Assembly (NCBI GenBank): GCA_964016885.1
Contig: OZ024743.1
Span: 23,436,001-23,500,000 of the forward strand
Direction of reading: 5' to 3'
Length of the DNA: 64,000 nt
Source of the DNA: Eledone cirrhosa
Lineage: Eukaryota
Below the pieces are notes generated by a model, which had not been told where the DNA came from, searched no databases, and worked only from the letters and a program-made list of their open reading frames with translations. Below are positions 1-64,000 of this stretch, piece by piece. A program made the position numbers and the translations under genes. Numbering within the stretch: the first letter of the stretch is position 1; every line of letters begins with the position of its first letter.

Positions 1-238
1 TGTAACTTTATAGTTTTTATATTTATGTTTTTATCTTTAAGAAATTTGTATACTATATGTGTGTATGTGGTTGTATGCATTTATGTGTGCGTGTATATGT
101 ATTTGTATGTATATTCTCTTTTGTGTCTGTGCTCTGTTTATATGTATGTAGTGTGCTTGTATATTTATATGTATGCGTATGTGTGTGTGTATATGTGTGT
201 GTGTATATGTATATATATGTGTGTATGTATGTACACAC

Positions 239-304
<66 letters not shown>

Positions 305-470
305 ATATGTGTTGGTGTATTTATGTATGGATATATATATGTGTATATGTATGTGTGTGTATATGTGTCTCTGTGTAAATATATGTGTATATATGCGTGT
401 ATATATGTGTATATATATGTATATATGTGTGTATATGTGAGTGTGTGTGCGTGTGTATGTGTACGTGTGT
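1..470. repeat. Degenerate (TA)/(TG) microsatellite tract
   Basis: Mixed tatg/tgtg/tata repeats; the overlapping YI/VC ORFs are artefacts. Confidence 0.95.
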
Positions 471-587
471 GTTGTTATATATTCTTATTTATTATTCTTC
501 CCCCTACCCCTTTTTTTTCTCCAGCCTCACTTTCATATCCGTTATATTTTTGTTTTTCAAATCCAGTCAATAAAGACACCAGCATTT

Positions 588-647
588 TTTCATTCTGATA
601 AATGAAAGGAATTTTGGTTGCTTTCAAGAAACCACTGGTAAATGAAA
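588..647 (+). ncRNA. Type I hammerhead-like motif with G8>A core substitution
   Basis: tttcatt-CTGATAA-a-tgaaag..ctttca-a-GAAA-cca-c-tgg-TA-aatgaaa. Stem I tttcatt/aatgaaa and stem II tgaaag/ctttca both pair. Confidence 0.6.
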
Positions 648-738
648 TAATTATCTTCTGTTGTTTATTACATAACTAATAAGCTCTGTAACCTACATAG
701 AGCACACTTTTTTCCTGAACCTTTCCGACGGATCACTT

Positions 739-837
<99 letters not shown>

Positions 838-1030
838 ATACTTGGGGAGGGTCATATTTGTGTAATATTGCCAGAATTAATAACAGAACACACTCACTGT
901 TTGGTTGGTTTTCGCTTTTCGCTTCTGTGTCTTTTATATCGGTAATCTAATTTATTCGGTCCTCAATGTTGCCATTGACTGACCAACGGTCAAAAATAAT
1001 ACAGATACAATATAGACACAAACGCATATA

Positions 1031-1083
1031 TAGTTTATCAAAGTTCTTTCGTTGCACATCTGCAACATCGTCAGTGGTGCTAT
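1031..1083 (-). ncRNA. Hammerhead ribozyme motif 3' of the PLE ORF
   Basis: Minus strand CTGACGA-t-gttgca-gatg-tgcaac-GAAA-gaactt; same strand as the PLE ORF and downstream of its GIY-YIG; stem I imperfect. Confidence 0.65.
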
Positions 1084-3859
1084 TGTTTCCTCCCGTTACA
1101 TTGTATGTCTACGCCATCTTTATTTAGTCTGTTTATATATTTATTTATTTATTTGTTTGTTTGTTTATTTTATTTTATTTTGTCTTCTTTGTGCATGCGT
1201 TTGCGTGTGTGTATAGTGTTTTGTTTGATGTGTGTTCGTGATTGGGTGACTGTGTATTGGTTAATGTATTCTATCTTTACTAGTGTGTGTTTATATGTGT
1301 TTGTTGTTATTGTGCTTGTGTATGTATTTATTTATTTATTTATCTATTTATTTATTTATTTATACTTCTCTTAGATCAGTGTTGTTTGTTTGGGTGTTGT
1401 TGTTATTCCATTCTTTCTGTTTAGTCTTGGCCTTCTAAGTTCTATTTCACTGGCCTCTCTGATTTGCCTATCTGCTGGGTCATTTCTATGTTTAGATATT
1501 ATTCTAATTTCTGTGTTGTCTATGTTATCGTCGTGTTGTTGTCTGGCATGTTCGTATAGTACTGACCCGTTTTTTCGTCCTTTTAGTTCCCCCCAGTGTT
1601 GGTCTATCCTTTCACCTATGCTACGAGCTGTCTCGCCTATGTATGTTGTTGTCATGTTTCTGCAAGTACCCTCTGTACATCTTATGCTATAGACTACGTT
1701 TCTAGTTTTACAGTTTATCCGGGGGTTTGTTTACCTTACATATGATACATTTCTTATTAGTACAGTGGGTTTTCTTAAAAGGGTAGGTTTTGCTGATCAG
1801 GGATTTTATGGTGGTTCCTGGCTTTTCTGCCACCTTAATCTTTAAGTGGGTCTTTCTCGGGGCCTTTCTACACTGGTTAGCTAATTTCCCTCCAGGGGTA
1901 GCGTCCACAAACATGACACTCTGGTATCTCTGTTTGTCGTACAATGAGGTGGCTTTCCCTATCTTATGTCTAGCCCTATCTAAGCTATTCCATGATTTGC
2001 TCCTGTATAATGGGCAAATTCCTTTCATGTCCAGTTCTATGAGGGTCTTATACTACTCCATGGCTCCTTCGTATACTCTGACTCTGTCTCTTTGGTTGTA
2101 GCCAGAGAACTGCATGCGGTTGATGAAGTGTTGGATGTCTCTTTTCATTTCTGTTGGGTCGCACATGCGGGACACATTCTTTATCACTCGTACCAAATCT
2201 GCGATCAGAATATTAAACTTAGCACTACTGGACATTGCTGAGTTTTTGAGTATGAGGTATTTGGAGGCCATGGGTTTATCATAGTGTGAGTGGAGAATTT
2301 GGCCTCTCTCGTCTATAGTGTTAATCCAGAGTTCCGTGTCTAATACAGGTAGTCTATTGTTAGGGTGTTTGGAAGAGTAGTCGATAGTTACAGTTATACT
2401 CTGGTATATGGAATTAGCTATCTGCTGGATGCCTTCCATTGTGCTACGTTCTAAATCAAACTTGTTAGTGTTCTCTAGTGGGGATGTTCTTATAACTATA
2501 TTGATATCGTCTACGTAACGAGAGTACATGATGAGGTCTATGGAGCTCTCATTAAGGAGATCTTTAAGTCTCCTTTCCCACCATACCATAAAAAGGTTGG
2601 CAACATCACCAGCTATGCTGACGCCAATGGCTGCTCCCTCATTTTGGGTGTAGATCTTCTCGTTGAACTTGAATACGTGACCCTTTAGGGTAGTTTTGAT
2701 GCTAGCCCCTATTGCATGTGCGACCATTTTTCTTACCTGATCATTGTTTTGGGGGGTCCGTATAGCTTTGGTCCACCCAATCCACCTTCCCATGGGAGTC
2801 TTTTTTGCCATTGAGGTTATGGTGGGGGGTCTACCTCTTATGGGTCTACTAGGGCAGAAACATCTAAGGTCATGGCTGTCTAGGTAGTCAGTGTCGTAGG
2901 TAAGTCTAAGTAGGAGGCCCAGTTCGTCTGTGTCGACGTCGCAGAACTCCACCTCACTCTCAATGATCATCTCCACACATTTTTCCACAGCAAAATCAAT
3001 GTTAATGGATGGGTACAGTGACACCACATCCATGCTGCCTATTATGCAGTTGGATAGGTACCTGTTTTTGTTGCATTCACTGATTCTGCTGAGGAGGTCC
3101 TCTGTACTGTCACATACATCTGGGGACATCTTGATTATGGGGCGTATAACCATTGAGAGGAAGTAGGAGATCCTGTAGTTGCTAGCTATATTAGCTCCGC
3201 ATACGGGTCTTGTTGGTGGTCCTGTTGTCGGGTCGTCGACTGTCTTATGGTCTTTGCGGAGCCCATACAAGGGTGGTATGCCATTGTTAGACGCCTGGAA
3301 GTTGTTGGCAGTGCGTCTGCTTGGCTTTAGGATGTCAGTCCACATCATCATGTGAGCGTTGAGGATTTTCTCTCTCCCATCATGTGTTTGCTGTGCAATT
3401 TCGCTCGTGTTGGTGATGTGGGGTTGCATAGCCTTGATGTAGTTCGGCATGCTATCTATTGACATCCTACCAGACTTATCCGTGGGTAGACATACTACCT
3501 CACCATCCCTTGTGCGCTGCTTGAGGCTAACCAAGCCTTCTACAGGTTTCCTCCCAAGTTGTTGGGCCTCTGGTCTGCTCTGTCTCTTAGTATACCGGTC
3601 TACTATTTGTCTAATCTTATTTCTAGCTATGGTGAACTGTGCCTCTGTCTCGTCATCTATTTGTTGTGGTATGCAAACTCTTTTATTAAAGGGTAACCTC
3701 GTAGGAGAGATATTACCCATCTTATATGTTTTGTCAGCTGGGTTGAAAAATAGTTTCTCTAAGGGGTTGTCATTATATCTATCGTCATAGTTGTGTGTGT
3801 TGCTATTATTGTTATTATGGTGGTTGTTGTTGTTCTTATCATTAGCATTATTATTATTT

Positions 3860-4272
3860 TATGATTGCTAGGTGTATTGTTGCTGTGATTGTTAGATGTA
3901 TTGTTGTTATGATTGCTGGATGTGTTGTTGCTGTGATTGTTAGATGTATTGTTGTTATGATTGCTAGATGTATTGTTGCTGTGATTGTTAGATGTATTGT
4001 TGTTATGATTGCTAGATGTATTGTTGCTGTGATTGTTGTTTACTTCACCGTTATTGTTGTTGTTACTGTTATTTCTACCATTGTGGTTGTTACTTTTATT
4101 ATGTTTCTTGTTTTTGTTGTTTCTATCATTAATGTTGCTACATGTATTATTTCCATTATTACCATTGTGGTTGTTGTTGTTGTTGTTGTTGTTGTTCGTA
4201 TTGTTACCGTTATTACTACTGTGGTCGCTGCTGCTGTGTCTGTGGTTAATGTTTCTATTATTATTATTATTG
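3860..4272. repeat. 24/48-bp tandem repeat and (AAC/AAT)n, Asn-coding on the minus strand
   Basis: Repeated gattgctagatgtattgttgctgt-type units at 3860-4035, followed by trinucleotide runs. Confidence 0.9.
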
Positions 4273-4273
4273 T

Positions 4274-4460
4274 GGCGGTGAATTGGCAGTATCGGTAGAG
4301 GGTCGGACGCCATGCTTTCCAGCATAGTTACGTCCCTTTACGATCTGAGTTCAAATCCCGCCGAGGTTGACTTTGCCTTTCAACCTTATGGGGTCAATAA
4401 AATAAAGTACCAGTAATGCACTGTGTAATTGCTGGCCTTGTGCCAAATGTAGAAACAATT
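4274..4460 (+). mobile_element. tRNA-derived SINE (young family, at least 6 copies in the window)
   Basis: B-box gagttcaaatccc, then gactttgcctttca..ataaaataaagtaccagt; near-identical to 62988-63172. Confidence 0.85.
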
Positions 4461-4862
4461 ATATTATAGAATAAAAATGACAGGAGGCCTCCTGTCATTT
4501 TACTCTATAATCCAACAGGATTCAACATCAAAAATGGATGAGTTGCGTAATGTTGGGTGCTTTCCTACTATTACATCATGATTAACATTGCAGTATTACC
4601 AATTCTACTCAGTGGTGAAACACCAAATTTAAACATATATATATATATATATGGCAAGAAAGACATACAAAAAAAGACAAAAATCAAGTGACCTTGTATC
4701 GATCTCCAAATGGCCTCTGACAGCGTGATTGACTGCAATTTGTAGTTATTTTTTTAATTTCAAAACAAGGCTCAAGTAATGCATTTTAAAGCTTAACGTA
4801 AGGAATCGATTAGTTTGTGATTGGCTGAAACCAGCTAATGAGGTGCCAAAAGCAAAATTAGG

Positions 4863-5084
4863 GAGTTTTGTGCTGAAAGTTATGGTGCATTGTGATTGGC
4901 CAACTATCACCAAAACATATGATGTGGTTATAACTGAGTGTGCTACAAAACTATCTACATTTTTACGTATGGCTCACCCTATAAAAATGTAGATAGTTTT
5001 GTAGCACACTCAGTTATAACCACATCATATGTTTTGGTGATAGATGGCCAATCACAATGCGCCATAACTGTCACCACAAAACTC
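4863..5084. repeat. Long inverted repeat (~103-bp arms, 16-nt spacer)
   Basis: 4863-4965 is the reverse complement of 4982-5084 with few mismatches. Confidence 0.9.
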
Positions 5085-5969
5085 AAGTTCACTTGATTTT
5101 TGTCTTTTTTTGCCACATCGTTGGTTTCTTGTTGTTATTGCATGTACCCTGACGTCGTATTATATACATTATATTTACAAACAAGTTGACGAACTGGTAG
5201 AGTCATTAAGGTGTCGCATTAAACTGTTTCGGTATTTGCATCAGCTTACTGTGCTCTGAATTCAAATACTGCTGCAGTTAACTTTGCTTTTCATCTTTTC
5301 GAGGTCAATAAATAAAGTATCATTCCAATAATGGGTTTGATTCTCCCACTTTTTCTGGAAGAAATTGATTGTGTTCTGACATAGAGAGGGATTGACTCCA
5401 CGAGATTTAAAATGCCAAAGAAATGCCATGTATCAGAATGGCAACCCTACAATTCCAGCAGAAGTTACAAGCCCTGTATTTTACCTATATATTCAATCAT
5501 CTCTTCTTGAATTTCTTTAACTTTATAAAAACAAAATAAATTTGGAAATATTCCTCATTTTCATAATCACACTCTACAAATGACATTTGCTGTGTTGACT
5601 TTATATAAAAAATAAAAATAAAAAACACATGCTGTATAAATAAATTGAAGTATTGTATATAGCAATTTATTGTTATCTTAAATGCACAACAATATATATT
5701 TTCCTAAATTCGACATGTGATATATAATTTTATGAAGCTAAGATAAGCAAGCTGTAAAGAATGTCTATCTGATCTCCAGGTAATGTAACTAATGATAAGC
5801 TCTCATTCTATCCAGGGTAATCAGTGGCTTATTAATGCTATTTTCTTAAAACTAGGAAAATACAGTGAAGCTAAATACTGAACTATATGAGCAACATGGT
5901 GTCCCTGCAGAAACTTTAGGTTTTATGAAACAATTAAAAAATGTAGACAATATAAGAAATCTGTGTTAC

Positions 5970-6087
5970 CAGTTCCAATGATTTCAAACTCTATTTCACA
6001 GTGTTCTGATTCAAAAACTGAAATATTCACTGATGATGCAATTATATTCTGTAGCTTTAAAGGATTACCACTAAACAAAGGAATCCA
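5970..6087 (-). CDS. Putative host exon (WIPLFSGNPLKLQ...CEIEFEIIGT), phase 0 to 1
   Basis: Acceptor ttattttcag|TGG, donor ACTG|gtaaca, open frame; phase matches exon 10672-10826. Confidence 0.55.
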
Positions 6088-6311
6088 CTGAAAATAAAAT
6101 TACACGAAATTAAAATATATACACTTACACACACGACTGACTATATAGTTTAGTGTTTTAGCATATATGTATATATATATATATATACCTGCCAGATAGT
6201 CCTATACGAGCGAGACACTGTCACCCGATCAATCTTGCCTCAAGTGGGACAATTCCCGTCTAGCCCATGCTAGCGTGGAAAATAGACGTTAAACGATGAT
6301 GTTGATGATGA

Positions 6312-6366
<55 letters not shown>

Positions 6367-6368
<2 letters not shown>

Positions 6369-7917
6369 GGGTGTACCAGCAAAATTGTACAAATTTTAGA
6401 TTCAACTTCGAGTCTCTGTATCTCAGGAATGCTTAAAGATAACTTAATGGAATTGTCAGGGAATTTTCTAACACCATTGGACTCTACTTTGAGCAAGAAG
6501 AATGTTGAATACTCACTAGAGAATTTGTAATGATTTGATCATGGACGAAAATGACATTTTCATAAATAATTAACCATAGCTCCGGATCGGGAGCTCATAA
6601 AGGATTGGAATAAAGTTTGAATGGAAGCTTAAAGTTTTATTCTAAAGTGCCAGAGACAATCCTGGCCCAAATCCTACCTGTTAGGCATCAAAGGTTGCAC
6701 CTCTTTAGGCAATGACTTCCTCAACCCTCTTCCTGACTGCACCACAAACTTTCTTAATGAATATCCTCCTCCTATGTCCTACGGATGGAGATTTTGAGGG
6801 CGTGCAGGTTACTCTGGGGCTTCTCACAAGCTTTTCTGACCAATACATTCCAGATACTGATGTCTAATGGGTTTAAATGAGGTGATGAAGGGGGCCAAGT
6901 GTCCTTATCCCTAAACCTGTTCCCGACATCATCCCTGAGAAATGTTTGAGCCACTGCACTTATGTAACAAGTATCTCCATCTTGTTGGAATGTAAACTTG
7001 AAGTCCTTAGTGATCTTATTGGTGTTTCCCTCGACCCTTGCCTCAGGATATTCAGAAAGCATCCAGGTCTTTACATCTTTCAAAGCATGAACATAACAAA
7101 CTCATGTCAGTCTCTCAGCCTTCTCAAACATGATCAATAGCCTCCTCTTGCCATCAGAGGCCACGCATGCGAAAATCATCAATTTGGCAGGGTTTTTGTA
7201 CCTGAAAATAACATTTTTGTCTCTCTCGTGAGGATCTGAAACCAGAATGCAGCTGCTGCATCTGTTTATGTTCGTATCTTGGGTGAAATTCTTCTCATCT
7301 GTGTAAAAGATCACACCAGGATTATGTTTCACTTTGTTCAAGATGATTTTCACACTCTTCAACCTTCTAACCTTTTGTCCTGGAGTAACGCGGTGCCTCG
7401 CAGGTCTCACATCCAATTTCATTTTCAAGTTCTTCTGTCACTGCTCTTTGAACTGCCACAGCTGAAACTCTTCCCTCACGTGCCAAGCATCTTATGGATT
7501 GAGTTAGATCTCTTCTTATTGATCACTTCAGCTCCAAATTGAAATAATGATCCCTCTTGTGATTATGATCCAGTTTTCCTCTCCACTATTCCCTCTTTTT
7601 CAAACTTATTTACAATTCTCTTGATGGTTTTTGAATGGACTTTGAAGATGGAAGCCAGAGAATGAATGTTAGTACCATTACTGTAGGCCTGGATGATCTT
7701 AGCCCGCTCAACATTGCTCAGTTGGGAAGACATGGTGAGGCTAGCACAAAACAATTTCAGCTTGTTCTCTTTCTAGCTAAATATCTCAATAGGTATTTCA
7801 CTGATTCTTGCAAAATCTGGTGTCAGTGTGGCCAGATGTCTAATCTGGAAAAATGGTTTATTGGTTTTAAGAAGTTTTAAGAATTTGTGAGCGTGACAAT
7901 TTTGATGTTACACCCGA
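6367..7917 (-). mobile_element. Decayed Tc1/mariner transposon, maT (DD37D)-like
   Basis: TIRs cgggtgtaccagcaaaattgt / acaattttgatgttacacccg within a (TA)n tract; fragments with HTH, YTDEKNF, FQQDG and WPPSSPHLNPLD. Confidence 0.9.
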
Positions 7918-7996
<79 letters not shown>

Positions 7997-7998
<2 letters not shown>

Positions 7999-9200
7999 TG
8001 GTTTGTTGGTTAGGGTTTAAATTTAAGTTTCTATTATTAATTCTATTTGTATTTTGTGCTATTTTCATAGTAGTAGAGTAGGATAGTTTTATAGTGTGTC
8101 TGTTAAAAATAGAGTGGTATCTGTGGGCTTTAGGAAAACACTTATCTAGTGCTTTAAAAAATAGCTTTGCTAAAGGTGCTTTAACGCCTAATGTGAATGA
8201 GGGAGAGTACCAAATACTATTTCTAGTTCTAGTATGTTTGTTTGGTTTACTATTTAATTTGAATTGTTTATTGTTATTATAATTGTTTCTACTTTTGGCA
8301 CAAGGCCAGAAATTATCCCAGTGTATTACTGGTACTTTATTTTAATGACCCCATAAGGATGAAAGGCAAAGTTAACCTCGGCGGGATTTGAACTCAGACC
8401 ATAAAGGGCCGTAACTCTTTGCTGCAAAGCATGGTATCCGACCCTCTACCGATACTGCCAATCCACCGCCATTTATTGTTATTATAATGAATTCTAGGAT
8501 GATTTATCATGTTATTGTTATCTCAGTATTTAATTTTATTCGAGTATCCTGCTCTATGTAAAGCCTTATCATCAAAAATATTTTTATTAGCAGAGATGCG
8601 TGAAATCCGTTGTTGGACGCTATTGACAATAGTGATTTTTATATTTTTAGGATGATTAGAATTGAAACTTACATAATTTAGATTTTCGTTAATTTTATGG
8701 AATGTATAGTAAAGACCTGAGCTAAGGTTTAAGGTTACATCTAAGAAGTTAACGATTTTGTAATTATTCTCGATTTCTAAATTAAGGTTGTAGTTGTTGA
8801 AAAATTGTATTATGGATTTCTTTTTCCTATTAATTTCACTATTGCTATGGTTTTCAATTAAAAGTAACATATCGTCGCGATATAAACCTCCGGTCATCTC
8901 TGCAATTTTTCTATGCAGTACATTATTAATAAATAATCCCACGAGTTCTGTTTCTTGCGCCGAGTCAGATGATCCCATAGTGATATCAAAATTGTTTTTT
9001 CTGTCGGCTCTTGTCCAAAGATGATTATTAAATTCTATTAGGGTTTTACGTGCTGTTAGAATGATATTCATTTATTCACTAGATAGGTCTGTATGTTTAG
9101 AAGCGTAGATATGTGCCTTATTAAGTAATCTAGGGGTAATAGAGAATTTTTCTTGTGTTTTAATCTTATGTTTTTAAACCAATCTATTACTTCATTAGTA
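7997..9200 (-). mobile_element. PLE RT/thumb fragment of a second lineage, interrupted by a SINE
   Basis: FDITMGSSDSAQ..ELVG, GLYRDD, VNFLDVTLNL, SNHP; 7997-8280 reads RNSIWYSPSF..IFNRHTIKLSYS. AT-rich sequence to ~10460 may be its 5' part. Confidence 0.85.
8283..8470 (-). mobile_element. tRNA-derived SINE with ~16-bp TSD
   Basis: Reverse complement of the 4274 family; tttattgttattataa at 8267-8282 and 8472-8487. Confidence 0.9.
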
Positions 9201-10395
9201 CCGTTCCATAGTTTCCACTTTCAGAAGTATTTTTAATCTATGATATTCATTACACTTGACTATATCTTATACAACTTTAAAACTATCCTTATATTTAGTG
9301 AGTATTTCTTTAAAAATTTAACATTTTTTAAATGATCTTCCTTCTTAAATTTAGTATTTTTACCATTTGATATTCTTTTCCTAATGATACTCTTCTTAAT
9401 CTATTTTTTAGATGTAGATTGATAATCTTTAATTGACATTCTGAAAATATCCTCTTCGAAACGCATAATACTTTTTTCCTCTTTTTAATCTTCAAATATT
9501 TCACACATCTTTCGACGTAAATAATATGTAATTGAAATTCTCATCCTTGAAAAAAATAATCTCACACAAAATAATATATAATTTTCCCTACATAATTTCT
9601 AAGTAAATCATTCATCAAATTTAATGGTTAGCAAATAAGATTGGAGTTATCTTTTCCTTTACAATTGAGCAAACATAGACATGATAACTTGTATGATAAA
9701 TTATATAACTTGGCTAAATTAACAATATTCTGAAAACATTTTCAATGTTGGAACAAAATATTTGAATCTACAAATTGTTCTCCTCTTACAACTTGAACTA
9801 CCTCATTTTCTTAAATTTGTTAATGTAAAATGTAAAATCAACATCCTTCGTAACTCATATGAGAAATATAAACAATTAATAATTGTGGTTTATTTCTATA
9901 AAATCACCAATAATACTTATACTTGCACAATTATTAATCTATATAAATATTTATATACTTACAACCTGTTGTAATGTAATAAGATAAAATGTACTTACAA
10001 CCATAATTCTTCATATAATCTAATTGATTATATATACAATAATATAACTCATAATATAGCTAAATATTTTTTTTTTAAATTCTGGAATCATATTCCACCA
10101 TTCCTACAAACTGTTAATTCTTTTTAAATTAACGTAAATACAAGCTCTTCTGGCTTTTTCTTTCTTCTTCCTACACATACGTACATATATCCTAATAATT
10201 ATTTAAATCTACCTATCGTCTAAAAATAACGTTTTTTTTTCAGCCCTATACCTCAACCTCATTTGCATACTCATCTTAATAATTTGAAATATTTGACTTT
10301 TCTTCTCTTTCCCTTCTTTCCTTTACTATCCAGGAAAAACTTGAACCATTAAGATCTTCTCCCTGGGTATGTCAATATTTATAAAACAAACTTTG

Positions 10396-10456
10396 TATTT
10401 TATCTGATGAGAGCGTACCAAAGATTTGGTACCCTTGAAATATATATAATAGAATA
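10396..10456 (+). ncRNA. Type I hammerhead ribozyme, intact core
   Basis: tattttat-CTGATGA-gagc-gtaccaaa-ga-tttggtac-cctt-GAAA-tatata-TA-atagaata. Confidence 0.75.
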
Positions 10457-10671
10457 AATATGGTTTTATAATATAGTATTTAGGATTATGCCAAAACTGT
10501 GTTTAAGCAAGAGTTCCACACATTTATCTAACCAACAGGCAACCAGTAAATACACTCAGACATTAACCCACCCTATCTATTGTTTTAAACATGAAAATGA
10601 AAGTATGATTAAGAATGAATATAAAATGAGAATTTACACCAAAATATGAATTTAATGAAGAATCTACTCAC

Positions 10672-10826
10672 CTTAATATCGTCATTGTGATCAAATTTGA
10701 CATTTGCAGCTGATAATGTGCAGCTTGAGATCCAATATATTTCAGAGACATTGTAAAAATCAAGAAATGTGAAGGCCCATACTGTGTCAAATATACCCGG
10801 AAACTCATATACTCTGGTGAAATTGA
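10672..10826 (-). CDS. Putative host exon (VNFTRVYEFPGIFDTVWAF...HNDDIK), phase 1 to 0
   Basis: Acceptor tttgttttgcag, donor AAG|gtgagt, open frame of complex sequence. Confidence 0.6.
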
Positions 10827-12833
10827 CTGCAAAACAAAAAGAAAATACTTTGGTTCTTAATAAATACAATCAATTAAAACACACACACACACACACACAT
10901 GTATACACACTAAGCTATTCAGAGAAACATGATATAATCAAATGGATTAGACATTGGTCTCTTATCTCATTAATAGCATGTTTAAATCATCTACACAACA
11001 TATCATTTAATACAGTCATGTTCTCTAGGCAGAAGTAGACGATCGTTTAGAAATGTTACCTGTGATAGAAAGGATTTGAAGAATATCATTCTCATTTCTC
11101 TTTCCGCTATGAATTTGCTCGGGCAATTTGAGACATGAATTACAGGATCAGAAGGACCCTTGATGCAATGGGTTTCCCATCACAACATGATAACTTTCTT
11201 CATATTCAAGGGAGATAAACTTCTAATCTAAGACATCACATGTTATGACATGTTCTCTGCTTTCAACCTTGTCACTTTGGCCACAAACCTAGGCATTTCT
11301 ACCCATAACGTGAAGAAGAAGATAGCAAAATACTGGGATTTGATCAATTTTTTCCTTTCCATGTTGATCACTATTGAGACCACTGGTGTCCTCAGTCCCC
11401 AAATTTCCATTTACCTCTGAATAATTGGGAAAAGGCAGCCCACCTGAGGTAGGAACTGAATGAGGGTAATGGCTGATGCAGCAGGGGGCGCTGGCTGTTT
11501 TCCATGGCATCACTTTTGCCATTTTATCCACAGGGTGCAGCTGAAATATAATATCTAGACTGGAGTATAGATTCTGCTGCTACCTCACACTTTCCCTTAT
11601 TTTCTCTATTTTATTTTTTTGTCTTTCTTTTTTAATTGCAAACATAATTTAATCAAAATTTGTTGAATAAATATTTTTCTCCACTGAAAAAGTTGAGGCT
11701 TAGCAGACACTTATATAATGCTAGTCTAAAAAATAATCTTCAATTCAACCCTTTTAAAACATAGATTTTTCAAGAGCGAGAAAAACCTTCTAGCAATTTG
11801 GTCAGTTCTGATATATTGATATATCGACAATGTTCTGATATGATGATAATTTGATAATATATTTACACAATTCCCATTTTATGGCACAGTTCTCATGAAA
11901 TGATAATGTTATAAGATGATACTACATCTCTAAATTATGACATTGCATTAACAAATGTCTTATATGATAACCTTACAGTGACAATGCTGAGGCTGTATTG
12001 ATAACATCCTGGTACAATGACACTGCACAGCTCAGTACTGAGATTAATGACATACTGAGGGGGCCATCTATGTAATCACCTAGCCTGCTAGAAATAGTAG
12101 CCAAGTCTTCCTAAAATCATACGCTGTCATCTTAAAATTAAAATGGAGAAGGACACATTCAATAATTGGGTAAACAAAAAATATGGTGTTGCCATGGTTG
12201 GAATGCCTTTTGATCATAAGTCTGCTTGATCATAACTAACCTGGAATTATGCAACACCAACTACACATATAGGACATCTAAACACTGGCACAATTCAAAT
12301 ATGTTTAACTACATTAACATAATTCAGATATGTTAATTCACTACATTAAAAATGTTAACATTGTCTTGACCATTTGTTTTTCATAGATAAGACATCTTTG
12401 AGTAATGAATATCAGTGATTATTTATTCCATTTCTTTATATTAATTATCTTAAGGTCTGGCAAGTATGGACAAATGCTATGATTCACTGACGAGGTTGAT
12501 TAAGACCAAAATATGACCAGCATTGCCAAATAACATACCAAAGATCAGTTTCACCCCTCAGTGCATGCCTACATTCAATGTCAATTTATCTAAATGTTAT
12601 AGTTATCTCCCCTACTTTTCTTGACCAGAGCTCATTTACAATCTTAAGCTAAGGATTACCTTCTCACTATAAGTGGCTCATCACATTGTGTATGTTATCA
12701 CTGACTTATGATAACATATGTTTGATATGATGACAGATCACAGTTCTGATATAATGACACTAGGTCTCTAGGTTGACAGAGTTCTTGCATGTACGGCTAA
12801 TCCCAGTATATAGATAACAAAGCTTGAACCAAG

Positions 12834-12891
12834 AGAAGAAGAAGAAGAAGAAGAAGAAGAAGAAGAAGAAGAAGAAGAAGAAGAAGAAGAA
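12834..12891. repeat. (GAA)n microsatellite
   Basis: Pure trinucleotide run. Confidence 0.95.
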
Positions 12892-13106
12892 ACACCAGCA
12901 TTTTAACTAACCTTTTAAGAAGTCATTTATAAATTCAATAGGATTGCATATCAGATTTGGTTGGTGTTCTGTGTACAACCAATTGCAAGAGCCAAAATAT
13001 AGAGTTGCAAGTGAGTTAGGCTGTAGTGGGCAATTTTCTGAAATATATAGCAAATACATTTAAAATAAATTACAGCTTTTTATCAATCCACATTCAAATA
13101 AATATT

Positions 13107-13237
13107 TGTTTCTACTTTATTTTATCGACCCCGTAAGGATGAAAGGCAAAGTCAACCTCGGCGGGATTTGAACTCAGATCGTAAAGGGACGTAACTATGC
13201 TGGAAAGCATGGCGTCCGACCCTCTACCAATACTGCC
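13107..13237 (-). mobile_element. Truncated SINE with 19-bp TSD
   Basis: ccacattcaaataaatatt at 13088-13106 and 13238-13256. Confidence 0.9.
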
Positions 13238-13729
13238 CCACATTCAAATAAATATTATTCTTCAGTCAAAGCTAAACACATTTCTCTACATATCTTCATT
13301 GTATATTGTAATGTCAGCATAGGTGTATGGTTCTTGCCTTAGAGAGCATCTCACTAGGTGCTGTATAGTTTGTGGCTATGTACCACAGTCGCACATGTGG
13401 CATTGTTGGTAGAGATATATTCTAATTTGTTGAGTGTCAGCTTAGCTCAGTCACCTTCACAGTCAATTAACCCTTGTGATACCTGTCTTATTGAAACCAC
13501 CCCTGGTTCTATAATACAAAATTGTTTATTTTAAAGTGTTTTTATTTATCTAAAAACCTTCCATCATAATTTGATCTAAGAACCATTGTTAAGTTATGAT
13601 CTAAACACCAACTTAATAATGAGAAAGCCCATTATATTACTAGATCTCTCCATATTCTTGGTTATTTTCAAAATGATTTGAAAATCATTGGCAGTGATTT
13701 TTATTCGAAATATGGTAGCAAAGACATTT

Positions 13730-14433
13730 CCACTTTGCCCAGCTTTCCCAGTTCTGTAAGTCGGGGCATAGTAATGGTGATGAGCCAAGTCAAGAACAAG
13801 GGAGACATAGATATTTTCCAGTTACTGACTCTGCTGAAAACAGAGTTTAAGATTTTAGTCAAAGTTAGCATGGAAGATGTACGTTAAACGATGATGATGA
13901 TGATGTGCTAGCAACGAGGTTGGCAGGTGTAGTCTTCTTTTAGTTGGGAAGGGCAAGCAGTTTTACTCTGTCTCATGACTGTAGCAAAAGAAATTATTTG
14001 TGGACGTGGTTGAAAGGACTGAAGACAGACCCTTTCCTCTTCTGCCAAGCTCTCATTGACTTTTCAAGTTCCACTTGGAAAAGAGGGTGAGGATGGAGAG
14101 GGAAGTACTACCCCGAATATATTTGTTAAAGGTGGGTTTATGTAGTGAGAATAGCCTGAGCAGATGGGCCTACTCTGACATGCACCTGTTGACCAAAGAG
14201 TTTCGAGAAGAGAAGCACAACTTCCTATAGTACTCTTAGAGATTAGGAGGAGGTAGGATCTGTGAGGTTCCTAAGTCACCCCTGGGTAGTGTTTCTCCTA
14301 TTTAGGAATTTTCATTGTTATAATTGTATTGTTTATTGTTATCTGTTATCTTTTTTATACTTTTTTTGTAAATCCCCACTGTCCTGGTTTTTGTATTATC
14401 CTCTATTTCAGCCCTAGTGTCCAATAAAGAAAT
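13730..14433 (+). mobile_element. Old fragments of the Tx1-like LINE family (RT piece and 3' end)
   Basis: PSSVSRGIV..NKGD..TLLKTEFKILVKV matches ORF2 of 26147-29566; ~13985 matches the AKEIVWWTRLKGLKT region; ends in aataaagaaat. Confidence 0.7.
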
Positions 14434-14607
14434 AATTGTTTCTATTATTGGCACAAGGCCAGCAATTATCCCAGTGTATTACTGGTGCTTTATTTTATCA
14501 ACCCTGTAAGGATGAAAGGCAAAGTTAACCTCAGAACGTAAAGGATCATAACTCTATGTTGCAAAGCATGGTGCCTGATGCTCTACCGATACTGCCAATC
14601 CACCACC
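14434..14607 (-). mobile_element. tRNA-derived SINE
   Basis: Same family as 4274, with an internal deletion. Confidence 0.85.
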
Positions 14608-14624
14608 TTAAAATTAATTAATGT

Positions 14625-15070
14625 TGCCACAAGGGCCTACATTTAGGGGACAATACAGAAAGTCAGGGTCAGTGGTAGTTTACAAAAAATATTTGAATAA
14701 AAAAATAAAAACAACAATAACAATAAATAATAGAATTACAAACAACAGAATTCCCCAAAAGTGGGGAGAACCCCCCAAGGGAAACTTAGGTATTCTACCA
14801 ATCCTGAACTACACAATGCTTCAAGAGCACCCAGAAAGGCACCCCTCTTCTCCTCAAATCAACCAGCCTACAACCGCATGCTCAGTGTAGGCTCATTCAG
14901 ACAGACCATTCTTGCCATATTCACTCACCTTTTAACAAATGTATCGCTGGCAGCACTTCTCTCTCCACCCTCACCTTCCTTTCTAGGTGAAACTTGAAAA
15001 TAGTTGATGAGGGATTAACTGAAGAGAAAAATGTCCGTCTTCAATTCTTTTGACCTGGTCCACATTGGTG
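14625..15070 (-). mobile_element. Old 3' end of a Tx1-like LINE, opposite orientation to 13920-14433
   Basis: Similar to the LINE 3' UTR and ORF2 C-terminus at 19860-20310. Confidence 0.55.
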
Positions 15071-15149
15071 GCCTTTTCAGTTAGGACGAGCTTCGCATCT
15101 CCATTGCACTTCAAGTAGAAGCTGATGTCTATTGGGGTCTGAGATGTTG

Positions 15150-15535
15150 CTGTGGTAGGTCCCTCGACTCCAAAGGTCTACATGTTTTGTCATACCATCT
15201 GAATGCTGGTCATTTTGCCTGCCATACTGAGTTAGACCTGACCATCAAAGGGCCCTTGCTCGGGTAAATATCACCTCAGTTCTGAAGCCAACTGGTTTAT
15301 CCAGAAGTGATGGGAAGAGACCAGATGGCCTTACCCTTTGTCCCTAAGTAAGAGGTAGGTATCTCATCTGGGACACCACAGTCAGTGACTCTTTTGTTTC
15401 CTCCCACATCATGGACACTACGGTAAATGTGGGGGTGACTGCTTCCATAGCTGAACAGAAAAATTCAGAAATATCTAATAATTTTTTCCAGCCTGTGCCA
15501 TTTGAGACATTTGGTGGAGTCGGGCCACTGACAGT
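15150..15535 (+). mobile_element. CRE-like non-LTR retrotransposon RLE endonuclease relic
   Basis: Translates [33 protein letters not shown] and ..VPFETFGGVG. Confidence 0.75.
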
Positions 15536-15821
15536 GGTAGAATGTTAGATAAAATATTACTGTAGTATTTCTTCTGGCTCATTACATTCTACATTCAAAT
15601 CCCACCAAGGCCAACTTTGCCTTTTAACCTTCTGGGTTTGATAAAATAAAGTACCAGTCACGTATTGGGGTTGGTTAAATCAACTTTGCACTTACTCTAA
15701 ATTCGCTAGCCTTGTGCCAAAATTAAAAATTAATATTAATAAAAGAAATTTGAGTATATAAGATTGAATAAAATATTCTTGGTGTATTTCTATAGAAAAT
15801 ATAAGGTAACATGAAATAGTA

Positions 15822-16052
15822 CAGTGGAACCTCGGTTCACGAACATACAAGCTGGCAACAACAGTTGCCAAGCAGCTGGGAGTATTGGCAGGAAATCGTC
15901 ACTTGCTTTATAGTTAATTACTATCTATCTGTTTTACACACACAGTTTCTTACTCACTGTATTTCTCTCTTAATATTTTGTATGGGGAAAATAGTTTCGG
16001 GTGATGAACAGCCTTTAGGAAGGAATTAAGGTGGTGAACCAAGGTTCCACTG
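15822..16052. mobile_element. Tigger/pogo-type MITE
   Basis: TA|cagtggaacctcggttcac ... gtgaaccaaggttccactg|TA. Confidence 0.85.
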
Positions 16053-16067
16053 TATTTAACAACTTAC

Positions 16068-16125
16068 TGACCTAAAGTGTGTCTTGCTTGTGATTTCAGT
16101 TGATTTAACAGTGCATTTTCCATTG
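16068..16125 (-). CDS. Possible small host exon
   Basis: Acceptor ttattttcag; donor gtaagt (or gtcagt 4 nt earlier); two frames are open, so the frame is unresolved. Confidence 0.35.
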
Positions 16126-16154
16126 CTGAAAATAAATATGTTATTGTTTTAAAC

Positions 16155-16497
16155 TAGAGGTTCTCAAACTATTGGGGCCACCACCCCACTCACCACCACA
16201 TAATACCCTCAGTACCGCCCAACCCTATTTCCAGAGAGACCTTCCTACACGCAAATTGTAAATAATATATAATAGATAAAATCGTTAATATATATATAAT
16301 AAATAATATAATATATACTATGTATAAATAAATATTATATATTTTATAATTTTGCTATATTTATATATAGTATGTATCATTTGATATTTAATATATTATT
16401 ATATCATCTCTACCACCCCGCCCCCAGTCCTCCTGTGCCCCCCTTGACCTTCTCAATGCCCCCTGGGGAGTGATAGCACCCACTTTGAGAACCTCTG
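16155..16497. mobile_element. hAT-type MITE with 8-bp TSD
   Basis: TIRs tagaggttctcaaa / tttgagaacctctg; TTTTAAAC at 16147-16154 and 16498-16505. Confidence 0.9.
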
Positions 16498-16565
16498 TTT
16501 TAAACAGTTGAAAGAAGTTTATTTAAAAATTACAAAAACAAAATAGAAAATAAAAACAAAATATT

Positions 16566-16747
16566 AATTGTTTCTACTTTAGGCACAAGGCCAGCAATTA
16601 CCCAGTGCATTACTGGTACTTTATTTTATCGACCTCGTAAGGATGAAAGGCAAAGTAAACCTCGGTGGGATTTGAACTCAGATCGTAAAGGGACGTAACT
16701 ATGTGGGAAAGCATGGTGTCCGACCCTCTTCCGATGCTGCCAATCCA
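16566..16747 (-). mobile_element. tRNA-derived SINE
   Basis: Same family as 4274. Confidence 0.85.
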
Positions 16748-17160
16748 ATTATTGTATGAAAAGACGAGAAGGTAATCATAATCATCTTTATTATCATTAT
16801 TATTTTTAACGTCCATACTTCCTGCTAGCAAGGGTTGGTCAGGTTATCACACACAGAGTCAATGACCTCTCAGATAAGTAGGGGTCCTGGATCTCATTTA
16901 CATACCTTCCCATACTCTACCAAATGCCTTTAATCATGGCACCTGCACTAATGAGACTGTTATGTGTTTTTACATCACTGAAGGGTCCTGCTGACCCTTT
17001 GTTTGGCAGGTTTTCTAGGGCTAGATGCCATTCCTGGTTCCAACCACATTATTGAATCTACTGGATGCCTTTTTCATGGCAATAGCATTAGAGAGGCTGT
17101 TAGTTATTGACACAAATATAGAACCCTCTATACCTATAGACACAAATAACCCCCATATAT

Positions 17161-17380
17161 ATCATCATCATCATCACCGTTTTACGTCCATTTTTCCATG
17201 TTAAACGAGTTGTCCTGTTGTGAGCAATGCTAGATCAGGTGACCATGTCTTGTTTATACAGAACTGATTTGGGCTTGGTTTCTACAGCTGGATGCCCTTC
17301 CTAATGCCAACCTTATTCACAGTGAGTACCGGGTGCTTTTTGTCATGTCGATAGCACGACCACTTTACAGTGTAGACTGG
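17161..17380 (-). mobile_element. (CAT)n-tailed RTE-related SINE/LINE 3' end
   Basis: catcatcatc..tttacgtccatttttccatg and tttctacagctggatgcccttcctaa; related copies near 6260, 16800, 58150, 60700, 61860 and 63300. Confidence 0.65.
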
Positions 17381-18216
17381 GGGCTCCACTAGATGTATAC
17401 TTCAGCCTGTCCTCATGGAAGAAGTATTCGAGATAACTTTGTTTATATTTTATCACAGCTATTGTAGCTTTCTATTTCGGACAGATAATATGCCTGAGGT
17501 TTGTTGGCTATTTCTTCCCACTTCCTTTATTCCCCTTTCTTTCATTCTTTCTCTCCCTCCCTGCTCTTCCTTTCCTCTTACTGCTTGTTTTCTTTCCTCT
17601 TCCCTTCTCCTATTCGCCACTCTTATTCGTCACTTCCGCTTGCAGAGCCATTGTTTTTACATTTCTCATGGTAACTTAAGGCCAAGTAGACTCATCTTAT
17701 TTTTCACTCTTTCTGGCTTGTCTATCTGTCTATCTAATCTATTCGTCCCTACCACAAACATTATACCTATTTCCTATACCTATTACCTAACACAAACATT
17801 ATACCAAGAGAGATATTTATTTCTCCATAGTTACGTGCCGTCTATTTTACGTAGTACTTTTAGTTAAATGGTCTAAACCACAGACGGTCTAAAAGCTGAT
17901 GAGTGTATTTAAATGTATGTGTGATTTCCTCTCGTCCATTTTATTCTTTTCTACTTTTTTCCTATCGCATATAGCTGCTGATCTATATCCTTTGAGGTAA
18001 ATTTTACCCAACGCCATCATTGACAGCATTTTACTGTTTTAACAGATTTCTTATGTTGAATTTTTACCATTATCCTACGAAATATATATATACATGTGTG
18101 AGAGAGAGAGAGTGAGGGGGGGGGGGAGAAAGAGAGAAAGAGAGAAAGAGAGGGGTAACCAAAGTAACGTACTCAATCCATAAGTAGAGTGTAAATATCA
18201 TGTTTAGTATACAAAT

Positions 18217-18268
18217 GGCTTCTACAGAACTAGAACTGTTTAATCCAAAAGAAATCATTAGGAAAGCC
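18217..18268 (-). pseudogene. Inactivated hammerhead copy (family of 35326/35938)
   Basis: Aligns with 35326-35376 but has CTAATGA and TAAA in the core; flanks 18150-18340 resemble 35255-35440. Confidence 0.6.
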
Positions 18269-18822
18269 AACTGTCCTTGTAAAAGGGTATTTATATGTTT
18301 TCTGGTGGTTGGGAAAGGGGGTGATTTAGGGGATGGGTGGAGGTCTTTGGACAAGAGATTTTAAAGAAAAGGGATTCTTTGAAAAACTATTTTTAGATAT
18401 ATACTCAAAAGTCAAATGACACAGATAAAGGACCAGGTCCATATTCACACACAAGTACCCGTGCACACTCATACACACGGACGCCCACACTTTTCAGGGT
18501 TCAATTATTCTAAGTATGCAAATGGAATTTTATGAGTGACTGATAATTGTGAGGGTCTGGCCACAGAATTTGGCTCTGGTATCAATGGGTTATTGACACC
18601 TGTCGAATCAATTAGTGGTGAGGGTGGTGGAATTTGCAACAATATCCACGAGACACACACACACATATATATATATATCTTCGAGACCGAGACCACTAAT
18701 CATGTGAGTACTCGATACATGGGAGATGTAGAAATGTAGAATGGGTATAGAGATGTGTAAATCTCAACCGCGGTGCGAAGCGGTTTCGGCTTATGTCCAC
18801 TTGGCGCCGCGGTTGGGATTTT

Positions 18823-18916
<94 letters not shown>

Positions 18917-19712
18917 AGAGTCAGGACCCCTGTAGAAACGGCCTGTGCTCAGCCGTCGGAGTCCTGACTCTTTTCATATTACCCACTCTACTACACTAAG
19001 TATCGAGTATTCTGGTGCGTTATGGTCCACCTAGTTTCTTACCACACTTTCTTTGTTATACATACATACTTACATAGTCAGTCAGTCAACGCGATGAGTC
19101 GCACATTTTGGCGTAGGAGACTATTCATTAAATTTAAGATGAATACTAACTCCGACAGTAATGCCACAACTACCGGTCATGTTGAATAAATGGTTATTCT
19201 TCTAACTATATCCACTGAAGACACCTTTTATTCGAATTCGTAGAGATATCCAACTAAATACATAATTCATTTTACAAGGATTTGCTACAAACAGCGTGGC
19301 TGAACACAACATCATCAACAACATTAATGAAGTACCGAAGAAAAACAACAACGAGAAAGGTAAACAAAATTTACTCACTTGTAGCTACAGAAGGAACCGA
19401 AATTATAAATTGCATTTTCCTTGTAGCTTCTCTGCCTTCTTTCGCCGAAAAGAAGTAGGTGACATAGTCACTACTTTAAAAATGATAGCGTAAGGTCTTC
19501 AAAATGTTTTTAATTAAACATACGGTATATTGCCAGAAAAAAGAGAATCAGATTGCTGAAGCTCACGGGGGAGATGACAAATGACTGTGACGAATGGAGA
19601 GATGCCATGCTTAATAAGACCCGTCCCGCCCTTGCAAGCAGAAAAAAATGAACGTAAAATGATGATGATGATGATACATTCATGTATACATCGCTATTTC
19701 AGAGCACCAATC

Positions 19713-19752
<40 letters not shown>

Positions 19753-19808
19753 CATGATGGCTGCCCCCTCGTTATCGAGTATGGCCATTGCACGAGAAAA
19801 AAAAAAAA

Positions 19809-19850
<42 letters not shown>

Positions 19851-19852
<2 letters not shown>

Positions 19853-22800
19853 TTTCTTTATTAACCACAAGGGTTTACATAAAGTAGACATTAAGGACAG
19901 TGCAGGACAATGCAGGACGGTACAAATGGGCATTTCTGCGTGTAAAAAAACAAAAACAGAGGATGTAACAAAAATAACAATGAAAATAACAATGAAAAAT
20001 TCCCCAATAGGGGGGAGACTTCGGAGGGACATTTGTGGAGAAAGCCCAGTAAAAAGCCACAATGACCCTGACCACCAAGGCAAGTGCCCTCTCCCAGTTT
20101 TCCACCTTTAGTTTACAGATATATACTCAGAGTCGGCCCATTCACTCGGGCCATTCTTGCTTCTCTCACCCATCTTTCAACAAAATGCTGGGAAGAGAGC
20201 ACTTCCTTCTCTACTCTGATTTTCCTTTTCAAATGAAATTTGAAAAAGTCAATCAGAGCATCACCGAAGAGGTAAGTGCTCGTCTTCAGCCCTTTCAAAC
20301 GTGTCCACCATACTATCTCTTTCGCCATGGCCACCAGACAGATAAAAACTGCCTGCCCTTCCCGACTAAAGGAGGAGGGCGGGGCAATCCTCACGATAGA
20401 CTCAGATGATAGCCGGATCCGTCCTAAACGCGACAGCAGGTGTTCGACATAAACCCACAAGTCAGCAATTTTCGGACACTGGACGAGTGCGTGCAGGACG
20501 GTTTCGTCGCCCTGCGCGCATCTCGGACATGCCCAGGTGACGGCACCTCCATGCCTGTAGAGTTTATCCCGAACTGGCAAGGCTCCTCGGTAGCACTGCC
20601 AGGCCAGAGATTTCTGGAAGTTGTCCATAGGCCCTGGCCCGAAAGTTCTTCCGAAGAGATTGGCTAGTTGATTTTCGTCGACGCCTAGAGTTTCCCCAAG
20701 TACGTCGTCGCTCTTCCCCTCCACTAATCCTCTATAGAACGCCGAGGTGGAGTTTCCACCGATCACATTGCCCGATTGGTCGAGGGCTGTGAGCGCCTGA
20801 AGACATTCCAGTCTCCAGGCGCTCCCTCTCGGTCTTCGCTTGACCCAGGACTGCAGCTCCGTCAAGGAAACGAGCTGGGGAAATACGCGCCTAGCAAACG
20901 GCGACCACACCTGATCACCGTCGAGGAAGAGGTAGAGATGTCGTAGCCTGAGCGCGTGCCTGCGCATCATCAGCCACGGCATGCCCAGCCCTCCACGTAG
21001 CGGGTGTTGACAACAGATGGACCGCCTGACCATCGGAGCACGTCCCTTCCACAAAAAGCGAAAGAGCAAACGCTCCAGCGCAGTCAGGAGAGGCTTAGGA
21101 CAAGGTACGACGGTCAGGCGGTAGCAGATGACAGACGCGATGTACGCGTTAGCCACCTCCGCTCGACCTTTCAGGGATAGCTTCCTCTCCGCCCATTTCT
21201 GGGTGAGAGAAGCCACCCTGCTCGTCACCTCGTCCCAGTTTTTGTCCGTCTGGAGGTCCGGACCGAACCAGACCCCTAGCAATTTAACCGGTCCGTCCGT
21301 CCAGCGTCCGACGACGCTGTTGGACGGCATGGACCTGCCTCTCCAGGTGCCGAGCTGCAGGCCCACTGACTATTCCTGGTTGATCATTGCTCCTGTCACC
21401 GCTTCGTATTCTCTTAGTGTAGTGCCGATCGCCTCGATGTGTTTGGCGTTCGACACCACTACGGTGACATCGTCCGCATATGCTGACACGGATCTTCCGC
21501 ATCCTAGTTCGCGCGGGACTCCCCTCAACGTCTCCAGTTTGTGCAGTAATGGCTCGAGAGTCAATACGTACAAGAGGGACGAGAGGGGACATCCTTGGCG
21601 GACCGAGCGCATGATGTTGAACGGTTCCGACAGGTGACCGTTCACTCTCACCACAGAGCAGATGTCGCTGTGCATGGCAGCGATCCAGCCTCTGAAGACG
21701 GGCCCAAAGCCAGCCGCCCTCAGGACTGCCGCTAGGTAACGATGGTCGACCCTATCGAAAGCTTTCGACTGATCTAAATTGATCAAGGACCCACCCGTGC
21801 CAGGTTCCCTAGCTACCCTCTCTACGATGTATCGCATGAGGTGGAGGTTGTCGTGGATGGATCTGTCGGGAATGGCGCATGTCTGCGCCTCTCCCACCAG
21901 ACCACCAACGACAAGCGCCAACCTCTTTGCTCGCACCTTGGCCAAAATCTTAAACTCTGTGTTTAGCAGAGTTATGGGCCGGAAATGTTCTATGTTATCC
22001 CCCTTGTTCGGATCCTTTCTCAGCAGTGCCACCGCTCCTCGGCTCACAGAACTGGGAATTCTCCCGTTCTGTTGCCAGTTGCAGTAGACGTCCGCCAAGA
22101 GGCCTCCGAACAAGTCTGGCATCTGTACGTAAAGTTCATAGGGCAGACCATCCAAACCAGGCGATTTACCCCTTGTGCAGCCAGTCATTGCCTCCCTTAC
22201 TTCAGCGGCTGTTATCGGCTTTTCGCAACACTTCGCCTCAGTGGCCGAGAGCCGCGGCAGTCCGTCGAGGTAGACACTAAAGTCCATCCCTCTACCCGGC
22301 CCACCGCTGCCCCCGAACAGCTGAGCGAAGTGTCGCTGAAAAGCTTCACACATTTGCCCGGGATCGAGTAGCATGCGCCCGTCGTGGTCCACCAAAGACC
22401 GGATCGTGGCTTTGTTGCCACGACGCGCCTCCGCCACTCGGGCCCATTGAACGGCTTTCGTCCCCTCGTGTCTGAGAGCACGCACCCTTGCTCTGACAAC
22501 GCAGCCTTCGTGCTTTGCATTGAAGAATTGGTCAAGGGCCAATTTCGCCGCAAGCACGTCGGTCGCAATGCCTTTGCTAAGCGCCTCGTCTAATTTTCTA
22601 ACTAGTTCTCCCTCTGCTCTATTTTTCTCTATTGCTAAAGCCTTACTAAACCTAATCGATTCTATTCTAATCGCTCTTTTCAGAGCAAACCACCACTTGT
22701 TGTTGACGATGGCCCCCGTCAACGCCCGCTTAACTAGTTCGCTAATCCGGTCTCTGTAGGCCTTGCGCGCTGGTAAGGACGCGTTTAGCTTCCAGTAGCC

Positions 22801-25800
22801 GGGTCCTCGTCTATGAAGCCTATCTAAGTCAAGCACACAGATCACGAATTTGTGGTCCGTGTAGCTGACTATCTTGAATTGTGGACAGCCTATGCTAGAC
22901 CTATCTATTTCCCTACAAAATACTCTATCTAGATATGATCTGGATGACCCTATGCGGTTTGTCCAAGTCCACATTGGCACATTCGGGAAATCCAATCGGT
23001 ACCTGTCAGACAGTTCAAAACGCCTGAGCAGGTTGGTGAGGCTCTTGCACCCTCCACCCCTATCCGCTAATCCCACACAGTCCCAGCGTGCATCTAAGAT
23101 CCCGTTCCAGTCGCCCACTAACACTAAAGAGCGGGACGTTCCAAGAAAGGTCTCCAGACGCCGGAAGAAATCAGGCCGCCCTGCTCCTGTCGGGGCATAG
23201 ACGGCCACTAGCCTGAAAGCTTGCCCGTCTCCGCTGGTCACGTCCAGCACCACCAGCTTACCCTCTGGGTCTAGGAAGATGGCCCGTATGGCGAGATCCA
23301 AACCTCTCCGAAAAAGCACAGCAACTCCTCTACCGGATCCAGGACGGCTGGGAGATGCGTACACATCGTAGCCGCCGAAGATCGGTGCAAAGGCCCGTGC
23401 TTCGGAGATTCTGGTCTCGCTGATGGCGACTACATCTATGTTTAGTGACCTGAGGTCGTTGAGCAGGTGACCCTGCTTCCATGACGACCCCAAGCCACGC
23501 GCATTTATGCTGCCTATTCTGAGTGAGGTCATGTTTAAAATAGAGTGGAAAAGATGGGAAAGACCACTTACCGTACTTTTGGTAGAGGAAGGATGGTTTG
23601 TACATCCCTTTTCACTTGATCGTCTGGTGAAGGGACCGTTGAATCGTCCCTTCGGCTGGTTGTCGGCTCTTCTAAGAGAATGTCTGAGTATACTCTTCGA
23701 TTGATGGTTCCTCCTAGGTCCCTGAAATCACCAACTGCGTTGGGGAATTTCGTTTTAATATTTGTGTATTGTTTCTGTGCTATTTTTAGCAGTCTTATGT
23801 TAGTTGGCGTTTTGATTGGTGCTGGTATTATGTAGTCCTGTTGTAAAATGTCTGTGTGTTCAATTATGTAAGTCATTAGTTTCTTGTTGTGTGTATTTAT
23901 TGCCGTGCATTTGTTTTTTTCTGGGGGTGGGGTGTGGTTCTGCTATTTTCTTGTCGTTGTTGCTGGGTGTGTGTGTTTTGTTGTTGTGTTTGCGATGTTG
24001 GTGCTTGTGGTGGTGGTGTTGAAGGTGTTGTTGGCGGTGGGGTTGTCGCCGGTGGTGATGGTGGTGCTAGTGTGGGTGGTGATGGTGTTGGTGTTGTTGC
24101 TGCTGTGGGTCTCTTTGCAGTAGACTTTACCCTTTTCTCATTTCTTTCCTCCCTTTTCAAAGGCGACGATGCGCTGCTTCTGCGTTTGTGCCTTCTTACG
24201 ACCTTTTGCCATCTCTCTCCCACCTCACACTCCATGTCTGATTCTGTGAGGTCGGGGAGGGGTACCAGCTCCACTCTTTCACTTGTTGTTGTTGGTGATG
24301 TTTGCACTGGAGTCTCTGTTGCAGCTGCATTTGGTATTGCTGTTGTTGTTGTTAGTATTTCCACTGCTGCTGCTGTTTTTGATTTCCGTGGAGTGGGTAT
24401 GGGTGCCACGGGCCTATCGTTCCTGGTTGCCGCTTGTCCTGTTGCTGGTAGCCGTGGAGCCGGATTCGGAAGGAGGGGGGTTTTCTCCTTTCTCAGGGTC
24501 TTCTCGTTGCAGAAGGCCCTGAGGTGAGTCTTCGATCCACAGCGAAAGCATTTCGGGCGTTTGCCCTCAACACTTATGGTGGGCAGTTGAGTGCCGTTAT
24601 CGAAGTCTATCACATCCGGGATAGCTTCGATGCACTCCTGGTTGGTTTGGATTAGCATCTCAATGGAGGAGCCGACCCAATCTTCTCTTACTTTTTTCTG
24701 TACTTGCAGTACAGTTGTTTTGTCCTCGATTCCGACGAGGACAGACGCGGCCAGCCAAGAAGGGGTCATTCCGGGGGGGACGTGGGTCAGTTTGACCCTC
24801 ACAATTTTTTGCCCACAGTAGGAGGGCACCAACACCATTTCCTCGCTCCTTAGGGTCACTACTGATTGGGCCTTTGCCTCCTGGGTGTGGCAAAAAGTAC
24901 GTCTACGGTGGCATATTTTTTGCCTCGGGTGATGTGCGTTTTCCGCTGCCACACAGACCCCAAGGCTTTTTGTATTTGGGCCTCTGTGGCTCTTTCCACC
25001 CTACGGGATTTTGTACTTACTGTACGGTACGTGACCGTACAGTGCTCTTGGGTTTCGAAAAATTTCTCCGCTGCCTTGCAGATTGCTCGGTGTCCGTTCT
25101 TTGTCACCATCTTCTTCGCTTCCTCTAATTCCTCATTTGTTATGAGGATTGTTTCCAAGTTTTTCGTAATACCTGCAAATGAGATTGGTTTTTCTCTGCT
25201 GTTGTTGTTGTCGTCAGAGCTGCTGGTACTTTTGTTGTTGCTGCAGGTACTACGACTACTGCCTCCGCCGCTGTTGCTGTGGTTGTTGTTGGTGTTGCTG
25301 CTGCTAATGCTGTTGTTGTTTATGCTGCTGGTGATGCTGTTGCGGCTGCTACTGTTGTTTTCATTGTCACTGTTGCTGTTGTTATTACGGCTGCTACTGC
25401 TATTATTCCTGACGTCAGACGAATGAACTGGGTTTTCGTATTTCCCGCACACCTGTTTCGTCGCTGTCGTCGTCGTCGTGGAGAAACCTTGCACGCTTTG
25501 CACGAGACTTTTCTTTTCTTTCGTCACTTGCGAAAGAGAAGGGAGGGAGAGAGACACATTTAAAGAAGGGAGGGAAAGAGACAATCTTCTCTCTGCTGTA
25601 GTGATGATTGAGGAAGAAGAAGACGGAATGAGTGGGAGTGACGTATGAAATTTCTTTTTCGTAGCCATGTTGTTTTTTTGTTTAAAATGAAATTTTGGGT
25701 ACAAAACCCCAATAACTGGTTATTTAACCCCGAAGGGACAAATAACGGACAGAAAGACCCCTCTCACGAGGAGGAGGGTGTCTTTATCAACAATTTGGTT

Positions 25801-25884
25801 CAAGTTTTAAACAATTTACAATTGTTTTAACGGTTAAAAATTACTATACCTTACAGAGCCGAGCCTCCGTCAACCATGGCATTC
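19851..25884 (-). mobile_element. Tx1/L1-like LINE copy A (full length, inactivated)
   Basis: Collinear with copy B; ORF2 nonsense AAG>TAG at 21370; ORF1 frameshifts near 24883 and 23920; AATAAA at 19857-19862 before the (ATT)n tail. Confidence 0.95.
20113..23532 (-). pseudogene. Copy A ORF2 (APE-RT-zinc finger), one in-frame stop
   Basis: The 720 aa and 417 aa ORFs are in the same frame, split only by the TAG at 21370-21372. Confidence 0.95.
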
Positions 25885-26146
25885 AATAATAATAATAATA
25901 ATGTTTTCTTTATTAACCACAAGGGTTCACATAAAGTAGACATTAAGGACAGTACAGGACAATACAGGACGGTACAAATGGGCATTTCTGCGTGTAAAAA
26001 AACAGAGGTTGAAATAAAATAACAAAGAAAAAATTCCCCAATAGGGGGGAGACTTCCAAGGGACATTTGTGGAGAAAGCCCATTAAAAGACCACAGTGGC
26101 CCTGACCACCAGGGCAAGTGCCCTCTCCCAGTTTTCCACCTTTAAT

Positions 26147-29100
26147 TTACAGACACATACTCAGAGAAGGCCCATTCATTCGGGCCATACTTGCTTCTCT
26201 CACCCATCTTTCAACAAAATGCTGGGAAGAGAGCACTTCCCTCTCTACCCTGATTTTCCTTTTCAAATGAAATTTGAAAAAGTTAATCAGGGCATCACCG
26301 AAGAGGTAAGTGCTCGTCTTCAGCCCTTTCAAACGTGTCCACCATACTATCTCTTTCGCCATGGCCACCAGACAGATAAAAACTGTCTGCCCTTCCAGGC
26401 TAAAGGAAGGGGGCGGGGCAATCCTCACGATGGACTCAGCTGATAGCTGGATCCGTCCTACACGTGACAGCAGGTATTCAACATAAACCCACAAGTCAGC
26501 AATGCTCGGACACTGGACGAGTGCGTGCAGGACGGTTTCGTCGCCCTGCGCGCATCTCGGACATGCCCGGCTGACGGCATCTCCATGCCTGTAGAGTTTA
26601 TCCCGAACTGGCAAAGCTCCTCGGTAGCACTGCCAGGCCAGGGATTTCTGGAAGTTGTCCATAGGCCCCGGCCCGAAAGTCCTTCCGAAGAGATTGGCTA
26701 GTTGATTTTCGTCGACGCCTAGAGTTTCTCCAAGTACGTCGTCGCTCTTCCCCTCCACTAATCCCCTATAGAACGCCAAGGTGGAGTTTCCACCGATCAC
26801 ATTGCCCGATTGGTCGAGGGCTGTGAGCGCCTGAAGACATTCCAGTCTCCAAGCGCTCCCTCTCGGTCTTCGCTTGACCCAGGACTGCAGCTCCGTCAAG
26901 GAGACGAGCTGGGGAAAAACGTTTCTTGCAAACGGCGACCACACCTGATCACCGTCGAGGAAGAGGTGGAGATGTCGTAGCCTGAGCGCGTGTCTGCGCA
27001 TCATCAGCCACGGCATGCCCAGCCCTCCACGTAGCGGGTGTTGACAGCAGATGGACCGCCTGACCATCGGAGCGCGTCCCTTCCACAAGAAGCGAAAGAG
27101 CAAACGCTCCAGCGCAGTCAGGCGGGGCTTAGGACAAGGTACGACGGTCAGGCGGTAGTAGATGACGGATGCGATGTACGCATTCGCCACCTCCGCTCGA
27201 CCTTTCAGGGATAGCTTCCTCTCGGCCCATTTCTGGGTGAGAGAAGCCACCCTGCTCGTCACCTCGTCCCAGTTTTTGTCCGTCTGGAGGTCTGGACCGA
27301 ACCAGGCCCCTAGCAATTTAACCGGTCCGTCCGTCCAGCGCCCGACGACGCTGTTGGACGGCATGGACCTGCCTCTCCAGGTGCCGAGCTGCAGGCCCAC
27401 TGACTTTTCCTGGTTGATCATTGCTCCTGTCACCGCTTCGTATTCTCTTAGTGTAGTGCCGATCGCCTCGATGTGTTTGGCGTTCGACACCACTACGGTG
27501 ACATCGTCGGCATATGCTGACACGGATCTTCCGCATCCTAGTTCGCGCGGGACCCCCCTCAACGTCTCCAGTTTGTGCAGTAATGGCTCGAGAGTCAATA
27601 CGTACAATAGGGACGAGAGGGGACATCCTTGGCGGACCGAGCGCATGATGTTGAACGGTTCCGAAAGGTGACCGTTCACTCTCACTACAGAGCAGATGTC
27701 GCTGTGCATGGCAGCGATCCAGCCTCTGAAGACGGGCCCAAAGCCAGCCGCCCTCAGGACTGCCGTTAGGTAACGATGGTCGACCCTATCGAAGGCTTTC
27801 GACTGATCTAAATTGATCAAAGACCCACCTGTGCCAGGTTCCCTAGCTACCCTCTCTACGATGTATCGCATGAGGTGGAGGTTGTCGTGGATGGATCTGT
27901 CGGGAATGGCGCATGTCTGTGCCTCTCCCATCAGACCACCAACGACAAGCGCCAACCTCTTTGCTAGCACCTTGGCCAAAATCTTGAACTCTGTGTTTAG
28001 CAGAGTTATGGGCCGGAAATTGTCTATGTTATCCCCCTTGTTCGGATCCTTTCTCAGCAGTGCCACCGCTCCTCGGCTTACAGAACTGGGAATTCTCCCG
28101 TTCTGTTGCCAGTTGCAGTAGACGTCCGCCAAGAGGCCTCCGAACAAGTCTGGCATCTGTACGTAAAGTTCATAGGGCAGACCATCCAAACCAGGTGATT
28201 TACCCCGTGTGCAGCCAGTCATTGCCTCCCTTACTTCAGCGGCTGTTATCGGCTTTTCGCAACACTTCGCCTCAGTGGCCGAGAGCCGCGGCAGTCCGTC
28301 GAGGTAGACACTAAAGTCCATCCCTCTACCCGGCCCCCCGCTGCCCCCGAACAGCTGAGCGAAGTGTCGCTGAAAAGCTTCACACATTTGCCCGGGATCG
28401 AGTAGCATGCGCCCGTCGTGGTCCACCAAAGACCGGATCGTGGCTTTGTTGCCACGACGCGCCTCCGCCACTCGGGCCCATTGAACGGCTTTCGTCCCCT
28501 CGTGTCTGAGAGCACGCACCCTAGCTCTGACAACGCAGCCTTCGTGCTTTGCATTGAAGAATTGGTCAAGGGCCAATTTCGCCGCAAGCACGTCGGTCGC
28601 AATGCCTTTGCTAAGCGCCTCATCTAATTTTCTAACTAGTTCTCCCTCTGCTCTATTTTTCTCTATTGCTAAAGCCTTACTAAACCTAATCGATTCTATT
28701 CTAATCGCTCTTTTCAGAGCAAACCACCACTTGTTGTTGACGATGGCCCCCGTCAACGCCCGCTTAACTAGTTCGCTAATCCGGTCTCTGTAGGCCTTGC
28801 GCGCTGGTAAGGACGCGTTTAGCTTCCAGTAGCCGGGTCCTCGTCTATGAAGCCTATCTAGGTCAAGCACACAGATCACGAATTTGTGGTCCGTGTAGCT
28901 GACTATCTTGAATTGTGGACAGCCTATGCTAGACCTATCTATTTCCCTACAAAATACTCTATCTAGATATGATCTGGATGACCCTATGCGGTTTGTCCAA
29001 GTCCACATTGGCACATTCGGGAAATCCAATCGGTACCTGTCAGACAGTTCAAAACGCCTGAGCAGGTTGGTGAGGCTCTTGCACCCTCCACCCCTATCCG

Positions 29101-29566
29101 CTAATCCCACACAGTCCCAGCGTGCATCTAAGATCCCGTTCCAGTCGCCCACTAACACTAAAGAGCGGGACGTTCCAAGAAAGGTCTCCAGACGCCGGAA
29201 GAAATCAGGCCGCCCTGCTCCTGTCGGGGCATAGACGGCCACTAGCCTGAAAGCTTGCCCGTCTCCGCTGGTCACGTCCAGCACCACCAGCTTACCCTCT
29301 GGGTCCAGGAAGATGGCCCGTATGGCGAGATCCAAACCTCTCCGAAAAAGTACAGCAACTCCTCCACCGGATCCAGGACGGCTGGGAGATGCGTACACAT
29401 CGTAGCCGCCGAAGATCGGTGCGAAGGCCCGTGCTTCGGAGATTCTGGTCTCGCTGATGGCCACTACATCTATGTTTAGTGACCTGAGGTCGTTGAGCAG
29501 GTGACCCTGCTTCCATGACGACCCCAAGCCACGCGCATTTATGCTGCCTATTCTGAGTGAGGTCAT
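26147..29566 (-). CDS. LINE ORF2: APE endonuclease, reverse transcriptase, C-terminal zinc finger (1139 aa)
   Basis: SINARGL, ISET, VYAP, GDWN, YLDR, TDH; KSPGLDG, FRPITLLN, LDQSKAFDRV, QGCPLS, YADD; CPRC..ETVLHALVQC. Confidence 0.97.
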   Translation of the reverse strand: MTSLRIGSINARGLGSSWKQGHLLNDLRSLNIDVVAISETRISEARAFAPIFGGYDVYASPSRPGSGGGVAVLFRRGLDLAIRAIFLDPEGKLVVLDVTSGDGQAFRLVAVYAPTGAGRPDFFRRLETFLGTSRSLVLVGDWNGILDARWDCVGLADRGGGCKSLTNLLRRFELSDRYRLDFPNVPMWTWTNRIGSSRSYLDRVFCREIDRSSIGCPQFKIVSYTDHKFVICVLDLDRLHRRGPGYWKLNASLPARKAYRDRISELVKRALTGAIVNNKWWFALKRAIRIESIRFSKALAIEKNRAEGELVRKLDEALSKGIATDVLAAKLALDQFFNAKHEGCVVRARVRALRHEGTKAVQWARVAEARRGNKATIRSLVDHDGRMLLDPGQMCEAFQRHFAQLFGGSGGPGRGMDFSVYLDGLPRLSATEAKCCEKPITAAEVREAMTGCTRGKSPGLDGLPYELYVQMPDLFGGLLADVYCNWQQNGRIPSSVSRGAVALLRKDPNKGDNIDNFRPITLLNTEFKILAKVLAKRLALVVGGLMGEAQTCAIPDRSIHDNLHLMRYIVERVAREPGTGGSLINLDQSKAFDRVDHRYLTAVLRAAGFGPVFRGWIAAMHSDICSVVRVNGHLSEPFNIMRSVRQGCPLSSLLYVLTLEPLLHKLETLRGVPRELGCGRSVSAYADDVTVVVSNAKHIEAIGTTLREYEAVTGAMINQEKSVGLQLGTWRGRSMPSNSVVGRWTDGPVKLLGAWFGPDLQTDKNWDEVTSRVASLTQKWAERKLSLKGRAEVANAYIASVIYYRLTVVPCPKPRLTALERLLFRFLWKGRAPMVRRSICCQHPLRGGLGMPWLMMRRHALRLRHLHLFLDGDQVWSPFARNVFPQLVSLTELQSWVKRRPRGSAWRLECLQALTALDQSGNVIGGNSTLAFYRGLVEGKSDDVLGETLGVDENQLANLFGRTFGPGPMDNFQKSLAWQCYRGALPVRDKLYRHGDAVSRACPRCAQGDETVLHALVQCPSIADLWVYVEYLLSRVGRIQLSAESIVRIAPPPSFSLEGQTVFICLVAMAKEIVWWTRLKGLKTSTYLFGDALINFFKFHLKRKIRVEREVLSSQHFVERWVREASMARMNGPSLSMCL

Positions 29567-29601
29567 GTTTAAAATAGAGTGGAAAAGATGGGAAAGACCA
29601 C

Positions 29602-31731
29602 TTACCGTACTTTTGGTAGAGGAGGGATGGTTTTTCCATCCCTTTTCACTTGATCGTCTGGTGAAGGGACCGTTGAATCGTCCCTTCGGCTGGTCGTTGG
29701 CTCTTCTAAGAGAATGTCTGAGTATACTCTTCGATTGATGGTTCCTCCTAGGTCCCTGAAATCACCAACTGCGTTGGGGAATTTCGTTTTAATATTTGTG
29801 TATTGTTTCTGTGCTATTTTTAGCAGTCTTATGTTAGTTGGCGTTTTGATTGGTGCTGGTATTATGTAGTCCTGTTGTGAAATGTCTGTGTGTTCAATTA
29901 TGTAAGTCATTAGTTTCTTGTTGTGTGTATTTATTGCCGTGCATTTGTTTTTCTGGGGGTGGGGTGTGGTTCTGCTATTTTCTTGTCGTTGTTGCTGGGT
30001 GTGTGTGTTTTGTTGTTGTGTTTGCGATGTTGGTGCTTGTGGTGGTGGTGTTGAAGGTGTTGTTGGCGGTGGGGTTGTCGCCGGTGGTGATGGTGGTGCT
30101 GGTGTGGGTGGTGATGGTGTTGGTGGTGTTGCTGCTGTGGGTCTCTTTGCAGTAGACTTTACCCTTTTCTCATTTCTTTCCTCCCTTTTCAAAGGCGACG
30201 ATGCGCTGCTTCTGCGTTTGTGCCTTCTTGCGACCTTTTGCCATCCCTCTCCCACCTCACACTCCATGTCTGATTCTGTAAGGTCGGGGAGGGGTACCAG
30301 CTCCACTCTTTCACTTGTTGTTGTTGGTGATGTTTGCACTGGAGTCTCTGTTGCAGCTGCATTTGGTATTGCTGTTGTTGTTGTTAATATTTCCACTGCT
30401 GCTGCTGTCTTTGATTTCCGTGGAGTGGGTATGGGTGCCACGGACCTATCGTTCCTGGTTGCCGCTTGTCCTGTTGCTGGTAGCCGTGGAGCCGGATTCG
30501 GAAGGAGGGGGGTTTTCTCCTTTCTCAGGGTCTTCTCGTTGCAGAAGGCCCTGAGGTGAGTCTTCGATCCACAGCGAAAGCATTTCGGGCGTTTGCCCTC
30601 AACACTTATGGGCAGTTGAGTGCCGTTATCGAAGTCTATCACATCCGGGATAGCTTCGATGCACTCCTGGTTGGTTTGGATTAGCATCTCAATGGAGGAG
30701 CCGACCCAATCTTCTCTTACTTTTTTCTGTACTTGCAGTACAGTTGTTTTGTCCTCGATTCCGACGAGGACAGACGCGGCCAGCCAAGAAGGGGTCATTC
30801 CGGGGGGGACGTGGGTCAGTTTGACCCTCACAATTTTTTGCCCGCAGTAGGAGGGCACCAACACCATTTCCTCGCTCCTTAGGGTCACTACTGATTGGGC
30901 CTTTGCCTCCTGGGGTGTGGCAAAAAGTACGTCTACGGTGGCGTATTTTTTGCCTCGGGTGATGTGCGTTTTCCTCTGCCACACAGACCCCAAGGCTTTT
31001 TGTATTTGGGCCTCTGTGGCTCTTTCCACCCTACGGGATTTTGTACTTACTGTACGGTACGTGACCGTACAGTGCTCTTGGGTTTCGAAAAAATTTTTCG
31101 CTGCCTTGCAGATTGCTCGGTGTCCGTTCTTTGTCACCATCTTCTTCGCTTCCTCTAATTCCTCATTTGTTATGAGGATTGTTTCCAAGTTTTTCGCAAT
31201 ACCTGCAAATGAGATTGGTTTTTCTCTGCTGTTGTTGTTGTCGTCAGAGCTGCTGGTACTTTTGTTGTTGCTGCAGGTACTACGACTACTGCCTCCGCCG
31301 CTGTTGCTGTGGTTGTTGTTGGTGTTGCTGCTGCTAATGCTGTTGTTGTTTATGCTGTTGGTGATGCTGTTGCGGCTGCTACTGTTGTTTTCATTGTCAC
31401 TGTTGCTGTTGTTATTACGGCTGCTACTGCTATTATTCCTGACGTCAGACGAATGAACTGGGTTTTCGTATTTCCCGCACACCTGTTTCGTCGCTGTCGT
31501 CGTCGTCGTGGAGAAACCTTGCACGCTTTGCACGAGACTTTTCTTTTCTTTCGTCGCTTGCGAAAGAGAAGGGAGGGAGAGAGACACATTTAAAGAAGGG
31601 AGGGAGAGAGACAATCTTCTCTCTGCTGTAGTGATGATTGAGGAAGAAGAAGACGGAATGAGTGGGAGTGACGTATGAAATTTCTTTTTCGTAGCCATGT
31701 TTTTTTGTTTAAAATGAAATTTTGGGTACAA
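29602..31731 (-). CDS. LINE ORF1 (up to 709 aa; one CCHC knuckle; Asn/Ser- and Pro/Thr-rich segments)
   Basis: CFRCGSKTHLRAFC = CX2CX4HX4C; ORF ends 35 nt before ORF2; true start probably the ATG of MATKKK. Confidence 0.9.
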   Translation of the reverse strand: MYPKFHFKQKNMATKKKFHTSLPLIPSSSSSIITTAERRLSLSLPSLNVSLSLPSLSQATKEKKSLVQSVQGFSTTTTTATKQVCGKYENPVHSSDVRNNSSSSRNNNSNSDNENNSSSRNSITNSINNNSISSSNTNNNHSNSGGGSSRSTCSNNKSTSSSDDNNNSREKPISFAGIAKNLETILITNEELEEAKKMVTKNGHRAICKAAKNFFETQEHCTVTYRTVSTKSRRVERATEAQIQKALGSVWQRKTHITRGKKYATVDVLFATPQEAKAQSVVTLRSEEMVLVPSYCGQKIVRVKLTHVPPGMTPSWLAASVLVGIEDKTTVLQVQKKVREDWVGSSIEMLIQTNQECIEAIPDVIDFDNGTQLPISVEGKRPKCFRCGSKTHLRAFCNEKTLRKEKTPLLPNPAPRLPATGQAATRNDRSVAPIPTPRKSKTAAAVEILTTTTAIPNAAATETPVQTSPTTTSERVELVPLPDLTESDMECEVGEGWQKVARRHKRRSSASSPLKREERNEKRVKSTAKRPTAATPPTPSPPTPAPPSPPATTPPPTTPSTPPPQAPTSQTQQQNTHTQQQRQENSRTTPHPQKNKCTAINTHNKKLMTYIIEHTDISQQDYIIPAPIKTPTNIRLLKIAQKQYTNIKTKFPNAVGDFRDLGGTINRRVYSDILLEEPTTSRRDDSTVPSPDDQVKRDGKTIPPLPKVR

Positions 31732-32367
31732 AACCCCAATAACTGGTTATTTAACCCCGAAGGGCCAAATAACGGACAGAAAGACCCCTCTCACGAGGAG
31801 GAGGGTGTCTTTATCAACAATTTGGTTCAAGTTTTAAACAATTTACAATTGTTTTAACGGTTAAAAATTACTATACCTTACAGAGCCGAGCCTCCGTCAA
31901 CCATGGCATTCAATAATAATAATAATAATAATAGTACACTATTAATAATTATTAATGCACTCGTGCAATTCCTGTGCGTGACGAATATTTTTAAAGTGAG
32001 GAAAGACTGTGCACTGAGCAAATCCTACTCTCTGAGCGACAGTAGCTATAACCCGAAAAGAAGAAAAGATCAACATCATCGGTAACTAGTGAGCCGCAGG
32101 TTTTATGTCAGAGTTAACCCAGTTTCCTGAGATGCCTTCTCCTAGAAGAATGCCCTGACAAGGGCTAGGAGTTCTTCACTCCCAGTGGTTTAACTGCGCG
32201 ATCCGGCATCCAGCCCGATTATTTCTATGTCCCCGCGCAAAAAAAAAAAAAAAAAAAATCACTTATTGACACTTATACGTACGACATACGCACACGCGCA
32301 AACATATGCGCGCGCACAGCAACACTCATACATACAAACAAACACACACACGCTACTCTACTCACTT

Positions 32368-32463
<96 letters not shown>

Positions 32464-32594
32464 CCGTCGTTACTGATACAAGATTACAAGATTATGTCAA
32501 CTGTTGACTTTCAAGAGTTTGTATAGTTGAAGCCGATCGTACTACAGTCCAGTATTATTATAATTGCTTTACAGCATAGAGTCACGGCCCTCCA

Positions 32595-32715
32595 CGCTCT
32601 GAGCTCAAATCCCGCCGAGGTCAACCTTGCCTTTCATCCCCACGGAGTCAACAAAAGAGAGTACCAGTGATGCGCTGGATCAGTCGCTGGATCCGTGCCA
32701 AAAGCAGAAAAATTA
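32595..32715 (+). mobile_element. Diverged SINE copy
   Basis: ctgagctcaaatcccgccgaggtcaaccttgcctttcatcc. Confidence 0.7.
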
Positions 32716-33486
32716 TTATTAAAGTTGTTTTCTTAAGGCCCGGTCGCTGGTGATGGTGATGGCGGCGGCGGTGGCGGTGGTGGTGGTGGTGGCAGTTGAT
32801 GTTGTTGTTGTGTTGTGTGCGTATGTGTGTCTGTTTTGTTATTTTGAGGTTTTTTTTTTTTTTTCTTCTTTTTCTTTTTTTTTATCTTTTGATGCCGCTG
32901 TTGTTGTTGTTGTTGTAAATGTTCATTTCAGTTCATTCTGAAGCTGTTGTTGCTGTAAACATTAGTACCGGTGTTGTTGTAGATGTTGGGGTTGAAATCT
33001 GGTCGTTTGACTGAGTGATGTATATACACACATATACATACATATATATATATATACACATTCAACAGAGAGTAGAGAGTTTGACAACAGGTCGATGACT
33101 TTAGTCTAGATAGGGTAATGACATGTGATGGTGGGGAGAGAGTGTAGAAGTTATTGTGGTGGCGGGGGGACAGTGCGATGTATCTAGTTCATTTGTCCGT
33201 TTTCTTCTCTTTGCAAAATTTGAATTTTAGCCATGTTATATTGAGATGTAAGTAAATGTAAAATGTAAAATATAAATAAGGATTGCTCTGCTAAAATATA
33301 CTAAAATATTTGTGTAACTTCCACAAACTTCTGTCGTGACATTCCCGAGTCCAGTGACCAGCAAATTGTTGTATTTTGATGTTTCAGAATACAAAAATTA
33401 ATTAAAAACTTACCCCACGAAAAGACAGCGTGTGTTGTCCTATCTATAAGCTCCCTCATACATACATACATACATACATACATACA

Positions 33487-33570
<84 letters not shown>

Positions 33571-33655
33571 AAAGTTTTATTTAAGATTGTTGGGTTACAA
33601 CGAGTAAATATTTTATAACTGATATAAAAGCACTCAACAGTTTCTGGAGTAGGTT

Positions 33656-33987
33656 TACGATATTAAACAAATGGAAACTATATTTATAAAACCATATTTA
33701 TTTCGTTATATATATTTCTGGGATATCATATTAAAAATATGTTATGCCTTCCTCAGACAAAATACAATACATAAGCTGTTTTATAAATAATTAGTGACAT
33801 ACCTTGTAATAATGCAACTTCCTTTTAAAAAAGTTGATACAAGGTATGTCACTAATTATTTATAAAACAGCTTATGTATTGTATTTTGTCTGAGGAAGGC
33901 ATAACATATTTTTAATATGATATCCCAGAAATATATATAACGAAATAAATATGGTTTTATAAATATAGTTTCCATTTGTTTAATATC

Positions 33988-33990
<3 letters not shown>
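33656..33990. repeat. 153-bp inverted repeat carrying a hammerhead in each arm
   Basis: 33656-33808 is the reverse complement of 33838-33990 with no mismatch seen; 29-nt spacer. Confidence 0.95.
33882..33947 (+). ncRNA. Type I hammerhead (mirror copy on the minus strand at 33699-33764)
   Basis: tattttgt-CTGAGGA-...-GAAA-tatata-TA-acgaaata; homologous to 10396-10456. Confidence 0.7.
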
Positions 33991-34052
<62 letters not shown>

Positions 34053-34093
34053 AGAAAATAGAGAATCAGTGTTGCGACGAAAGGAATTTATTG

Positions 34094-34188
34094 GACATAT
34101 TACAATTGTTTCTCGGGCGACCAGCTGGAGGTACGATCGATGTGGTGATCAAACCTGACTCTGAAATCGCGCGGTCCTCGGATACGTC
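34094..34188 (-). ncRNA. Hammerhead-like motif with U4>C change and long stem II
   Basis: gacgtat-CCGAGGA-...-GAAA-caattg-TA-atatgtc; 7-bp stem I and palindromic ACAATTGT. Confidence 0.6.
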
Positions 34189-34219
34189 TCGATTCCAAGA
34201 AGCAGATATATATAGAGCG

Positions 34220-34540
34220 TAGACTAGTTGAGAGAGAAACTTCTATAAGAGGAATAGGCTGTAATTTGTAGGAGAGAAGACTGCAGTGGTATGGACATGT
34301 GATGCGCATGGAGGATGACCGCTGGGTAAAGAAGTTCCAAGAAATCCCAGTAGAAGGAAAAAGCAGTCGAGGAAGACCACGAAAAAATTGGGCAGAGGTG
34401 GTGAGAGCAGACCTCAGATCGCTGAAGCTCACGGGGGAGATGACAAATGACTGTGACGAATGAAGAAATGCCATGCTTAATAAGATCCGTCCCACCCTTG
34501 CAAGCAGGAAAAACCGAACGTAAAATGATGATGATGATGG
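34220..34540 (+). mobile_element. RTE-clade LINE 3' fragment with (GAT)n tail
   Basis: RRLQWYGHVMRMEDDRWVKK..RGRPRKNW; shorter copy at 19545-19675. Confidence 0.85.
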
Positions 34541-35067
34541 TGATATATATGTATGTAAAAGGTAAACAGAAATAACAACACAATCGGTACATATATTTTT
34601 TTTCCACCTACATCCACAAAACGTATAAACACCAACACACACGTGCGTACCCCCACATATATACACACTCAGCCTCCGGAATCCCCCCCACCCCTCTGAC
34701 CCCTTCCCATCCACACGCACACGCACACAAACCTACACCCCACCCCACATACACACCTTTTCCTGAACATGGAACCTCGTTCTTCCCCCAACTCTCACAT
34801 TCACATACACACACACACGTACACCTACACATATACACAAACACCACCTTCAGCCCTCCCCGCTCTGACACCCCGCCTCCCTCTCCCCACTCCACCCGCC
34901 ACTACCTCTACACGCCCCACACCCTTCCACCACTAGTTTATTTTCATGTTTATTTATATTTTTATTTTTATTTGTACCCCTTCCACCGCCCCCCCCCTTT
35001 TTCTTCTAAATGTCTCTCCACCACTCCCCCACGCACCCTCGGAACTCTCTTCCCACCCACTTTTCTC

Positions 35068-35098
35068 CTGAAGAAGGGCTTATGCCCGAAACGTCGTC
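35068..35098 (+). ncRNA. Partial hammerhead core
   Basis: CTGAAGA-a-gggc-ttat-gccc-GAAA-cgtc; no stem I partner seen. Confidence 0.45.
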
Positions 35099-35179
35099 GC
35101 CCCCCTCCCCCACTCTCAAGAGCGTGAAATTAATAAACTTCGTTTGTACTGCCTCTCTGTTTTGTTCCCCTTCCATTTT

Positions 35180-35238
<59 letters not shown>

Positions 35239-35325
35239 GTAGGTCCCGGGTTGAGTCGGGGATAACCACGGTAAGTAAGGTACTCAATACATAGCAGAGT
35301 AAAAAAAATTTCATTGTATAGAAGG

Positions 35326-35376
35326 AGCTTCTACAGGACTAGTACTGTTTCATTCAGATGAAATCTTCAGGAAGCT
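35326..35376 (-). ncRNA. Type I hammerhead, complete
   Basis: agcttc-CTGAAGA-tttcatctgaat-GAAA-cag-tactagtc-ctg-TA-gaagct. Confidence 0.8.
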
Positions 35377-35937
35377 GGGTGTTATATTAAGTTCTGGTAT
35401 TTATACATTTAGGTAGTGGCAAGGGAGGGTGGTGGATGGGGGGTGGGGGGGGGGGTTATTTAGATACACAGGACCACTACATGGCACAGGCCGTTTTTTC
35501 TTTGGGGAGTGGTCAATTAGCCAGAGTGCTTTTTTGAAATAAATAAATAAGTAAATAAATAAATAAATAAATGAATAAATAGATAAATGAATAAATAAAT
35601 AAAAAAATAAATAAAAAAAATAAATAAATAGGGCGGTGCCCCAGCATGGCCTCAGCCGGATGGCTGAAACAGGTAAAAGAGTAAATAAAAACCCCAAGAA
35701 TAGTAATTCAACAAATATATAGTAGGGAAATTTGTTTAGGTGGGTTGGTAATAGAAGATAAACAAGACCGAATCATGGCACAGACTGAGGTGAGTGGTCA
35801 AGTTAACATACAAGCCACAGGTGGCCAGAGTGTTTTTGTAGAATGGAAAGAATATTTACATACTCACAACCACATACATAAACACTTACACACACATATA
35901 TATATATATATACATACATATAGTTTTAATATAGATG

Positions 35938-35988
35938 AGATTCTACAGGACTAGAACTGTTTCATTCTTTAGAAATCATCAGGAATCT
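35938..35988 (-). ncRNA. Type I hammerhead, complete
   Basis: agattc-CTGATGA-tttctaaagaat-GAAA-cag-ttctagtc-ctg-TA-gaatct. Confidence 0.8.
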
Positions 35989-36013
35989 GGGTATCATACA
36001 TACATACATACAT

Positions 36014-36044
<31 letters not shown>

Positions 36045-36115
36045 CAAGAAAAAACACAAACACACAAATATACACACACACACATATATATATCTACACA
36101 TACACACGTGCGCAT

Positions 36116-36157
<42 letters not shown>

Positions 36158-36387
36158 ATGTATGTATGTCTCTCGGTATAAACTATACTATACATACATA
36201 TACATACATATGCACACACATACATACATACACATACATACACACACACACAAACACATACATACACACATATATACATATATACATATACACTCATCCA
36301 CACACATAGATATATATACACACACACACAAACACATACATACACACATATATACATATATACATATACACTCATCCACACACATAG

Positions 36388-36492
<105 letters not shown>

Positions 36493-36864
36493 TATATACA
36501 TACACATACACATATACAAGCACACACGCATACATACACATACATACATACAAATAAGTACACATAAACACATATGTACAAAGACGCACTCGTTCGCACA
36601 CATACATGTGTCTATAATATAATGGGAAAAGGTAGTGGGACAAATTTTAAACTGGGCCTGATAGAGGATTAAAATAATTAATATCACTACTAAGTTATTA
36701 ATATTATCATCAAGTAATTAATTACTATTTATTATTTACTATTTACCATTCACTATTCGTTACCTTTTATCTATTCATTACCTAATCATTCACTCATTAA
36801 TTAATAAATAAATGAATAAGTTAACTAACAAACAAACAAACAAACAGATAAACAAATAAACAAG

Positions 36865-36895
<31 letters not shown>

Positions 36896-36925
36896 ATAGA
36901 TAAATAAATAAATAAATAAAGTAAC

Positions 36926-36956
<31 letters not shown>

Positions 36957-37249
36957 ATATACAAATAAATAGGTAAATAAATCTCGAACGTGTGCGTGCA
37001 GCAGTTCATAACTGCACGTATGCAAACATGAGCAGGTATATACGTGAATTTGTGTGTGTGGCCACGGAACTTTACTCAGAGGCATACAACACAATATATA
37101 AGACCTGGAGGGGAGGAAAGAAGGTAATAATGAGAGGTAGAGGGGAGGAAAGAAGGTAATAATGAGAGATGGAGGGACGGAAGTGGGATGGGGTACGGGG
37201 GTGGGGTGGTGATATGGGGGGGGGGGCAGTCGGGGGCCCGGGGGGGTCT

Positions 37250-37770
37250 GTAGTTTTTGTAATTTGCATAGTTCTTGTGCATGCAATTAGGGGAGTGTTC
37301 CGAGATCTTGTTGAGGAGAGGGCCTTTGGCGAATAGAATCTCATAGCTCTCGGAGATACAGAGATCACAGCAATTATGGCCTCCCGTGTAGGATCGCGCT
37401 CTCTGGAGTAGTCTCCATTGGGTCTTGAAGGAGATGGAGTTCCTTTTAAGGTGCCAGATGTGGGCGGCGAGTGTAGTTTGGTTAGATTTGTCTGGGCGCC
37501 GGAACGAATGTGTGTGGGCGTACCAGCGAGTCTTAATACTGTTAGAAGTCATCCCGATGTACGAGTTTCTTTTTTCATCGGGGCCTGTGAGTACATCGCA
37601 TATATAGACGAGATCTTTTTTTAAACAGTTGTTGTTGAGAGGGCAGGTAGTCTTATCAGGGCAATTGCAATTGCCATCGGTTGCTGGATGGGCTTCGGAA
37701 AAAGTAGACTTATTTAGCTTCTTGATGTTATTGTTGGCTATATATATTAATTTGAAGAACGTCAGTTTTC
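37250..37770 (-). mobile_element. PLE C-terminal GIY-YIG endonuclease fragment
   Basis: CNCPDKTTCPLNNNCL..VY..YIGMT..KTRW..H..SF..TTLAAHIW.LK..CDLCISE..LLNK. Confidence 0.9.
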
Positions 37771-38198
37771 CGTGTGTCATAATTCTCGATTATCATTGGT
37801 TCATAGGTTTCAAACGACTCTGCCCACCTCAACGACGCCAAACTGAAATTAATATGCATAATGCCAATGAGTGAGTGAGAGGGGAGAGTGTGAACGCTGT
37901 GTTCAATAACTATTAACATGTGCGCGTATGTTTATGTGTGTGTGCGTGCAGCGTACCACAGAAAGTAAAAACTATCAACATGTGTGAGTGTGTGCGTGTG
38001 TAAGTTTGCGTGCGTGTGCGCGTTTCCATGCGTGTATGTGTGTGGCGTTCCACAATCGCCACACAGTTTATCTGTCTGTGTGCCTGTCTGTCAGTCTAAC
38101 ATACACAGAACTGTGAAGGGAGTAAAAAGGGACCTTTCTTTACATTGACTGACATCTTTTATATTTATTATTGTGTCATATTTTGACAATTGCTTGAA

Positions 38199-41100
38199 AT
38201 GAATACTGATAATAAAAGCAATTCGACTTTATCAAACAGTGAACTACAGCGGCGACGGCGTGCTGCGATGGTTGAAGACGAACTGGCTGAGCATCATCAG
38301 CAGCAACCGCGTGCTGCGATGGATGAAGAGGAGCTGGCTTAACAGCGCCAGCGCAATACAGAAGTTCAGAGAATGTGTCGCCAAAGTGCCCTTCATTCCA
38401 GTAAAGAGAACGAATGATATTAAAAATGGATCATGGCAACCGTGTCATTTTCAGATTGGTGGACGAGCAGAGTGTCCACATTGTGGTGCATTGCTTTGGA
38501 GGCACGAAAAGACGTGGACCACAATGTGCTGTCATAAAGGAGCAGTTCAATTAGAACCCTTGCGAATGCCGGATGATGAGGAGTCACCGGAGTTTAAAAT
38601 ACTAAGTATGTGGGGTGATCAAGGAGACCGAGGTAGATTACTGCGCAAATATTCGCGGCAAATTAACAATTCATTAGCTTTAACATCGCAGAGAGTTAGT
38701 GAGATGTTTGAGAGTGGAGCATGGCAACCGAATGTAGTCATTCAAGGCCGTTTGTATCATTGTATCGGTAATTTAGAAGTTACCCCAGGAGAGAGGCCTC
38801 GATTCGCTCAAATTTACGTTAACGATCCAGATTATAATGAATGGGAGGAGGATATCAGGATCGGTTGGATGAAGTTGACGGGAAATATAACTGAACTTGA
38901 ACGGCAAAGGTTAAGTGATTTGATTCGTGATTTGCAATCATGGCTTAGTCAGTGTAATCCTTATGTTATGGATTTCATGTTGGTGGCTAAACTGCAAAAT
39001 GTTCAGCAGCAAACATTGGTGATTAAGGCTGACGCAGTGCCAAGGAATCAACACGAACGGCGATATAATGCCCCTGAAGGATTTCGTGAAGTTGCTGTGT
39101 TGATGGACGATAAGCCTGGATCGAGAGATATCGTCCTCAATCGCAGAGATGGTGGTCTCAAGACTATCAATGAGTCAAATAGGACATATAATCCATTGCA
39201 TTATGTTCTTTTATTCCTAAAAGGTGAAAATGGATGGAACATGTCTGTTCATTTAGATGATCATGAGAATCAGCATCAACAGGGAGATGGCAATAGACAC
39301 AATAATTCGATTCGCGACTTTTACGCGTTCCATTTGAACGAGAGGAATCAACAGAGAAATGCGCTATTTCAAGCCAGCAGATTGTTCCAGGAATACTGTT
39401 GTATGGCATTCGCAAAGATCGAAAATCAAAGGCTAAATTATATAGCTACACATCAGCAACATATCAGAGCTGAATTGTATAATTATATACAGGATGCGAT
39501 AACAGCCGATGATGCCAATTACAAGCAAATTGGTCGACGCATCATTTTGCCATCGTCGTTCATCGGCGGCTCGAGATATATGAACATTCGCGATCAGGAT
39601 GCAATGGCAGAAAGTTTGGAAAGCCAGATTTGTTTATAACGGTTACATGCAATCCTGAATGGACTGATATTAAGGATGCACTTTTGCCAGGACAACAGCC
39701 AAAGGACCGTCCTGATATTGTGGCAAGAGTATTCAAAGGATATCTGAAAAAGATAATGGATGATGTGGAAAAAGGGAATCTTTGGAGGTATAGTTGCTTT
39801 TACATACGTAATTGAATTCCGAAAAAGAGGATTGCCACATGCACATTTGCTGATCATTTTACATAGAGATTGCAAATTGAGATGTGCTGAGGATGTCGAC
39901 AGCATTGTGTGTGCTGAACTGCCGGAGAATGAGGCACTACGCAACTTGGTGGCAAAGTCAATGGTGCACAACCAATGCGGAGTGGCAAATCGGAAAGCGC
40001 CTTGCATGAAAAATGGCCAATGCAGTAAGCACTTTCCGAAATCTTTTGTCATGAACACTTCCTGGAACGATGGGGATGCTCATCCCTCATACAGAAGACG
40101 GTCGCCTGCATATGGCGGTTTGGTCGAAAATGTAAACGGTCGACAGGTTACAAATCAATGGGTTGTGCCATACAATCCAGATTTGATTATGAAATATCGT
40201 TGTCATATTAATGTGGAAATTTGTAGCTCAGTGAAAGCTTGCAAATATCAATTCAAATATGTTTACAAAGGTCATGATCGGGCAATTATCAATGTCAGGA
40301 ATGAGGAAGCGAACCAAGGAGATGAAGTTGGCAGGTTCCAGGATGTTCGCTCGATTGGATCTAGCGAAGCTTGCTGGAGATTGTTCGATTTTGATCTCAA
40401 TGAACGCAAACCCAGCGTTCAGAAACTGATGGTTCACTTAGAGAATAGGCAAATGGTCTGTTTTCAGGACACTAGAAGAGGTGTCGAAAGAATTGTTAAC
40501 GCACCACCTCCTAAGACGGAATTGACTGAGTGGTTCAAGCATAATAGGGAACATGCTTTGAACCCGGATCAAAGGCAACTCTACTTCGATTTCCCTTCGC
40601 ACTATACGTGGGATAAGAAGGGAAAGAAATGGAATGATAGAAAACAAAAATTGAGATTCATGACTATTGGATGGGTTTGTAATGTCCATTCAGCATCTGG
40701 TGATGTGTTTTATCTCCGAATTCTGTTGCATAATGATTTTTAGAGAGGTAAACAGAGCTTCGCTGATTTGAAAACAATCAATGGCGTGGAATATGAAACA
40801 TACCAGGCTGTGTGTCAGCATCTGGGACTTCTTCAGGATGACGCTGAATGGAATAACGCCATGGAAGCTGCAGGAACAACACAGATGCCAGCTCAAATAA
40901 GGCAGTTGTTTGTCACGATTCTAGGATTCTGCAATCCTGCTGATCCAAGAGAGTTATTTGAACGCCATTGGGGAATTATGGCTGATGATTTTAGGCATCA
41001 TCTTCAGGTCGATGATGAAAATTTGATGAAAGCTATTATTTTGCTCAATATTGAGCAACTGCTTGAAGTTCATTTCAAATGTTTAACAGATTTCAATTTG

Positions 41101-42609
41101 CCAATTCCTGATGAAGAAATGCGGCAACGTGTCTTAGCATTGAACATGAGATTGCAGCTTAGACGGCTGCCATTCGATCGGAGGGAACTATTCCAGTTTG
41201 ATCCACTGGAACAGCAACGTATTGTGGATGAACGTATGCCAATGTTGACCCAATCTCAGAGAGAATTGGTCGATGGCGTTCTCCACTCGATTTCCACTAA
41301 TGAGCAACTTTGTGCTTTCATAGATGCTCCAGGAAGCACCGGAAAGACATTCTGTTTCAACACTACGTTATCAGCAGTCAGAGCTCAGAGGAAGATTGCT
41401 CTCCCTGTGGCCACCAGTGGGATCACTGCTACTTTGCTGAGTGGTGGAAGGACCTTCCACTCATGCTTCAAGGCTCCATTAGCTCCGGGTGAGTTGAGTG
41501 TCAGGACAAAGTGAACTCGCGGGCCTTATACGCAATACGTCTCTGATTATTTGGGACGAGGCTCCAATGGCACACAGATATTTGCTGGAGGCATTGGACA
41601 GAACTTTGAGAGATATCTGCGGTAGTACCTGCCATTCGGTGGTAAGACTATCGTTCTTGGTAGCAATTTCAGACAGGTGCTACCAATTGTTAGGAATCCT
41701 CAAAGAGCGCAAATTGTCGATGCATGTCTGAAAAAGTCCCCGTTGTGGAGCCATTTCAGAGTTTTGCGATTACACAATAATATGCGACTTCGTATGTTCG
41801 GGCAAAACGAAGAGGCTGAGACATACGGCCGATGGTTGATGCAGTTGGAAAACGATGAATTGCCACACGTTGGTGATAATCAGACTGTAAGAATCCCAGA
41901 CCATTTGGTCATGCCATTGGACCGCCAAGCATTGATTGACTGGGTGTTCCTTAATTTGAATGCTTTTTGGCAGAATATCTCATGGATATCGGAACGCGTT
42001 ATTCTAACTCATACAAATGCAACGGTCGATGAAATAAATTCACAAGTAGCCGGAATGTTTCCTGGAGAGGAATGGTTGACCGTCAGTGCGGATGCAATGG
42101 AGCCTAATCAGTAGAACAATATGGATGTTCCGACTGAGTATCTGAATTCACTTCAAATACCCGGATTTCCCCCACATATTTTGAGGTTGAAAAAGGGTAT
42201 GCCGATTATATTGCTTAGAAATACCAATCATAAAATGGCTCTTTGCAATGGTACCAGATTGATTGTTGAGAGATTGATTAACGGAAGAGTTTTAGAAGCT
42301 AAACTCCCAGGCAGAGAGGAATCGGTTCTCATTCCGAGGATCATGCTGAGACCAAGTGAAGATCTGCTGCCACTCATTTGGCAAAGGAGACAGTTTTCCG
42401 TCAATTTGGCTTTCTCCATGTCTGTCAAAAAGGCACAGGGACAGACTTTCAAGCGAGTCGGTGTCTACTTGAATGATCCAGCATTCAGCCATGGGCAACT
42501 GTATGTTGCTGCATTTCGAGTGTGCGATCCTGATGGTATAACATTTGCAATTGATACCACTAACAGAGGAACAAACCTGAATATTGTCTATAATGAAGCT
42601 TTCAGCTGA
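38199..42609 (+). mobile_element. Helitron Rep/helicase gene, decayed by stops and frameshifts
   Basis: CPHC..CC zinc motif; FITVTCNP; VIEFRKRGLPHAH; KYQFKYVYKG; Pif1-like motifs [31 protein letters not shown]. Confidence 0.95.
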
Positions 42610-42640
42610 TGTATGCATATCTTTAATGCTATCAATAAGT

Positions 42641-42975
42641 GACGTAAATGATTCGGACATTGGTGTCCTTTGATCAGTATTGTGAGCTTTGATAGAGTTA
42701 TCATTTATGTTCAATGTCATTTAATGTCTTTATGAGCAATAAAAACAAACAAGTATTGGTAAAAATTGCTTTCACTGCTATGTTACGCAATAAATACCAA
42801 CAAGTATTGGTAGAAATTTCCTTCACTGCTATGAATATTCGACGTAAATGATTCAGACATTGGTGCCCTTTGATCAGTATTGTGAGCTTTGACAGAGTTA
42901 TCATTTCTGTTCAATGTCATTTATTGTCGATAATGAGCAATAAAAACCAACAAGTATTGGTAGAAATTGCCTTCA
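42641..42975. repeat. ~200-bp-period tandem duplication in the Helitron 3' region
   Basis: gacgtaaatgattc.gacattggtg.. starts at 42641 and again at 42841. Confidence 0.9.
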
Positions 42976-43362
42976 AATTTATCGCTTCTGATAGCGGTGG
43001 TAATAAAACCTCATCATATGCTGAGTCTGGCAAAACGTTTGGTGCCTATGGCTGGCCAGGGCTAGAGTAATATTGAAAAACGATTCTATTTTCGAAGTAG
43101 AAGGATCCGCCAGTTGGAGTTCAAACCAGGCCACCTCCCCGAGTTGAACTCTGGCCAATATTGACTGTCTATTACTCAGTGGCTAAGAGCCTGGAAATTA
43201 CTGAATAAATTTTTGTGTCATATAATTTGTTGTTTTATTATTATAGCTGACCACTGATAGATAAGCATGTTATCCATATCCATATTAATTTGGCATTTGT
43301 ATAAACCATTTCAAGTAAATGGGGACCTTTTTTACATTGACGGACATCTTTTATATTAATTA

Positions 43363-43721
43363 TCTATATCTATATCTACATATAATATAAAAGATTGGAA
43401 CTTCCATCATCCTTTTGAGAAACGTGGAACAACCACGTCTATGCAATGATACACGTTTTACAGTCAGGCAGAAGATGAACCATCTCCTAGAGGTCACTAT
43501 TCTAGGTGGGAGCACCTAGAATTGTTCATATACTATGCACAAACGGTATAACGAAGAATCTGGTATATCTGGAAGATTTTTTTTACTGCTTTTGGTATCA
43601 CACAGTCACTACGGACTCGCCTCATACTGTAACCAGACAAACATCCAATACAGTAATTTTCTCTTTTACCTGTCTTCTCTTATCATCTGTTTACCTGGGC
43701 GAAGCTGGGTACGTCAGCTAG
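43363..43721 (+). mobile_element. Short non-autonomous Helitron, or Helitron 3' terminus
   Basis: A|TCTATATC..TATAAAAG start; hairpin acctgggcgaagctgggt followed by CTAG|T. Confidence 0.8.
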
Positions 43722-44231
43722 TATATATATATATATATATATACAAAAAGTTATGAAACCAAAGGAGCTGTGTGGTTATTAAAAACAAGGTTTTGGATGG
43801 TGGTTAGGACGGAACAGGAGGAGAAAGGAAGAAAGGAGTTTCCATCGTCAGATGTAAATGTATCCCGAACCGATGTTTCGGCGCTGAATTACAGGACATC
43901 GGTGTAATTCGAGTGCGCCCGAGGCCTTTTATTAATCAAAAGGCCAGGTGAAAAAGGAGAGAGAAAAAAAGGAGAGAAAAAAGGAAAGAGAGGGAAAGGA
44001 CGAAGAACGTGTATGTGTGTGTATGTTCTTCTGGTTTTAATATTTTATAATTTTTTACCAATAGAGAAAGAGCTGGTTTCTAACATAAAATACTCCTTGA
44101 TTGGAATTTAAACATCAACTAGGTAGATATGTATGCATGTCTGCATGCATGTGTGTGAGGGTATGGATGTGATTGTATGTGTGGATGTGGATGTTATGAG
44201 TTACATGTGTGCATGTGTATATGCTTTTTGT

Positions 44232-44630
44232 CTATACATGTGTATATGCAGTTAATAATGCATAATTCTTGGAATGTTTTACATAATTTACAGTTCCATT
44301 AATGGAATGTACTTGTAATTTCCTAACTAGTCGTGTTCTTTCTGGTTCTGTGACGCCGAGCTTCCCAAGATTTGTTCTGAGGTAGTGACTCCCACATCCC
44401 AGTGCCCAAATAATCACAGGTATAAATCTGAAGGTATAGTCAGGGTGGAGTATCTGCAGATTCCTCATTAGTTTTGCATAGATATTCTCCTTTTCGCTAA
44501 TCTTTAATATTATATTGGCATCTGCTGGGCAACTAACTTCCACTACTGTGCATGCCTTCTTTTCCCTGTCCCATAGCATTATATCTGGTCTGTTATGTTT
44601 GCATTTTATTGAGGGTTTTACAGTTTTTAC
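44232..44630 (-). mobile_element. RLE-type (R4/NeSL-like) LINE 3' fragment
   Basis: HNRPDIMLWD..VVEVSCP..EKENIY..L..FIPVII.ALG. Confidence 0.85.
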
Positions 44631-44865
44631 AGAGTAGATTTGCAATCATGGGGTTGTGAATTCGATTCCTTTATTTCACATTTTTCATGTTCACTCAACT
44701 GTAGAAATGTGTTGTGACGTCACTGGTCCCAAGCTGTATCGCCCTTTGCCATTCCTTTGGACAACTTTTGTGGTGTGGAGAGGGAAGGTTGGCCTGTGCC
44801 TCGGATGAGAACATTCTAGGTGCAAAACCCATGACCATTCCTGACTGAAGGGGTCTTTTACCCTT

Positions 44866-44976
<111 letters not shown>

Positions 44977-45000
44977 GTGTGTGTGTGTGTGTAAATATAT

Positions 45001-45062
45001 ATTAGAAATATAAGCTATCGCCGTATTTTAGTCAAAATACGGCGATAGCTTATATTTCTAAT
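45001..45062. repeat. Perfect hairpin, 29-bp arms, 4-nt loop
   Basis: attagaaatataagctatcgccgtatttt-agtc-aaaatacggcgatagcttatatttctaat. Confidence 0.95.
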
Positions 45063-45106
45063 TTCAAACCGGCTCGCTATTTCGAAAATATTATTACTTG
45101 ATAAAC

Positions 45107-45177
<71 letters not shown>

Positions 45178-45230
45178 GATTTTTTTGTACATGTAACAGA
45201 AGACGGAAAGAAAGAATAAAATAGTTTTAC

Positions 45231-45288
45231 CTGCATTAATATTTATATATGCTGCTATAAAAAGCAAGCATAGAATATATTTCTGCAT
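45231..45288 (-). CDS. Putative first coding exon encoding a signal peptide (MQKYILCLLFIAAYININA), phase 1
   Basis: aagATG start, basic residue plus hydrophobic core ending in Ala, donor CAG|gtaaaa. Confidence 0.6.
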
Positions 45289-46919
45289 CTTGTCCTCTCC
45301 TTCAAACAAATTCTTTTACACCTGACTGCCGACTGCAGAGTAAATATGTGTCTTTCATGGATAGCTGAGCTGTTGAACAATGTTTACATAATCGTCATGC
45401 ATCTATGCATAACACTTATCTTTTTTATGCATTGGTCCATGAAATATTGGTCCATGAAATATATTATGTCTTCTTTGATCTATACAGCCATTTTGTTAAT
45501 TCGTTTAGCTATAAACATTGATTTGTAAATATTAAAAGTAAACATGCTGTAACTAGTTAAATTTATTTTTTATTAATTTATCTAATTACTGACAATAGTT
45601 GTTATTGTTGAGTTCCAAGTCAGGGGGGGGGCATACTTATGATCATATGCATTCCACCAATGGCCATCCTGTCTTTTCTTTTCCCGGGGATAGTGTATCA
45701 AAGACAATATTATCCAGTGTGTCCTTTCCTTATCTAAGATTGTATGGTGTGATTTAAGAAAGAAAGAGAGAGAGAAAGAAATAGAATTGAATAGTGTTTC
45801 TATCAGGTTAAAGACGATACTCCTATCCCCACTAAGTCCACCCTACAATGGAAAAAACAACAGAAAGAAGGACAATCCCATCTCCTCAGTTAACCTCTAG
45901 AAGTTACTATGGTTTCGGTTCTTTAAGGTTGATATCGTTTATTACTCCAGTGCACATTTGGGACATAACAAAACAGGTAGAGGCAAGTAGTCCAACGTGC
46001 AGGCAAAGAATAAGGATACGGAGGTGTAGAAAATGTAAGAAAGGAGAATAGAGGAAAACAGGCCGGATGGTGTAATGTCTATTATATGATAATTTTAAAA
46101 AAGCACACATGATTAAGTCTTTAGAATATAAATTCAAATTGTATGTTTGTGTGTGTAAAAAGTAAACAGAAATAACATAGCAAACGACACAGTACGATGA
46201 AAAAAAAATATATATATAGTATCTTAATTTTAACACTGATGTTGTTGGGGAGGAGTGCATCTGAAATGATAATGGCGCAATTACCCTTACTGATGCTGAA
46301 TAAAAGTAGCATAGAAGACTTACTATGAGAGACAGATGAAAATAAACTGGACAGTGAGGGCCTACCCCATACAGACTCTACTGGGGGACCAGCTATGAAA
46401 GTTGGAAGCAGTATGATAGATAAAGTGGTTAAAAACATGAAAGTAGGGACAGCAGCCATTATGAAAGACCGGTGAAGGTGGGTTACCGGATATACAAGCC
46501 CGCAGCAACATAGTAAGGCAATTATGGATAAGATGACAGGCAAACATCTGGGATGGTGGGTCACATTTTAACCATCTATATCGTAAACCAAGTAATACAG
46601 AATAGTGTCATACATAATGACTGGATAGTATTATTTTCGTCAACTGATACAGGAGCAAAAGAAGTTCACAAGACAGAGGAAACTATAGAGCCATCAAATT
46701 GATGGACGAAGTCATAAAAGTTACAAAAAGATTTATTGCACAGTTGAGTAGAAACCGAACTTAGATTAGAATAAGACTGCCAACAATTGTGATCATCGAT
46801 ATAGTTGATGAAGTTGGTGTGGGGGTGATCATTGATACGATCGACCTTGTGGGAGGTGTTATAGTAAGTGAGGATGGAGTATCGTTTAGTGGTATGAAGG
46901 AACATGTGTGTGCAGCTGA

Positions 46920-48000
46920 CAACACCGTTGAAGACAAGGACTTCCAGGATGTAATCGACGTGTAGTGATGGGCAGTTGAGTGGTACTGGAAGTGAGAGCC
47001 TAGACGTTAAGAAATAAAGGGAACTGCTATCAGCATACCCTGAAAGGAGATGCCAGGAGCTAGTTCGAGAGAGATGATGGAAAGATGTATTGAGGAGGGC
47101 ATCTTAATTACCTGGAAGGATGAAGTGAAGAGTGGAGTGTTGCCGCTAATAGCTGTGGCGGAGCCAAGACAATAGAAGGTCTATCCGGTACTGGACTTTC
47201 GAGAGTTGACTGACTACGTATCATGTCACATGGATGGCAAAGTTACAAATGTCTGCAGGGAAACTTTGTTAGAATGGAGACAAATGACGAAGGCCTGCAC
47301 AATCGTCAACTTGAATTCTGCATATCTGCTGCTACAAGTGGCTGAGAAACTATGAAAGTATTAGCTAGTAAGCTATAAGAGCCAGATGTAGTCGGACCAG
47401 GCTAGGGTTTGGTTTGAATTCAGCACCGAAGATCATGATTACGATTCTCAAGGCCATCTTGGGAAAGGTAGACAAGGTAAAAAGGGCCATCAATTCCTAT
47501 ATAGACGTTATCTTAATGGATGGGAGTCGGCAACAGAAGTTACAGGTCATCTAAAGATGTTCGGATTGACCACGAAATCACCGGAGACGATAAAAAGAGG
47601 AGCTGCAGTGAGGCTCAAGCTGCAAAGAGACAAGACAGGTATTTGGGTATTTTGGAAAGGGAATGAAATCCCAGAACTGGGCACTGGTATAAACAGACAA
47701 GAACTGTTCTTGATGTGTGGGGGACTGGTGGACCACTATCCAATCGTGGAGTGGCTATGAACAGCATGTAACCATGTCGAGAAACGAGCGCACGGGATGA
47801 GCTGGAGGGACAGAGTGGGAGAGAGGATAGTGGCTATGATGCAAGAGATCCTGGAGAGGGTAAGAGTGGAGGGTCAAGTATGAGGAAGCTCGTATGTGCC
47901 CAAAGTGGAGAATGGGAACTTATAGTGCAATACAAACAGCATAGCGATAGGGGTCGTTCTGGAAATAGGATCTGTCAAGGTGGAGGACGCAGTAACCACA
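46920..48000 (+). mobile_element. Decayed LTR-retrotransposon pol (RT) fragment
   Basis: VYPVLDFREL..., NLNSAYL, RLGFGLNSAPKIM, SYIDVIL, with many stops. Confidence 0.75.
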
Positions 48001-48020
48001 GCAACATGGCTGAATTTGTA

Positions 48021-48201
48021 CTGTCAACATTCTCAAGGCACTTGAACCTTGGTTATAATATAGGTTTTAGTCATGATTAGTAATGGTTGTCAAGGTGGGG
48101 GTTCCCGGCTTTGTTCTAGAATCAAGATTGTCAACGTTCTCAAGACACTTGAGCCTTGGTTATAATATAGGTTTTAGTATTGATTAGTAATGGTTGTCAA
48201 A
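48021..48201. repeat. ~73-bp direct duplication
   Basis: tgtcaac.ttctcaag.cacttga.ccttggttataatataggttttagt..gattagtaatggttgtcaa occurs twice. Confidence 0.85.
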
Positions 48202-48455
48202 AGGGGAGTGGCGTGAATGGGGACGTTTTATTGAAGTTTTAAATATAAGTTTGTGATGGCATCTATGACAACCCTAACAGTTTTGTTGGCTTTGATGGTA
48301 GTGTATTCAAAGGAAAGCTAGATCGTCTTATAATTTACTGTACAATAGAAACATCAATATCCAACTATCGATAAAATTGATTTATCTCTTAAGTAAACTC
48401 TCAGTTTGTCCATTTCTTTCTATCTCTCAAACACAGATTCCCCACACGCATTTGT

Positions 48456-48600
<145 letters not shown>

Positions 48601-48774
48601 TGGGGCTGTAATATAATACAATAGAAAGACCGTGTGGTGAGATACCAAGTGGACCATAACGCACCAGAGTACTCGATACTTAGAGTAGTAGAGTGGGCAA
48701 TAGGAAAAGGGTCAGGAGCTCAGCCGTCGGGGTCCTGACTATTTTCCTATATATATTTCGGTTGGCGGGATATA

Positions 48775-49100
48775 TTAGACAAACTAGGATAAGTCACTTT
48801 TGCTCATATACTATCTCAATAAATTAAAACTACCAATATTAGAAGAAGAATTCCGTCTTCAGGGAGAAATTCTTTGGAAGTAGAAAAAATATTGAATAGA
48901 TTGCATACAGATCATGTCGTTGTTGTAACCGTATGGTATCCAACAACTTCCGTCATTGAATTACTAAATGAACATATAACTCTATATATACTAGGACGAT
49001 CCGACGGGCTTTTTATGACGATATAAATAGCACCCTAATTCCAGAAACTGCAGTTAAAGATAATATATGAGTAAAACTGACTTATTTTAGTTTATCTAAC
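48775..49100. mobile_element. Possible MITE with ~40-bp imperfect TIRs
   Basis: ttagacaaactaggataagtcacttttgctcatata / tatatgagtaaaactgacttattttagtttatctaa. Confidence 0.5.
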
Positions 49101-49148
49101 TTATATTCCCCCAATCGAGGTTTTGGCTTAAATTTAGTATGTTTATAT

Positions 49149-49194
<46 letters not shown>

Positions 49195-49226
49195 TAGGAT
49201 TGGTGCTCTGAAATAGCGATATATAC

Positions 49227-49574
49227 ATGAATGTATGTATAGTATATCTGGCGATATACTGTATGTTTAATTAAAAACATTTTGAAGACCTTGCACTATT
49301 ATTTTAAAGTAGTGACTATGTCACTTACTTCTTTTTTCAACAATCAGTTCCTGATTATTACTGCAATTCTATAAGATTCCAGCCTCTATAATTTTCAACA
49401 AAGGTCGGCGAGTGCTAAGCTCTGATGAACACCAACAGATCTGTCAGCTTATCTCCCTTCCCTTGTTAAAAAAAGAAGTAAGTGACATAGTCAGTACTTT
49501 AAAATAATAGCGCAAGGTCTTCAAAATGTTTTTAATTAAACATACAGTATATCGCCAGATATACTATACATACA

Positions 49575-49579
<5 letters not shown>
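49227..49579. repeat. Inverted repeat with ~116-bp arms
   Basis: 49227-49342 versus 49463-49579; a single-arm homolog lies at 19448-19535 plus 19675-19717, split by an RTE tail. Confidence 0.9.
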
Positions 49580-49633
<54 letters not shown>

Positions 49634-49697
49634 ACTGAATTATTTTTATATAAGTTCCCAGTGTCCTCGCATTGCCTGGAAGCTTAGCTGAGAATAG

Positions 49698-49778
49698 ACT
49701 CCCTGATGACGTAAGGTTTCTCTGTGGATACGCACCGTGACCATATTTATCCCCTTACAGAAACTAATTAGTTGGAGT
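49698..49778 (+). ncRNA. Type I hammerhead with palindromic stem III
   Basis: actcc-CTGATGA-c-gtaagg..ccttac-a-GAAAC-taatta-GTT-ggagt. Confidence 0.75.
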
Positions 49779-49944
49779 GAAATTTTAGTAAGTAAGTCAA
49801 TTTTCATAACTTTCTTATTTACGTCTTTCATATAATTGTTCTGCATCCCCATGCATAGAACCACAAAGTTACTAAGACAAAACATATATATTTGCTAGCA
49901 TAGGTATGCATCTGTATACATATGTTGGTAGATATACTAATTCT

Positions 49945-50032
<88 letters not shown>

Positions 50033-50829
50033 AGAGACTATTTTATTCGTATATCTTTATTTTATTATCTAATCCATTATATATATATTTCGAAGATGCA
50101 AAGGTAGTTATATAATAACTACTTTATACGTTTTCTTCAGATGAATCAAGATGTGTTTTTACATTGATATGCTACTGGTTTAACGTGTCGTTAGGAATAT
50201 TAACCAGCGTTGGTAAGAAACTCTCGGGAGAGCTGGCTGTAGAAGGCCTTCAGAGAAGAACTCATCCCGAGCGACTGTTTCGGCCCTTAACATCTAGAGC
50301 TAAATATCCCAGAAATCCCAGCATAAAACTAAAAGGAAGAATACACTGGTCTAGTGTCAATAAAAGCTATGTTTAAATAAAACTGGAATCAGTATTCGAT
50401 TTACACATGGGCTATATGAGCAGCAGATCATTGGTTAGGGGATGCAATCTGTCTAATTTTAAACAGACATTTGGCACATTTGGCGATTTTATTGGTGCAT
50501 GGCTAGCAGCACGAGATCCGGTTTTTGTTGCTGGAGCCAGTATGGGCAATGGGATCATTTTTAGATAACTAGGCTGTGCTTCAGTAAAACCAAACTATAG
50601 AGTCGGTCTGTAATATTTTTATTTACTTTCCCCGCAGGGATGAGTACGCAAACTTGGGTGTGTTGAGCTTTAAATTTATTCATCTTTAATGTATGTATGA
50701 ATATTTACGTCATTTCATGGTCGATAAAATAGTACCAGACTAATACGGGGTTAATTCTTCTATATCTGTTTCTCTCTTCTGCTCTCTCAGCGCAACTAAC
50801 CATGTATATGCTGCAGTAGTAAACACTAC

Positions 50830-52980
50830 TATAGCGAAAACTGGGTTGTATGAATGTAACAAAATAGACATGGTTTGTGTGTATAATATTTAATCAACAA
50901 TTTAACAGTATAGTTGACATGTCAATGAATAAACGAAAGAATGAAGCAAAGTTAGTAGTTACCGTTTTGATTGCCAGGCAAACGCGGCTGGCAGAAGACG
51001 CCTGGTGATGGCCAGGCGCCGGAAGGGCAAATGAGAGAGTGTTAACTTAAAGTTGTTAGTTTTATAGGGTTCTGACCGGAAGTTACAGAAAGGGTTCTAC
51101 TTCCTGTCTAGATGGTGTTAATCTATTGGGGTTGTGAGTGTCACAACCAGGGAGACAACTCCTGCTACATAACCTCCCGCCAGAATTTTAGAATATAAAA
51201 ATCGAATGAAATATGTATGCAGCAGGTTGGCAAGAATGTTGTAACAGGCATGAAAATTACGACACAAAAAATTATGTTTGCAAAAATCAATGATAGATAT
51301 CAAGGTAGCCACCCGCTCTTGGCCAGAGAACGACTGGACATCTATCTATCCATCACCCAAAGATACAATGTAATAAAGTAAGAGAAGAGCTCAAAGTTCA
51401 AATGTACAAAATATAGTTCACAGGTGTGCAATCACATGACAGCAGGAAAGAAAGTGTGTTCCAGAGAATGAATGCAGGTGGTTTCTGTTCTGTGGTATAT
51501 CGTGAAATTTCCAACCTCCGAATGGATTTTCTCACAGGAAGAGTGCTGCAAAAATAAATTCTCTGGCTTGTTCTGCTGGTTTTGGTTGTTGGTGAAGCTG
51601 TGTTACTGTTGATGTTGTTGTCTCGCGGAGTGAGCGTATTCGGTGTTTAAATTCACAGTAAAAAAAAAATTTTTCGGAGAAAATGAGTTGCGCAAAGTGC
51701 TAGAAATAACAGCCGAAGTTGATGGTCGATGTTGAGAATGCGTTGACCTGGAATGGTCAAGAGGCCAGCGACCAAAGAAATAAGCATTCTGAATAAATAC
51801 GCAGTCTTCAACGGCAAATTTACGTGGCAAATTTTTAAACCGGCAAATAGGAGAATATAGCTTAAGGCTGAAGAATCCTTGGCGAGAAACGTTATCTCTG
51901 GCGTGCGGCTATCTCTGTGAGTCGAGATATCTCCGTGAGTTGAGAATTTGTGCTGCCTACACGTGCCAATACAAGGTTAAGTTATGTTGAAAAAAATAAT
52001 ATTTCTAACGCGCGAGAAAATGAAAGTGCAACAGGTCGTTGGCAGCAATTTTGAAAAAAATGTGTGTGTGAAAGTGACAATGATGAAAAAGAAAGGCTTC
52101 ACTTAGCATAATTATTGGTGTGAACTTTGAAAAAAAACTTGAACGATGAAGAAAACGATGAAAATAAAAAAGGCAATGGTTCATCGAAAATAAATGTTCC
52201 TGTTGAAATGTTTTTAAAAAAAAAAAATATCAAATTTCTTTTTTTGTTTTGAAAGTGTTCGTTGTAAGAAACGAGAAACATATATATATATATCGTGAAA
52301 TGCGACAGTTAGTTGATGCGTGAAAGAAAAAGTCTGTCTGAACGCGAATTTCACATGTGCGTGGTGTGTTCGTTTCTTGGAGAAACATATATATATATAC
52401 AGCAAACTGCGACAGTTAGTGGATGCGTGAGGGAAAAAGAGTGTCTGCACGAAATTTTTACATGTGCGTGTGTGCGTTTCTTTGACTGAGTATTTTCATA
52501 GTTTGTCAATAAATTTGCTGTGTATTCGTAATGTTACTCACACAACACCAGATTCTGCTATTTTTTTTTTTTGGGGGGGGGGGGGGTGACTACTTATAAC
52601 AATGAACGGCTGCGTGTTCGTATCACGTCAGGGTTACCAATATAGCGGAAAACTGGGTTGTATGAATGTAACAAGGAGACATGGTTTGTGTGTATAATAT
52701 TTAATCAACAATTTAACAGTATAGTTGACATGTCAATGAATAAACGAAAGAATTAGGCAAAGTTAGTAGTTACCGTTTTGATTGCCAGGCAAACGCGGCT
52801 GGCAGAAGACGCCTGGTGATGGCCAGGCGCCGGAAGGGCAAATGAGAGAGTGTTAACTTAAAGTTGTTAGTTTTATAGGGTTCTGACCGGAAGTTACAGA
52901 AAGGGTTCTACTTCCTGTCTAGATGGTGTTAATCTATTGGGGTTGTGAGTGTCACAACCAAGGAGACAACTCCTGCTACA
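50830..52980 (-). mobile_element. Non-autonomous Gypsy-type LTR element
   Basis: 340-bp LTRs at 50830-51169 and 52641-52980; TSD CTAC; PBS TGGTAACCCTGACGTGAT (52622-52639, tRNA-Trp-like); PPT GGCGGGAGG; no internal ORF. Confidence 0.92.
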
Positions 52981-53204
52981 CTACCATCACAAATATCAAA
53001 GTAGTTAGAACGTCGGATAGACCGTTTTACCGTATTTGTTCCGACTCTGCGTTCTGAGGTAAACTTTGCCTTTCGTCCTTTCGAGGTCGATAAAAAAAAA
53101 AATATATGGACCAACAAAGAAAATTTCTTTTTCCTTTAGAAAATCGGATACCTAAATGACAGGGAGAGGTGGAAGAGACAGGTAAAGTAAGATATATATT
53201 AAAA

Positions 53205-53640
53205 AATAGGGGGATTGTCCGGCCGCTTCCTCTTCACACCGCTAACTGTCGAGACCTCAGGAGTACTTGGACCCCGTACAGTCGAGCTCCTCCTGAAGAT
53301 CGGAACGTCGGCGGCCCGTCTGAGGAAGGAGCCCCGCGAGGTGGGAAGGTTGTTGCAGCGGGTGTCGCTGACATTATCCACGAGAATGATTATGCGGTAT
53401 TGTCCGCGGGGCGCAGCCCCACTTACCGCCACGCCCTAGACCCAGAGCCCAATCATCCTTCCCTTTCCCCCTCCCATTCTGTGATACTACAGTCCTTGCC
53501 ATTCTCTCTCTTTTCCGTTTTTTTTTATATTTTTTTATATTTTCCTATTTCACATTCCATTCTTTCTTCTCAATCTATTTTTTTTTTCTTTTTCTATTAA
53601 ACTGTATTTACATATGTTCCATAAATAAAATTATAAACTT
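53205..53640 (+). mobile_element. CRE-like LINE 3' fragment
   Basis: FTPLTVETSGVLGP..LLKIG..EPRE..LLQRVSL, then a pyrimidine-rich UTR and AATAAA. Confidence 0.7.
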
Positions 53641-56060
53641 ATTATAAAAATGGTGGGGGGGGGGGTAAAGAATAAAAAATCAATAAATAAATAAAAAATA
53701 ACGGAAGAATTGAATGAATAAATAAATATATAAGAATAAAAACAGTAAAGGAAATAAATGAATAAATATTATTACAGTGTACAATGTTTGATTGAAAGGC
53801 AAAGTTAATGATAGAGTTGGATACTTTTTCCCTCTCTCCTCTCCTCTCTTTATCCCCGCTCACTCGTGGCTCTCCGATCGAACGGCTATCAAGCTACACC
53901 ACGTGATAGAAGATTTCCTTTCGGCGCGTCTGAAATGAGAACATTGTGGTATACTAATTCATCTCCTTCAGTGAACTTTTATGGAAAAAAAAATTTGCAC
54001 CAGAATAATCCTTCGTTCTGTTTTTATAGATTAATTCTTCTTGACTGCTAGAGTCGCCTCCCTGAGAGTTTCTCGCTTTGAGAAAGTTTTCTCCCTTTGT
54101 ATGTTTTTTTGTTGTTGTTTTTTTCTGTTATTTGTATGGCGTTAAATCTCCCTAAGTCAAACCCCTTGTCTTCGTCATGGGAGATGAAAACAGAACAGAT
54201 ATGATGCCGGCTTATCGCACTCTCATTAAACGTGGAGAACTAATCACCCCCTTGTGAGTCCAAATTAATTACGATGACTATCCACTCAAATCTATCCCTC
54301 AGACAGGCAAACACTCTTAGTGGGTCTCCTACTGTGACAAGTTGTATAATGGTGATAGATAAACCTGATGATGGATGAAACTTATATCTGATGAACAATA
54401 ACAAACATTGCTTCTTAAATAATTTACATTAAGAAAATAACTCATATCGAAGCTATTGTTGACAGTACAGGGAAACAAGGGACCAAGTGAATAGTGTGTT
54501 GTGTTTGTGTGGTTAGTTGGGGTGAATGCATTGAACTAACCTTTATCGAGATACCAACCCTGCTGATAAGGTTGAAGTGTTTGACTAAGCACTACATCCC
54601 TCTTCCAGCTAGAGCAACTCCTTCCAAGAAACGAGAGTGGAATGGCTTTAAGAAAATTTAATCTCAAATAACCCCAAGATGGTCAGTTTCTCCACACTAC
54701 TGGCACTAACCCAAGACAAAAAAATGCAGATCTACCTAAGAAGTAGTATATTGCTTAAGTTTGGCATGGAGGAAAGAAAATGGTTGAGCACTATAACTTC
54801 AACAAACGTGAAATGTTATAAGAGGTTGGGTATTGAATCAGATAAAAAATAACAGCTGGAAATTGAACACAGAAACTATGCCTAAATATTCAACTTGATT
54901 TTCATTGTTTCACCAATTCTAGTCTAATAATTGAAACTACAAATGAAACCATTAATAAACAAACTTTTTTGTTTTGGGAAAATACATGTTAAAATAACAG
55001 ATGAAAATAACAAACACCACATTTTCTGCTGAATAACATCCCATTTACCCTCTGCAGATAAAATGCCAAAAGTGTTGCCACAAAGAACAGTCAGCAATAT
55101 CTGCTATATAAGCTATTCTGCCTCATGGTGGCTCTTCCCTCAGGTATGATGAACACATCTCTATTTAACTGAGGAACGTAGAAGTTTCGGGACTGAAGAC
55201 ATAGATTTCAACTGTGACCACTGTCAGTCATCTTTTGCAACTCTATATTGTAGGAAGCAGCTTCTGGGTTCATGTGTCACAGCATGTAACATCTCAGATG
55301 AGTAAATTTCTATACTTGAATGGGAAAAGGGTTATCTCATTTGGGTCCCAACCACTTCTGGTCAAAGCTAACAGGCTCCAGTTTTAATAGGAAACCAACA
55401 GCATTAAGGTCCCTTTTAATATATATTGTTCACTGTGGCATTGCAATGGAAAAGTTGTCAAATTGATTTGACATGAGAATAGATGCAGTAATTCCACAGT
55501 GGTATTTATGTGGCTCACACATGTGAAAACTGATGCAAGGGGTATATGAGGATGTATATGCACTCATTATAAAGAAGGGTGTTGGTCAATAAAAAGAATA
55601 CTGTGAAAATATTCACTGCTTATTTCTTTCTAAAACTAACAAATTCAAAAACATTGTAGATATAATCATTCCATGTTTTATTCAGACAGTGTTATCTAGG
55701 AATCTATAAACCAGCATTTCTACCCTTTTAAAGGTGGTAGGCAATAATTTGAAAGAGATTTAGATACTAATTCTTGCAGGTCAAGCAACCAAGCAAAGGC
55801 TATTTTGTTGGCCTTTGGTGTTAATAGTAAATAGATTAACGCCAAAATAATTTGATCCTACCAATACATTTTTTACATATAACCTCAGTTACAAAGGAAA
55901 GAAAATCAAAATAAAATTGTTTTTTAATAGAAGCAATATTTTATTTTAACCAAAGCTACATGAATAAATAATAAAAACACTGACACTTCAGTTCTAATAA
56001 CTAATGTCATTCATTTCAGATTATTTTCAAATTTTATATGAAAGTGTCTGAATAGCTTAA

Positions 56061-56494
56061 CCGTTTAGCATTTAAACTAACCGTATCCGGCCAGAATTCG
56101 CTCACTTCTTTCTGTTCAAACCGGCCATAACCAGCCACTCATACTGATGTTAAGGTACTGTTCTCAAAATAAATAATATGAAAATCTTATAGATTCAATA
56201 TTATGTGAGATAATTATATGAGGTAAAGGCTTTACCCCAAAAATAGTAAATATAGAGTAATGTAAATATTAGAGAGTTAACCCTTTAGCAATTGCATTGC
56301 TCTACTATTGTATTTTTGTGGTTAAGGCTTTATCTCACATAATTATCTCACATAATGTCGAATTTACGAAATTTTGATGATGACATTATTTATTTTGAGA
56401 TCAATACCTAAACATTGGTATGAGCAGCCAGTTATGGCCAGTTTGAACAGAAAGAAATCAGATAATTCTGGCCAGATCGGCAAATGCGAAAGGG
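56061..56494. mobile_element. piggyBac-like MITE
   Basis: TTAA|ccgtttagcattt ... aaatgcgaaaggg|TTAA; a second copy starts at 63897. Confidence 0.75.
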
Positions 56495-56907
56495 TTAAAA
56501 CATTTCAATAGTTAAAAGCAATGTAAAAATCTATCTGGGACTTCCTTTTATTCAGTTTTTATGTCATTATCATATTGATGGTGTTTGAATTCAACAACAA
56601 AAACACCTTTAATTTAAACAACAGAAATTATCTTAGTATATAAGCAAATTTTAAAAGAAGAAAAACAATCAAATGTAATTAATTGTATGTTTGTAGTTCA
56701 CTTTGTACCATGGTGCCTGTTTTGATAAGCAAAATAAACCAAAGAAGCAAGACCATTCTTTAATGATTCCTTCAAGGCAGAAGCATTTCAATGCATTATT
56801 TGCCATTTCTTCACTTTTATTCCTGTTTTTTATAATCTTCTCATGATTCTTGTTGTTTTTCGTATATTTCACTACATAAGAATAAATGTATCACTGAAAA
56901 TAAAAAA

Positions 56908-57173
56908 CTAGAAAAACAAAAACCTAATCAATGTAATAATATCTGGAATTATAATTATGGCAGTTAAAATAGTGAGGAAAGCGATAGCTAATGCACCCAT
57001 AGCTTGTGATGAAGGTCTGTTATCTGTGGCACTTATTTTCTTGGCAATATACCTCGATGTTTCATTTAAATTTACAATTAGTTCTTTTCGGATCTTTTGC
57101 ATTCGTTTTGCAAGATCTTGGGTTGATTCCACAAAACAAGGGCATGTACATAAAGTTCCATTTTCAGAGGAAT
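56908..57173 (-). CDS. Terminal exon: CTCPC motif, basic helix, SAxDxRPS and transmembrane segment
   Basis: Acceptor ttattcacag|AT, phase 1; SSENGTLCTCPC..KKISATDNRPSSQAMGALAIAFLTILTAIIIIPD..*. Confidence 0.85.
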
Positions 57174-57449
57174 CTGTGAATAAAATATAAATTTCTAACA
57201 TAGAAACAAGGTAACAAAATTTGAAGGAAGGATATAGTTGATTACCAACCCAGTTGATTACATCAACCCAGTACTTGACTACTACAATATTTAACAATCT
57301 TGTAATGATGAAAGGTAAAGTCAAGTCCATTCACAGTTGAACTCAAAGAGTAAAAAAATCACTAAATATCATGCAACATTTTGTTCATAGCTCTATTGAC
57401 TGTGTAAACCTATCTTGGTAATCTTATTATCAGTAGAAGTGGTGGTATT

Positions 57450-57910
57450 AAAACTGCTGTAGCCTGGGTGAGAACAGAGTGGAAGAAGTTCAGGGAGCTA
57501 TTACCTCTACTCATAACAAACGGCTTCTCTCTCAGAGTGAAGAGCAGATTATATGATATGTGTTTGAACTGCAATGCTGCCTGGCAGCAAAATATGGGCC
57601 ATGAGTGCAGATTATTTGTGGTGGCTTACAAAAGATGAGGTATGCATGCTTCACTGGATGTGCAATGTTAGTGTGCATGAATCACAGAGCACAAGTGAAT
57701 TGAGAGAACAAAAGGAATTGAATGTGGTATGCAAGACAGGTGATTGCACTTGTATGGTCATTTGGTATGTCAGGAGAATGAGAATTGTATAAAAAAAGTA
57801 TTGAGCCCTTAAAATAGATGGAGCCTGTATAAGAGAGAAACCAGGGATATGTTGTGAAGAATAACTTCAAGAAATTGAACTTCACAAATTGGATGACACA
57901 GGATTGAGCT
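57450..57910 (+). mobile_element. Decayed RTE LINE fragment in an intron
   Basis: WKKFRELLPLL..FSLRVK, MLHWMCNV, with later frameshifts. Confidence 0.75.
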
Positions 57911-58238
57911 GACTATAATACAAAAGACCTATCCATCAGTACAATTACTACAATAGTAAAAGTTAATAGGGTGATAGACTGGAAGCTATAGTGCTGATGG
58001 CAAACTGCAAGTTCCATGATAAATTCCACCCTGTAAAGTGTTTTGTATTTTGTTGGTGCCTTTATAAAATGCACCCAGTCCACTCTGTAAAGTAGTAGTG
58101 CTGGTGCCATGAAATAATGCACTCAGTACTCTCTATAACTTGGTTAATGTTAGGAAGAGCATCCAGTCATAGAAACCATTGTTTCTCTGGCTGTGACAAT
58201 CCTTCTAACCTATGTCAGTGTGGAAAGTGGAGGTAAAT

Positions 58239-58300
<62 letters not shown>

Positions 58301-59819
58301 GGCTCTATGGTGCTGTATTGATGTTGTGATATAATGTATTTCACTACATGTTTGATAGATTATTTATGTTTAGGGGGTTATGTTTATGCTATTTCATTTA
58401 TATCTTTTGGTGTGTAGTATATGCAGTTATTTGTGAAGTCATGTAACCTAGTGATTAGGGTATTCAGTTCTCATTCATAAGGTTGTGAAGCACTTTATTT
58501 CACATTGCTTAACGTTGTACCTGTAATTTGAAAGACCAACCTTGTCATATTCTGTGTCTTGCTGAATCTCCCTGAGAACAACATTAACGGTGCATGTGTA
58601 AGCAGAATGCTCAACCACTTGCATGTTAATTTCATGAGACAGTTGTTCCATTGATTGTATAAAGTGGAACACTTGTTGTCATAACCAACAGTCTGACAGC
58701 ATACAGTTATCTATGTGTGTCCTATAGGGTTGGTCGTCTGTTTATAGTTAGGTTGTTAGGTTGCATTTGTGAAGGTTGAAGTGTGTGGTTTATGTTTAAT
58801 TGATGATGTAGTACATGTTTATAATGAAAAGATTTAAGTGTTTTCTCTGTATGTGGTTTTTTCATGCATTACAGGTATATGTAACAGAGCTTAGTGAAAT
58901 GCATTCAATCAATCTATCACTATGTATTTGTGGATTCTTATGTCCATACTGTATTGTTAGTGTATGCCATTGAGGTTTAGTGGTCAGTGTATTTATGTGT
59001 AGACCTTCTTGGTAGTGTGTATGGGGTTTCAGGTGTTGGAGTTGGAGTACAATATACAATAAATGTTTAATGTTGTTCTCAGAAAATAATCAGAGAGCAC
59101 AATATCATACAAAATAAATATTTAATTTGTTAAAATTTCCCTTGCAGACAAAGAAGGAAAACAAAAGCTAGAAACAATTGTTTGCAATTTTGAATGAGAA
59201 GGGAAGATTATTTCAAAAATTAAGCATATATATTGACCATTGAATTAGCTTGTGTAAGAGGTTGTGATGTTCCCATTAAAATATAATCTCAAGGTCTCTA
59301 TTCATGGATTCTGTGTATGTCTGTACAGTAATGTGTTTTAACTACATATGAATGATACCAGTGTGCAGAAGATAAAGGAAGAGTGAAGTGTCATGACATC
59401 TTCATAGAATTGTGTATTGTTAGCAGACAGCAAGCAAAATATTAATGGCCAGAAGGAAAGAAGGAAGAGAGGGGAAGATATTGCCAAATGTTGGGGTACA
59501 CAAGTGTTGATAGAATGTGGGTGGGTCATAAACCAGTAGTTTGATACGCATTTGCCCATTTCATCTTATACAGACCTGTCAACTCTCCCCGACCAATGAG
59601 GAGATCTCCCACCCACTTTGGGAGGGGTGAGAGATGTCTTCTTTTGTAAAAATGGCTATAGCTTACTTCATGTAAAATTTCCCCATTTTGCCTCATTTCC
59701 CCCCCGTTCCAGTGCACTTTTTTCCATGGTACTCCCCATTTGGCTTTTTAAAGGTTGGCAAGTCTGTCTTATATATTTTACTTATCTGTTCTATAATATT
59801 ATCATGAATAATTACTTAC

Positions 59820-60344
59820 TCTTTCTAGGTGCAATTAATGATCCATTTATAGCCATTGTTATTTCATTTGTTATTGGTGTCTTAATTGATGATGTTGTTT
59901 GGTTTGCTATTCCTGTTGTTGTAGGTGGTGGTGTTTTTGCTGTTCTGTTCTTTGGTTTTGTACATCCTATGCTTATTTTTGTTGGAAATATTGATTTTGA
60001 TGTTTCTGTTTTGTTTGTTATTGCTGTTGTGTCTATTGTGTCTGCTGTGTCTGTTGATTCTGCTATGTATGTTGTTGCTGTTGATGCTGTTATTGCTGTT
60101 GTGTCTATTGTGTCTGCTCTGTCTGTTGATTCTGCTATGTATGTTGTTGCTGTTGATGCTGTTGTTGCTGTTGTGTCTATTGTGTCTGTTGATTTTGCTA
60201 TGTCTGTTGTTGCTGTTGATGTTGTTGTTGCTGTTGTGTCTATTGTGTCTGATGTGTCTGGTTTTTCTGTTGATGCTGCTGATGTTGCTTTGTCTGTCGT
60301 TGCTGTTGATGTTATTATTGGTGTTATTGATGTTTCTTCATGGC
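59820..60344 (-). CDS. Thr/Ser-rich mucin-like exon (525 nt, phase 1 to 1)
   Basis: aaaacag|GC CAT GAA..AGA AAG A|gtaagt; TTATTASTATTYIAESTD-type repeats; splices in frame to 57173. Confidence 0.85.
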
Positions 60345-61107
60345 CTGTTTTAAAAACATACTATCCTCACAAATTGTTTAATAGAATTAATAAAAACATG
60401 GAATAAAATACTTGAAATAAGATATTTTCATGTGCTATGAGGAGAGATGAGTTGTGACCTTTGAAGGCTGTGAATGAAGTGAAGAAATATCATCTCTTTA
60501 ATGACGGGTCCTATACAAAACTTCCTTCCACTGCACATCAACTTACCTTATTTTATGTATTTTATTAACAAATATACAGAAGAATGTAAAAAGATTCTTA
60601 TGTTTTATGTATTAACACAAGTATATAACTCATTGGACAAACTAAGTAGTATTTGGTTTTTACCAAACAATGTTTATATATATATATATATATATCATCA
60701 TCATCATCATCATCATCAGGTTTAGCGTCCGTTTTCCACGCTTGCATGGGTTTGGACGGGGGTTTTCCCACTTGAGGCAAGAGTGGTTGTCTTGCTCGCA
60801 TAGGACTGTCTGGCGGGTTTTCTACAGTTGGATGCCCTTCCTAACACCAACCACATTTACAGTGTGGGGCTGGGAGGTTTTTACCGTGTTGCCTACACGG
60901 CCACATTTACAGCGTGGACTGTGTGTTTTTTTTGTCGTGACACCTACACGATCTCATTTGTTTCGGCCTGGATGTTGTGGGACCAACATAACTTTACATT
61001 GAAAGGGGCGGTGTGGATGGGGTGGAGGTGGTGGGATGGGGGGGGGGGGGGGGGGGGGGGGGTGTTTTGATAGAGATGCCTACTGACTGTAGTAGGTTTT
61101 TACTTTG

Positions 61108-61213
61108 TATTTAGGTAAGGCGGGTCTTCTCTATTACTGAGTACCGCCAAAGGTCTCGGTCCAGTGACCTTTGGTGGTACTCAGTAATAGAGAAGACCCG
61201 CCTTACCTAAATA
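61108..61213. repeat. Inverted repeat with 48-bp arms
   Basis: 61108-61155 versus 61166-61213, one mismatch; RTE-like C-terminal sequence. Confidence 0.9.
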
Positions 61214-61595
61214 TATATATATGTGTGTGTGTCTGTGTGTGTATATATATGTATGTATATATGTATGCATTGGAATTTCGTATTTCTAAAGAAATACCAC
61301 CAGGTGGCGATAGCCGTCCGTGTTTTTTCATAGCTATGGCTTTCTAAATGTTTATTTATAAGCATACCATATTTCTTAGAAATACGAAATTCCAATACAT
61401 ATCTGTATACAGCTATGCTTGAAACTAAATTTTAACTCTCTCTCTATATATATATATAAACAATAAGTTATTTGGTTTGTTGATTATTCAACAAAGTTAA
61501 TTTTACAACAGATTAGAAGCACTCAACAGTTTATCTGGAGTATCATTAATATCAATAATATTAATAAATGGAAAATATCTTTATAAATCCATATT

Positions 61596-61656
61596 TATTT
61601 TATTATACGTATTTCAAAGGTACTAATATTTAAGTACGCTTTGGTCAGATAAAATA
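61596..61656 (-). ncRNA. Hammerhead of the 10396/33882 family with G8>C change
   Basis: tattttat-CTGACCA-aagcgtact..agtaccttt-GAAA-tacgta-TA-ataaaata. Confidence 0.6.
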
Positions 61657-61690
61657 TAATAATTAGTGTTAAGATAGTGACATATATTCC

Positions 61691-61739
61691 TGTGAACTTA
61701 ATGTTATAAGTTCAGTGAACTTATAACATTAAGTTCACA
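61691..61739. repeat. Perfect palindrome, 24-bp arms, 1-nt spacer
   Basis: tgtgaacttaatgttataagttca-g-tgaacttataacattaagttcaca. Confidence 0.95.
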
Positions 61740-62007
61740 TGAGTTCAGCTCTGAGTTCTTCATCCTCAGTGTATACTGATTAATGTTCAGAGCCATATAT
61801 GTATGTATCTATATATATATATATATAAATATATATAAATATATATATATATATATATCATCATCATCATCATCTTTGTTTAACGTCCATCTTCCATGCT
61901 AGCATGGGTTAGACGGGAGTTGTACCACTTGAGGCAAGGTCGGTCGGGTGACCGTGTCTCGCTCATATAGGACTATGTGGCAGGTTTTCTACGGCTGGAT
62001 GCCATTC

Positions 62008-62259
<252 letters not shown>

Positions 62260-62987
62260 GTATATATATATATAGAGTTAAACAAGATTCAATGATTACA
62301 TCAAAGAATGAGTTTTACAGTAGATTGGAAGCACTCTACAAAAAAAATAATTTTACAAAGTTATTAATATTAAAATATAAATATTAATAAAATAGATGTT
62401 CTTTGAGATTTTTATAGGTAATTTTCGTTAAAGATTACATTTAGGAAAATATTCAACAGTGTAAATTTTCCTTTCGCTGGCCAGGTAAATCCTTTAAATT
62501 TTATCCTCATAAATTCAGAAGTTTAGAAATGTTAACACACATTTATAAAATTTATAAAACTAATAAATATAAATAACCATCAACTTTTAAAAAAACCTAA
62601 AATCTTGATTCTTCACCCTTAAAATAACATAAATTAAATATTTTGAAACTTAACCGTTTAGCTTTTAGGGGAAAAAAATCTCTTTCTGCATATATTACTC
62701 CCCTTTATCTTTCTCTCTCTTTAAATCCTCTTTCAGCGGCCTTCATAAACAGTTATAATTCCTAGATAACCATAACTTGTAGTATCCTACATTTTAAAAT
62801 CTCTATAGCTGTCACATTAACCAACGTTTTTCTTACTCACACATTCTCTATTGAATTTATTACGTTTTCGCATTTTCTCATTATTAGGGTATAAACGTTG
62901 AGGTTTCTCTTAGGTTAATCACTACCTTGATTAAATCTTAACCATTTAACATCTCAGGGTATGTCATGTATCATTATATTTTGTCAG

Positions 62988-63172
62988 GGCGGTGGATTGG
63001 CAGTATCGGTAGAGGGTCAGACACCATGCTTTCCAGCATAGTTACGTCCCTTTACGATCTGAGTTCAAATCCCGCCGAGGTTGACTTTGCCTTTCATCCT
63101 TACGAGGTCGATAAAATAAAGTACCAGTAATGCACTGGGATAATTGATGGCCTTGTGCCAAAAGTAGAAACA
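62988..63172 (+). mobile_element. tRNA-derived SINE with 13-bp TSD
   Basis: attatattttgtc at 62973-62985 and 63173-63185. Confidence 0.9.
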
Positions 63173-63479
63173 ATTATATTTTGTCTGTTGAGGACGTACT
63201 GTTGTACCTCTGAAATATGTATAATAAAATTTAATTGATCAAAAGAACATCTATTTTATTAATATTTGTATTTTAATATATATATATATCATTTTTTCAT
63301 CATTTCATTTTACGTCCGCTTTTTCCCTGCTTGCATGGCTGGGACGGGATACTGACTTGATTTCTACAGCTGGATGCCCTTCCTAACACCAACCTCATTT
63401 ACAGTGAGTGATGGGTGCTTTTTTTTGCCGTGGCACCTCCACGACCACTTTGCAGTGGAATGATATGGACCCCAGTCCC

Positions 63480-63630
63480 TATCATCTCATTTCTACAGCT
63501 GAGTAAACTGGAGCAATGTGAAATAAAGTGTCTTGCTCAAGGAAACAACACATCACCCGGTCTGAGAATTGAACTCACAACCTTTCGATTGCAAGGCCAA
63601 TGCTCTAACCACTAAGCCATGTGCCTCCAT
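63480..63630 (-). mobile_element. Head of a second tRNA-SINE family
   Basis: Minus strand tggcttagtggttagagca (A box) .. gagttcaattc (B box) .. ttgagcaagacacttta. Confidence 0.75.
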
Positions 63631-64000
63631 TGTATGTTTATTATAATATTGATTAACTGGTTATGAAGAGCTTTGAACTTCAACTGTCTGGTAATAACTT
63701 GTTAAGTTTTATCCGTAGTAAGCATCACATCATTTTTTTTATTTTTATTTCAGATATAAAGTATCTAGGACTACATTATTCAATATGTTCTTCCTTTTCT
63801 TGAAAGGCAGATGAAGTATGGTTTGAAGGTGATTTGGCTAATATTTCTAGCAGGTTGAGTAACTATATTGAGGTTCCCTCTTTAGATAAAGATTAACCCT
63901 TTAGCATTTAAACTGGCCATATCCAGCCAGAATTCTCTCACCTCTGTCTGTTCAAACCGGCTGTAACTGGACACTCATACTGATGTTAAGGTATTGTTCT

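Follow-up and report, generated by a model that had tools for sequence, protein, structure and literature searches.

The genome of Eledone cirrhosa carries a young, high-copy LINE family of the L1/Tx1 group that sits in (AAT)n microsatellites in a single orientation, probably as a result of target-primed insertion that duplicates approximately 13–18 bp of the tract and regenerates the target. This reading is built on observed features of the family: the association of the repeat with the flanks of its copies, the orientation and phase of the junctions, the duplications at truncated copies, a floor to spacer length in tandem arrays and the separate origins of two neighboring copies. AAT is apparently an unreported target unit for a microsatellite-targeting LINE of the APE type. 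Because the microsatellite-seeking habit is already known, the family represents a new target of a known kind rather than a new kind of element.

The two neighboring copies, termed A and B, lie head to tail in a 64,000-nt stretch of contig OZ024743.1 (the window; coordinates below are window positions). The features of this locus are as follows.

19809..19850 (+): (AAT)14 array bordering copy A at its 3′ end (TRF, 14.0 units), just preceded by A12 (19797–19808)
19851..25884 (−): copy A, full-length LINE of 6034 bp, broken, subtype I throughout (type I at 104/104 diagnostic sites)
20113..23532 (−): copy A ORF2, with a premature stop at codon 721 (21370–21372)
23568..25668 (−): copy A ORF1, with frameshifts near 24882 and near 23914
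25885..25902 (+): (AAT)6 spacer of 18 bp between the 5′ end of A and the 3′ end of B (TRF, 6.0 units)
25903..31911 (−): copy B, full-length LINE of 6009 bp, both ORFs open, chimera of a type II 3′ part and a type I 5′ part
25903..26146 (−): copy B 3′ UTR, 244 nt, without poly(A)
26147..29566 (−): copy B ORF2, 1139 aa, with APE endonuclease (PF03372), reverse transcriptase (PF00078) and zf-RVT (PF13966) domains
27986..28061 (−): interval of the switch from subtype II to subtype I in copy B, from diagnostic sites
29602..31698 (−): copy B ORF1, 698 aa, with one CX2CX4HX4C knuckle at residue 373
31699..31911 (−): copy B 5′ UTR, 213 nt, subtype I
31912..31933 (+): (AAT)7 tract flush with the 5′ end of copy B (TRF, 7.3 units)

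These TRF coordinates reproduce the order given in an earlier note on this DNA, (AAT)14, A, (AAT)6, B, (AAT)7. The note had also described identical 5′ ends, a lack of poly(A) and the presence of the repeat on the 5′ side, and each of these features is found. Specifically, the minus-strand copies are 97.9% identical without gaps in pairwise alignment and share their terminal 146 nt at the 5′ end, both 5′ junctions abut AAT units, and both 3′ ends pass directly into (ATT)n on the element strand. The A12 run lies outside the left AAT array and is not part of copy A. The 9-mer AATAATAAT has no starts in the approximately 51.7 kb outside the pair and its reverse complement has seven, a small control confined to the window; the AAT flanks of the pair are not due to chance. 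The outer flanks of the pair (31940–32225 and 19100–19430) are high-copy short repeats.

Copy A carries three lesions, two frameshifts in ORF1 and one stop in ORF2. In copy B both ORFs are open, with six private amino acid changes, and the ORF2 motifs GDWN, YLDR, TDH and YADD are all present, leaving the catalytic motifs intact in sequence; copy B may be active. The three ORF2 domains score above the Pfam cut-off, and an Atlas search with ORF2 returns the same three and none besides. The closest solved relative is human L1 ORF2p (E about 2e-51, residues 5–854), with R2 at 6e-22, and among named proteins the nearest comes from Argonauta hians (73% over the reverse transcriptase region), in keeping with an octopod host. 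Large protein clusters from ENA assemblies (P0004, P0055, P0068 and related) are approximately 50% identical over that region. These matches place the family among APE-type elements of the L1 group, and its fixed 3′ end, variable 5′ truncation, target-site duplication and lack of LTRs are those of a non-LTR retrotransposon.

Tx1-clade elements have an ORF1 with RNA-binding domains and a CCHC knuckle, unlike the mammalian L1 type. Copy B ORF1 carries such a knuckle; no Pfam match to this protein lies above the cut-off, and its feature neighbors in the Atlas are zf-CCHC and ZCCHC3-RBD (RNA-binding) clusters (0.89–0.93), which are a lead only. No Tx1-labeled sequence occurs among the homolog and cluster matches of the element proteins, and it is the architecture only that points to Tx1 membership.

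To count the family we used exact sequence patterns, which favor young copies and give lower bounds. The genome contains at least 1619 type I 5′ ends (the subtype of the window), at least 2240 type II 5′ ends and at least 7095 family 3′ ends. Types I and II have ORF2 and the 3′ UTR in common, whereas their 5′ ends are different and their ORF1 sequences have diverged. A sample consisting of the first 80 of 100 listed 3′ ends, all on C1 (L-numbers below denote loci fetched), comprises 17 full-length type I copies, 34 full-length type II copies, 23 truncated or disrupted copies classed by hand, and 6 unresolved. Full-length copies therefore make up 51/80 of the sample, and both ORFs are open, by length cut-offs, in 7/80. 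The family may be active at present. With about 7000 3′ ends and more than half of the sample near 6 kb, the family occupies, by rough estimate, tens of Mb of genome stacked in AAT tracts. Type II copies outnumber type I. At L066, L067, L114 and other loci, ORF2 and 3′ UTR sequences that are closely related to one another follow at least three upstream modules, the breaks falling about 3670, 3750 and 4210 nt away from the 3′ end.

The repeat (AAT)3 is flush with 1539 of the 1619 type I 5′ ends (95%) and with 2090 of the 2240 type II 5′ ends (93%), each in one phase and one orientation, and it is found at a fixed offset from 5755 of the 7095 3′ anchors (81%). The unique 5′ flanks that the earlier note had named as telling against its proposal are thus not what most copies possess. 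Within the sample, at least three flush AAT units border the 5′ end of all 17 full-length type I copies and 31 of the 34 of type II, most full-length copies have at least five units on each side, and on the 3′ side 79 of the 80 sampled copies terminate in one or more AAT units. By published usage, a microsatellite-specific element has more than 20% of its flanks in one repeat class (PMC4494074); the values here are 81–95%, and the association extends to 5′-truncated copies.

These truncated copies distinguish target from tail. Of the 23 truncated or disrupted copies, 12 have (AAT)3 within 10 nt of the 5′ break, although L101, counted among these 12, is to be discounted as an internal deletion with its 5′ end retained; the background on that strand is 0 starts in 51.7 kb of the window. 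Because a tail alone cannot place AAT at points of 5′ truncation, the repeat is a target and not simply a tail. The remaining 11 copies break against (AAG)n, satellite DNA, an inverted tract or other element sequence, with (AAG)n at the 5′ side in only 2/23, which implies either that specificity is loose or that the junction was removed by later events. Of the proposal in the earlier note that this is an APE-type element specific for AAT, the flank association stands, and the nuclease itself may be the source of the specificity.

Duplications that include non-AAT letters and end in AAT were observed in the unselected set at L106 (16–17 bp) and L082 (11 bp). In addition, we selected imperfect sites, in which G or C precedes a single AAT at the 3′ junction (145 sites, 80 fetched). 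Such sites represent about 2% of copies (145 versus about 7095), with later insertions and point mutations as confounding factors, and they therefore serve as a gauge of duplication length in truncated copies and as a mere hint for full-length ones. Duplications of 13–18 bp ending in AAT are present in 8 of 44 truncated copies, some of them counted with 1–4 letters that overlap the element, whereas among 36 full-length copies a single one bears a diagnostic duplication (Fisher p = 0.037, or 0.17 with one near-match counted). Duplication length is consequently measured almost solely on truncated copies. The use of single-AAT 3′ sites as proof that no duplication occurs was weakened, since the sites are few and several represent later insertions or single mutations. 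At C1 approximately 28.015–28.018 Mb (L099 and L100), a 285-bp truncated copy lies in a minisatellite with a 7-bp duplication, and it is repeated 2.5 kb away together with the satellite.

Copies of the family are frequently in tandem, as the array building proposed in the earlier note would predict: a family 3′ end follows within 37 bp at 277 of the 1539 type I 5′ ends. Among 100 listed of these 277 junctions, the spacers measure 18 bp (15 cases), 21 (14), 24 (21), 27 (13), 30 (22), 33 (5), 34 (1) and 36 (9). None of the 100 has a spacer of 9–15 bp, though the pattern permitted them, and the A–B spacer lies at the 18-bp floor; one 15-bp spacer occurs in an older variant (L172). A floor of this size fits a duplication or pairing footprint of five to six units.

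At 104 diagnostic sites, defined as positions at which six copies of type I are distinguished from six of type II, copy A is type I throughout, whereas copy B matches type II at the 65 3′-most sites and type I at all but one of the remaining 39. The two copies differ at all 65 of the 3′ sites, and for either copy each of the five segments compared has nearer relatives elsewhere than in the other copy. The 5′ part of B is 99.7–100% identical to L084 and 98.5–98.8% identical to A. We considered whether the front end of B had been copied from its neighbor and rejected this origin, since that part of B is nearer L084/L083 than A. On these sequence comparisons, A and B are not products of one duplication, and copy B is probably the outcome of a template switch or of recombination between type II and type I copies. 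The chimeric make-up of B explains why its mismatches with A are unevenly spread, with 11–20 mismatches per 300 bp in the 3′-most 1.5 kb and 0–8 elsewhere. Older copies are fine mosaics of types I and II.

The earlier note had recognized that a segmental duplication or a haplotype mis-join would undermine its case. Such origins for the pair, whether by local tandem duplication or by two haplotypes having been mis-joined in assembly, are very improbable. The separate relatives of A and B, their 65/65 differences at 3′ sites and the closer match of the B front end to L084 all argue otherwise, as do the 277 similar junctions across the assembly and the lack of a second full-length left-flank match among the 40 scored of 5212 candidates. 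A mis-join would account for the single clean subtype switch in B, which could be an assembly chimera with a breakpoint common to no other copy among those listed, and no read or contig that spans the A–B junctions was obtained. A search with the right junction of three contig runs and one RAD-seq run gave no spanning piece or empty allele, in a procedure that skips repeats at a site where both sides are high-copy; the left-flank search returned no RNA run among the matches listed. Another tandem pair, L083/L084 (C1 approximately 22.04–22.05 Mb), is 99.6% identical, and its spacer and outer 5′ tract share one imperfection. Two origins fit this pair, a duplication of 34 bp or a genuine local tandem duplication.

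In the mechanism that we favor, the ORF2 endonuclease would first cut the AAT strand immediately after an AAT unit, whether or not helped by pairing of the terminal AUU of the RNA, and reverse transcription would start at that nick. The other strand would be cut approximately 13–18 bp away, so that part of the tract is duplicated and new targets are left on both sides. If the RNA starts inside the repeat, a full-length cDNA would end with a few AAT letters, and pairing of these letters with the target would generate a flush, in-phase 5′ junction. Later copies would then enter the regenerated tracts and extend them into head-to-tail arrays. The proposed RNA leader addresses a specific observation: the two unrelated 5′ ends (I and II) join the tract in the same phase in more than 93% of cases, whereas truncated copies join in mixed phases. 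Given a second nick whose position varies, the best explanation of same-phase joins in full-length copies is an RNA with repeat letters at its start.

A precedent is provided by R2, whose RNAs with upstream target sequence yield uniform 5′ junctions through pairing between cDNA and target (PMC3774820). The 5′ junctions of full-length copies are likewise uniform here, and by analogy the fixed 5′ phase suggests an RNA that starts within the repeat and pairs with the target. The AAT family is unlike R2 in clade, nuclease and target, and Rfam finds no HDV-like ribozyme in it, with no family above the gathering score for either type of 5′ end. A repeat leader could also explain why 51 of the 80 sampled copies are full-length, although the exact patterns favor young copies. 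A broader proposition, to which we give slightly less credence than doubt, is that an L1-group element has converged on the R2 strategy, with an RNA that starts inside (ATT)n, pairing of the cDNA end with the target, insertions that are mostly full-length and base-exact at both ends, and a regenerated landing pad of at least 18 bp, while an unrelated family with a restriction-like endonuclease uses the opposite strand of the tracts.

Other accounts of the same junctions differ in what selects the site or in what supplies the 5′ repeat. The site might be chosen by the RNA, if a loose, A/T-preferring endonuclease makes many nicks and only those that pair with the terminal (AUU)n of the RNA become insertions. 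Such a process would explain why the element nearly always joins directly onto an AAT at its 3′ end (79/80) and why degenerate targets share little except an AAY-rich stretch ending in AAT. Furthermore, in alignment with human L1 the hairpin loop of the endonuclease shows no gap, and the corresponding loop of the PDB LTX chimera is longer; a loop of human-L1 length offers no evident structural cause of AAT specificity. A like role has been proposed for the 3′ microsatellite tails of RTE-clade elements (PMC6007223). However, Tx1-type specificity has been ascribed mainly to the endonuclease (PMC4494074), and at L106, which is from the unselected set, at most one extra AAT unit lies between duplication and element, so that a long copied tail is not obligatory. 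We regard RNA-guided priming as a less likely account than nuclease targeting, but both can contribute to the choice of site. It is comparably doubtful that no RNA leader exists, such that the 5′ tract of full-length copies is target duplication only and the true first letters of the element are ATT. The abundance of full-length copies with five or more AAT units on both sides and the equality of the 18-bp spacer floor with the upper duplication length are what a leaderless element would give. In contrast, the phase shared by two unrelated 5′ ends and the mixed phases of truncated joins speak for a leader, as does the rarity of diagnostic duplications in full-length copies (1/36 against 8/44), with the p values given above. 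Finally, passive accumulation, in which insertion occurs anywhere and copies survive only in harmless AAT tracts, has been proposed for Drosophila Waldo-A/B near CA repeats (PMC3812793), but is hardly credible here, because survival bias yields neither fixed orientation, nor base-exact phase, nor duplications that end in AAT.

Returning to target-primed insertion into (AAT)n, the nearest parallels are the Tx1-clade elements Kibi and Koshi, found in (TC)n and (TTC)n of teleosts, and crocodilian Tx1 families in (TTCC)n/(TTTC)n (PMC4494074, PMC3812793). Like these, the present family is an APE-type element of the L1/Tx1 group in one microsatellite class, and by analogy it works as Kibi and Koshi do. 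Unlike these, its unit is AAT/ATT instead of a pyrimidine-strand repeat of the TC type, which sets it apart from Kibi and Koshi proper, and it has thousands of copies, most of them full-length in our sample. Among other Tx1 elements, Tx1-1_ACar is telomere-specific (PMC10088271). Dong, DongAg and DongBg reside in TAA microsatellites (PMC3812793, where Dong is listed among APE types). The AAT family shares with Dong a TAA/AAT microsatellite as its target. Dong belongs to the R4 clade, with a single ORF and a C-terminal restriction-like endonuclease, whereas two ORFs and an N-terminal APE domain set the present element apart from Dong (R4). Human LINE-1 resembles the family in its ORF2 alignment and in target-site duplications of a length similar to the 13–18 bp seen here. 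The family differs from it in the lack of poly(A), a CCHC-knuckle ORF1, a strict repeat target and many full-length copies.

In the literature searched, we found no APE-type Tx1 or L1 family that targets AAT/TAA; Repbase, Kojima and Fujiwara 2004, and the figure and supplements of PMC4494074 are outside that scope and may list one. For Octopus vulgaris, a report whose main text does not contain the word ‘target’ gives a table of L1-Tx1 and Dong-R4 families with recent activity (PMC13282606), and the portions seen of PMC9004415 and PMC3747384 add nothing on targets. How APE-type LINEs target microsatellites is not well understood (PMC3812793). The family described here offers thousands of young copies, many open ORFs, a simple target and measurable junction rules, and it makes two issues testable: whether sites are chosen by the nuclease or by RNA–DNA pairing, and what causes so many copies to be full-length.

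The AAT tracts also hold other sequences. Many AAT tracts that contain a family 3′ end share one upstream sequence (left flanks of L032, L033, L036, L045, L056 and L058–L060). At L043 (382–1374, +), this shared sequence is the end of an element that faces the opposite way in the tract and encodes a CCHC motif and a PD-(D/E)xK-like (restriction-like endonuclease) region with a weak match to R2 (E = 0.005); the element is probably Dong/R4-like. The right flanks of L010, L029, L030, L075, L086 and L125 are 3′ ends of related but distinct LINE families, which occupy AAT tracts in the same orientation as the main family. Old, degenerate 3′ ends of related ORF2 sequences (39–62% amino acid identity) are present in the window at 13745–14180 (+) and 14620–15062 (−), where they adjoin a SINE-like repeat at 14437–14600. 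This short high-copy repeat also occurs in the right flanks of L009, L017, L027 and L028, in AAT tracts and in the same direction as the LINE. It is probably a SINE, its 3′ end resembles that of the LINE, and it is likely to be a passenger of the AAT LINE family or of a relative.
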